DNA of 38,799 nt from Armatimonadota bacterium (GTDB lineage: Bacteria; Sysuimicrobiota; Sysuimicrobiia; Sysuimicrobiales; Segetimicrobiaceae): assembly GCA_047519495.1 (NCBI GenBank), contig JAPVSX010000118.1:1-38799 (forward strand), given 5' to 3'. Positions within the stretch are counted from its first letter, which is position 1. Every line of letters starts with the position of its first letter. The position numbers and the translations under genes are program-made. Positions 1 to 38,799 of the stretch are shown in pieces. Below the pieces are notes generated by a model. It had not been told where the DNA came from. It searched no databases and worked only from the letters and a program-made list of their open reading frames with translations.

Positions 1-145
1 GAGGCGGGTCCTTGAGGATGGAATAGCACGACACCCCCTTGCTTGTCAATGTTGCAGCCGCACAGCAGCCACCTGCCTTTGGAGGCCATTCCACTAGCCA
101 GTGTTGCTGGCAGGCGCGCCAGGGTGCCAGCGGACGGCGAGGTTG

Positions 146-1717
146 CTACTCGCCGCCCGCCGCCACAAACGTCTCCGAGGCCGCGGGGCCTTCCCATGCA
201 AACGGATGGCCGTCCACGACGCCCCGGATCTCTGCTCGGCCGCGGAGCTGGAGGAAGACCTGCGTCCCGCCCGCGGGAGACCTTCGCTCCCCGGACGCCC
301 CTGAGACCGCCGGTAGACTACCGAGCGCGTCCTGAACGCGGATACGCACCGTCAGGGCATCGCCTCCCTCTCCCGCGCTGATCCGCACTTCCCCCGGCGC
401 CGCGACGCGGCGGCCGGCGACGACCGGTCCCGGATGCCACGCATCGTACGTGAGCGAGTGGATCGGGAACACCCCGACCAATCCACCGCGCCCCGGCGCC
501 GCGGGCGCCCACACAAAGAGCGCGGGCGGACGTCCCCCGGCCCCGGTGATTCCCTCGCCGCCCACGTGGAGCGCACCGTAGAGCAGCGCTCCGCCGCCGC
601 CCGACGCTTCGCCCCACTCCCACGTGACGCTGCGCCACGTCCCCCAGTTGTGATCATGATAGGCGGGGGCCCGCGCGAGATGGAGGACCGAGCGGCCGGT
701 CCGGATCTCGCCGTCGATCCACCCACGGACGGCGGGCACCACGTATCCCGAGATCACGCCGGCCTCGGATGTCTCCCCCGGCGGCAGGTAGAACCCGCGG
801 GCCGGCGTGAGCCAGAGGTCCAGGTGTGCCTGCGGGTCGTCGACCGTGATGTGGTAGCGCCCGGACTGGACGCGGATGCGCGCGGGCCCGATCCGCTGCG
901 CCGCCGCCACGAGGGAGAGGTCCCCCGGGTGCAGCGCCGCCCGGATCGTGAGGTCGTCCGGGGGCGCGCTCAGGTGAGCGCGCTGCATCGCCGACCGCGT
1001 ACCGCGCCGTGTCGCTCCCGTGTCGGCACACCGGCGTGAGGCGCTGTGGCACGACGGGACAACCAAGCGCAGCAGGATGGCGCCCCGCCCCTCGCCGCCG
1101 GCGAGGACCGTGACGTAGCCGTAGGCGCCGGTGGCCGGGTCAAGAAAGTTGAAGTAGTCCCACTCGGCCCACGCCGTCCGGCCCGCGGCCGGGGGCGCGT
1201 GGAAATGATCGATCTGGTCGAACAGCGCATCCGCCGGGGGGTCTACCCAGGCCCGGTCCGCGCCACTGTCCCGGTCCCCCGGCACCGCCTGCGTCACGCG
1301 GGCCGCGTGATCGAGCGAGGGGATGCCAGCCGACGCGTTGGCCGGCACGATCTTGCCGCCGACGCGCAGGTAGACGACGCGGTCGCGGATCTCTGGTGCG
1401 GCTGCGGCGACCTCCGGCCCAACGCGCGGTCCCTCAAGGATGTCCCGCACGACGAACCCGGCGTGCGGGATCGTGAGAAACAGTCCGGTGACGCCGTTGA
1501 CCTTGAGGACGGCCGGGTCGACCCCTTCAGGCAGCAGGACGAGGTCGCCGCCGGCGACGAGATCCCGGTCCCGCGCCTGGGCGAGGAGCGCCTCGCCGAC
1601 GGAGAGGAGCGCGATCATGACGGCCACGCCCACGCCGTACCCCAGCAGCAGGAGCGCCGACCGCCACGGACGGTCGCTCAGGCTGCGCCAGGCGAGCAGC
1701 CACGCGGTGCCCCTCAG
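146..1717 (-). CDS. Fusion: MacB/FtsX-type permease N-terminus (TM1 + first half of periplasmic domain) joined to an AttH/CrtC-like lipocalin-fold domain
   Basis: N-terminus LAWRSLSDRPWRSALLLLGYGVGVAVMIALLS...GGDLVLLP is a typical MacB TM1. C-terminal domain has AEWDYFNF and YHDHNWG..W..WEW motifs of the AttH/CrtC/tocopherol-cyclase-like fold. The upstream part of the 710-aa ORF overlaps the ATPase gene and is spurious. Start placed at CTG 1717, overlapping the upstream TGA (uncertain). Confidence 0.75.
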   Translation of the reverse strand: MRGTAWLLAWRSLSDRPWRSALLLLGYGVGVAVMIALLSVGEALLAQARDRDLVAGGDLVLLPEGVDPAVLKVNGVTGLFLTIPHAGFVVRDILEGPRVGPEVAAAAPEIRDRVVYLRVGGKIVPANASAGIPSLDHAARVTQAVPGDRDSGADRAWVDPPADALFDQIDHFHAPPAAGRTAWAEWDYFNFLDPATGAYGYVTVLAGGEGRGAILLRLVVPSCHSASRRCADTGATRRGTRSAMQRAHLSAPPDDLTIRAALHPGDLSLVAAAQRIGPARIRVQSGRYHITVDDPQAHLDLWLTPARGFYLPPGETSEAGVISGYVVPAVRGWIDGEIRTGRSVLHLARAPAYHDHNWGTWRSVTWEWGEASGGGGALLYGALHVGGEGITGAGGRPPALFVWAPAAPGRGGLVGVFPIHSLTYDAWHPGPVVAGRRVAAPGEVRISAGEGGDALTVRIRVQDALGSLPAVSGASGERRSPAGGTQVFLQLRGRAEIRGVVDGHPFAWEGPAASETFVAAGGE

Positions 1718-2442
1718 AGGATCACCCCGTCCCGCATCCGAATCTGGCAGTCGGCGAGGGCGGCCAGCTCGGGGTTGTGCGTGACGATGACGACCCCGGT
1801 TCCGTCGCGGCTGATCTCCCGCAGCAGTTCCGCGATCCCCCGCCCGGTCGCCTCGTCCAGTTCTCCGGTCGGCTCGTCGGCCAGGAGGAGATCCGGCCGG
1901 TTGGCGAGCGCCCGGGCGATCGCCACGCGCTGCATCTCCCCGCCGCTCAGCTCGCCGGGGCGGTGGTGCGCGCGGTGCGCGAGTCCCACGCGGTCCAGCA
2001 GCGCCCGCACCCGCTTCCGACGCTCGGCGGCTGGGACGCCCGCCTCCATCATCGGGAGGGCGATGTTTTCCTCCGCGCTCAGCATCGGCAGGAGGAAGAA
2101 GCGCTGAAACACGAACCCGACGTGCCGCAGGCGGAGGCGGGCGAGGGCCCCATCGCCCAGCCCGTCCGTGGGCTGTCCGAGGAGCGACACCCGCCCGGCG
2201 GTCGGCAGGTCCACAGCCCCGAGCAGGTGGAGGAGCGTAGACTTGCCGCAGCCGCTCGGCCCGACGATCGAGAGGCATGCGCCGCGCTCGACGCGCAAGC
2301 TGACGCCCCGGAGCGCGTGGACCACCGCACCCGGCATCCGGTAGTCCTTGGTGATGCCGTCCGCGGTCACCACCGCCTCGGCTGTCTCCCCGGCCGTCCA
2401 GCCTGCGACGGCCGTCCGCGCGTGCAGGTCCCCGGCCGTCAC
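1714..2442 (-). CDS. ABC transporter ATP-binding protein, LolD/MacB family
   Basis: Walker A GPSGCGKS, GFVFQ, LSGGEMQRVAIARALAN, LLADEPTG, VTHN. GTGA overlap with the upstream permease. Confidence 0.95.
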   Translation of the reverse strand: MTAGDLHARTAVAGWTAGETAEAVVTADGITKDYRMPGAVVHALRGVSLRVERGACLSIVGPSGCGKSTLLHLLGAVDLPTAGRVSLLGQPTDGLGDGALARLRLRHVGFVFQRFFLLPMLSAEENIALPMMEAGVPAAERRKRVRALLDRVGLAHRAHHRPGELSGGEMQRVAIARALANRPDLLLADEPTGELDEATGRGIAELLREISRDGTGVVIVTHNPELAALADCQIRMRDGVIL

Positions 2443-3659
2443 GACAGGACCTCGCCGTGGAGCGTCGCAGCCACGCCCAGCCGCGACGCGACAGCCGCCG
2501 GATACAGCCCGCCGAGCGCGCCGGTTGTCAGGAGCAACCCGATCGTCCGGCTCGCCGCCGCGGCCGTCAGGGTAAAAAAGTGGATGTTTTCAGGCACGCT
2601 CGGGGCGCTGCGGAGGATCGCGTCGAGGTTCTGGCTGATCAGGAGGCCCAGCGCGAACGCCCCGGGCAGGCTCGCGGCGCTCAGCAGCACGCCCTCGAGC
2701 AGCACCAGGCCGCCGATCCGCATCCGCGTAAACCCGATCGCCCGCAGCATCGCGATGTCCCCGAGGCGTTCCCCGAGCGACAGCGTCACGATTGCGGTGA
2801 TCAGCATGAAGGAGACCGCGACGCTGATCGTGCCCAGGATCAGCGAGAACTGTGTGAAGTAGGTAAGCTGGGAGGCCGCCCGCGCCATGAATCCCTCGAC
2901 GCTCAGCGCGTCCACGTGGGGATCGCGGGCGGCGATCCAGCGGGCAAGGGCCTCCGCACGCCCGGGGTCGTCCATCCGGATCAGGATCAGGGACGCCCCG
3001 CCTTCCGGGCGTCCCTGGAGCCGGCGCAGCTCCGGCGTCGCGAGGGCGACCGACCGCTGGGTGGCCAGATCGAAGTAGAAGTCCGCGATGCCGACGACCC
3101 GGAACGCCTGCGGCGCCGCGTACCGGACGACGAACGGCTCCGGCACCGCGGACAGTACGATCCGGTCGCCGACCCGCACGCCGTTCAGCCGGGCCATGTT
3201 GCGGTTGACGACGACCGGAGGCGCCCCTGCCGGCGCCGGTCCCGGGGTGCGTGCGGGCGGCAGGTCTCGTCCCTCCAGGACGGCGTACACGCCGGAGCCC
3301 CCGGCCGGCACGCCGAGCGCAAACGACGGGAACCGGTCGGCGCCGCGCCAGACGTACAGGTTGGTCGCGACAACGGGTTCAGCCGCGGCGACCCCGGGCC
3401 GGGCGGCGATCGCCGCGGCCAGCCGGCCGCCGTCCGGGATCTCGGCGCTGCTCGAAAACGGCAGGGTGCCGCGCGGAACGACGCGGATCGCGAACCCCAG
3501 GCGGCTGATCATGGTCCCGAGGCTGGCTTCCAGGCCGCGGGACAGCATCGTCATGTCGAGCAGGAGCGCGCCCGTCACGCTGAGGCCGAGGATGACGAGG
3601 GCCGTGCGCACAGGATGCCGCGCGATCGTGCGCGTGGCGAGGAAGCCGAGCGGTCCCAT
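2439..3659 (-). CDS. ABC transporter permease, MacB/FtsX family (full length)
   Basis: N-terminal TM (RTALVILGLSVTG), large periplasmic loop, ERLGDIAMLRAIGF motif, three C-terminal TMs. Confidence 0.92.
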   Translation of the reverse strand: MGPLGFLATRTIARHPVRTALVILGLSVTGALLLDMTMLSRGLEASLGTMISRLGFAIRVVPRGTLPFSSSAEIPDGGRLAAAIAARPGVAAAEPVVATNLYVWRGADRFPSFALGVPAGGSGVYAVLEGRDLPPARTPGPAPAGAPPVVVNRNMARLNGVRVGDRIVLSAVPEPFVVRYAAPQAFRVVGIADFYFDLATQRSVALATPELRRLQGRPEGGASLILIRMDDPGRAEALARWIAARDPHVDALSVEGFMARAASQLTYFTQFSLILGTISVAVSFMLITAIVTLSLGERLGDIAMLRAIGFTRMRIGGLVLLEGVLLSAASLPGAFALGLLISQNLDAILRSAPSVPENIHFFTLTAAAASRTIGLLLTTGALGGLYPAAVASRLGVAATLHGEVLS

Positions 3660-3668
3660 CGGTGCCCC

Positions 3669-4655
3669 CTACCGGCCCACCTGCTCCAGGGGCGGCCGGC
3701 GGAACAGCCGCCAGGCGGTGAGGGCTCCTGCCGCGACCCCCAGGGCGACGGAGAGCACGGCGACCTGCACCAGCAGGGACGGGGTGATCTGCGAGAAGAT
3801 GAGCGTCGTGTCAAACAGCCGCCGGTAGTACCCGTTGATCGCGGCCGACAAGACGTATCCGAGGCCGATCCCCGCCGCGCTCCCGAGCAGCGCGACCCCC
3901 GTCGCAATCAGCAGGACGGCCCCGCCCACGCTTCTGCGGGAGATCCCGAGGAGCCGCATGAGCCCGACCTGCCGCCGGAGCTCCTCTCCGCGCAGCGTCA
4001 TGATCGCCAGCAGGAACACGCTGCTGGCGAGGAGCGAGACGGCGCTGATCGCCCGGTGGAAGCGGGCGATCACCTCGAACGTGCTGGAGTTGCGGCGGGC
4101 CAGGTCGGCCGAGGTGTAGGCGCGGAACCCAAGGCCGGCTGACGTGAGGCGCGCCGCCACGGCGCCGGCCCGCGCGGGGTCCCGCAGGCGCACGATGATG
4201 CTGTCCACCTCGTCGGTGCCGCCCTGGAGCGCCTGGAGATCCGGCAGGTGCAGGCGGACGTCCACGCTTCGCAGCGCGAGTTCGGAAGGATACAGCGTCG
4301 GACGGTAGACGTGCGCGACCCGGATGGTCCGCCAGGGCCCGGTCGGGCTCGCCGAGATCTCTAGAAGATCCCCCTCCCGAAGCCCGAGCCGGCGGGCCGA
4401 CCGCTCGCTCAACGCAATGCCCGGGAGGTCCAGCGCGGTGCCCCGCTCAGTGCGTAGAGCCTGGGCCGGGCGTTGCGCCGCGGCGCCCAGGCGGACGCCC
4501 TGACTCACGCCGTAGGCCCCGGCGGGCCCGGGCGGCATAGACCAGACAGCCATGACGGCGGCGGCGGTCGCCAGCAGCCCCGCAAGGCGGGCGGGCGGTA
4601 GCCCCGCAAGGCGGGCGGGCGGCAGCCCCGCCAGCCGGAAGGAAACGCGCTTCAC
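3669..4655 (-). CDS. ABC transporter permease, FtsX-like, C-terminal half only (signal-peptide-like N-terminus)
   Basis: LSERSARRLGLREGD and DSIIVRLRDP periplasmic motifs, ELRRQVGLMRLLGIS, three C-terminal TMs; lacks the canonical TM1. Start uncertain (GTG 4655 or ATG 4667). Confidence 0.85.
   Translation of the reverse strand: MKRVSFRLAGLPPARLAGLPPARLAGLLATAAAVMAVWSMPPGPAGAYGVSQGVRLGAAAQRPAQALRTERGTALDLPGIALSERSARRLGLREGDLLEISASPTGPWRTIRVAHVYRPTLYPSELALRSVDVRLHLPDLQALQGGTDEVDSIIVRLRDPARAGAVAARLTSAGLGFRAYTSADLARRNSSTFEVIARFHRAISAVSLLASSVFLLAIMTLRGEELRRQVGLMRLLGISRRSVGGAVLLIATGVALLGSAAGIGLGYVLSAAINGYYRRLFDTTLIFSQITPSLLVQVAVLSVALGVAAGALTAWRLFRRPPLEQVGR
4576..4638. repeat. 24-bp tandem repeat (about 2.6 copies) encoding LAGLPPAR
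   Basis: agccccgcaaggcgggcgggcggt / agccccgcaaggcgggcgggcggc / agccccgccagccgg read directly. Confidence 0.9.
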
Positions 4656-4662
4656 GTCTTCA

Positions 4663-4671
4663 ATCATAGCA
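4663..4671 (-). promoter_or_regulatory. Putative extended -10 promoter (TGcTATGAT)
   Basis: Near-consensus extended -10, 7 nt upstream of GTG 4655, in otherwise very GC-rich DNA. Confidence 0.5.
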
Positions 4672-4878
4672 GGCGGACGTGACGCGGTGCCCCAGACGAT
4701 GCCCGGGAGCATCAACCCTCTCCCGACGCCGAACCAGACGCCCAACCGATCGCCGGGCCGAGGCGGCGACGCCGATGACGGCCGGGATGAGGAGGGCGCC
4801 GAGCGAGCCCGTGAGATGGGACTGGCGCCGGTCCGCGCCGGCGCCCCGCCTGATCTGCACCGGAGACGGCACGCCGGC

Positions 4879-5388
4879 CTAGACGGCCTTTCGGCGCTCC
4901 AGCACGGACCGGAGCGCCGCCGCCAGGCGGTCGTACGTCTCCGTCAGGTCTTCCGGCAGGACCTTCACTTCGCCGATGACCGGCATGAAGTTGGTGTCGC
5001 CAACCCAGCGGGGGACGACGTGGAGGTGCAGGTGGTCAACGATCCCGGCGCCGGCCGCGCGGCCGATGTTCATCCCGACGTTGAACCCCTCGGGATGGTA
5101 CGTGTCCCGGATCGCCTCCATCGTCGCGGTCGAGAGGTGGTACATCTCGAGCGCTTCGTCGTCGGCCAGCTCCGCCGGATCGGCGATGTGGCGGTGTGGG
5201 ACGATCATGAGGTGCCCGGAGTTATAAGGGAACGTGTTGAGGATCGCGAACGCCCGCCGGCCCTGGTAGAGGATCCGGTTCTCCCGGTCCCGGCCCTCCT
5301 GGGGCAGCGTGCAGAAGATGCACGTGTCCTCGGTGCGTCCGGCCCGCTTGATGTACGGCAGCCTCCACGGCGCCCACAGGTGCTTCAC
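4879..5388 (-). CDS. HIT family hydrolase (Ap4A phosphorylase/hydrolase-like)
   Basis: LWAPWR..YI, CIFC, FPYNSGHLM, HLHLHVVPRW histidine triad, GDTNFMP. Confidence 0.95.
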   Translation of the reverse strand: MKHLWAPWRLPYIKRAGRTEDTCIFCTLPQEGRDRENRILYQGRRAFAILNTFPYNSGHLMIVPHRHIADPAELADDEALEMYHLSTATMEAIRDTYHPEGFNVGMNIGRAAGAGIVDHLHLHVVPRWVGDTNFMPVIGEVKVLPEDLTETYDRLAAALRSVLERRKAV

Positions 5389-6113
5389 CCGGCGCGGCTC
5401 CGCTTGAACTGGTCGAGCGCCTGCTGCGCGGCCGCCTGCTCGGCCTCCTTCTTGCTCCGCCCCCGGCCCTCTCCCAGGACCCGCCCGTTCACCTCCACGA
5501 CGGCGATGAACGCGCGGTTGTGCTCGGGCCCCGCCTGGCCGGTGATCCGGTAGCGCGGAAGGCGCCGCTCACGCTGCTGGACGAGCTCCTGGAGCTGGCT
5601 CTTGAAGTCCCCCTCCCCCGGCTCCTCGAGCCGTGCAAGCTCGTCGGCAAACCACCGGGTCACGCAGTAGTGGGCGACGCCGTAGCCCGAGTCGACGTAC
5701 ACCGCCCCCACGACGGCCTCGAGGGCGTCCGCGAGGAGCGACGCCCGGGTCCGGCCCCCACCCTTCTCCTCCCCGCGGCCGAGCACCAGGTAGCGGCCGA
5801 GGTCCATCGTCCGGGCCACCTTGGCGAGCGGCCCCTCGCTCACGACTGCCGCCCGCAGGCGCGCGAGATCGCCTTCCAGACGGGTCGGGAAGAGCCGGTA
5901 GAGGTGGTCGCTGATGACGAGGTTGAGGACGGCGTCGCCGAGGAGCTCGAGCCGCTCGTAATTGTCCCCGTGGCGGCTGCGGGCCTCGGCGCCCGCGGAG
6001 CCGTGGACGAGCGCCGTGTGCAGCAGCGTCCGGTCCCGGAACCGGACGTCCAGCCTGAGCTCGAGTTCGGCGAGCAGGGCCTCCCGCTCGGGGGCCAGGA
6101 CGTCCACCGTCAG
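5385..6113 (-). CDS. rnc: Ribonuclease III
   Basis: [13 protein letters not shown] signature, [13 protein letters not shown]-terminal dsRBD (DFKSQLQE...[12 protein letters not shown]). Start CTG 6113 or GTG 6107. Confidence 0.96.
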
Positions 6114-7348
6114 GACGGCCTCCGGACGACGAGGATCGCGTTGTGGCCCCCGAAGCCGAACGCGTTGGACATCGCCACGTCGACGCGGGCCGGCCGGGGG
6201 GAGTTCGGGACGTAGTCGAGGTCGCAGTCCGGATCGGGGATCTCGTAGTTGATCGTGGGGGGCAGCCTCTGCCGCTCGATCGCCAGCGCGCAGGCGATCA
6301 GCTCGACACCCCCCGCGGCGCCCAGAAGATGGGACGTCATGGACTTTGTCGAGCTGACCGGGACGCGCTTCGCGTCCTCGCCGAAGACGCGCTTGATCGC
6401 CAGGGTCTCGAACTTGTCGTTGTAGGGCGTGCTGGTCCCGTGCGCGTTGATGTAGCTGACCTCCGCGGGCGCAAGCCCGGCGTCCCGCAGCGCGGCCGCC
6501 ATGCCGAGCGCGGCCCCGTCGCCCTCCGGGTCCGGCTGCGTGATGTGGAAGGCGTCGGCGCTCATCCCGTAGCCGACCAGTTCGGCGTAGATGCGGGCGC
6601 CCCGCCGCTCGGCGTGCTCCCACTCCTCGATCAGCACCACCCCGGCGCCCTCGCCCATCACGAACCCGTCCCGCCCCGCGTCGAACGGCCGCAGGGCCTT
6701 CTCCGGCGCGTCGTTACGCGTGCTCATCGCCTTCATCGTGCAGAATCCCGCCAGGCTGAGGGGCGTGATCGCCGCCTCCGTCCCCCCGCTGATCATCGCC
6801 ACCGCGTCCCCCCGCTGGATGATCCGGAACGCCTCGCCGATCGCATGGCCGCCGGTCGCGCACGCCGACACGACCGAAAAGTTCGGCCCGCGTGCTCCCA
6901 CCATTATGCTGACGAGGCCGGAGGCCATGTTGATGATCATCATCGGGACGAAGAACGGGCTGACCCGGCCCGGGCCGCGCTCCAGGAGGATCTGGTGCTG
7001 GTCCTCCCACGTGCGCGCGCCGCCGATCCCGGTCCCGACGATAACCCCGACCTCATCCCGGTTCTGGGGGGTGATCGCGAACCCCGCGTCGTCGAGCGCC
7101 ATGCGCGTGGCCGCAGCCGCGAAGTGGACGAACCGGTCGTTCCGCCGGACCTCCTTGCGGTCCAGATATGCCAAGGGATCGAAATCGGGCACTTCGCCGG
7201 CGATCTGGGACTCAAACGCCGTGGGATCGAACGCGGTGATCCGGCGCACGCCCGACCGGCCTTCCATCATCGCGTTCCAGAACGCGTCCTTGCCGGTGCC
7301 GATCGGGCTGACGACGCCAAGCCCGGTGAGGGCCACCCGATTCTGCAT
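6110..7348 (-). CDS. fabF: 3-oxoacyl-ACP synthase II
   Basis: [20 protein letters not shown] catalytic Cys, [26 protein letters not shown]. Confidence 0.97.
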
Positions 7349-7613
7349 TCAGTTTCCTCTCCAGGAGCGTACTGCGCGCTCCGTGGGTGTCCCGCCTCGC
7401 AACCGCGATGCCGCAACTCCCGACGCTCGCGGCTGCCATCCCGCAGGATCCACGACGGGCCATCCCCCGGATCGCGTAATCGGATTCATGCGCTGTGGGG
7501 TGGTCTCCCTTTCCCGCGGGAGGACAGGCGGAAGCGCAGCCCCTTCGCCCTGCGTAGGGGCTGCGGAGGCGGAGTACCAGCGCCACCGGACCACGGGTGC
7601 CTGTTGCGGGAGC

Positions 7614-7862
7614 TTACTCCGCCGGAGCCTCGACGTGGCTTTCGATGTACTTGGCCGCCTCGCCGACCGTGGCGATCTTCTCCGCGTCCTCGTCCGGGAT
7701 CTCCAGGTCAAACTCCTCCTCGAGGGCCATGACGAGCTCCACGACGTCGAGCGAGTCCGCGCCGAGATCCTCGACGAACTTCGACTGCGGCGTGACCTGG
7801 TCGGGCTCCACGCCGAGCTGTTCCACGACGATCGCCTTCACGCGATCAAACACCGGTGCCAT
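7614..7862 (-). CDS. acpP: Acyl carrier protein
   Basis: [20 protein letters not shown] phosphopantetheine site. Confidence 0.97.
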
Positions 7863-7925
7863 CCTACGACCACCCCCTGGCGCCACTCATTCCGCCGTAC
7901 CGGCTCACCACCGTGCTGCCGTCAC

Positions 7926-8672
7926 CTACCGCATCACGAGCCCGCCGTCCACGTTCAGGACCTGGCCGGTGATGTAGGAGGCCTCCTCGGAGGCGAAGAA
8001 CGCCACCGCGGCGGCCACCTCCTCCGGCCTCCCGGTTCGCTTCATCGGAATATGATCCACGAAGTTGGCCCGTTGCTCCTTGCTGAGCGACGCGGTCAGC
8101 CCGGCCTCGACGTAACCGGGCGCCACCGCGTTCACGGTGATCCCCCGCCCGGCCACCTCCTTGGCGACGGCCTTCGTGAACCCGATCACGCCGGCCTTCG
8201 CCGCAATGTAGTTCGCCTGCCCGGGGTTCCCGACCTCCGCCACGATCGAGGTGATGTTGATGATCCGTCCCCGCCGCTGCCGGATCATCTCCCGCAGGAC
8301 GGCCCGGGTGCAGTAGAACGTCCCGTGCAGGTTGACGGCGAGGATCTCATGCCAGTCCTCGTCCCGCATCCGGATGAGCAGGCCGTCCCGCGTCAACCCG
8401 GCGTTGTTGACGAGGACGTCGAGGCTGCCGCGCCACTCGAGCGCCTCTTCGCACAGCCGCCGGCACTCCTCGGGCGAGGTGACGTCCGCCTGGATGATCC
8501 GGCCCGTCCCGCCCACTTCGCTGACCCGGCGGAGCGTCTCCTCGGCGCCCTGGGCGTTCTGGCGGTAGTGAATGACGATAGCGATCCCGTCCCGGGCGAG
8601 CCGGACGGCCGTCGCGCCGCCGATGCCGCCGGAGGCGCCCGTCACGAGCGCGACGCGCGTGTCCGCGGTCAT
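7926..8672 (-). CDS. fabG: 3-oxoacyl-ACP reductase
   Basis: TGASGGIG, NNAGLTRD, YIAAK, VDGG; position in the fab cluster. Confidence 0.96.
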   Translation of the reverse strand: MTADTRVALVTGASGGIGGATAVRLARDGIAIVIHYRQNAQGAEETLRRVSEVGGTGRIIQADVTSPEECRRLCEEALEWRGSLDVLVNNAGLTRDGLLIRMRDEDWHEILAVNLHGTFYCTRAVLREMIRQRRGRIINITSIVAEVGNPGQANYIAAKAGVIGFTKAVAKEVAGRGITVNAVAPGYVEAGLTASLSKEQRANFVDHIPMKRTGRPEEVAAAVAFFASEEASYITGQVLNVDGGLVMR

Positions 8673-9601
8673 CCGACCCGCCGGCCCGCGAGCGTGGCCG
8701 CCGCGGCGTCGCGGGACGCCGCGTCCTCGACGTGGCAGGTCGCCGCCTCGACCGTCCGCGTGATCATCCCGCTCAGCGTCGTCCCCGGGCCGATCTCAAC
8801 GAACACCCGGACGCCGGCCGCGTGCATCGCCCGCACCGACTGCTCCCACAGCACCGGCGCGGCCATCTGCCGGAGCAGCGCGCCGCGGATCTCGTCCGGC
8901 GTGCGGATGGGCGCGGCGGAGACGTTGGCGAACACGGGAATCCGGGCGGGCGCGATCGGGACGCGCTCGAGCTCGGCGGCCAGGCGCTCCGCGGCGGGGC
9001 GCATCAGGCGTGTGTGGAACGGCGCGCTCACCGCGAGCGGCACGGCGAGCCGTGCCACGCGCGTCCGGGCGGAGGCGACCGCGCCGCGGACCGCGGCGGC
9101 GTCGCCGCCGATCACGACCTGGCCCGGGCTGTTGAAGTTCGACGGCTCCACGACGCCCCCCGTCGCGTGCTCCGCGCACAGCGCCCGGATCTGTTCAGGG
9201 TCGAGCCCCATCACCGCCGCCATCATCGTGTCGCGTCCCGCGCAAGCCTCCTCCATGTACGTGCCCCGAAGACGGACAAGCCTTACCGCATCTTCCAACT
9301 CAAGCGCGCCGGCGCACACAAGCGCGGTGTACTCTCCCAGGCTCAGCCCGGCGGTGCACACCGGCTCGAAGGGCAGCGTCGCGAGACACGCGAGGCTCGT
9401 CACCAAAATGGCGGGTTGCGTATTCGCGGTACGGCGAAGGGCCTCCTCCGGTCCTTCGGCGCACAGGCGCAGCACGTCGAACCCGGCGGCCGCGCGCCCC
9501 CGCTCGAAGACCGCCCGCGCCGCGGGGAACCGCTCGGCGAGCTCGCGGCCCATGCCCACGTACTGGGCGCCCTGCCCGGGAAAGACGGCGGCGACGGTCA
9601 C
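8669..9601 (-). CDS. fabD: Malonyl-CoA:ACP transacylase
   Basis: VFPGQGAQ, TQPAI, GLSLGEY, VSAPFH, EIGPG. Confidence 0.96.
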   Translation of the reverse strand: MTVAAVFPGQGAQYVGMGRELAERFPAARAVFERGRAAAGFDVLRLCAEGPEEALRRTANTQPAILVTSLACLATLPFEPVCTAGLSLGEYTALVCAGALELEDAVRLVRLRGTYMEEACAGRDTMMAAVMGLDPEQIRALCAEHATGGVVEPSNFNSPGQVVIGGDAAAVRGAVASARTRVARLAVPLAVSAPFHTRLMRPAAERLAAELERVPIAPARIPVFANVSAAPIRTPDEIRGALLRQMAAPVLWEQSVRAMHAAGVRVFVEIGPGTTLSGMITRTVEAATCHVEDAASRDAAAATLAGRRVG

Positions 9602-9614
9602 CGCGGCCGGACCC

Positions 9615-10610
9615 TCACGCGGCTCCGCCCCAGCGGATCGCACAGGCCCCCCACGTGTACCCGGCCCCGAACGCGACCATCACCCCGAGGTCGCCGTCGC
9701 GGACGCGGCCCGCCTGGACCGCCTCGTACAGCGCGACCGGCACCGACGCCGCCGACGTGTTGCCGTAGAACCGGACATTGATGTAGAACTTGTCGAGCGC
9801 GATGCGGAGGCGCCGCGCCGCGGATTCAATGATCCGGATGTTGGCCTGGTGCGGGATCACGAAGTCGACGTCGGCCGGCGCAAGCCGCGCCCGTCGCAGG
9901 GCTTCTGTCGCCGCCTCCGGGATCGCCCGGACGGCGAACTTGTACACCTCGGGGCCGACCATCGCGATGTAGTGCTCCTGGCGCTCGACCGTCTCGAACG
10001 ACGCGGGCCGCCGGCTGCCCCCCGCCGTCAGGTAGAGCTGATGGCGGCCCCCGCCGTCGCCGCCCAGGCAGAACGAGAGAAAGCCCTGCCCCGCCCGCGC
10101 CGGCCGCAGGACGGCGGCGCCGGCGCTGTCCCCGAAGAGCACGCACGTCGACCGGTCGCGCCAGTTGGTGATGCGCGAGAGCGTCTCCGCGCCGACGACG
10201 AGCACCGTGCGGGCCTGTCCCGACACGATGGCCCCGTGCGCGACGCTCAGCCCGTACATGAAGCTCGAGCAGGCGGCGGAGACGTCGAGGCACCCCACGG
10301 TCCGAGCGCCGAGCCGATTCTGTAGGAGGCAGGCGACGTTCGGAAACACCATGTCGGGGGTCGTCGTCCCCACGACGATGAGGTCGAGGTCCCCCGACGT
10401 GACCCCGGCGGCCTGGAGCGCCTCCCGTGCGGCGCCGTAGGCGAGGTCGGAGCTCGCTTCGTCGGGCGCCGCGATCCGCCGCTCCTGGATCCCGGTGTGG
10501 GACTCGATCCATTCCTCAGTCGTGTCCACGGCCTTCGCCAGCTCGGCGTTCGACAGCACGCGCTCAGGCACATACCGGCCCAGACCGACGATCGTGGATC
10601 CGGTCAGCAC
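9615..10610 (-). CDS. fabH: 3-oxoacyl-ACP synthase III
   Basis: TGIQERR, AACSSF, LFGD, PHQANIRII, GNTSAAS, FGAGYTWG. GGAGG upstream of GTG 10610. Confidence 0.96.
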   Translation of the reverse strand: MLTGSTIVGLGRYVPERVLSNAELAKAVDTTEEWIESHTGIQERRIAAPDEASSDLAYGAAREALQAAGVTSGDLDLIVVGTTTPDMVFPNVACLLQNRLGARTVGCLDVSAACSSFMYGLSVAHGAIVSGQARTVLVVGAETLSRITNWRDRSTCVLFGDSAGAAVLRPARAGQGFLSFCLGGDGGGRHQLYLTAGGSRRPASFETVERQEHYIAMVGPEVYKFAVRAIPEAATEALRRARLAPADVDFVIPHQANIRIIESAARRLRIALDKFYINVRFYGNTSAASVPVALYEAVQAGRVRDGDLGVMVAFGAGYTWGACAIRWGGAA

Positions 10611-10629
10611 GCGGGGGCCTCCTTCAGGA

Positions 10630-11655
10630 CTAATCAGCGGGCGATCCCTGGGAGAGGGCAAACTCTGTGAGACGGCCGATGTCGGCGCGGATCGCGCCGA
10701 CCATGCGGGAGCGGACCGACTCCGCCGCGAGCGCCACCGCGTTCCGGACGGTCTTGGCCTTCGAGCTCCCATGACTGATGATGCAGATCCCGTTGACGCC
10801 CAGGAGCGGCGCCCCGCCGTACTCTGTGTGATCCATCCGCCGCGCCAGCGCCCGGAGCCGCGGCCGGGCGAGCGCGACACCCAACCGGACGAGCAGGCCG
10901 CGGCTCAACTCCTCGCGCAGCAGGGTGAAGATGGCGAGCGCCAGCCCTTCGCCGAACTTCAGCACCACATTGCCGGCGAAACCGTCGCAGACCACCACGT
11001 CGGTCGCGCCGCTGAAGAACTCGCGCCCCTCCACGTTGCCGGTAAAGTTGAGGCCGGACTGCCGCAGCAGCTCGGCCGCCCGGATTGTGACCTCGTTGCC
11101 TTTCGTGTCCTCCTCGCCGTTGCTGAGGAGGCCGACGCGGGGCGCGGGTACCCCCAGCACCCTCGAAGCGTACACGCTGCCCATCACCGCGAACTGGAGC
11201 AGGTGCTTCGGCCGGCAGTCCACGTTGGCGCCGACGTCGAGCAGGATGGCCCGCCCCCGCAGCGTCGGCAGCACCGCCGCGATCGCCGGGCGGTCGATGC
11301 CCTCGATCCGACCGAGCGTCAGGAGCGCCGCCGCCATCGCGGCGCCCGTGTTGCCCGCGCTGACCATCGCGTCGGCATCCCCGCGCCGGACGAGCTCGAC
11401 CGCGACGACCACGGACGCCCGCCGCTTCCGGCGCAGCGCCATCGCGGGGGCCTCGGCCATCTCGATCACCTCGGGGGCGTCCTCCACGCGGACCGGCAGC
11501 CCGCCTGCGCCCAGGGCGCGCAACTCCTCCTGGAGCCGGCCGGTCGGGCCGACGAGGATCACCTCAACGCCGAGCTCCCGCGCGGCCTGAACGCCGCCGG
11601 CGACGATCTCGCGCGGGGCGTGATCGCCGCCCATGGCGTCGATCGCGACCCGCAT
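10630..11655 (-). CDS. plsX: Phosphate acyltransferase PlsX
   Basis: RVAIDAMGGDHAP, SAGNTGA, LDVGANVD, CDGFAGNVVLK, YGGAPLLG, SHGSS. Confidence 0.96.
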   Translation of the reverse strand: MRVAIDAMGGDHAPREIVAGGVQAARELGVEVILVGPTGRLQEELRALGAGGLPVRVEDAPEVIEMAEAPAMALRRKRRASVVVAVELVRRGDADAMVSAGNTGAAMAAALLTLGRIEGIDRPAIAAVLPTLRGRAILLDVGANVDCRPKHLLQFAVMGSVYASRVLGVPAPRVGLLSNGEEDTKGNEVTIRAAELLRQSGLNFTGNVEGREFFSGATDVVVCDGFAGNVVLKFGEGLALAIFTLLREELSRGLLVRLGVALARPRLRALARRMDHTEYGGAPLLGVNGICIISHGSSKAKTVRNAVALAAESVRSRMVGAIRADIGRLTEFALSQGSPAD

Positions 11656-11707
11656 CGGTCCGCGCCCATCTCCCATCGGCGCTGGAACGTCCACGCTGCT
11701 CCGGCCG

Positions 11708-11908
11708 TTACGTGCCGGCCTGCTCCTCCGGGGCCTTCACCTCGACCACCTGCCGGCCTGCGTAGTAGCCGCACGCAGGGCACATCCGGTGTGGAACCAT
11801 GCGGGCGTGGCACTGCGGGCAGTCGACGAGCGTCACCGCGCGGACCTTGAAGTTCGCCCGCCGGGAGGCCGTGCGCGCCTTGCTGAACCGCCGCTTCGTG
11901 AGTCCCAT
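11708..11908 (-). CDS. rpmF: 50S ribosomal protein L32 (four-Cys, Zn-binding type)
   Basis: KRRFSKAR..SRRA, CPQC...PHRMCPACGYYAGR; between yceD and plsX. Confidence 0.95.
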   Translation of the reverse strand: MGLTKRRFSKARTASRRANFKVRAVTLVDCPQCHARMVPHRMCPACGYYAGRQVVEVKAPEEQAGT

Positions 11909-11911
11909 CGT

Positions 11912-12457
11912 TCACTCCCCTTCGTTCTGCCGGCCCCGCCCAGGGGCCGGCCACTGCTTGAGCGGCGCCAGCCGCGGGTCGACCTCCCGCTCCTCGCACC
12001 CGCATGCGCCGCGGTTGAGGTCCGCGCCGCACCGGGGGCACAACCCCCGGCAGTCCTCGCGGCAGCGCGGCGCGATCGGCAGCGCGAGGATCAGATTCTG
12101 GCGCACGGCTTCGGTAACGTCGATCACTTCCCCGGGCTCGACCGGGACGAGAAAGTCCTCGGGTTCCAGTTCCTCCCGAAGCGCTTTGGCCTCGGGCCCC
12201 GGCCGGTAGAACTCCTCGCTCACCGTGACCTCGAGCGGCTGCTCGAACCGCGCAAGACAGGCCCCGCACGCGAGGCCGACGACCGTCCGAACGCGCCCCG
12301 TGAGGCAGATCGTCCGCCCGGTGCCGCTCAGCACCAACTCCCCCTCAACGGGACGCGGGAGCGTGACCTCTTCTGCGGGCGGCTCCAGCCGCTCGGAGAA
12401 CGCGAGCACGCGGACGGCGTGTCGATCGGCCAGCAGCTCACCGACGTTGACGCGCAC
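11912..12457 (-). CDS. yceD: DUF177/YceD family protein
   Basis: CGACL, LALP..PRCREDCRGLCPRCG.DLN..C.C, DPRLAPL; directly upstream of rpmF. Confidence 0.92.
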   Translation of the reverse strand: MRVNVGELLADRHAVRVLAFSERLEPPAEEVTLPRPVEGELVLSGTGRTICLTGRVRTVVGLACGACLARFEQPLEVTVSEEFYRPGPEAKALREELEPEDFLVPVEPGEVIDVTEAVRQNLILALPIAPRCREDCRGLCPRCGADLNRGACGCEEREVDPRLAPLKQWPAPGRGRQNEGE

Positions 12458-12556
12458 ACCGCCACCTCACGACGCGTGCCCGGGCGGGCGTACTGGCTCA
12501 CGCGCGTGTTGGCTCACGCCGTAGGCCCAGGCCCAGGCACCGGGCACATCGCTTCA

Positions 12557-13174
12557 TTATACGGACGCCATTTTTGCGTTGTCAACTCCGGCCGCGGTAC
12601 CGTCCGGCGGCGCGGCGCGCGCCTCATCGGCGCCGCCGGATCCGTCTGCCTGCTCCCTCCCGGGGGTCCCCCCGGCAAGGATCGTTTTACCCCGTTGGAC
12701 GGTCGCCAGGACATGCGCGACCTCCCGCTCGAGGCGGCCCAGCACCTCGAGCGCGTACGCGTCGGCCTCCTTCCGCGTCTCGGCGGCCTCGCGGGCCGCG
12801 TCCTCGCGCAACTGCCGTCCCGCGAGCTCGGCGGCGCGCACGAGCGTGCCGTCCTCGAGCGCGCGCCGCGCGTGCTCCTCGGCCTCCACGACGATCCGGC
12901 GCGCCTCGTCCTGGGCGCGGCGCAGCACCGCCTCGGCCTCGGCCTGGACCCCCTCGGCCTGCTGGATCTCGCGCGAGAGCGCCTCGCGGAGGGTCCGCAG
13001 CAGCCGGCGCGCCTCCGCGTCCCGCACTGCCCGCCGCCCGGGCCGGAAAAACGGCGGGGATGCGGCGAGCAGCGCGTCCAGGCGGTCGAGGCACTCGGTG
13101 ATCGAGCGGGGGTCCGATCCCCCGCGGGGGGCCCCCGGGAGGGGGCGGGCAGGCAGGCGGTCAGGAGCCGTCAT
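12557..13174 (-). CDS. Coiled-coil protein of the coaD-yceD interval (DivIVA/ATP-synthase-b-like)
   Basis: Ala/Glu/Arg heptads (AQDEARRIVVEAEEHARR, EADAYALEVL); conserved position between coaD and yceD. Confidence 0.75.
   Translation of the reverse strand: MTAPDRLPARPLPGAPRGGSDPRSITECLDRLDALLAASPPFFRPGRRAVRDAEARRLLRTLREALSREIQQAEGVQAEAEAVLRRAQDEARRIVVEAEEHARRALEDGTLVRAAELAGRQLREDAAREAAETRKEADAYALEVLGRLEREVAHVLATVQRGKTILAGGTPGREQADGSGGADEARAAPPDGTAAGVDNAKMASV
13123..13150 (+). repeat. Dispersed repeat family A (28 bp, G-tract rich)
   Basis: cgcggggggcccccgggagggggcgggc; exact reverse complement at 14476-14503; degenerate inverted copy at about 12642-12684. Confidence 0.8.
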
Positions 13175-13180
13175 GCGTGT

Positions 13181-13708
13181 TCACCTCGCGCGCTGTGATC
13201 TGGTCTTCCGCACCAGCCCGCGTTCCACGTTGGGCGGCACGAGGCCGGCCACCGAGCCGCCGAACCGGGTGACTTCCCGGATCAGAGTCGAGCTGAGATA
13301 GCCGAACTCCGGGCTCGTCATCATAAAGACGGTCTCGATCTCGGGCCGGAGGCGCTTGTTCATCGCGGCCATCTTCAGCTCGAACTCGAAGTCCATCATC
13401 GCCCGCAGCCCCTTGACGATGACCCGGGCGCCCACGGCGTGGGCGAAGTCCACCGTGAGCCCGTCGAAGTCCCGGACCTCGACGCCCGTGATCCCCGCCG
13501 TCGCGGCCCGGAGCATTTCGACCCGGTCGGCGGCCGAAAACATCGCGCGCTTCTCGACGTTCGTCGCGACGCCGATCACGACCGTGCCGAAGATCTCGCA
13601 CGCCCGCACGACGATGTCCAGATGGCCGTTGTGGACGGGGTCGAAGCTGCCGGGATAGAGCGCCACGTCCCCGGTCCGGGGGCTGGCCCCTCGTCTCCGG
13701 GGTGTCAT
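13181..13708 (-). CDS. coaD: Phosphopantetheine adenylyltransferase
   Basis: YPGSFDPVHNGH, KGLR..DFEFE, LSSTLIREV; ATGA overlap with rsmD. Confidence 0.96.
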   Translation of the reverse strand: MTPRRRGASPRTGDVALYPGSFDPVHNGHLDIVVRACEIFGTVVIGVATNVEKRAMFSAADRVEMLRAATAGITGVEVRDFDGLTVDFAHAVGARVIVKGLRAMMDFEFELKMAAMNKRLRPEIETVFMMTSPEFGYLSSTLIREVTRFGGSVAGLVPPNVERGLVRKTRSQRAR

Positions 13709-14262
13709 GCGTCTTCCCCCCTTTCGTAGAACCACAGCCCGGTCTCTCCGTAGCGGGCCGCCCGGGTGCGCCGCAGGCCGGGCACCTCCCCGGGATCGTC
13801 GCGCCAGTGCCCCTCCGCGACGGCGACCCCCCCGGGCGCCAGGATGTCGGATGCGGCGATGAGCCGCAGCGCCCGCGCCGCGAGGCCCCGCCCATACGGG
13901 GGATCCAGCACGATCAGGTCGAACTGGGCGCCCGCCCGCGCGAGGTCAGCGATCTCCGTGAGAGCGTTGGCCCGCCGGACCGTGCCGCGGTCGCGCAGCC
14001 GCGCGGCCGCGAGGTTGTCCCGGATCGCCGCCGCGCTGTGGGCGTCCTGCTCGACGAACACCGCCTCGGCCGCGCCGCGGCTCAGCGCCTCGATCCCCAG
14101 GCCGCCCGCCCCGGCAAACAGGTCCAGCACCCGCGCCTCTGCCACCCGGGCCGCCAGGGCGTTGAACAGCGCCTCCTTCACCATGTCCGATGTCGGGCGG
14201 ATCCGGCCGCGCGCGGGCGCCCGGAGCCGGGTGCCCTTCGCCACCCCTGCCGTGACGCGCAT
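13705..14262 (-). CDS. rsmD: 16S rRNA m2G966 methyltransferase
   Basis: MRVTAG.AKG, RPTSD.VKEALF, LDLFAG.GGLGIEALSRGA, DPPY. Confidence 0.95.
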   Translation of the reverse strand: MRVTAGVAKGTRLRAPARGRIRPTSDMVKEALFNALAARVAEARVLDLFAGAGGLGIEALSRGAAEAVFVEQDAHSAAAIRDNLAAARLRDRGTVRRANALTEIADLARAGAQFDLIVLDPPYGRGLAARALRLIAASDILAPGGVAVAEGHWRDDPGEVPGLRRTRAARYGETGLWFYERGEDA

Positions 14263-14265
14263 CGG

Positions 14266-16518
14266 CTAGCCGACCTCCACGTTCTCGACGCGGGCGGTGC
14301 CGAACCGCGCCTGGAGCGCCCGGGCCAGACCGCGGTGCTCGGGGCGCCGCAGGTCGCGATCGTCGCGCAGGAGGACCGCCGCGTCTTCCCGGGCCCGCTC
14401 CAGCCACGCCTGGTCACGCACGAGGTCCGCGACGCGCAGGTCGCTCAGGCCGTGCTGGCGGAGGCCGGCCGGCCGGCCCGCCCCCTCCCGGGGGCCCCCC
14501 GCGAGGGGCCCGCGGTCGCCGATGAGCTCCCCGACCCCGCGGAGCTCAAGGTCCCGCTGGGCGATCCGGAACCCGTCGGCCGTCTCGGCCATCACCTCGA
14601 GGCGGGCCTGCGCTTCCTCGGTCTTGGGATCGGCGATCAGCACGCAGTAGGACTGGTGGGCGCCGCGGCCGACGCGGCCGCGGAGCTGGTGGAGCTGGGA
14701 GAGCCCGAACCGGTCGGCGTCCTCGATGATCATCACGCTTGCGTTGGGGACGTCGATCCCGACCTCGATCACGGTCGTGGCGACCAGGACGTCGATCTCG
14801 CCGGCCCGCAGCGCGCGCATCACGACGTCACGCTCGTCCACCTTCATCCGCCCGTGCAGGACGTCCACCCGGAGGCCGCGCAGCGGGCCCTCGCGGAGGC
14901 GGGCGGCGAGGTCGGTCGCCGCCTCGGCCGCGAGCTTGTCCGACTCCTCGATCAGCGGGCACACGACATAGGCCTGCCGGCCCTCCCGCACCTGCGCACG
15001 GACAAAGTCGTACACCTGCGGCCTGCGGGAGCTCGGACGGCGATACGTCTTGATCGGAGACCGGCCGGGGGGCAGCTCGTCGAGCGTCGAGACGTCGAGG
15101 TCGCCGTACAGGGTGAGCGCGAGCGTCCGGGGAATCGGCGTGGCGGTCATCACCAGCACGTCCGGCCGTTCGCCCTTCTCCCGGAGCGCCGCCCGCTGTG
15201 TCACCCCGAAGCGGTGCTGCTCGTCCACGACGGCGAGGCCGAGCCGGTGGAACGCGATGTCCTCTTCGATCAGCGCGTGCGTGCCCACCACGATGTCCGC
15301 CCGGCCGTCCCGGACCCGCTCGAGCGCATCCTGGCGCGCCGCATGCGGCAGGCCGCCGATCAGCAGGACGACCCCGAGGCCGAGGGGCTCGAGCAGCGCG
15401 CGGAGGGTCAGGTAGTGCTGTCCGGCCAGGATCTCGGTCGGCGCCATCAGGGCACCCTGCGCGCCGCCGCCCACGACGCGGAGGAGCGCGGTCGCCGCGA
15501 TAACGGTCTTCCCGGATCCGACGTCGCCCTGGAGCAGGCGGTTCATCGGATGCGGTCTCTCCAGGTCGCGCAGGATCTCGCCGATCACCCGGCGCTGGGC
15601 GCTCGTGAGCGCGTACGGCAGGCCCGCGTGGAATCGGGCGATGAGGTCGCCCGGATCTCCGTACCGGATCGCCCGTGTCTCGGACTCCTGCGCCGCTTTG
15701 CGGCCGAGGAGCAGCAACTGAAACAGCAGGAGTTCCTCGTAGACCAGCCGGCGGCGCGCGGCGGCGTAGGCTTCGAAGCTGTCCGGGAAGTGCGCCTGCC
15801 GGAGCGCCATCGGCAGGACCGGGAGATCGTGCCGGCGGCGGAGCGCCTCCGGCAGCCACTCCGCCTGCGCGGACGCGTGCTCGTCGAGGGCGCGCGCGAC
15901 GATGGTCCGGAGCGCCCGCTGGCTCAACCCCTCCGTGCTGCCGTACACGGGGACGATCCGGCCGACGTGAAGCATCTCCTCGCCATCTTCCAGGGGTTCG
16001 AACTCCGGCGCCACCATCTGGATCTCCCCGGCCTGCCGCTGGACGCGGCCGTGGAGAATGAGCCTGGCGCCCGGGGGAAGTTGTCGGATGAGGTAGGGCT
16101 GGTTGTACCAGACCGCGTGGAGGACGCCGGAGCCGTCGGTGAGGGCCGCTTTGGTGATGATGAACCCGCGCCGCCGGCGCGGCCGGAACTGCTGCACCCG
16201 GCCGACGGTGCCCTGGACGGTTTCGACGGCGCCGTGCGTCAGGTCGTAGATCCGCCGGAGATGGCTGCGATCCTCAAGCCGCCGCGGGAGGCGGTACAGC
16301 AGGTCGGCGACGGTGTAGACGCCGAGGCGCTCGCTGAGGAGCCTGGCGCGGGTCGGGCCGACGCCTTTGGCATACTGGATCGGCTGCGCGCCCTGCGATC
16401 CTGTCGGCTGCGCGCCTTGCGCGGCTTTCGCCTGCGGGCCTTGCACGGTGGCGGGGGGGGATGCGGGCGCCGCCTGGCTCGAGCCGGCCAGGAGCTTCCC
16501 CCTCCGCGAGTTCGCCAT
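14266..16518 (-). CDS. recG: ATP-dependent DNA helicase RecG
   Basis: MNRLLQGDVGSGKT, DEQHRFG, TATPIPRTL, QLRGRVGRG, DLELRG. GGAGG precedes ATG 16518. Confidence 0.97.
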   Translation of the reverse strand: MANSRRGKLLAGSSQAAPASPPATVQGPQAKAAQGAQPTGSQGAQPIQYAKGVGPTRARLLSERLGVYTVADLLYRLPRRLEDRSHLRRIYDLTHGAVETVQGTVGRVQQFRPRRRRGFIITKAALTDGSGVLHAVWYNQPYLIRQLPPGARLILHGRVQRQAGEIQMVAPEFEPLEDGEEMLHVGRIVPVYGSTEGLSQRALRTIVARALDEHASAQAEWLPEALRRRHDLPVLPMALRQAHFPDSFEAYAAARRRLVYEELLLFQLLLLGRKAAQESETRAIRYGDPGDLIARFHAGLPYALTSAQRRVIGEILRDLERPHPMNRLLQGDVGSGKTVIAATALLRVVGGGAQGALMAPTEILAGQHYLTLRALLEPLGLGVVLLIGGLPHAARQDALERVRDGRADIVVGTHALIEEDIAFHRLGLAVVDEQHRFGVTQRAALREKGERPDVLVMTATPIPRTLALTLYGDLDVSTLDELPPGRSPIKTYRRPSSRRPQVYDFVRAQVREGRQAYVVCPLIEESDKLAAEAATDLAARLREGPLRGLRVDVLHGRMKVDERDVVMRALRAGEIDVLVATTVIEVGIDVPNASVMIIEDADRFGLSQLHQLRGRVGRGAHQSYCVLIADPKTEEAQARLEVMAETADGFRIAQRDLELRGVGELIGDRGPLAGGPREGAGRPAGLRQHGLSDLRVADLVRDQAWLERAREDAAVLLRDDRDLRRPEHRGLARALQARFGTARVENVEVG
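16395..16425 (-). repeat. Dispersed repeat family B (about 31 bp)
   Basis: gccgcgcaaggcgcgcagccgacaggatcgc; 28/31 identical to 36591-36621 (+); related copy at 26725-26764 (-). Confidence 0.8.
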
Positions 16519-16726
16519 GCCGCCCGCCTCCTGCGCCTCCAGCCCGCCAAACTGCGGTGGGGCTGCAGTTTGTCGGGGGCCCCGGTTTCCCTCCGACGCG
16601 GTGTGTCGGACAGGACGGGGCCCATCAGCTTCGAATGGTACGTTGACCTGCGCCGTCGCCTCGGGGCGTGCCTGGCCCAAAACAACTGCTGAGCGTTTCC
16701 CCTCAGGCAATTCTACGCGAGGGCCG

Positions 16727-16756
16727 TTGCCCCTGCTGTCGCATCTGTGATACACT
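16727..16756 (+). promoter_or_regulatory. Putative sigma70 promoter for rpmB
   Basis: TTGCCC-N18-TACACT with TG of an extended -10, about 60 bp upstream of the rpmB start. Confidence 0.5.
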
Positions 16757-16815
16757 GTAGCGCGGCCCGGCGACTCCGCGCGGGAACGCCCCACGGCGAA
16801 ACGGAGGACGCATCA

Positions 16816-17007
16816 ATGGCACGACGCTGTGCGGTGTGCGGCAAGGAGCCGCGCACCGGCAACACGGTCAGTCATTCGCACCACAAGACGAAGCGGAGGT
16901 TCAACCCGAACCTTCAGCGGGTGCGCGCGCTGATCGCCGGCACCCGTCGGCGCGTCATGGTCTGCACCGCGTGTCTGAAGGCCGGCAAAGTGACACGGGT
17001 CGCGTGA
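16816..17007 (+). CDS. rpmB: 50S ribosomal protein L28 (four-Cys type)
   Basis: [29 protein letters not shown]...[10 protein letters not shown]; GGAGG RBS. Confidence 0.97.
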
Positions 17008-17034
17008 ACCGGTCCGGACCGCACACTCTTTCCC

Positions 17035-17937
17035 TTACATGACGGCCGGATGCTGCCCGGTCCGGAGGCCCGCGATCAGCGCCTCGACCTCCGGGCGGCC
17101 CAGCACATAGCGGTCCCCGCAGAACCGGCAGGTCACCTCGGCCTGCCCCTCTTGCGCCAGCAGCGCTTCGAGTTCCTCCGCGCCGAGTCCACACAGCATC
17201 TCCTCCACACGCCGGCGGCTGCAGCGGCACCGGAAGGCGACCGGGCTCATCGCTCCGAAGGACGGGTTCATCCCGCCAAGGGCCGTGGTGAGAATCTCCT
17301 CCGGCGTACACCCGTCGGCGACGAGCTGGGTGATCGGCGGGAGCCGGCGCGCCCGCGCCTCCAGGTCCGCGACGACCTCCTGGGCCGCCCCCGGCAGCGC
17401 CTGTACGAACAGGCCCCCGGACGCTAGGACGTGGAGATCGCGATCCACGAGTACGCCGAGCGAGACCACGGACGGCACCTGCTCCGACGACGCGAGGTAC
17501 GCGGCCAAATCCTCGGCGATCTCCCCCGACACGAGCGGCGCGCTGCCGTGATAGGGGGTCCGCATCCCCAGGTCCCGGGTCACGTGGAGCGTGCCCTGCC
17601 GCCCGACGAGCCCGCCCACGTCCAGCTTTCGCCGCTCGGTCTCGGGCAGGTCGGCATGCGGATTCATCGCGTAGCCGCGCACGTGGCCCTCGGCGTCTGC
17701 CTGGGTGATGATCGCCCCGATCGGGCCGTCCCCAAGCACCCGGAGCATGACCGACTGCCCGGCCTTCAGGCCCGCGCCGAGCAGGGCCGCCGCCGTCAGG
17801 CTGCGCCCGAGGGCGGCCGTGGCGGTGGCGGACGTCGTGTGCCGGATCCGCGCGTCCTCGACCATCTGGGTGGTAACCGTCGCCACGGCCCGGATCTTCT
17901 CGCCCGCGGCGGTACCTCGAATCATGTAGTCGCGCAT
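17035..17937 (-). CDS. hslO: Hsp33 redox-regulated chaperone
   Basis: TAALGR.LTA, GDGPIG, LVSGEIAEDL..YL..SEQVPS, CRCS...CRFC zinc switch. Confidence 0.95.
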   Translation of the reverse strand: MRDYMIRGTAAGEKIRAVATVTTQMVEDARIRHTTSATATAALGRSLTAAALLGAGLKAGQSVMLRVLGDGPIGAIITQADAEGHVRGYAMNPHADLPETERRKLDVGGLVGRQGTLHVTRDLGMRTPYHGSAPLVSGEIAEDLAAYLASSEQVPSVVSLGVLVDRDLHVLASGGLFVQALPGAAQEVVADLEARARRLPPITQLVADGCTPEEILTTALGGMNPSFGAMSPVAFRCRCSRRRVEEMLCGLGAEELEALLAQEGQAEVTCRFCGDRYVLGRPEVEALIAGLRTGQHPAVM

Positions 17938-17977
17938 TGCGAAAACCCTCCTGAATTGATCGTGATCTCGGCCACGG

Positions 17978-18769
17978 TCACCCGCGCCACGCGTGCATGG
18001 GGTTGGCGGGCCCGTGGCCCCGGCCGAGCGGCAACGCCGCCTCGATCGCGCGGGTGATGAACACCTTCGCGTCCCGGATCGCCTCGGGGACGTCGCGCCC
18101 GCGGGCGAGCCCGGCGGTGATCGCGGCCGAGAAGACGCATCCGGTCCCGTGCGTGTGTTTCGTCAGTACCCGGCGCGCCTCGAGGCGCTCGATCCGGCCG
18201 CCGTCGAACAGGACGTCGACCGCCGCTCCCTCCAGGTGGCCGCCTTTCACGACGACGTACCGGGGCCCGAACGCGGCCAGGGCGCGCGCCGCCTCTTCCA
18301 TTTCCTCGAGCGTCCTGACCTCGCGGCCGGCGAGCGCACCGGCCTCGTGGAGGTTCGGCGTCACCACGAGGGCGAGCGGCAGGAGATCGCGGCGCAGCGC
18401 CGCCATCGCCTCAGGACGGAGGAGCGGCGTACCGGCCTTCGAGATCATGACCGGATCTACGACGAGCTGAGTGATCCGGTGCCGCCGGATCCGGTCGGCC
18501 ACGACCTCGATGATCGGCGCACTGCTCAGCATGCCGGTCTTCGCAGCGTCCACCCCGATGTCCGTCACGACCGCGTCGATCTGCCTGCCCACCTCTTCCG
18601 GCGGCAGCTCGACGATGCTGGTAACCTCCGCGGTGTTCTGCGCGGTTACGGCGGTGATCGCCGTCATCCCGAAAACGTCCAACGCGGAAAACGTCTTCAG
18701 GTCCGCCTGTATGCCCGCCCCACCCCCGGAGTCCGAGCCCGCGATCGACAGCGCACGTGGTATCGTCAT
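17978..18769 (-). CDS. thiD: Hydroxymethylpyrimidine/phosphomethylpyrimidine kinase
   Basis: LSIAGSDSGGGAGIQADLKTF, TAQNT, DPVM, TPNLHEA, THGTGC; GGAGG RBS. Confidence 0.96.
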   Translation of the reverse strand: MTIPRALSIAGSDSGGGAGIQADLKTFSALDVFGMTAITAVTAQNTAEVTSIVELPPEEVGRQIDAVVTDIGVDAAKTGMLSSAPIIEVVADRIRRHRITQLVVDPVMISKAGTPLLRPEAMAALRRDLLPLALVVTPNLHEAGALAGREVRTLEEMEEAARALAAFGPRYVVVKGGHLEGAAVDVLFDGGRIERLEARRVLTKHTHGTGCVFSAAITAGLARGRDVPEAIRDAKVFITRAIEAALPLGRGHGPANPMHAWRG

Positions 18770-18999
18770 TATGCCCCTCCTCCTCGTCACGCAGCCGGCA
18801 CAGCAATGCGCTGATGCTGAGCCGTGATCGCCCGGCGCAAATCGACCTGATTGCGCACTGGCTCCCCAGTCTCGCGGGAGATGCTTCCGAAAAGCCGGCC
18901 GCGATGGCCTGCCCTCCGCTCTCTATCGAGGGACGGATTCGAACGTCCGAGATGACGCACGGGGAGCCGGCGTGTGGCCGCAGGGAAGCGGCACCCGGC

Positions 19000-20028
19000 T
19001 CACCCGGTCCGGCCAGCGAAGTGGTCCCACCCCACCGAGACGAGCGGGGTCCGCCGTCCGTCGCGCCCGGCAAGCCAGCGGCCCTCAACCGGCGGGAGGA
19101 TCTCGCCGATCCGCGTGATCGGGACGCGGGTGGTCCGCGCGAGGCCGGCGGCGACCTCCCCGAACACCGGGTCGGCGGCGAAGAGCAGCTCGTAGTCCTC
19201 GCCCCCGCCGAGGGCCCAGGCCGCCGGGTCTACCCCGGCGGCCTGGGCCACCGCAACCAGCCCCTCCGCCAGCGGCAGTCGCGCGGGCTCGAGGCGAACG
19301 CCCACGCCGGACGCCTCGGCCAGGTGGAGCAAATCTGAGGCCGTGCCGTCGCTCGTATCGATCAGCGCGGTCACCAGGCCGCTCGCACCGAGCGCCTGCC
19401 CCACCGCCACACGCGGGACGGGCCGCAGGTAAGCCGCCGTGAGCGCCTCGCCGACTCCCGCCATCCGCACCTCGGGGTGGCGGAGCAGAAATAGCCCGGC
19501 CGCAGCCTTGCCCACCGCGCCCGTCACCCACACCCCATCGCCCGGCCGGGCGCCCGCGCGCCTGATGACCGTCTGCGCCTCTCCGAGCAGCGTCACGTCG
19601 ATGATGAGCGGCCCGGACGTCCGGGAGACGTTTCCGCCGACGACCACGACCTCGTAGGCGGATGCCCCCTCCCCCAGGCCGCCGTAGACGCCCTCCAGCC
19701 ATGCGACAGGAGTCTCGGGGGGGAGCGCCAGGGAGACGAGCGCGTACCGCGGTGTCCCGCCCATCGCCGCGACGTCGCTGAGGTTCACGGCGAGCGCCCG
19801 CCAGCCGATATCGGCGGGCGGGGCCAGCTCACGGACGAAGTGCACTCCTTCAACCTGGATATCGCACGTGGCGAGGACCTGCCCCGAGAACGACAGCACC
19901 GCGGTGTCGTCGCCGATGCCGACGGTGACGCCCGGGCCCGCGGCCGGCACGATCCGCCGGAGCCGCTCGATGAGCGCGAACTCTCCGAGCGCGGCGACGT
20001 CGCCGGGGTTACCCGGCGAGGGCGGCAT
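19000..20028 (-). CDS. thiL: Thiamine-monophosphate kinase
   Basis: GEFALI, GIGDDTAV, EGVHF, NLSDVAAMGG, DTSDG, GGEDYELLF, GWDHF. Confidence 0.95.
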   Translation of the reverse strand: MPPSPGNPGDVAALGEFALIERLRRIVPAAGPGVTVGIGDDTAVLSFSGQVLATCDIQVEGVHFVRELAPPADIGWRALAVNLSDVAAMGGTPRYALVSLALPPETPVAWLEGVYGGLGEGASAYEVVVVGGNVSRTSGPLIIDVTLLGEAQTVIRRAGARPGDGVWVTGAVGKAAAGLFLLRHPEVRMAGVGEALTAAYLRPVPRVAVGQALGASGLVTALIDTSDGTASDLLHLAEASGVGVRLEPARLPLAEGLVAVAQAAGVDPAAWALGGGEDYELLFAADPVFGEVAAGLARTTRVPITRIGEILPPVEGRWLAGRDGRRTPLVSVGWDHFAGRTG

Positions 20029-20698
20029 CAACCTGCTCCCTCAGGCGGCGGGTCGCCTCCACCATATCGTCCGCCAGGGTGACGGCGGTGATCACGGCCA
20101 CCCCCGCAGCGCCCGCCCGGATCACCGCGGCCGCATTCTCGACGGTGATCCCGCCGATCCCGACGACCGGCAGGGGTACAGCCCGGGAGACCGCCCGGAT
20201 CCGATCGAGCCCGACCGGGATGCCGGCATCCGCCTTCGTGCCCGTCGCGTAGACGGCGCCGACGCCGAGGTAGTCCGCCCCGCCGCGCCAGGCGGCCGCG
20301 GCCTCGTCCTCTGTCGCGGCGGACACGCCGAGGAACCGGCCGCCGCCCAGGAGCCGGCGTGCATCCTCGGCCGGAAGGTCGTCCTGGCCCACGTGCACAC
20401 CGTCGGCGCCGGCCGCGAGCGCGACGTCCACCCGGTCGTTGAGGATGAACGTCACGCCCGCCGCGCGGCACACCGGCGCGATCGCGCGCGCCGTCTCGAC
20501 GATCACACGTGCCGGTTCGTCCTTCATCCGCAGCTGCACCGCCGTCGCGCCGCCGCGGATTGCGGCCTCGGCGATCTCGGGGTGTGAGCGTCCCCGCGCA
20601 TTGGTCAAATCGGTGATGACGTACAGCCGCCAGTCCGCCCAACGCGGCCGCGTGCCGGCTTCGCCGGGCGGTCGCGTGCCGGCCTCGCCGGGCCTCAT
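20009..20698 (-). CDS. thiE: Thiamine-phosphate synthase
   Basis: LYVITD, QLRMK, NDRVDVA...DGVHVGQDD, DYLGVG.VY.T.TK, GIGGI. Confidence 0.96.
   Translation of the reverse strand: MRPGEAGTRPPGEAGTRPRWADWRLYVITDLTNARGRSHPEIAEAAIRGGATAVQLRMKDEPARVIVETARAIAPVCRAAGVTFILNDRVDVALAAGADGVHVGQDDLPAEDARRLLGGGRFLGVSAATEDEAAAAWRGGADYLGVGAVYATGTKADAGIPVGLDRIRAVSRAVPLPVVGIGGITVENAAAVIRAGAAGVAVITAVTLADDMVEATRRLREQVDAALAG
20646..20693. repeat. 24-bp tandem duplication in thiE N-terminus (PGEAGTRP x2)
   Basis: ggccgcgtgccggcttcgccgggc / ggtcgcgtgccggcctcgccgggc. Confidence 0.85.
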
Positions 20699-21501
20699 GC
20701 GCGCAGCCGCGCCCGGCCCAGCACGGCGGGCGCGGCCAGCGCGTCCAGCGCGTCCAGCAGCGCCACCCGGAACGTGCCCGGTCCGGCCGCCGTCTCGGCC
20801 GCGCGTTCCGCGGCCACCTCGAAGCAGAGCAGCCCGGCCGCGGCGGCCGCCAGCGCGTCAGGCTCCACGGCCGCAAACGCTGCGACCGCCGCGGTGGCCA
20901 TGCAGCCGCTCCCTGTGATCCGGGCCAGGAGCGGATGTCCGTTCTCGATCCGGACGACCCGGTCTCCGTCCGTAAGGAGGTCCACCGGCCCGGTCGCGGC
21001 GACGGCCGCGCCGGCGCGGCGGGCCAGGTCGCGCGCCAGATGGTCCACCGCCTCGACGCGGCCGGTCGCGTCGACCCCCCGCACGCCGCCGGCCTGCCCG
21101 GCGAGCGCCGCGATCTCGCCCGCGTTCCCCCGCACGCACGCGATCCTCAGCTCGTCCAGCAGCCGCCGGGCCTGCGCCGTCCGGAACGCGGTGGCCCCCG
21201 CGCCGACGGGGTCGAGGATCACGGGAATGCCGGCGGCATTCGCGCGTCGGCCGGCGAGGAGCATCGTGTTCACGGCCTGAGCGGTCAGGGTGCCGATGTT
21301 GAGCGCGAGCGCCCCGGCCGCGGCGACCATCTCCTCGACCTCCTCCGGCGCATGCGCCATGACCGGCGCAGCGCCGAGCGCCAGGGTGACGTTGGCGACG
21401 TCGTTGATCGTCACGACGTTCGTGATGTGGTGCACGAGCGGCCGTCGCTCGCGCACGCGTGCCAGGAGCGCCGCCGCGGTGGCCGCCGTGAGCGCGGTCA
21501 T
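20695..21501 (-). CDS. thiM: Hydroxyethylthiazole kinase
   Basis: PLVHHITN.V..NDVAN, LNIGTL, LDPVG.GAT..R, RGNAGEI, ITGSGC. Confidence 0.96.
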   Translation of the reverse strand: MTALTAATAAALLARVRERRPLVHHITNVVTINDVANVTLALGAAPVMAHAPEEVEEMVAAAGALALNIGTLTAQAVNTMLLAGRRANAAGIPVILDPVGAGATAFRTAQARRLLDELRIACVRGNAGEIAALAGQAGGVRGVDATGRVEAVDHLARDLARRAGAAVAATGPVDLLTDGDRVVRIENGHPLLARITGSGCMATAAVAAFAAVEPDALAAAAAGLLCFEVAAERAAETAAGPGTFRVALLDALDALAAPAVLGRARLRA

Positions 21502-21821
21502 CCGCCGCGCCTCCGGGCGGACAGCAGCCGGTGTACCCAGTGCCGCACCCGGAGCCGGAGGTCCACCCGGGCTACCGCCTCCGCCATCGCCGCCTCGGAG
21601 ACGGCCCGCGGCTCGTACATGACGTGCACGTTCTTCGTGGCCATGTCCACGTGGGCTGCCAGCACGCCGGGGAGCTCCTCCAGAGCCCGCTCCACCCGCC
21701 GCGCTCAGAGGTGGCAGAGGATGCGATCGGCGCGCAGGACCGCCGAGGCCTCGCCGCGCGCCGGCTCGTGTCGATCCTCGCGGCGGTCCATATCCGCCGC
21801 TTCCGCGCCCGGGGCGCTCAT
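21498..21821 (-). CDS. Heavy-metal-associated (HMA/CopZ/MerP-like) domain protein with in-frame UGA; probable selenoprotein (CxxU)
   Basis: One frame from ATG 21821 (ATGA overlap with the thiW stop) to TGA 21498 (ATGA overlap with the thiM start). Reads ...RILCHL-UGA(21705-21707)-ARRVERALEELPGVLAAHVDMATKNVHVMYEP, an HMA pattern with the second Cys of CxxC replaced by UGA. Confidence 0.75.
21662..21704 (-). promoter_or_regulatory. Candidate bacterial SECIS hairpin
   Basis: Immediately 3' of the UGA: upper stem GGGCUC/GAGCUC closing a UGGAG loop 22 nt after the UGA, possible lower stem GCGCG/CGUGC. Folded by eye only. Confidence 0.45.
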
Positions 21822-22339
21822 GACGGCGCCGTTCCCGGGCCGAGGATCGGCACCCGCCGCAGCACGCGGATCACGACATACCCGAGCACCGCACCTGGGA
21901 TGCTGCTGCTGAGGAACGCGATCTGGAACCACGCCCACGTGTGGCTGGAGCCCGCGAACGGCTGGAAGATCCAGGCGGCCAGCGTCGCGCCGATCGGGCC
22001 CGTGCCGATCGGCTCGCACAGCGCCGCCGCATCGTTGCGCAGAAGGCGGTAGGCATATCCGACGACAAGCGCGCCGAACGGGCTCCCGGGAAACGCGAAC
22101 AGCGTGCCCCAGTGCAGGTTGTAGCGCAGCGTGGCGGTCACAAGCGCCGCGCCCGCGGCGTACCACGGCCCGAGGAGGATTGCGGCGACCGCGTTGATGG
22201 TGTGCTGGAACGGGAACACCCGGGTCGGGCCGACCGGGATACTGAGCGGGCCCAGCGCGGCCGCGATCGCGGCGAACATGGCGGCGAGCACGAGCCGCCT
22301 CAACTGCTGTCCCTGATCACGGGGTCTGTGTTCATTCAT
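21818..22339 (-). CDS. thiW: ECF transporter S component ThiW (thiazole precursor)
   Basis: FPFQHTINAVAAILLGPWY, GTLFAFPGSPFGA, EPIGTG.IGA, SSIPGA. Confidence 0.92.
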   Translation of the reverse strand: MNEHRPRDQGQQLRRLVLAAMFAAIAAALGPLSIPVGPTRVFPFQHTINAVAAILLGPWYAAGAALVTATLRYNLHWGTLFAFPGSPFGALVVGYAYRLLRNDAAALCEPIGTGPIGATLAAWIFQPFAGSSHTWAWFQIAFLSSSIPGAVLGYVVIRVLRRVPILGPGTAPS

Positions 22340-23004
22340 ACCGGCCACTCCTCCATGCGCCACGCCATCTCCCAGAACAGATACTCGTAGCGCTGACTCG
22401 TAACAAATACTTCCCGAAGGGCGTCCTCGCGCCCCGGCGGCAGATCCGCGCCGAGCTGGTCGAGCAGCCCCGCCAGCCACCGCGCCATCGCTTCGTACTC
22501 GTCGGAGGTGTACATCTTGATCCAGTTCACGTACAGGGGCTGGCGCTCGGGCAGGCCGCGGGCGCGGAGCGCCTGGGCGATCTCCCAGTACCCATACGCG
22601 CAGGGGAGGATCGCTGCCAGGATCGTCGCGAGGTCTCCCGTCTCGGCCGCGAGGCGCAGATGGGAAGTGTACGCAACGGTCGTCGGCGCCGGCCGGGTCT
22701 CCTCGAGGGCCTCGGGCGCAATCCCGGCCGCCCAGCAGGCTTCCCGGTGCAGGTCCATCTCGGTGTTGAGCGTGACGTTGAGGAGGTCGGCGAACCGGGC
22801 GGCGACCCCGAGATCCTCCGCCCGCGCGGCGGCGAGCGCCAGCACGCGACAGTACTGGATGAGAAACAGATAATCCTGGCGCATGTAGTACTGGTACCGG
22901 TCACCCGGCAGGGAGCCGTCCCCCAGCCCCCCGACGAACGGGTGGGACACGATCTGTGCGTGGACCGGCGCCGCTGCTTCCTGGAGGCGCGCGAAGAGGC
23001 TCAT
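22336..23004 (-). CDS. tenA: Thiaminase II / aminopyrimidine aminohydrolase
   Basis: HPFV..L.DG.L, YMRQDYLFL, AILPC.YGYWEI catalytic Cys, WI.MY.S.EY, E..FWEMA. Confidence 0.93.
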   Translation of the reverse strand: MSLFARLQEAAAPVHAQIVSHPFVGGLGDGSLPGDRYQYYMRQDYLFLIQYCRVLALAAARAEDLGVAARFADLLNVTLNTEMDLHREACWAAGIAPEALEETRPAPTTVAYTSHLRLAAETGDLATILAAILPCAYGYWEIAQALRARGLPERQPLYVNWIKMYTSDEYEAMARWLAGLLDQLGADLPPGREDALREVFVTSQRYEYLFWEMAWRMEEWPV

Positions 23005-23011
23005 CGGCGGC

Positions 23012-24328
23012 CTACGGCGTGGGCCATAACGCGCCTTCCGCGTCCGCCCCGCACCACGCGGCGATCAGCCGGGCATAGACACGGGCGCAGGCTACGAGTT
23101 CCTCGGTCGCGACGTACTCGTCCACCGCGTGCGCCTGCTCCCACCCGCCGGGGCCATAGACGATGGCGGGGATCAGACGTGCGGCGAGCCATCCGGCGTC
23201 GCACACCGAGGGCGACATCCGCCGGGCGGGTGGGGCGCCGTAAACGTCCTGGTGCGCCTGTGCCATGACCGCGACGGCCGGGTGCGCGGGGTCGGTCTCG
23301 AACGCCGGGAACACCTCGCCCCGGTCCTGGATCATGGAGCGGCCGCCCCACCGGTACGCCGGCGGGTGCTCGCGGAGCCACGGGTCCGCCGCCGCGGCCG
23401 CCAGCACCGTCCGCTCGATCTCGCCGGTCACCGCCTCGGCCGTCTCGCCGGGATAAAAATGGACGGTGACCCACAGCGCACACCGGTCCGCGACGAACGC
23501 CGGGTGCCGGCCGCCCTCGATCGCCGCCGGGTTGATCGTCGTCGTCCCGGGGGGGAAGCCCGGATGCGACTTCATCACGGCCCAGTGGCGCTCGAGGGTC
23601 CCGAGCGCCCCGAGGACCACCATCATCTTCTCGATCGCACTCGCGCCGTGCACCCCGCCGCCAGCGTGGATCATCCGCCGGCGGACGGCGTCGTGGAACG
23701 TCTGCGGGCTCTGGATCGTGATCCACCCGGTGACGACCCCGCCCTGGCCGAGCGAGAGCTCGCGCGCCGTCGGCTCGGGCACGAGGGCAGCGTCCACGGG
23801 CGGCGTGCGCTCGAGCGCCGCAAGCGTCCCCGCCTCCCCCATCTCCTCCCCCGTGACCAGCTGGAGGACGACGTCGCCCCGCGGCCGGCCGAGCGTATGG
23901 AGGACCGCCTCGAGCGCGGTGAGCGCAGCCGCGATCCCGCCTTTCATGTCCGTCGCGCCCCGCCCGTAGATCCGCCCGCCCCGCCGGGCCGGGGTGAACG
24001 GCGGGCTGGTCCACGGCTCGCCGGGCGCGGTTGCGGCGACGTCCACGTGTCCGTTGATGAGGAGCGACCGCCCGCCGCCCCGGCCCGGCAGGCGCGCGAT
24101 CACCTGGGAGTCGCCCGGATAGAGGGGAACCGTCTCGGCCGCGGCCCCGAGGGACGTGAGGCGCTCCGTGAGAAATCGCTGGATCCCGTCGGTATTCCGG
24201 CCGGGCGGGCATGGCGTCTCGTACGCGATCAGGCTCTCGGTGAGGCGGAAGAGGTCCTCCTGGTGTGCGGTGAGATCCGCGTCGAGCGCCCGAACCGCGG
24301 GAGAAGCGCCGGCCGCCGCGCGGGTCAT
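23012..24328 (-). CDS. ylmB: M20/ArgE-family amidohydrolase, probable N-formyl-aminomethylpyrimidine deformylase (YlmB-like)
   Basis: INGHVDV, GRGATDMKGG, GEEMGEAG, HDAVRRRMIHAGGG, AIEGGRHPAFVAD, AHAVDE; sits between thiY-like and tenA. Confidence 0.85.
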   Translation of the reverse strand: MTRAAAGASPAVRALDADLTAHQEDLFRLTESLIAYETPCPPGRNTDGIQRFLTERLTSLGAAAETVPLYPGDSQVIARLPGRGGGRSLLINGHVDVAATAPGEPWTSPPFTPARRGGRIYGRGATDMKGGIAAALTALEAVLHTLGRPRGDVVLQLVTGEEMGEAGTLAALERTPPVDAALVPEPTARELSLGQGGVVTGWITIQSPQTFHDAVRRRMIHAGGGVHGASAIEKMMVVLGALGTLERHWAVMKSHPGFPPGTTTINPAAIEGGRHPAFVADRCALWVTVHFYPGETAEAVTGEIERTVLAAAAADPWLREHPPAYRWGGRSMIQDRGEVFPAFETDPAHPAVAVMAQAHQDVYGAPPARRMSPSVCDAGWLAARLIPAIVYGPGGWEQAHAVDEYVATEELVACARVYARLIAAWCGADAEGALWPTP

Positions 24329-25305
24329 GGCGCCAGGTTCGTGTACAGCTGGTCCGTGGGCACCGGGTGCGCGATCACCTGGTGGGCGGCCAGCCACCGG
24401 TCGAACGCCTCCCACTGCGAGCTCAGCTGCACCTGCGTGCGCGCGAAGTACGGCAGCGTCGCCTGGAACGACCGCTGGTTGAACGCATCGTCGAGCTTCG
24501 GGTCGTGGGCCTCCCGGACGTACTGCCGGAACGCCTCAGCGGGATGCGCCTCGGTGAATGCGATCCCGCGCCCAACCGCGTCCACGAACCGCCGCAGCAC
24601 CGTCGTGCGCGCCGCCACCCCCCGGTCGTTCGCGATCAGCACGAGCTCGTAGAAGGACGGGACCCCGTACTTCTCCGGCTCGAACATGCCGACGGCCTGG
24701 CCCTGCATCTCGATCTGCACCCGTTCCACGTTGCGGTAGGCGCCGACGACCGCGTCCACCTTGTGTGCGAGCAGCGCCGGCACCAGGTCGAACCCTACGT
24801 TGACCATCTTGAGGTTGGCCTCCGAGGCGCCGTCGCTGCGCATCACCTGATCCATCATCGCGTCGGCAAACCCGGTCACCGCGAAGCCGACGCGCCGGCC
24901 GACCAGGTCTTTCGGGGACCGGATCCCCGAGCTCCGCAAGAACATGACGGTCGTGAGCGGCTGGCCGACGAGCAGGCCGATGCTGCGAACGGGCAGTCCC
25001 TGGGCGCGCGCCAGGATGACGTTCGGCTCGTAGTTCACCGCCACGTCCACCCGCCCGACCGCCGCCAGCTTGAGTGGGTCGTCGGCGTTGGCCGGGACCT
25101 GGAAGGCCACGCGCAGGCCCGCCTGCGTGAAGTATCCTTCCCCCATCGCCGCGTAGAGCGGGACGTGGTCGGGGTTGGGGAACCAGTCGAGCATGAATGT
25201 CACCGGGGCGAGCGCCGCCGCCCCGCCGGCGCCCGCGCCCGCCGCCACGGCGAGCGCGACGGCCGTCGCCACCCACACCCGTCGGGTGATCCAGGATATC
25301 GTCAT
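24325..25305 (-). CDS. thiY: ThiY/NMT1-family ABC substrate-binding protein (HMP/FAMP precursor)
   Basis: LDWFPNPDH..LY.A..EGYF, YRNVE, YGVPSFYELV; N-terminal signal peptide with RR. Confidence 0.88.
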   Translation of the reverse strand: MTISWITRRVWVATAVALAVAAGAGAGGAAALAPVTFMLDWFPNPDHVPLYAAMGEGYFTQAGLRVAFQVPANADDPLKLAAVGRVDVAVNYEPNVILARAQGLPVRSIGLLVGQPLTTVMFLRSSGIRSPKDLVGRRVGFAVTGFADAMMDQVMRSDGASEANLKMVNVGFDLVPALLAHKVDAVVGAYRNVERVQIEMQGQAVGMFEPEKYGVPSFYELVLIANDRGVAARTTVLRRFVDAVGRGIAFTEAHPAEAFRQYVREAHDPKLDDAFNQRSFQATLPYFARTQVQLSSQWEAFDRWLAAHQVIAHPVPTDQLYTNLAP

Positions 25306-26186
25306 GCGGTGCCTGCACGCCGCCACGGCAGCGCCAGCCACTCGATGAGCGAGACCGCCGCAAAGAGGCCCATCGCCATCAGGCTCAGGTACACGATCGC
25401 GGCAAACACCAGATCGACGTGGAGCTGGGCGTTGGCGTGGATCATCAGGAACCCCAGCCCCTGGGTGGCACCGACCCACTCCCCGATCACGGCGCCGATC
25501 ACGCTCGTCGCGACCGCGATCCTGGTCCCTGAGAACACGAACGGCAGCGCGGCCGGAACCCGGATCACGAGGAGGATCTGCGCCGGCGTCGCACCCAGGA
25601 TCACGAGCAGGTTCACCGTGTCGGGGTCCGCGGCGCGGAGGCCGTCCACGGTGTTGACGACGATCGGGAAGAACACGATCAGCGCGGCCATGGCGATCTT
25701 GGACGCCATCCCGTAACCGAACCACACGATCAGGAGCGGGGCGATCGCGAACACCGGCACGGTCTGGCTCGCGATGATCAGCGGATAGACCGCCCGCTCG
25801 ACGGTCCGCGAGGAAAAGATCAGGATCGCAAGCCCGATCCCGACCACAAAGGCGATCGCAAAGCCGAGGAGCACCTCCTCAAGGGTGACCGCCGCCTGGG
25901 TGAGCAGGAGCCACTGATCGGTGAGCAGGAGCCCGGCGATGCGGCTGGGCGCCGGGAGGATGTAGAAGGGCACGCCGAACGCCCGCACGCCCGTTTCCCA
26001 GACGAGCAGGAAGAGCGTCAGCAGGCCGGCCGCGGGGCCCGCCTGAGCCACCCCCCGCCGCGCCTGGTCGAGGACCCAGGCACAGCCCTTGAGCCTGCGG
26101 CGTGAGTCGACACGCCCGCCGGGGGGGGCGGCCGCCGGGCGTCCGGCCGCGGACGGCGTGAGCTCGCGCGGTTGGAGGGCGGTCAC
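25302..26186 (-). CDS. thiX: ABC permease, ThiX/SsuC type
   Basis: LPAPS, SQTVPVFAIAPLLIVWFGYG, FFPIVVNT.DGL, GAVIGEW.GA..GLG. Confidence 0.88.
   Translation of the reverse strand: MTALQPRELTPSAAGRPAAAPPGGRVDSRRRLKGCAWVLDQARRGVAQAGPAAGLLTLFLLVWETGVRAFGVPFYILPAPSRIAGLLLTDQWLLLTQAAVTLEEVLLGFAIAFVVGIGLAILIFSSRTVERAVYPLIIASQTVPVFAIAPLLIVWFGYGMASKIAMAALIVFFPIVVNTVDGLRAADPDTVNLLVILGATPAQILLVIRVPAALPFVFSGTRIAVATSVIGAVIGEWVGATQGLGFLMIHANAQLHVDLVFAAIVYLSLMAMGLFAAVSLIEWLALPWRRAGTA
26091..26120 (-). repeat. Dispersed repeat family C (about 30 bp, GGCGT..ACGCC hairpin)
   Basis: ggcgggcgtgtcgactcacgccgcaggctc; related copies at 4490-4519, 12483-12528, 23008-23036 and 36664-36693. Confidence 0.75.
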
Positions 26187-26995
26187 GCCAGGGCCTCCGC
26201 CATTTCAGCCTGGAGCAGCTCGAGGAGCCGGGCCTTGGTGCGCACGACGCCGTCATTCACAGGGGTCCGCGGCCGGGGGAGATCCACGGCGACCTCGGCC
26301 CGAACCCGGCCCGGCCGCGCCGTGAGCACGTAGATCCGGTCCGAGAGGAGGACCGCCTCTTCCACGTCGTGGGTGATGAACAGGACCGTGCGCCCGAACT
26401 CGTCCCGCAGCCGGAGCAGGTAGCCCTGCATCGCCGCCCGCGTCATCGCGTCGAGCGCGCCGAAGGGCTCGTCCAGCACGAGCAGATCGCGCCGACACAG
26501 GAGCGTGCGGACGAGCGCGACCCGTTGGCGCATGCCGCCGGAGAGCAGCGCGGGATACGCCCGCTCGAACCCGCCCAGGCCGAACCGGCGGAGCATCTCG
26601 CGCGCTTCGGTCCGGGACGCAGCGCGGGGCACGCCCTGGATCTCCATCCCGAGGATCGCGTTGTCGAGGACGGTCCGCCACGGCAGCAGGAGGTCCTTCT
26701 GCTGCATGTAGGCGACCCGGCCGCGCGATCCTGACGGATGCGTGCCCGGCGCGCTTTGCGCGGCCCCCAGCAACTCGCCGTCGAGCCGGAGGCTGCCGCC
26801 GTCGGCGGGGATGAGGCCTGCGATGATGTTGCAGAGGGTGCTCTTGCCGCATCCGCTGGGGCCGAGCAGGCTGACGAACTCCCGGCGGCCGACGGTGAGC
26901 GACACGTCACGGAGCACCGGAAGCCAGTCTCCGGCGTGGCTGCCCGCCCGAGGGAAGCGCTTGTCGAGACCCGTGATTTCCAGAGCCGGTGCCAT
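26183..26995 (-). CDS. thiZ: ABC ATP-binding protein, ThiZ/SsuB type
   Basis: GPSGCGKST, YMQQKDLLLPWRT, LSGGMRQR, LDEPFGALD, ITHDVEEA; first gene after the TPP riboswitch. Confidence 0.9.
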   Translation of the reverse strand: MAPALEITGLDKRFPRAGSHAGDWLPVLRDVSLTVGRREFVSLLGPSGCGKSTLCNIIAGLIPADGGSLRLDGELLGAAQSAPGTHPSGSRGRVAYMQQKDLLLPWRTVLDNAILGMEIQGVPRAASRTEAREMLRRFGLGGFERAYPALLSGGMRQRVALVRTLLCRRDLLVLDEPFGALDAMTRAAMQGYLLRLRDEFGRTVLFITHDVEEAVLLSDRIYVLTARPGRVRAEVAVDLPRPRTPVNDGVVRTKARLLELLQAEMAEALA

Positions 26996-27017
26996 TATCG
27001 GTCTACCGCCGTCCAGC

Positions 27018-27048
27018 AAAAAACGCCGCTCCCGGAACCGGGGCGGCG
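27018..27048 (-). terminator. Intrinsic terminator (riboswitch expression platform)
   Basis: Minus strand CGCCGCCCCGGTTCCGGGAGCGGCG followed by TTTTTT, between the TPP aptamer and thiZ. Confidence 0.85.
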
Positions 27049-27053
27049 CGCGA

Positions 27054-27146
27054 CCTCTCCCTCCGCTGGCATTACCCAGATCAGGTTCCGGGGTCGATGG
27101 CAGGGTCAGCCATCCTCTCAGCCTGGTTCCCCAAGCTCCCCCACGC
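27054..27146 (-). ncRNA. TPP (THI-box) riboswitch
   Basis: Minus strand GGGGAGC...GCTGAGAG...GACCC..GAACCTGATCTGGGTAATGCCAGCGGAGGGA matches the TPP aptamer consensus, upstream of thiamine genes. Confidence 0.96.
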
Positions 27147-27167
27147 TATTCAGTTGAGACCGGCTCT

Positions 27168-27195
27168 AGTATAGCACGGGGCCCCGCCGCCGCAA
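27168..27195 (-). promoter_or_regulatory. Putative sigma70 promoter of the thiamine operon
   Basis: TTGCGG-N16-TATACT with extended -10 TG, just upstream of the riboswitch. Confidence 0.6.
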
Positions 27196-27252
27196 GTCCT
27201 GCCCTCATCCCCCAATCACCGGGGCGCTGGCCCCGGTGGCATCCGGCCGGGC

Positions 27253-28263
27253 TCAGCCGGCGCGCAGATCCTCAAGGATCCGCCAGAGCTCGTCCCTCGG
27301 CGGAGGAACGAGCGGCGTCTCGCGGCCGTCCCGGCGCACGCGCCGGCCCTCGGCGACGAAGACACCGATCGGCGTCGCCGAGATACCGGCCGCGTCAATC
27401 GCCGCCGCCGTCCGCGCGGGGTCGGGGCTGGCCACCAGGAGCGCGCCGCTGCCGATCAGTCCCAGCGGATCCACGCCGAGGTGCGTACAGATCGCCTGTG
27501 TCTCCGGCAGCACGGGCACGCGGTCGGCGTCCAGGCGCACGCCGATCCCCGACGCGACCGCCATCTCGTGCACCGCGCCGAGCACGCCCCCCTCGGTCAC
27601 GTCGTGCATCGCGCGTGCCCCCGCGGGGACCGCCGCGCGCCCCTCCGGCAGCACGCTGATCCGCTGCCGCAACGCCTTTGCCCGATCTAGGAGCGCCGGC
27701 CCCAGGGCCGGCCGGAGGCGCCCGTCGAGCTCTGCGGCGAGGATCGCGGTCCCTTCGATCCCCGCGCCTTTCGTCAGGAGCAGCGTGTCCCCCGGGCGCG
27801 CGCCGCCGCTGTGCACCACGCGGTCCCTGCGCGCGCGCCCGAGCGCCGTCATCACGACGATCGTGCGGTCGATCCCGGCCGTCACCTCGCTGTGGCCCCC
27901 GGCGATCTCGACGCCGAGCGATGCCGCCGCCTCCGAGGCGTCCCGCATCACCCGGGCGAGGTCGGCCTCGGGGTGTCCGGGCGCCAGCAGCACGGTCAGG
28001 GTCAGTGCGACGGGCTCCGCCCCGCACGCGGCCAGGTCGTTGGTCGCGACGTGGACGGCATACCAGCCCAGGTCCCGCCGGGTGCCGGTGATGGGGTCGG
28101 TCGTCAGCACCGCCACCTCTGCGCCGAAGTCGATGACCGCGCAGTCCTCCCCGAGCTGAGCGTGGACGAGCACGTCGTCACGCCGGGCGCCGAGGTGCGG
28201 ATAGACCAGCGCGGCCAGGACCTCCGGCGGAACCTTGCCGACCGGCAGCTCAGCGCCGGACAC
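27253..28263 (-). CDS. AIR synthase-related (PurM/HypE-like) protein
   Basis: GKVPP, GEDCAVID, TDPITG, NDLA..GA.P, GGHSEVT, ARPGD.LLLTK, MHDVTEGG. Confidence 0.88.
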   Translation of the reverse strand: MSGAELPVGKVPPEVLAALVYPHLGARRDDVLVHAQLGEDCAVIDFGAEVAVLTTDPITGTRRDLGWYAVHVATNDLAACGAEPVALTLTVLLAPGHPEADLARVMRDASEAAASLGVEIAGGHSEVTAGIDRTIVVMTALGRARRDRVVHSGGARPGDTLLLTKGAGIEGTAILAAELDGRLRPALGPALLDRAKALRQRISVLPEGRAAVPAGARAMHDVTEGGVLGAVHEMAVASGIGVRLDADRVPVLPETQAICTHLGVDPLGLIGSGALLVASPDPARTAAAIDAAGISATPIGVFVAEGRRVRRDGRETPLVPPPRDELWRILEDLRAG

Positions 28264-28478
28264 TAGGAGTTCCCGCCGGGGCGACGAATCAACACAAAGA
28301 GCACATGTGGCCTGCCAACAACTGCGTCCGTTGCGATGCGCTCAAATCTTGCGCCGGGAATGCCCGCGCCGTTGTCTGATTGGCCCGGCGTTTCGGAGCT
28401 GACCGCGCCGCTGCGCCTCAGTGCGGCATCCCGGCGTGTGGCGCGGCGGAACGGCCCGGTTGCATAGACGGGGACACG

Positions 28479-28715
28479 ATGCCGGAGCTCGCGTTTGTGC
28501 TCATCAGCCTCGACCGCAGCACCCCCGCGGAAGTCGCGCGGCTCGTGCGGGCGCTGCCGGGGGTCGCGACGGCCCACGCCGTGATGGGGGAGTTTGACGT
28601 GCTGGCGGTCGTTCATGCGAACGCCACGCGGGACATCGCGTCGCTCATCGAGGCCCACATTCGAACAATCGAGGGGGTCGCGCGGGTCGTCACGTGCGTC
28701 GCGGTCCCGACGTAG
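28479..28715 (+). CDS. Stand-alone Lrp/AsnC ligand-binding (RAM) domain protein
   Basis: AFVLI...LPGV..AHAVMGEFDVLA.V...IRTIEGV..VVTC; no HTH. Confidence 0.85.
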   Translation: MPELAFVLISLDRSTPAEVARLVRALPGVATAHAVMGEFDVLAVVHANATRDIASLIEAHIRTIEGVARVVTCVAVPT

Positions 28716-28747
28716 TCCCGCGGGGAACGCTCCCGCCTCAGCTCGGT

Positions 28748-29671
28748 TTAGACGGCCACCCGAGGCGTGATCAGGGTCATTTTCGCGAGGATCTCCTGCG
28801 CGGCCTCGAGCGCGCGCAGGCCGTGCTCTCCCGGCACCAGCGGCGCCGCCTCTCCCCGTACGCAGCCGACGAAGTGGGTCAGCTCGGCCCGCAGCGGTTC
28901 CTCCCCCTTCACCACCGTGCGGCGCTGCGTGCCGTGCCGCCGCACCGTGATCTGCTGGCTGAGGTAATTGAGGTGGATGAACCCGTCCGGCAGCGTGATC
29001 TCGAGCTCCGCCGCCTTCACCGGCGAGACGCGGCTGGCCACGAAGCTGGTCAGGCACCCGCTCCGCAGCGCGAGGTGCGCGACGGCCAGGTCCTCGTCCT
29101 CCCCGTGAATCGCCGCGCCGATCGCGCTCACCCGCGCCACCGGCGACCGCATCAGGGTGAGGATGATGTCCAGGTCGTGGATCATCAGGTCGAGCACGAC
29201 GCCGACGTCCATCACCCGGCGCGGGTTCCAGGGCCGCACCCGCCGGACCTGGACGAAGAGCGGATCGGTGACGAGCTCGCGCAGCGCCTGCACGGCCGGC
29301 TTGAACCGCTCCACGTGGCCGACGAGGAGGGTCACCCCGCGGCGCTGGGCCAGGTCGACGAGCTCGGCCGCCTGCTCGACCGTCGTCGTGATCGGCTTCT
29401 CGACGAGCACATGCACGCCGCGCTGGAGGAACTCGCGGGCGATCTCGTAGTGCAGCGCGGTCGGGACCACGATGCTGACCGCGTCCACTCGCCCGAACAG
29501 CATCCGGTAGTCGCGGTACCCTGCGGTGCTGTACCGGCGGGCGAACGCGCCGACCTCGCGGGGCACCGTGTCCACGACGCCGGCCAGCGTGACGCCCGGG
29601 AGGTGGTGGTAGATCCGCACGTGATGCTGTCCCCACTGGCCCAGGCCCACGACGCCGACGCGAATCGGCAT
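28748..29671 (-). CDS. Gfo/Idh/MocA NAD-dependent oxidoreductase (WbpB/GnnA-like)
   Basis: GVVGLGQWG, EKPI, VGHVERFKP, DLMIHDLD; GGAGG RBS. Confidence 0.9.
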   Translation of the reverse strand: MPIRVGVVGLGQWGQHHVRIYHHLPGVTLAGVVDTVPREVGAFARRYSTAGYRDYRMLFGRVDAVSIVVPTALHYEIAREFLQRGVHVLVEKPITTTVEQAAELVDLAQRRGVTLLVGHVERFKPAVQALRELVTDPLFVQVRRVRPWNPRRVMDVGVVLDLMIHDLDIILTLMRSPVARVSAIGAAIHGEDEDLAVAHLALRSGCLTSFVASRVSPVKAAELEITLPDGFIHLNYLSQQITVRRHGTQRRTVVKGEEPLRAELTHFVGCVRGEAAPLVPGEHGLRALEAAQEILAKMTLITPRVAV

Positions 29672-29785
29672 GCTGATCGGCACCTCCACTGTACCATCCC
29701 AGCAAATCGCTACGTGCGCCGATTTGCGGGGGACCCCGGCCGTCCTCTCCGAGGGCAGACGCGGTTCAAGATTGGTGCACCGCCT

Positions 29786-30910
29786 TCACGCAGTTCTCCG
29801 CGGGTCGAAGCGCCGGATCGCCTGGACGATCCGGTCGAGCTCGTCCTCGCTGAGCGCGGGGTGCACCGGGATGCTGAGTACTTCCTGTGCAGCGCGCTCG
29901 GCCTCCGGGCACCGGACGTCGCCGTAGCCGAGCCGCCGGTACAGCGGGCTGCGGTGGATCGGCTGCGGGTAATACACGCGCGTCCCGATGGCTTGCGCCT
30001 CAAGGTGCCGGGCGAGCCGGTCCCGGACCCGCGGGATCCGCACGGTGTATTGATGATAGGCATGCACGCAGTCGGGGGGCGTCTCCGGCAGCACGAGCCA
30101 GTCGAGGTCGGCCAGCCCCGCCGAGAGGCGCGCCGCGTTCGCGCGCCGCCGGGCGTTGCGCGCGTCGAGGTGCGCCAGCTGGACGCCGCCGAGCGCCCCC
30201 GCGATCTCCGTCATCCGGTAGTTATACCCCAGTGCTTCGTAGACGTACAGCCCGGTCTGCCCGCAGTTCACGAGCCTCCGCGCGCGCTCGGCCACCGGGG
30301 CGTGATCCGTCACGATCATGCCCCCCTCACCGGTCGTCAGGTTCTTGGACGGATAGAAGCTGAACACGCCCGCATCCCCGAACGTCCCGGCCCGCCGGCC
30401 CTGAAACGCCGCCCCGTGGGCCTGGGCGGCGTCTTCGATCACGATGAGGTTGTGCGCGTGCGCGAGGCGCATCAAGGCGTCCATGCGACACGGCAGGCCG
30501 TACAGGTGGACCGGGAGGAGCGCCTGGACGTCCGGCGTGCGGGCGAGCGCGTCCGCCACGGCCTCCGGGTCCAGATTGTACGTGCGCGGATCGATGTCCA
30601 CGAACACGGGGCGGGCGTTCCGGTGAAGAATGGCGTTGGCCGTGGCGACAAACGAGAACGGCGTCGTGATGACCCCGGCACCCGGCGCAAGGCCGGCCGC
30701 CTCGAGCGCCACCACGAGGCCGGCCGTCCCCGAGGATGTCCCAATCCCGTGCGCGGCGCCGAGGTACGCGCTGAACGCCTCCTCGAACTCTCGGACCCGC
30801 CGGCCGGCGACGAGATTGCCCGACTCGAGGACCTCCAGCACCCGGCGCTTCTCCTCGCCGGTGATGAGGGGCCTCGCGATCGGGATGATGTGCTGCGACG
30901 TCGTCTGCAT
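29786..30910 (-). CDS. DegT/DnrJ/EryC1/StrS PLP-dependent sugar aminotransferase
   Basis: SSGTAGL, PVHLYG, EDAAQAHGA, FSFYPSKNLTTGEGG, GYNYRMTE, LSIPVHP. Confidence 0.93.
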   Translation of the reverse strand: MQTTSQHIIPIARPLITGEEKRRVLEVLESGNLVAGRRVREFEEAFSAYLGAAHGIGTSSGTAGLVVALEAAGLAPGAGVITTPFSFVATANAILHRNARPVFVDIDPRTYNLDPEAVADALARTPDVQALLPVHLYGLPCRMDALMRLAHAHNLIVIEDAAQAHGAAFQGRRAGTFGDAGVFSFYPSKNLTTGEGGMIVTDHAPVAERARRLVNCGQTGLYVYEALGYNYRMTEIAGALGGVQLAHLDARNARRRANAARLSAGLADLDWLVLPETPPDCVHAYHQYTVRIPRVRDRLARHLEAQAIGTRVYYPQPIHRSPLYRRLGYGDVRCPEAERAAQEVLSIPVHPALSEDELDRIVQAIRRFDPRRTA

Positions 30911-31031
30911 CGGTCCGGCGACTCCGCCTCCCGCGCGCAATCCTACGCATGATTCTGCGCGCGCAGATGATTTCCTCTTCCGTATATACCCGTCTCCCTC
31001 CCGCTTGCGTCAGGCGGACGCGGGGGCGCGG

Positions 31032-31469
31032 TCAGTCCTCCAGCTGACCGCGGAGCGCGGCGAGCATCCCGTCGAGGTTCTCCTTCATCTTGACCCGGAG
31101 GAGCGTGCTGAGGAGCCCGCCGATCAGCGGAATCCCGAACTCGAACTCGACGGCGATCGCGGTCCGGGTGCCGCTCCCCTCGGGGGCAAACGTCCACGTC
31201 CCCTCGTACCGGTCGAAGTCTCCCTCGCGCTGGCGAAACCGGCAGAGGTGCTGAGCGTCGTCCCACACGTCTTCCTCGACCCAGTGGATCCGGCGCCCTT
31301 CCACGACGCCGACCCACTCCGTCACCGTGGGGACGTCCCCGCGGCGCTCCAGGACCGTGACGCGCTCGAGGTCGGGCATGAAGCGGGGAAAATCCTCTAC
31401 CCGTTTCGCCACTGCGTACACATCCGCGAGCGCCGCACGAATCAGAACGGACGCCTCGACGCGTGCCAT
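31032..31469 (-). CDS. SRPBCC/START-like (polyketide cyclase/aromatase-type) protein
   Basis: VEDFPRFMP, W.E...WDD, EGDF..Y.G.W.F, FGIPLIGG; RBS GAAGGAGAG. Confidence 0.85.
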   Translation of the reverse strand: MARVEASVLIRAALADVYAVAKRVEDFPRFMPDLERVTVLERRGDVPTVTEWVGVVEGRRIHWVEEDVWDDAQHLCRFRQREGDFDRYEGTWTFAPEGSGTRTAIAVEFEFGIPLIGGLLSTLLRVKMKENLDGMLAALRGQLED

Positions 31470-31514
31470 CTCCCTCTCCTTCGCCGTCGGAGTGTGTGGG
31501 GCCGAGCCGGGTGC

Positions 31515-32486
31515 TCAGGCGTGCAGCTCGAGGACGTCGCCGTCTTCGAGCACGTGCTCCCGCTGGACCATCTGGCCGTCGAACGCGCGCGCGCCCCAGA
31601 TGCGGGCATACTTGAGGCGCTCGACGAAGTCCTTGTGGACGGCGGCGGCCGCGTCCTGCACGGTCGCACCGCGCGGCAGGACGAACGGCACCGACTTGTC
31701 CGGGCGCTGCCCGGGCGCCTTGGTGTAGATCCGGATGACGTCGAGGAGCCGGAACATCTCCCCGCGTAGCGCCTCGAGGTTCATCCCTTCCTCGGCGGAA
31801 ACGGCCAGCACCGGGAACCGCGTGCCGTACATCTCCCGGAGGATCTGGAGCCGCACCGTCGCGCCCCCGGCGTCGGCCTTGGCCGCCACGAGGAGCGACG
31901 GCAGCACGTCCTCCCCCTCTCCATGCCGGCCCAGCCGCACGCGGAACTGCGCAGCCAGCTCGAGCGTTTGCTCGAGCCCGGCCAGGAGGTCGTCGTCCGC
32001 CAGGTCGGCGACGAGCAGCGCTCCGTCGGCCTGGCGGATCAGCGCGAACAGCCAGGGCTCGGCCGTCTCCGGCGCGATCGGCGGGAGATCGACCAGCTGG
32101 ATCTTGACGTCCTCGAACGGCACCATGCCCGGCAGGGGTGCCCGCGTCGCGAACGGGTACGGTGCCACCACCGGCGTCGCGTTGCTGAGCGCGGCCAGGA
32201 GGCGGGACTTGCCGGCGTTCGGCGGCCCGACCAGCACGATCTGGCCCGCCCCCTCCCGGGGAACGTGGTGCCAGGTCGGCCCCTTCCCGGCCGACTTCCG
32301 GCGCGCCGCTTCGGTTCTGACCTTGGCCATCCGGCGCCGGATATCCGCCCGCATGTGTTCCGTCCCCTTGTGCTTGGGGATCGTCGCCATCATCTCTTCG
32401 AGGGCGGCAAGCTGCTCCTCGGGCGTGGTGGCCTGCCGGAAGCGACGTTCGGCCTCGAGATACTGCGGCGTGAGATTTGCGGGCAT
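31515..32486 (-). CDS. DRG/OBG-family GTPase with C-terminal TGS domain
   Basis: MPANLTPQY...IPKHKGTE, G1 GPPNAGKS, YPFAT, DLPP, IRIYTK.PG, H.DF...KYARIWG...HVLEDGDVLELH. Confidence 0.9.
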   Translation of the reverse strand: MPANLTPQYLEAERRFRQATTPEEQLAALEEMMATIPKHKGTEHMRADIRRRMAKVRTEAARRKSAGKGPTWHHVPREGAGQIVLVGPPNAGKSRLLAALSNATPVVAPYPFATRAPLPGMVPFEDVKIQLVDLPPIAPETAEPWLFALIRQADGALLVADLADDDLLAGLEQTLELAAQFRVRLGRHGEGEDVLPSLLVAAKADAGGATVRLQILREMYGTRFPVLAVSAEEGMNLEALRGEMFRLLDVIRIYTKAPGQRPDKSVPFVLPRGATVQDAAAAVHKDFVERLKYARIWGARAFDGQMVQREHVLEDGDVLELHA

Positions 32487-32499
32487 CGCGCTGTGCACT

Positions 32500-32564
32500 T
32501 ATTGTACCAGACCCGGCCGCCGGGAGGCACCAGGGATCCGGCGCGCGTCCCGGACCGTTATACT
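32500..32564. promoter_or_regulatory. Divergent -10 elements (TGgTACAAT minus for the GTPase; TATACT plus for the liv operon)
   Basis: Near-consensus -10 hexamers at about 32500-32509 (-) and 32559-32564 (+) in the divergent intergenic region. Confidence 0.45.
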
Positions 32565-32640
32565 ATTGTTGCCAGACTACTAGGGGGGAAGCCAGGCGTT
32601 CCGGGGAAGCGGTCCCCGGATCACAGGGGAGGGATGCACG

Positions 32641-33867
32641 GTGTCGCGACTCCGAGGTGGTGCGCTGTTGGTCGCCGTGGCCGTCACGGCGATGCTGGGG
32701 GGGATGGTGGCCGGCCCGTCTCAAGGGGAGGAGGTGCTCAAGATCGGGGCGCCGCTCGCTGCGACCGGCCCGGACGCCCGCGAAGGGGCGCTGACCAAAC
32801 AGGGATACGATCTCTGGGCCGACACGGTAAACGCCCGCGGCGGGATCAAGGTCGGCGAGACGGCCTACCGGGTCCAGATCATCTACTACGACGACCAGAG
32901 CAAGCCGCAGATCTCCGCGGAGCTCACGGACAAGCTGATCAGCCAGGACCGCGTCAACCTGCTGCTGGGCCCATACGGCAGCGCCACGACGTTCGCGGAC
33001 GCCGCGATCGCCGAGAAGTACCGGATCCCGATGGTCGAGGCGAACGGGGCGGCCCGCAAGATCTTCCAGCAGGGCTACCACTACATCTTCGGGATCCTGA
33101 GCCCGGCCGACCAGTACGCGGCCGCGATGCTCCAGGCGGCCTCCACGCTCACGCCGAAGCCAGAGAGCGTGGCGATTCTGTCTGCGGACGATCTCTTCTC
33201 GCTCGAGGTGGCGGACGGCGCTAAGGCCTGGGCGGAGCGCAACGGCATGAAGGTCCTGTACGACCAGAAGTACCCGGTCGGCGTCGCGGATCTCAGCGCC
33301 GCCCTCACGGCGATCAAGTCCCTGCGGCCGGACGTTCTGATCGGCTCCGGCCACCTGCAGGAGAGCCTCCTGGTCATGAAGCAGACCCAGAGCCTCGGCG
33401 TGAACCTGAAGTTCTTCGGGTTCACGGTCGGGCCGACGACGCCGGACTTCCTCAAGGCGCTCGGGCCGGCGGCGGAGTACGTCTTCGCGTCGTCCCAGTG
33501 GACGGCGGACGTCAAGTACCGCGGGCCGGTGTTCGGGTCGGCGGTGGAGTACGCTCGGGCGTTCCAGCAGAAGTACGGGTTCGAGCCGGACTATCATGCC
33601 GCGGAAAGCACCGCCGGCGGGCTGGCGCTCCAGCTGGCGATCGAGAAGGCCGGGAGCATCGACCCCCAGAAGGTGCGGGACGCGCTGGCCCGGCTCGACG
33701 TCATGACGTTCTACGGGCGGATCAAGTTCGACCCCGAGGGGCTGAACGTCTACAAGCCGATGGTCACCGTCCAGATCCAGCGCGGCAAGGTCGTGACGGT
33801 CTGGCCGCCCGACGTGGCGTCGGCCAAGGCGCTCTACCCGACGCCGGCGTGGGACGCCCGGCGGTAG
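32641..33867 (+). CDS. Branched-chain amino acid (HAAT/LivK-like) ABC substrate-binding protein
   Basis: Signal peptide, KIGAPL..TG, NARGGI, YDDQS.P, LLGPYGS, TFYG.IKFD. Confidence 0.9.
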   Translation: MSRLRGGALLVAVAVTAMLGGMVAGPSQGEEVLKIGAPLAATGPDAREGALTKQGYDLWADTVNARGGIKVGETAYRVQIIYYDDQSKPQISAELTDKLISQDRVNLLLGPYGSATTFADAAIAEKYRIPMVEANGAARKIFQQGYHYIFGILSPADQYAAAMLQAASTLTPKPESVAILSADDLFSLEVADGAKAWAERNGMKVLYDQKYPVGVADLSAALTAIKSLRPDVLIGSGHLQESLLVMKQTQSLGVNLKFFGFTVGPTTPDFLKALGPAAEYVFASSQWTADVKYRGPVFGSAVEYARAFQQKYGFEPDYHAAESTAGGLALQLAIEKAGSIDPQKVRDALARLDVMTFYGRIKFDPEGLNVYKPMVTVQIQRGKVVTVWPPDVASAKALYPTPAWDARR

Positions 33868-33952
33868 ACTCGCAAGAGACAGCCGGGGAGAGCGGGCCGC
33901 CGGTGCGTGTGCGGGACCGGCGGTCCTCCCTCGCCCCCAGCGCCCCTGGCGT

Positions 33953-34840
33953 GTGAGCGTCGGCGTTCAGATCGCGCTCCAGAACGCGGTCAACGGCCTC
34001 CTCATCGGGGGCACGTACGCGACCGTGGCGCTTGGTTTCTCGCTCGTCTGGGGGATCCTCAACATCGTCAACCTCGCGCACGGCTCCCTCGTCATGCTGG
34101 GCGCGTACGCGACGTACTGGTTGTTCACCCTCTACCACATCGACCCGCTGCTCGCGCTCCCCCTGGTGGCCGCCGTGCTGTTCGCGTTCGGGTACGGCAT
34201 CCAGCGGGCGATGATCAACCAGGTGATCCGCGCGCCGTTCCTCATCACGTTCCTGCTCACGTTCGGCGTGGAGCTGCTGATCACGAACATCGCCCAGGCC
34301 GCCTGGACGGCGGACATCCGCTCGGTGACGACGGCCTACTCGGGACAGAGCCTGAGCCTGGGTCCGTTCGTGATCCCGGTGGTGCGGGCGGTCGCCCTCG
34401 CCATCGCCGTCGCGGTGGCGGGCGTTCTCCACGCCGTCCTCACCCGGACCCGCCTCGGCGCCGCGATCCGGGCGACCGCGTCGGACCAGGAAGCCGCCCG
34501 GCTGATGGGCATTCCGATCGGCCGCGTCTACGGCGTGACCTTCGGCATCGCCGCCGCGACCGCGGGCGTTGCCGGGGGGTTGATCAGCCTGAGCTTTCCG
34601 ATCTTTCCGGCGATGGGGGCGGGGTACACGCTCATCGCGTTCGTCACGTGCGTGCTCGGCGGGCTCGGCAGCGTCCCGGGAGCGCTCCTCGGCGGGCTGC
34701 TCCTCGGGCTGCTGCAGACCTACGCCGCCTCCTGGCTCGGCCCGAACTACGACAACATCATCGCGTTCAGCGTTCTGATCCTGGTCCTCCTCGTCCGTCC
34801 CGCCGGCCTCCTCGGGCGGGCCCGGCGGTTCCGCGGATGA
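33953..34840 (+). CDS. livH: LivH-type ABC permease
   Basis: NGLL.GGTYA..ALGFSLVWG...VNLAHG, RTRLG.AIRATA, VLGGLGS..GA. Confidence 0.9.
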   Translation: MSVGVQIALQNAVNGLLIGGTYATVALGFSLVWGILNIVNLAHGSLVMLGAYATYWLFTLYHIDPLLALPLVAAVLFAFGYGIQRAMINQVIRAPFLITFLLTFGVELLITNIAQAAWTADIRSVTTAYSGQSLSLGPFVIPVVRAVALAIAVAVAGVLHAVLTRTRLGAAIRATASDQEAARLMGIPIGRVYGVTFGIAAATAGVAGGLISLSFPIFPAMGAGYTLIAFVTCVLGGLGSVPGALLGGLLLGLLQTYAASWLGPNYDNIIAFSVLILVLLVRPAGLLGRARRFRG

Positions 34841-35826
34841 CCGGCGTCCGTGCCGCCCGCGCGGTCGCCGCTGCGCGCCGTCCTCCGGTCGGGGCCCTGG
34901 CGCTGGGCGCCGCGGTGCTCGCCACGGCACTCCTCCTCCCGCTCATCGCCAGCACGTATTACATCCGCCTGGTCACCGGCATCTTCATGTTCGGCGTGCT
35001 GGCGTCGGCCTGGAACCTGATCGGCGGTTTTACCGGATATGCGGACTTCGGAGGCGCGGCGTTCCTCGGCATCGGCGCCTACACGACCGGCATCCTGATG
35101 ACCCAAGCGCACGCGGCGTTTGCGGTGGCGCTCCTTGCGGGCTGCCTGCTTGCCGCCGCGGCCGCCGTGGGCATGGGCAGCCTCCTCCTGCGCCTGCGGG
35201 GGCACTACTTCGCAATCGCATCGCTCGGTTTCATGCTGGTCCTCCAGCAGCTCGCCGCGAACCTCGCCCTGACCGGCGGGGGGTCGGGCATGAACCTGCC
35301 CGTGGCCAGCAGCTTCACGACGTTCTACTACTGGATGCTCGCCGCGCTCGTCCTCGCGGTGGCGACGGCGCTCCTGCTGCCGCGGTCGCCGGTCGGGTAC
35401 GCGCTCGCCGCGATCCGCGAGAACCAGGACGCGGCGCAGGTCCTGGGGATCGAGCCGCTGCCGTTCAAGATCCTGGCCTACGCCGCAAACGCGGTCTTCT
35501 TCGGGGCGGCGGGCGGGATCTACGCGTACTGGTTCACGTTCATCGATCCGCCCACCGTCTTCAACGTGGACTTCACGATCCAGGCGATCGTCATGGCGAT
35601 CTTCGGGGGGCCGGGCACGGCCGTGGGGCCCGTCGTCGGCGCCGTAATCTTGCGGAGCCTCGACACGGTCCTGACGAACGTCTCGGTCTTTCTCCACAAC
35701 GTCTTCTTCGGCGGACTCATTTGCCTCCTCGTCCTCTTCGCCCCCCGCGGGCTCGCCGATCTCGTGCGCGCCCGGCGCGCGCTGCTCGAGGCGATCCGCG
35801 CCAATTTGACGGAGAGCCGCGTCTGA
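34837..35826 (+). CDS. livM: LivM-type ABC permease
   Basis: WNLIGGFTGY..FG.AAF.GIGAY, LRLRGHYFAI, AIRENQDAA, FGGPGT..GP. Confidence 0.9.
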   Translation: MTGVRAARAVAAARRPPVGALALGAAVLATALLLPLIASTYYIRLVTGIFMFGVLASAWNLIGGFTGYADFGGAAFLGIGAYTTGILMTQAHAAFAVALLAGCLLAAAAAVGMGSLLLRLRGHYFAIASLGFMLVLQQLAANLALTGGGSGMNLPVASSFTTFYYWMLAALVLAVATALLLPRSPVGYALAAIRENQDAAQVLGIEPLPFKILAYAANAVFFGAAGGIYAYWFTFIDPPTVFNVDFTIQAIVMAIFGGPGTAVGPVVGAVILRSLDTVLTNVSVFLHNVFFGGLICLLVLFAPRGLADLVRARRALLEAIRANLTESRV

Positions 35827-36656
35827 TGGCCCTCCTCGTCGGCCATGGGGTGACGAAGCTGTTCGGCCGCCTCGTGGCGGTGGACCACGTGGACTTCGCG
35901 ATCGAATCCGGCGAGGTCGTCGGCCTGATCGGGCCCAACGGCGCGGGCAAGAGCACCCTCGTCAACCTGATCACCGGGATGGAGGTGCCCTCCGCCGGCA
36001 CGCTCGAGTTCGAGGGGCGCGGGCTGGTCGGGCTCCGGCCGGCCGCAATCGCCCGGCTGGGGGTCGCGCGGACGTTTCAGATCGCCCAGCCGTTCCGCCA
36101 GATGACCGTGCGGCAGAACGTCGCCGTGCCGGCGCTGTTTCGCGCCGGCCACGCGCTCGGCGTAGGGGACGCGCTCCGCGAGGCCGACACGATCCTCGAG
36201 GCGGTGGGGCTCGGGGCCAAGCGCGCCCTTCCGGCGCGGACGCTGACCACTCCCGAGCTCCGGCGGCTCGAGCTGGCGAAAGCGCTCGCCCTGCGCCCCC
36301 GCCTGATGCTGCTCGACGAGGTGATGGCCGGCCTGACGCCCACCGAGGTGGACGATGCGATGGGGCTGCTGCGGCGGCTCAACGCACAGGGGATCACGCT
36401 CCTCGTGATCGAGCACGTCCTGCGCGCCGTGATGGGCCTGTCGCACCGGGTCATCGTGCTCCACCACGGGCGGAAAATCGCGGAAGGGTCCCCACCGCAG
36501 GTCACCGCAGATCCGGCCGTCATCGAGGCCTACCTGGGCGCCGCCCGAGGCCTCCCCCGCGCCGTGCCTCGGCCGGACCGGGCCGCGGACGCCGCCCAGG
36601 GCGCGCATCCGACAGGATCGCCGCCGGCGGGACTCGGACCGGGCGCTGCGCCGTGA
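35826..36656 (+). CDS. livG: LivG-type ABC ATP-binding protein
   Basis: [42 protein letters not shown]; about 38-aa low-complexity C-terminal extension. Confidence 0.9.
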
Positions 36657-37435
36657 CGTCCCCGGCGGGCGTCCCGGCTCACGCCGGAGGCTCCGGCCCG
36701 CCGCTCCTCCACGCGGAGCACCTCGACGCGGGCTACGGCGCGGTCCAGGTGCTGTGGGACGTCACGCTCGAGGTGTTCTCCGGCGAGGTCGTGGCGCTGA
36801 TCGGCCCGAACGGGGCGGGCAAGTCGACGTTTCTGCGGGCAATCTCGGGCCTGCTCCGGCCCCAGCGCGGCACGGTGACGTTTGCCGGCCGGGAGATCGG
36901 GCGCCTCGCTCCCGAGGAGATCGTGCGCCTGGGGATGGCCCACATCCCCCAGGGCCGCCGCCTGTTCGCCGACCTGTCGGTGCGCGACAACCTGTTGCTC
37001 GGGGCGTATGCCCGCGCCGACCGGGCCGCGGTCGCGGGCGATCTGGGACGCGTGGTCGACCTGTTTCCGGCGCTTGAGGGGCGTCTGGCGCTGCCGGCCA
37101 GCCAGTTGAGCGGGGGCGAGCAGCAGATGGCCGCCCTCGGGCGGGCGCTCATGGCCCGCCCGCGGCTTCTCCTCATCGACGAGCCGTCGTTGGGGCTGGC
37201 GCCGATCGCGGTCGCCTCGCTGATGGAGGTGGTCGACCGTCTCCGGTCGCAGGGCACGAGCATGCTCCTCGTTGAGCAGGACGTCGCGGTCGCGCTCGAG
37301 CACGCCGACCGCGGCTACGTGCTCGAGATGGGGCACGTCGTCCTCGAGGACATGGCGCCCGCGCTGCTCGGGAACCCGCGGATCCGGGCTGCCTACCTCG
37401 GACTCACGCCCTCCGGGGCCACCCCCGCCGGCTGA
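36653..37435 (+). CDS. livF: LivF-type ABC ATP-binding protein
   Basis: [49 protein letters not shown]. Confidence 0.92.
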   Translation: MTSPAGVPAHAGGSGPPLLHAEHLDAGYGAVQVLWDVTLEVFSGEVVALIGPNGAGKSTFLRAISGLLRPQRGTVTFAGREIGRLAPEEIVRLGMAHIPQGRRLFADLSVRDNLLLGAYARADRAAVAGDLGRVVDLFPALEGRLALPASQLSGGEQQMAALGRALMARPRLLLIDEPSLGLAPIAVASLMEVVDRLRSQGTSMLLVEQDVAVALEHADRGYVLEMGHVVLEDMAPALLGNPRIRAAYLGLTPSGATPAG

Positions 37436-37513
37436 ACACCCGGCACGGCCGGCGGGACCCGCCGGGATCACGCGGTCCGCTGCGCCGCGTTACCGAATCG
37501 GACTGCGCGAGCC

Positions 37514-38431
37514 TCAGACCTCCGCGGGCCGCCCCGCCAGCAGATAGCGCGACGGCAGCGGGTGGCCGAGGGCCTGCCCGAGCGACCGCGAGGCCTCCGC
37601 GACGGCGGCGAGATCCACGCCGGTCTCGATCCCCATCCCGTCGAGCATATAGAGGAGGTCCTCGGTCGCGAGGTTGCCGGACGCGCCGGGCGCGTACGGG
37701 CTGCCGCCCAGCCCGCCGGCCGAGGCGTCCACGGTGGCGATTCCGCAGAGGAGCGCGGCCAGCACGTTCGCCAGCGCCGTCCCCCGGGTGTCGTGAAAGT
37801 GGACGGCCAGCACGGAGCGCGGGAGGGTCTCACCGAGCCGCTCGATCAGCGCGGCCACCTCACCCGGGGTCGCCGCGCCGATTGTGTCGCCGAGCGAGAT
37901 CTCGTAGCACCCCATCTCGACCAGGGCCGCGGCGACCTGCAGGACCGCGTCAGGGGCCACCCGGCCGGAGTACGGGCACCACCACGCGGTGGAGACGTAC
38001 GCGCGGACGCGGCAGCCGCGCGGTTCCGCGAGGCGGAGGACCTCCCGGAACTGGACCAGGGACGGCTCGATCCCCATATTGATGTTGCGGCGGGCATACG
38101 CCTCGGAGGCCGCAGTGAACACGGCGACTTCCCTGAGCCCGCACGCGAGCGCGCGCTCCATCCCACGCCGGTTGGGCACGAGCGCGGAGAGGACCGGCCC
38201 CTGTACCCCGGCCAGCCTGCGGAACACTTCTTCGCTATCGGCCATCTGGGGGATGCGGTCCGGCCGGACGAACGCGCCGGCCTCGATCAGGGGGAATCCG
38301 GCCGCCGCCAGCCGCTTGATGAACGCGACCTTCACGTCAACCGGCAGCACGGCCTGCTCGTTCTGGAGGCCGTCCCGCGGACCGACCTCGACGACCCGCA
38401 CCCGCTTGGGCACCGCGGACAGCAGGGTCAC
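37514..38431 (-). CDS. Hydroxymethylglutaryl-CoA lyase family protein
   Basis: EVGPRDGLQNE, ISLGDTIG, HFHDTRG, GLGGSPYAPGASGNLATED (Ser at the usual Cys). Confidence 0.9.
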   Translation of the reverse strand: MTLLSAVPKRVRVVEVGPRDGLQNEQAVLPVDVKVAFIKRLAAAGFPLIEAGAFVRPDRIPQMADSEEVFRRLAGVQGPVLSALVPNRRGMERALACGLREVAVFTAASEAYARRNINMGIEPSLVQFREVLRLAEPRGCRVRAYVSTAWWCPYSGRVAPDAVLQVAAALVEMGCYEISLGDTIGAATPGEVAALIERLGETLPRSVLAVHFHDTRGTALANVLAALLCGIATVDASAGGLGGSPYAPGASGNLATEDLLYMLDGMGIETGVDLAAVAEASRSLGQALGHPLPSRYLLAGRPAEV

Positions 38432-38432
38432 G

Positions 38433-38799
38433 TCACGGCCCTCCGGCCGGCGGATCGCGGGCCGGCTCCGGCGGGCCGATCTCCGCCACGACGGCTCCAC
38501 CCTCGACCTGCTCGCCCGGTCGCACGCGGAGTGAGCGGACGACGCCGGCCCGGGTCGCACGGACGACGTGCTCCATCTTCATCGCCTCGACGATCACGAG
38601 CGGCTGCCCGGGGGCCACCGTCTCCCCCTCGCGCACGGCGACCTGCGTCACGACGCCCGGCATGGGCGCGCTGAGATCCTCGGCGCCGGCGTGGGCGCGG
38701 CCCGCCCGGCGCGCGGCCTCAGCGCCGGCCACCCGGTATTCGAGCGTTCGACCGTCCACGTGGAGCGCGCGGTCGCCGCCGGCGCCGGCGGCGGGCACC
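38433..38799 (-). CDS. Biotin carboxyl carrier domain (acyl-CoA carboxylase subunit, 5' end outside the window)
   Basis: LSAPMPG...EAMKMEH biotinylation motif. Adjacency to HMG-CoA lyase suggests 3-methylcrotonyl-CoA carboxylase. Confidence 0.88.
   Translation of the reverse strand, partial: VPAAGAGGDRALHVDGRTLEYRVAGAEAARRAGRAHAGAEDLSAPMPGVVTQVAVREGETVAPGQPLVIVEAMKMEHVVRATRAGVVRSLRVRPGEQVEGGAVVAEIGPPEPARDPPAGGP

What the first reader, a model, noticed from the sequence alone, without database searches (positions are those of the whole stretch)
21498..21821. Hidden selenoprotein: HMA-domain protein with CxxU inside a TPP-riboswitch thiamine salvage operon
Seen: the ORF track splits this region in two, but both pieces are one frame separated only by TGA 21705-21707. 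Read through, it gives a 107-aa protein whose start overlaps the thiW stop (ATGA) and whose stop overlaps the thiM start (ATGA), the same tight coupling used elsewhere in the operon. The UGA falls at the second Cys of the HMA metal-binding motif (ILCHL-U-ARRVERALEELPGV versus canonical GMxCxxC...VEKAL..LPGV). A hairpin with a G-containing loop begins 22 nt downstream. Established: bacterial Sec insertion uses UGA plus an immediately downstream SECIS, and CxxU replaces CxxC in many selenoproteins. Inference: this is a Sec-containing metal-binding or redox protein co-regulated with thiamine salvage, a link I do not know of. Standard pipelines would annotate only a motif-less 65-aa fragment.
Basis: partly seen in the sequence, partly recalled or inferred. 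Interest (0 to 1): 0.9.

Follow-up and report, generated by a model that had tools for sequence, protein, structure and literature searches.

The report
Selenocysteine metal-domain protein in thiamine salvage operons
A small gene that annotation pipelines cut in half at an internal TGA really encodes a selenocysteine-containing CopZ-like protein that travels with vitamin B1 salvage genes, which points to an unrecognised selenium-dependent step in B1 recycling.

Summary
On the minus strand, 21821-21498 is one frame of 107 codons with a single internal TGA (21707-21705). That TGA sits where the second Cys of the HMA CxxC motif belongs, giving C36-H-L-U39.

The TGA is selenocysteine, not a defect:
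- All 31 family loci examined keep TGA there: 12 genomes and 19 metagenome contigs, 24 distinct proteins. No Cys form was found.
- A hairpin 16 nt downstream meets all four published bSECIS constraints and shows compensatory changes.
- The genome has tRNA-Sec, selA, selB and selD.
- Codons on both sides of the TGA are under purifying selection.

In one family the gene lies between thiW and thiM. In another it is the first cistron behind a TPP riboswitch, ahead of thiT and thiamine pyrophosphokinase. Sister genera have the same operons without it, so it is an accessory cassette.

HMA-type selenoproteins are already known (UxxC ATPase, UxxU NF041115). This CxxU, thiamine-linked form matches no curated model. 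It is also absent from the 119-family catalogue in a 2026 review.

Its biochemical role is inferred only. Redox action on thiazole or thiamine sulfur compounds is somewhat favoured over soft-metal binding.

The parts
21498..21821 (-). Selenoprotein gene: 107 codons plus stop, encoding an HMA-fold protein with C36-x-x-U39. An alternative start is ATG 21791-21789.
   Evidence: Translation. Pfam HMA at 46.9 bits. Orthologues carry the same in-frame TGA. AF2 model, pLDDT 79. Best structural matches are CopZ, CopA and MerP.
21705..21707 (-). Sec codon UGA (U39), at the position of the second Cys of the HMA CxxC motif.
   Evidence: TGA in 31 of 31 family loci, while the terminal stop varies between TGA and TAG. 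Unchanged in contigs of 4 runs.
21714..21716 (-). Cys36 codon (TGC), the first residue of the CxxU motif.
   Evidence: Invariant Cys, encoded by TGC or TGT among orthologues, so the changes are synonymous.
21672..21688 (-). bSECIS upper stem-loop: 7 bp here and 8-9 bp in most orthologues. The loop is GGA (21681-21679), closed by a U.G pair.
   Evidence: Alignment of 21 distinct sequences: 97.0% of cells paired, 3 of 8 pairs with compensatory changes, slid controls 49-71%. MFE -8.8 to -14.4 kcal/mol. Model constraints come from the review. Cys-HMA controls form 1-6 of 8 pairs.
21664..21699 (-). Possible lower stem of the SECIS (alignment columns 9-10/43-44 and 14-16/38-40).
   Evidence: RNAalifold consensus on 10 sequences. 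Weaker support than for the upper stem.
21818..22339 (-). thiW, an ECF S component. The start at ATG 22339 overlaps the tenA stop.
   Evidence: Pfam ThiW at 151.9 bits. NCBIfam thiW at 145.3 bits against 84.35. The conserved start is shown.
20695..21501 (-). thiM, hydroxyethylthiazole kinase. Its start overlaps the selenoprotein's stop.
   Evidence: Pfam HK at 279.1 bits.
22336..23004 (-). tenA
   Evidence: Pfam TENA_THI-4 at 154.7 bits.
20009..20698 (-). thiE, thiamine-phosphate synthase.
   Evidence: Pfam TMP-TENI at 207.6 bits.
19000..20031 (-). thiL, thiamine-phosphate kinase. The start codon is uncertain.
   Evidence: NCBIfam thiL at 290.4 bits against 184.15.
23012..24415 (-). M20-family deacylase. 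The name YlmB-like is from recall only. The start codon is uncertain.
   Evidence: Pfam Peptidase_M20. NCBIfam NF006370 at 542.5 bits.
24325..27019 (-). ABC importer: NMT1/THI5-like binding protein (24325-25308), permease (25302-26186) and ATPase (26183-27019).
   Evidence: Pfam NMT1 at 220 bits, BPD_transp_1 at 100.2 bits and ABC_tran at 105.7 bits.
27041..27152 (-). TPP riboswitch at the head of the cluster.
   Evidence: Rfam RF00059 at 56.8 bits against 54.3.

Best explanation
SHOWN, or nearly so. The gene 21821-21498 (minus strand) is a genuine selenoprotein gene. UGA-39 is decoded as selenocysteine by SelB and tRNA-Sec, directed by a bSECIS hairpin that starts 16 nt downstream inside the coding sequence. 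The product is a 107-aa cytoplasmic protein with the CopZ/MerP-type HMA fold. The Cys36-x-x-Sec39 pair sits at the strand-1/helix-1 junction. After the domain comes a conserved basic C-terminal extension (R-V-D-x-R-L-R-x-R-H-W-x-H) that the model draws as one long helix. The gene is translated by ATGA coupling between thiW and thiM in a ten-gene thiamine salvage cluster headed by a TPP riboswitch. In another family the same gene is the first cistron behind a TPP riboswitch, ahead of thiT and thiamine pyrophosphokinase. It is therefore made when TPP is scarce. It is an accessory cassette of about 300 bp, because sister genera have the same operons without it.

INFERRED. It helps salvage thiazole-bearing compounds through its Cys-Sec pair. 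My odds, given that the protein is real:
- About 45%: a selenol/thiol redox protein that reduces oxidised forms (disulfide or ring-opened thiol) of thiamine or thiazole precursors, after import and before phosphorylation.
- About 35%: a soft-metal binder.
- About 20%: something else.

The confidence figure refers to the shown part.
For: 1. Conserved TGA.
- The 10 best places among 61 related genomes all carry one in-frame TGA, at the identical position C-x-x-TGA.
- In the whole class (94 genomes), 12 genomes hold an orthologue at 85.9 bits or more, and all have the TGA. The next best match is 58.3 bits, an ordinary CxxC HMA.
- 19 of 19 family loci among 22 metagenome loci have it. The other 3 are P-type ATPases with CASC.
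- The motif is C-[HRTGE]-[LR]-U.
- The terminal stop is TGA in 27 and TAG in 2 of the 29 loci where I read the codon.

2. SECIS.
- In 21 distinct sequences, 97.0% of 168 cells pair. Three of 8 pairs have compensatory changes (11 cells). None of 500 shuffles reaches the covariation score. Slid registers pair at 49-71%.
- The loop G-G-A is invariant, including a synonymous third position.
- The spacing from UGA to the loop is 23 nt, the stem is 7-9 bp, and the MFE is -8.8 to -14.4 kcal/mol. These fit the four constraints quoted in the review.
- The rare Ala codon GCT makes up 19 of 444 Ala codons in 9 neighbouring genes, yet it is used in 16 of 21 sequences at the stem. The other 5 use GCC with a compensating partner.
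- 39 ordinary Cys-HMA segments form only 1-6 of 8 pairs in this register. The family forms 7-8 in 21 of 21.

3. Sec machinery in the same genome.
- tRNA-Sec at 72.7 bits, anticodon tca.
- SelA at 477 bits.
- SelB at 330.5 bits, or 358.4 with its neighbouring match in the same frame, against 242.25.
- SelD at 385.6 bits, with its own TGA.
- SelA is found in 77 of 94 genomes of the class.

4. Selection. pN/pS is 0.38 over the 13 codons before the TGA and 0.57 over the 58 codons after it, summed over 45 pairs.

5. Fold. Pfam HMA. AF2 model with pLDDT 79.1. Foldseek's best match is B. subtilis CopZ 2qif, at rmsd 0.7 over 62 columns. VIA gives Z 10.6-9.6 to ATP7B, CopZ, CsoZ and Ccc2a.

6. Thiamine link.
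- tenA-thiW-X-thiM-thiE is seen in 9 genome loci and in all 19 metagenome loci, as far as their contigs reach.
- In genus g24 the order is TPP riboswitch (61.6, 61.8 and 54.8 bits), then X, then thiT and TPK, in 3 genomes.
Against: - There is no experimental proof of selenium incorporation, and no RNA data. No RNA run is listed that holds this stretch.
- All members come from one class of uncultured soil bacteria. They are kin, so 31 loci (24 distinct proteins) are far fewer independent events. The compensatory changes trace to about three lineages.
- Folded alone, the 71-nt stretch is no more stable than its shuffles (z +1.11; 174 of 200 shuffles fold at least as well).
- A 3-nt loop is at the lower limit of the bSECIS model.
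- No close Cys-form orthologue exists, so the usual Cys/Sec pairing rests on alignment to distant HMA domains.
- The AF2 model lacks strand 4 of the canonical fold. It rests on only 10 sequences.
- For the inferred role there is no direct evidence at all.
- The gene is missing from sister genera with otherwise identical operons. These are g4, g5 and g6 and G086. Salvage therefore works without it.
- An HMA fold acting as a disulfide reductase has no precedent that I can cite.
Confidence: 0.85

Rival explanations
1. The protein is a real selenoprotein, but the Cys-Sec pair binds a soft metal such as Cu(I), Hg(II), Ag(I) or Zn, as in CopZ or MerP. It would guard thiamine or thiazole uptake and phosphorylation from thiophilic metals, or hand a metal to a partner.
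For: - Every strong structural neighbour is a metal-binding HMA domain: CopZ, CopA, ATP7B, MerP, NmerA and GolB.
- The best NCBIfam match is 'metal-binding (seleno)protein' NF041115.
- The review treats the known HMA-type and transporter selenoproteins as metal or metalloid related.
Against: - Expression sits under a TPP riboswitch, not a metal sensor.
- Among the genes I identified around the 31 loci (1.5-3 kb on each side) all are thi genes. I ran no search for metal genes there.
- The Met and Thr of the M-T-C-x-x-C motif (as I recall it) are replaced by [ILM]-[LVR], and an invariant Arg stands where Gly is usual.
- All CopZ, MerP and NF041115 models score below their cut-offs.
- Cys usually suffices for metal sites, yet no Cys form was found.
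Confidence: 0.3
2. The protein is a real selenoprotein that acts as a docking or gating partner of the ECF S component (ThiW or ThiT) or of the kinase that follows. Its basic C-terminal extension would be the contact, and the Cys-Sec pair would serve as a redox or ligand sensor.
For: - The gene is always adjacent to an S component, with ATGA coupling. It follows thiW in family f1 and precedes thiT in g24.
- The C-terminal extension is conserved, with H94 invariant and R89, L90, R93 and H97 nearly so.
Against: - ThiW and ThiT belong to different Pfam families.
- In two metagenome loci thiW is reduced to a 42-residue match while this gene stays intact.
- Sister genera use the same transporters without it.
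Confidence: 0.12
3. The TGA is a true stop. Either this is a nonsense pseudogene, or the locus holds two small ORFs: a 38-codon upstream peptide and the 65-aa piece restarted at GTG 21695.
For: Table 11 gives exactly these pieces. Databases hold the 63-70 aa fragments as proteins.
Against: - The TGA is kept in 31 of 31 loci across at least four genera and two families, with purifying selection on both sides.
- The HMA match runs across the TGA.
- The would-be restart codon is GTC in 2 of 21 distinct sequences.
- A covarying hairpin in SECIS position and a full Sec machinery are present.
Confidence: 0.03
4. UGA is read as an ordinary amino acid in this lineage, through a code change or general read-through, and not as Sec.
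For: None specific. The frame is open under any code that reads TGA as a residue.
Against: - The same gene ends in TGA in 27 of the 29 loci where the codon was read. thiW and tenA also end in TGA within their ATGA overlaps.
- tRNA-Sec, SelA, SelB and SelD are present.
- A hairpin lies at bSECIS distance.
Confidence: 0.02

Closest known systems
NF041115 'UxxU_metal_bind' metal-binding (seleno)protein. [quoted passage not shown]
   Same: A small single-domain HMA-like selenoprotein with Sec in the CxxC-type motif. It is the best NCBIfam match (E 2.8e-11, residues 26-92).
   Different: The score is 43.4 bits against a cut-off of 95, so this protein is not a member. It has one Sec (CxxU), not two. 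It also has the C-terminal basic extension. The thiamine operon context is not mentioned for that family: the word 'thiamin' occurs nowhere in the review.
[quoted passage not shown]
   Same: Sec inside the metal-binding motif of an HMA-type domain (and Table 1 of the review read). That the Sec lies in the HMA domain is my recollection.
   Different: Sec replaces the first Cys there (UxxC). That protein is a large P-type pump. Here the protein is a free-standing 107-aa product with CxxU and no pump nearby.
CopZ, Atx1 and MerP metallochaperones (PF00403).
   Same: The fold and the motif position agree. Foldseek gives 2qif at rmsd 0.7 over 62 columns, and VIA gives Z about 10. Pfam HMA scores above its cut-off.
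   Different: - Sec stands in place of the second Cys.
- There is no Met-Thr before the first Cys.
- Strand 4 is not predicted, and a long basic helix takes its place.
- The CopZ models score 27-37 bits against cut-offs of 62-95.
- Control is by a TPP riboswitch, not by a metal regulator.
Small CxxU redox selenoproteins (SelW-like, GrdA, AhpD-like; review Table 1).
   Same: A CxxU pair at a strand-helix junction in a small protein. The review expects most uncharacterised CxxU and UxxC selenoproteins to be redox proteins.
   Different: The fold is unrelated: HMA, not thioredoxin-like. There is no sequence similarity. A redox role is not shown here.

Membership tests
Bacterial selenoprotein gene | In-frame UGA conserved among orthologues | tested here: met
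   31 of 31 family loci, 24 distinct proteins.
Bacterial selenoprotein gene | bSECIS as quoted in the review: loop of 3-9 nt, upper stem of 4-16 bp, G in the first two loop positions, 16-37 nt from UGA to the loop, MFE of -7.5 kcal/mol or lower | tested here: met
   Loop GGA closed by U.G, stem of 7-9 bp, 23 nt spacing, MFE -8.8 to -14.4 kcal/mol. Covariation is seen in 3 of 8 pairs.
Bacterial selenoprotein gene | selA, selB, selD and tRNA-Sec in the same genome | tested here: met
   All are above the curated cut-offs.
Bacterial selenoprotein gene | UGA aligns with Cys in homologues | tested here: met
   It aligns with the second Cys of CxxC in the Pfam HMA model and in ordinary HMA genes of relatives. 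No close Cys-form orthologue was found.
Bacterial selenoprotein gene | Selenium in the protein | not testable with these tools
   This needs 75Se labelling or mass spectrometry.
HMA domain (PF00403) | Pfam score above the gathering cut-off | tested here: met
   46.9 bits against 24.8, with C in place of U.
HMA domain (PF00403) | beta-alpha-beta-beta-alpha-beta fold | tested here: inconclusive
   The model gives beta-alpha-beta-beta plus one long helix (76-105), and strand 4 is not drawn. The first 62-69 residues superpose on HMA domains.
HMA domain (PF00403) | Metal bound by the two motif residues | not testable with these tools
NF041115 UxxU metal-binding selenoprotein | Score of at least 95 bits and a UxxU motif | tested here: not met
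   43.4 bits. The motif is CxxU with one Sec.
CopZ copper chaperone (NF033795, NF033794, TIGR00003) | Curated cut-off reached | tested here: not met
   37.1 bits against 91, 32.5 against 95 and 27.3 against 62.
Cation-transporting ATPase selenoprotein (UxxC) | P-type ATPase body with UxxC | tested here: not met
   A 107-aa single domain with CxxU.
TPP-riboswitch regulon | RF00059 aptamer upstream on the same strand with no intervening terminator | tested here: met
   In the window, the aptamer is at 27041-27152 and the ten genes overlap or nearly abut. The terminator-like count on both strands is not above chance: 2 found, shuffles give a mean of 1.6. In g24 the aptamer ends 48 nt before the start codon.

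The most novel reading that the evidence does not exclude
The Cys-Sec HMA protein is a dedicated reductase of vitamin B1 salvage. Soil thiamine and its thiazole part occur partly as disulfides or ring-opened thiol forms. After uptake by ThiT or ThiW, the selenol attacks the disulfide. The resulting selenenyl-sulfide is resolved by Cys36, and the freed thiol form re-closes to thiamine or thiazole for TPK or ThiM. This would be the first selenoenzyme in vitamin B1 metabolism, a missing step of B1 salvage, and the first catalytic redox use of the HMA fold.
Probability: 0.25. Interest if true: 0.85.

Novelty: new variant of a known kind. Interest (0 to 1): 0.66.

Why it matters
- Annotation. Pipelines record only a motif-less 63-70 aa fragment, once named 'copper chaperone CopZ'. 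The gene needs a dedicated model.
- Selenoproteome. The gene adds a subfamily (HMA, CxxU) to a catalogue of 119 families and subfamilies that contains neither it nor any link to thiamine. I read Table 1 of the review, and the word 'thiamin' does not occur in the text.
- Vitamin B1 biology. A selenium-dependent accessory gene has been inserted independently into a thiazole-salvage operon and a thiamine-uptake operon, both controlled by TPP riboswitches. This says that salvage of thiazole-bearing compounds in soil has a step needing a very reactive thiol-type residue. That step is absent from current pathway schemes as I know them.
- Testability. The gene offers a compact natural bSECIS, with mapped compensatory pairs, in a genome of 72% G+C.

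Tried and rejected
- Single-sequence folding. The 71 nt after the TGA fold no better than shuffles (z +1.11). The case for the hairpin therefore rests on the alignment, not on energy.
- Profile search of 1.84 billion representatives. There were 9134 matches at E up to 0.001. The list of 150 is filled by multi-HMA proteins whose repeats add up. Only two rows are single-stretch family fragments (P0054, 70 aa; P0087, 67 aa). No single-domain full-length Cys form appears at 83 bits or more, but weaker ones could be hidden below the list.
- Word-based search of 5.8 billion proteins. It returned 5 clusters, all fragments of 63-66 aa.
- Scan of genome contigs. It returned 9 loci. Six repeat the family already found, and three are proteobacterial P-type ATPases.
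- Taxonomy look-up of the record title gave nothing. I did not pursue the organism's identity further.
- No RNA holder was listed for the stretch, so nothing can be said on expression.
- Terminator and promoter scan of 18500-27400. Terminator-like counts are at chance level, so it adds nothing beyond the absence of a clear internal terminator.
- Literature. The searches found no paper that links a selenoprotein with thiamine genes, or an HMA CxxU selenoprotein.
  - I read passages of PMC13188914, its section 5 and parts 1-2 of its section 7 with the whole of Table 1.
  - I read one passage of PMC1976440.
  - The paper by Haft and Tolstoy 2025 (PMC12013261) is not held. It and the papers' supplements, which are closed, could list this family. 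My statement that the family is not in print is limited accordingly.
- Names recalled from memory, not from any call: YlmB, ThiXYZ, the base-degraded thiamine salvage pathway, the chemistry of thiamine's thiol and disulfide forms, and the MxCxxC motif of copper chaperones.
- Considered and rejected: sequencing error (and 31 loci), pseudogene, split ORFs and a code change. See the rival explanations.
- Unpublished genomes. G034 and G078 are counted in the class-wide and relatives tallies. No family member, locus or sequence used here comes from them.
Full report
**What is in the sequence**

The feature lies on the minus strand. From ATG 21821-21819 to TGA 21500-21498 there is one frame of 107 sense codons, with a single internal TGA at 21707-21705. 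Read through, it gives MSAPG...RADRILC36-H-L-U39-ARRVERALEELPGV... The start overlaps the thiW stop as ATGA, and the stop overlaps the thiM start as ATGA. tenA/thiW and thiM/thiE overlap by the same 4 bases.

Under table 11 only a 65-aa piece (21498-21695) is an ORF. That piece is exactly what a public protein collection holds (P0003). With C for U, the protein matches Pfam HMA across the TGA (residues 29-83, 46.9 bits against 24.8). The TGA falls where the second Cys of CxxC belongs. Only the hairpin distance needs adjusting: the stem starts 16 nt after the UGA and the loop 23 nt after it.

**Is the TGA real and conserved?**

- Logan contigs of four soil runs from two studies carry the stretch with the TGA unchanged. 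The only difference in 21400-21900 is 21761 C>T, in the variable N-terminus. Three of the runs may be the source of the assembly.
- Among 61 related genomes, the ten best matches to the read-through protein all contain one in-frame TGA. Translation shows it at the identical position.
- A profile of these ten (A2) was searched over all 94 genomes of the class. It finds 12 genomes with 85.9-155.9 bits, all with the TGA: the own genus, g2 7 of 7, g3 1 of 1 and g24 3 of 4.
- There is then a gap to 58.3 bits, where ordinary CxxC HMA domains begin.
- A metagenome scan gave 22 loci. Nineteen are family members, all with TGA at the same place. The other three are P-type ATPases with CASC.

In all, 31 of 31 loci keep the TGA. 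They comprise 24 distinct proteins, and they are kin, not independent events. The two middle residues vary, C-[HRTGE]-[LR]-U, and the terminal stop is TGA in 27 and TAG in 2 of the 29 loci read.

No Cys form turned up:
- The 5.8-billion-protein search returned 5 clusters, all fragments of 63-66 aa.
- The top 150 of a profile search over 1.84 billion representatives held only two family fragments, and no single-domain full-length protein at 83 bits or more.

**Selection**

Thirteen codons before the TGA give pN/pS 0.38, and 58 codons after it give 0.57, summed over 45 pairs. Cys36 is encoded by TGC or TGT, and the flanking Arg, Ala, Asp and Leu codons also differ synonymously. Both halves are therefore translated in this frame. 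The would-be restart codon of the 65-aa piece is GTC in 2 of 21 distinct sequences, which argues against two separate ORFs.

**SECIS**

In an alignment of 21 distinct 54-nt segments starting at the TGA (A3), columns 19-26 pair with columns 30-37.
- Pairing: 97.0% of 168 cells form standard pairs.
- Compensatory changes: three of the eight pairs change on both sides (G-C to C-G, U-A to C-G, C-G to U-A; 11 cells). Two pairs vary on one side, keeping G-U/A-U and U-G/U-A.
- Controls: none of 500 shuffles reaches the covariation score, and registers slid by 1-3 columns pair at only 49-71%.
- Loop: G-G-A is invariant, although its first G is a synonymous third position.
- Stability: the hairpin has an MFE of -8.8 to -14.4 kcal/mol.

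These values meet the four constraints of the consensus bSECIS model quoted in the 2026 review:
- a loop of 3-9 nt and a stem of 4-16 bp;
- a G in the first two loop positions, with the usual pattern N1-G-[G/U]-N-N2 met here as U-G-G-A-G;
- 16-37 nt from UGA to the loop;
- an MFE of -7.5 kcal/mol or lower.

Two controls show that the hairpin is not a by-product of the peptide ALEEL.
- The Ala codon in the stem is GCT in 16 of 21 sequences, although GCT is only 19 of 444 Ala codons in nine neighbouring genes. The other five use GCC with a compensating partner.
- Thirty-nine ordinary Cys-HMA segments from the fetched loci form only 1-6 of 8 pairs in this register. That includes six that encode ALExLxG (4-6 pairs). 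The family forms 7-8 in 21 of 21.

Against this, the single sequence folds no better than its shuffles (z +1.11), and a 3-nt loop is at the model's lower limit.

**Machinery**

The same genome (94% complete, 376 contigs) has:
- tRNA-Sec (72.7 bits against 47; ARAGORN reads anticodon tca);
- SelA (477.1 bits);
- SelB (330.5 bits, or 358.4 with its neighbouring match in the same frame, against 242.25);
- SelD (385.6 bits against 125), which has its own in-frame TGA and downstream hairpin.

SelA is found in 77 of 94 genomes of the class. TGA also serves as an ordinary stop here, so a code change is not the explanation.

**The protein**

AlphaFold2 on the ten-sequence alignment gives pLDDT 79.1: strand 25-30, helix 37-48, strands 53-59 and 64-69, then one long helix 76-105.
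- Foldseek's best matches are B. subtilis CopZ (2qif, rmsd 0.7 over 62 columns), CopA domains, ATP7B and MerP.
- A Foldseek-independent search gives Z 10.6-9.6 for ATP7B, CopZ, CsoZ, Ccc2a and CopA, and lists NmerA and GolB too.

The canonical fourth strand is not drawn. The segment V-D-L-R-L-R-V-R alternates hydrophobic and basic residues, so a strand is also conceivable. That is my own reading.

Invariant over 24 distinct proteins are R33, C36, U39, A40, R42, V43, A46-L47-E48, L50-P51-G52, V58 and H94. Nearly invariant are D87, R89, L90, R93 and H97. The Met-Thr of the copper-chaperone motif (recalled) is missing.

**Context**

In the window the cluster runs, all on the minus strand and overlapping or nearly abutting, in this order:
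1. TPP riboswitch (27041-27152)
2. ABC ATPase
3. permease
4. NMT1/THI5-like binding protein
5. M20 deacylase
6. tenA
7. thiW
8. the selenoprotein
9. thiM
10. thiE
11. thiL

- The order tenA-thiW-X-thiM-thiE recurs in 9 genome loci and in all 19 metagenome loci, as far as their contigs reach.
- In genus g24, of another family, the context differs but is again thiamine. A TPP riboswitch (61.6, 61.8 and 54.8 bits) ends 48 nt before the selenoprotein's start codon.
- There, the selenoprotein's stop overlaps the start of thiT (Pfam Thia_YuaJ, 166 bits) as ATGA. Thiamine pyrophosphokinase follows.
- The fourth g24 genome has riboswitch-thiT-TPK without the gene.
- Genera g4, g5 and g6 of the window's own family have tenA-thiW-thiM-thiE without it.

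The gene is thus an accessory cassette of about 300 bp that has been placed in two different TPP-controlled salvage operons.

**What it most likely does**

Shown: a Sec-decoded HMA-fold protein, co-transcribed and translationally coupled with thiamine salvage genes.

Inferred: its role.
- Control by TPP, not by a metal sensor, says it serves B1 acquisition. So does the fact that every neighbouring gene I identified is a thi gene.
- What the two contexts share is an ECF S component and a kinase for thiazole-bearing molecules.
- Strict retention of Sec, and the review's remark that most CxxU and UxxC selenoproteins are expected to be redox proteins, tilt me towards a selenol/thiol redox step. 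I give this about 45%.
- The step would act on oxidised sulfur forms of thiamine or its thiazole part.
- The fold and every structural neighbour argue for soft-metal binding (about 35%).
- A docking or sensing role at the transporter or kinase, or something else, takes the remaining 20%.

None of these was tested.

**Comparison with what is known**

HMA-type selenoproteins exist:
- the UxxC cation-transporting ATPase;
- the UxxU 'metal-binding protein' NF041115 (review Table 1);
- in NCBIfam, a MerT/CopZ fusion-like selenoprotein.

The present protein scores below every curated cut-off: NF041115 43.4 against 95, and the CopZ models 27-37 against 62-95. It has one Sec at the second position, a C-terminal extension, and a thiamine context. 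I read the whole of Table 1 of the review (119 families and subfamilies). It has no PF00403 CxxU entry, and the word thiamin does not occur in the text.

Seven literature searches found nothing linking selenoproteins with thiamine genes. One key paper (PMC12013261) is not held, and supplements are closed, so prior listing cannot be excluded.

**Verdict**

This is a real, mis-annotated selenoprotein gene. It is a new variant (subfamily) of a known kind, with an unexpected and well-supported link to vitamin B1 salvage. Its biochemical role is open. The class-wide tallies include the unpublished genomes G034 and G078. No family member or sequence used comes from them.

Noticed in passing
window 27253-28263 (-); L061 241-1254; L062 328-1308; L063 1949-2926; L132 338-1339: An AIR-synthase-family gene lies directly upstream of the TPP riboswitch in the window. 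Its best matches are HypE, SelD and ThiL, all far below their cut-offs. The same arrangement occurs in all four g24 genomes, where the copies are 72-77% identical to L061's. The function is unknown, and the conserved position next to the riboswitch may be meaningful.
   Followed up: partly
L125 945-1070 and L126 836-961: In two metagenome loci, thiW matches only over its last 42 residues, between an intact tenA and an intact selenoprotein gene. The selenoprotein can therefore outlive thiW.
   Followed up: no
L132 (G086) 1342-2651; L080-L085, L089, L095, L100, L101, L105: Sister genomes carry the same operons (riboswitch-thiT-TPK, or tenA-thiW-thiM-thiE) without the selenoprotein gene. It behaves as an insertable cassette.
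   Followed up: yes
L011 (G000 contig C227), TGA at locus position 1531: The genome's SelD is itself a selenoprotein (...ACAG-U-ASKL). It has a hairpin with loop GUU, with the stem starting 25 nt after the UGA. The loop differs from that of the HMA gene.
   Followed up: partly
G000 contig C57: 16958-17048, 25796-27667, 27861-28952: tRNA-Sec, selB and selA lie within 12 kb on one contig. selA and selB are adjacent.
   Followed up: no
window 21761: Contigs of three soil runs read T where the window has C. On the coding strand this is Ala21 to Thr, in the variable N-terminus. It is probably strain variation.
   Followed up: no
window 23012-27019 (-): The first half of the cluster is an ABC importer with an NMT1/THI5-like binding protein, an M20 deacylase and TenA. 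From memory, this resembles the salvage route for base-degraded thiamine (formylaminopyrimidine). The names ThiXYZ and YlmB were not tested here.
   Followed up: partly
G012 contigs C34 and C11; G005 contigs C106 and C42: Two genomes of the window's family show two SelA matches each. G012 is 6% contaminated and G005 5%, so a second organism in the bin is possible.
   Followed up: no
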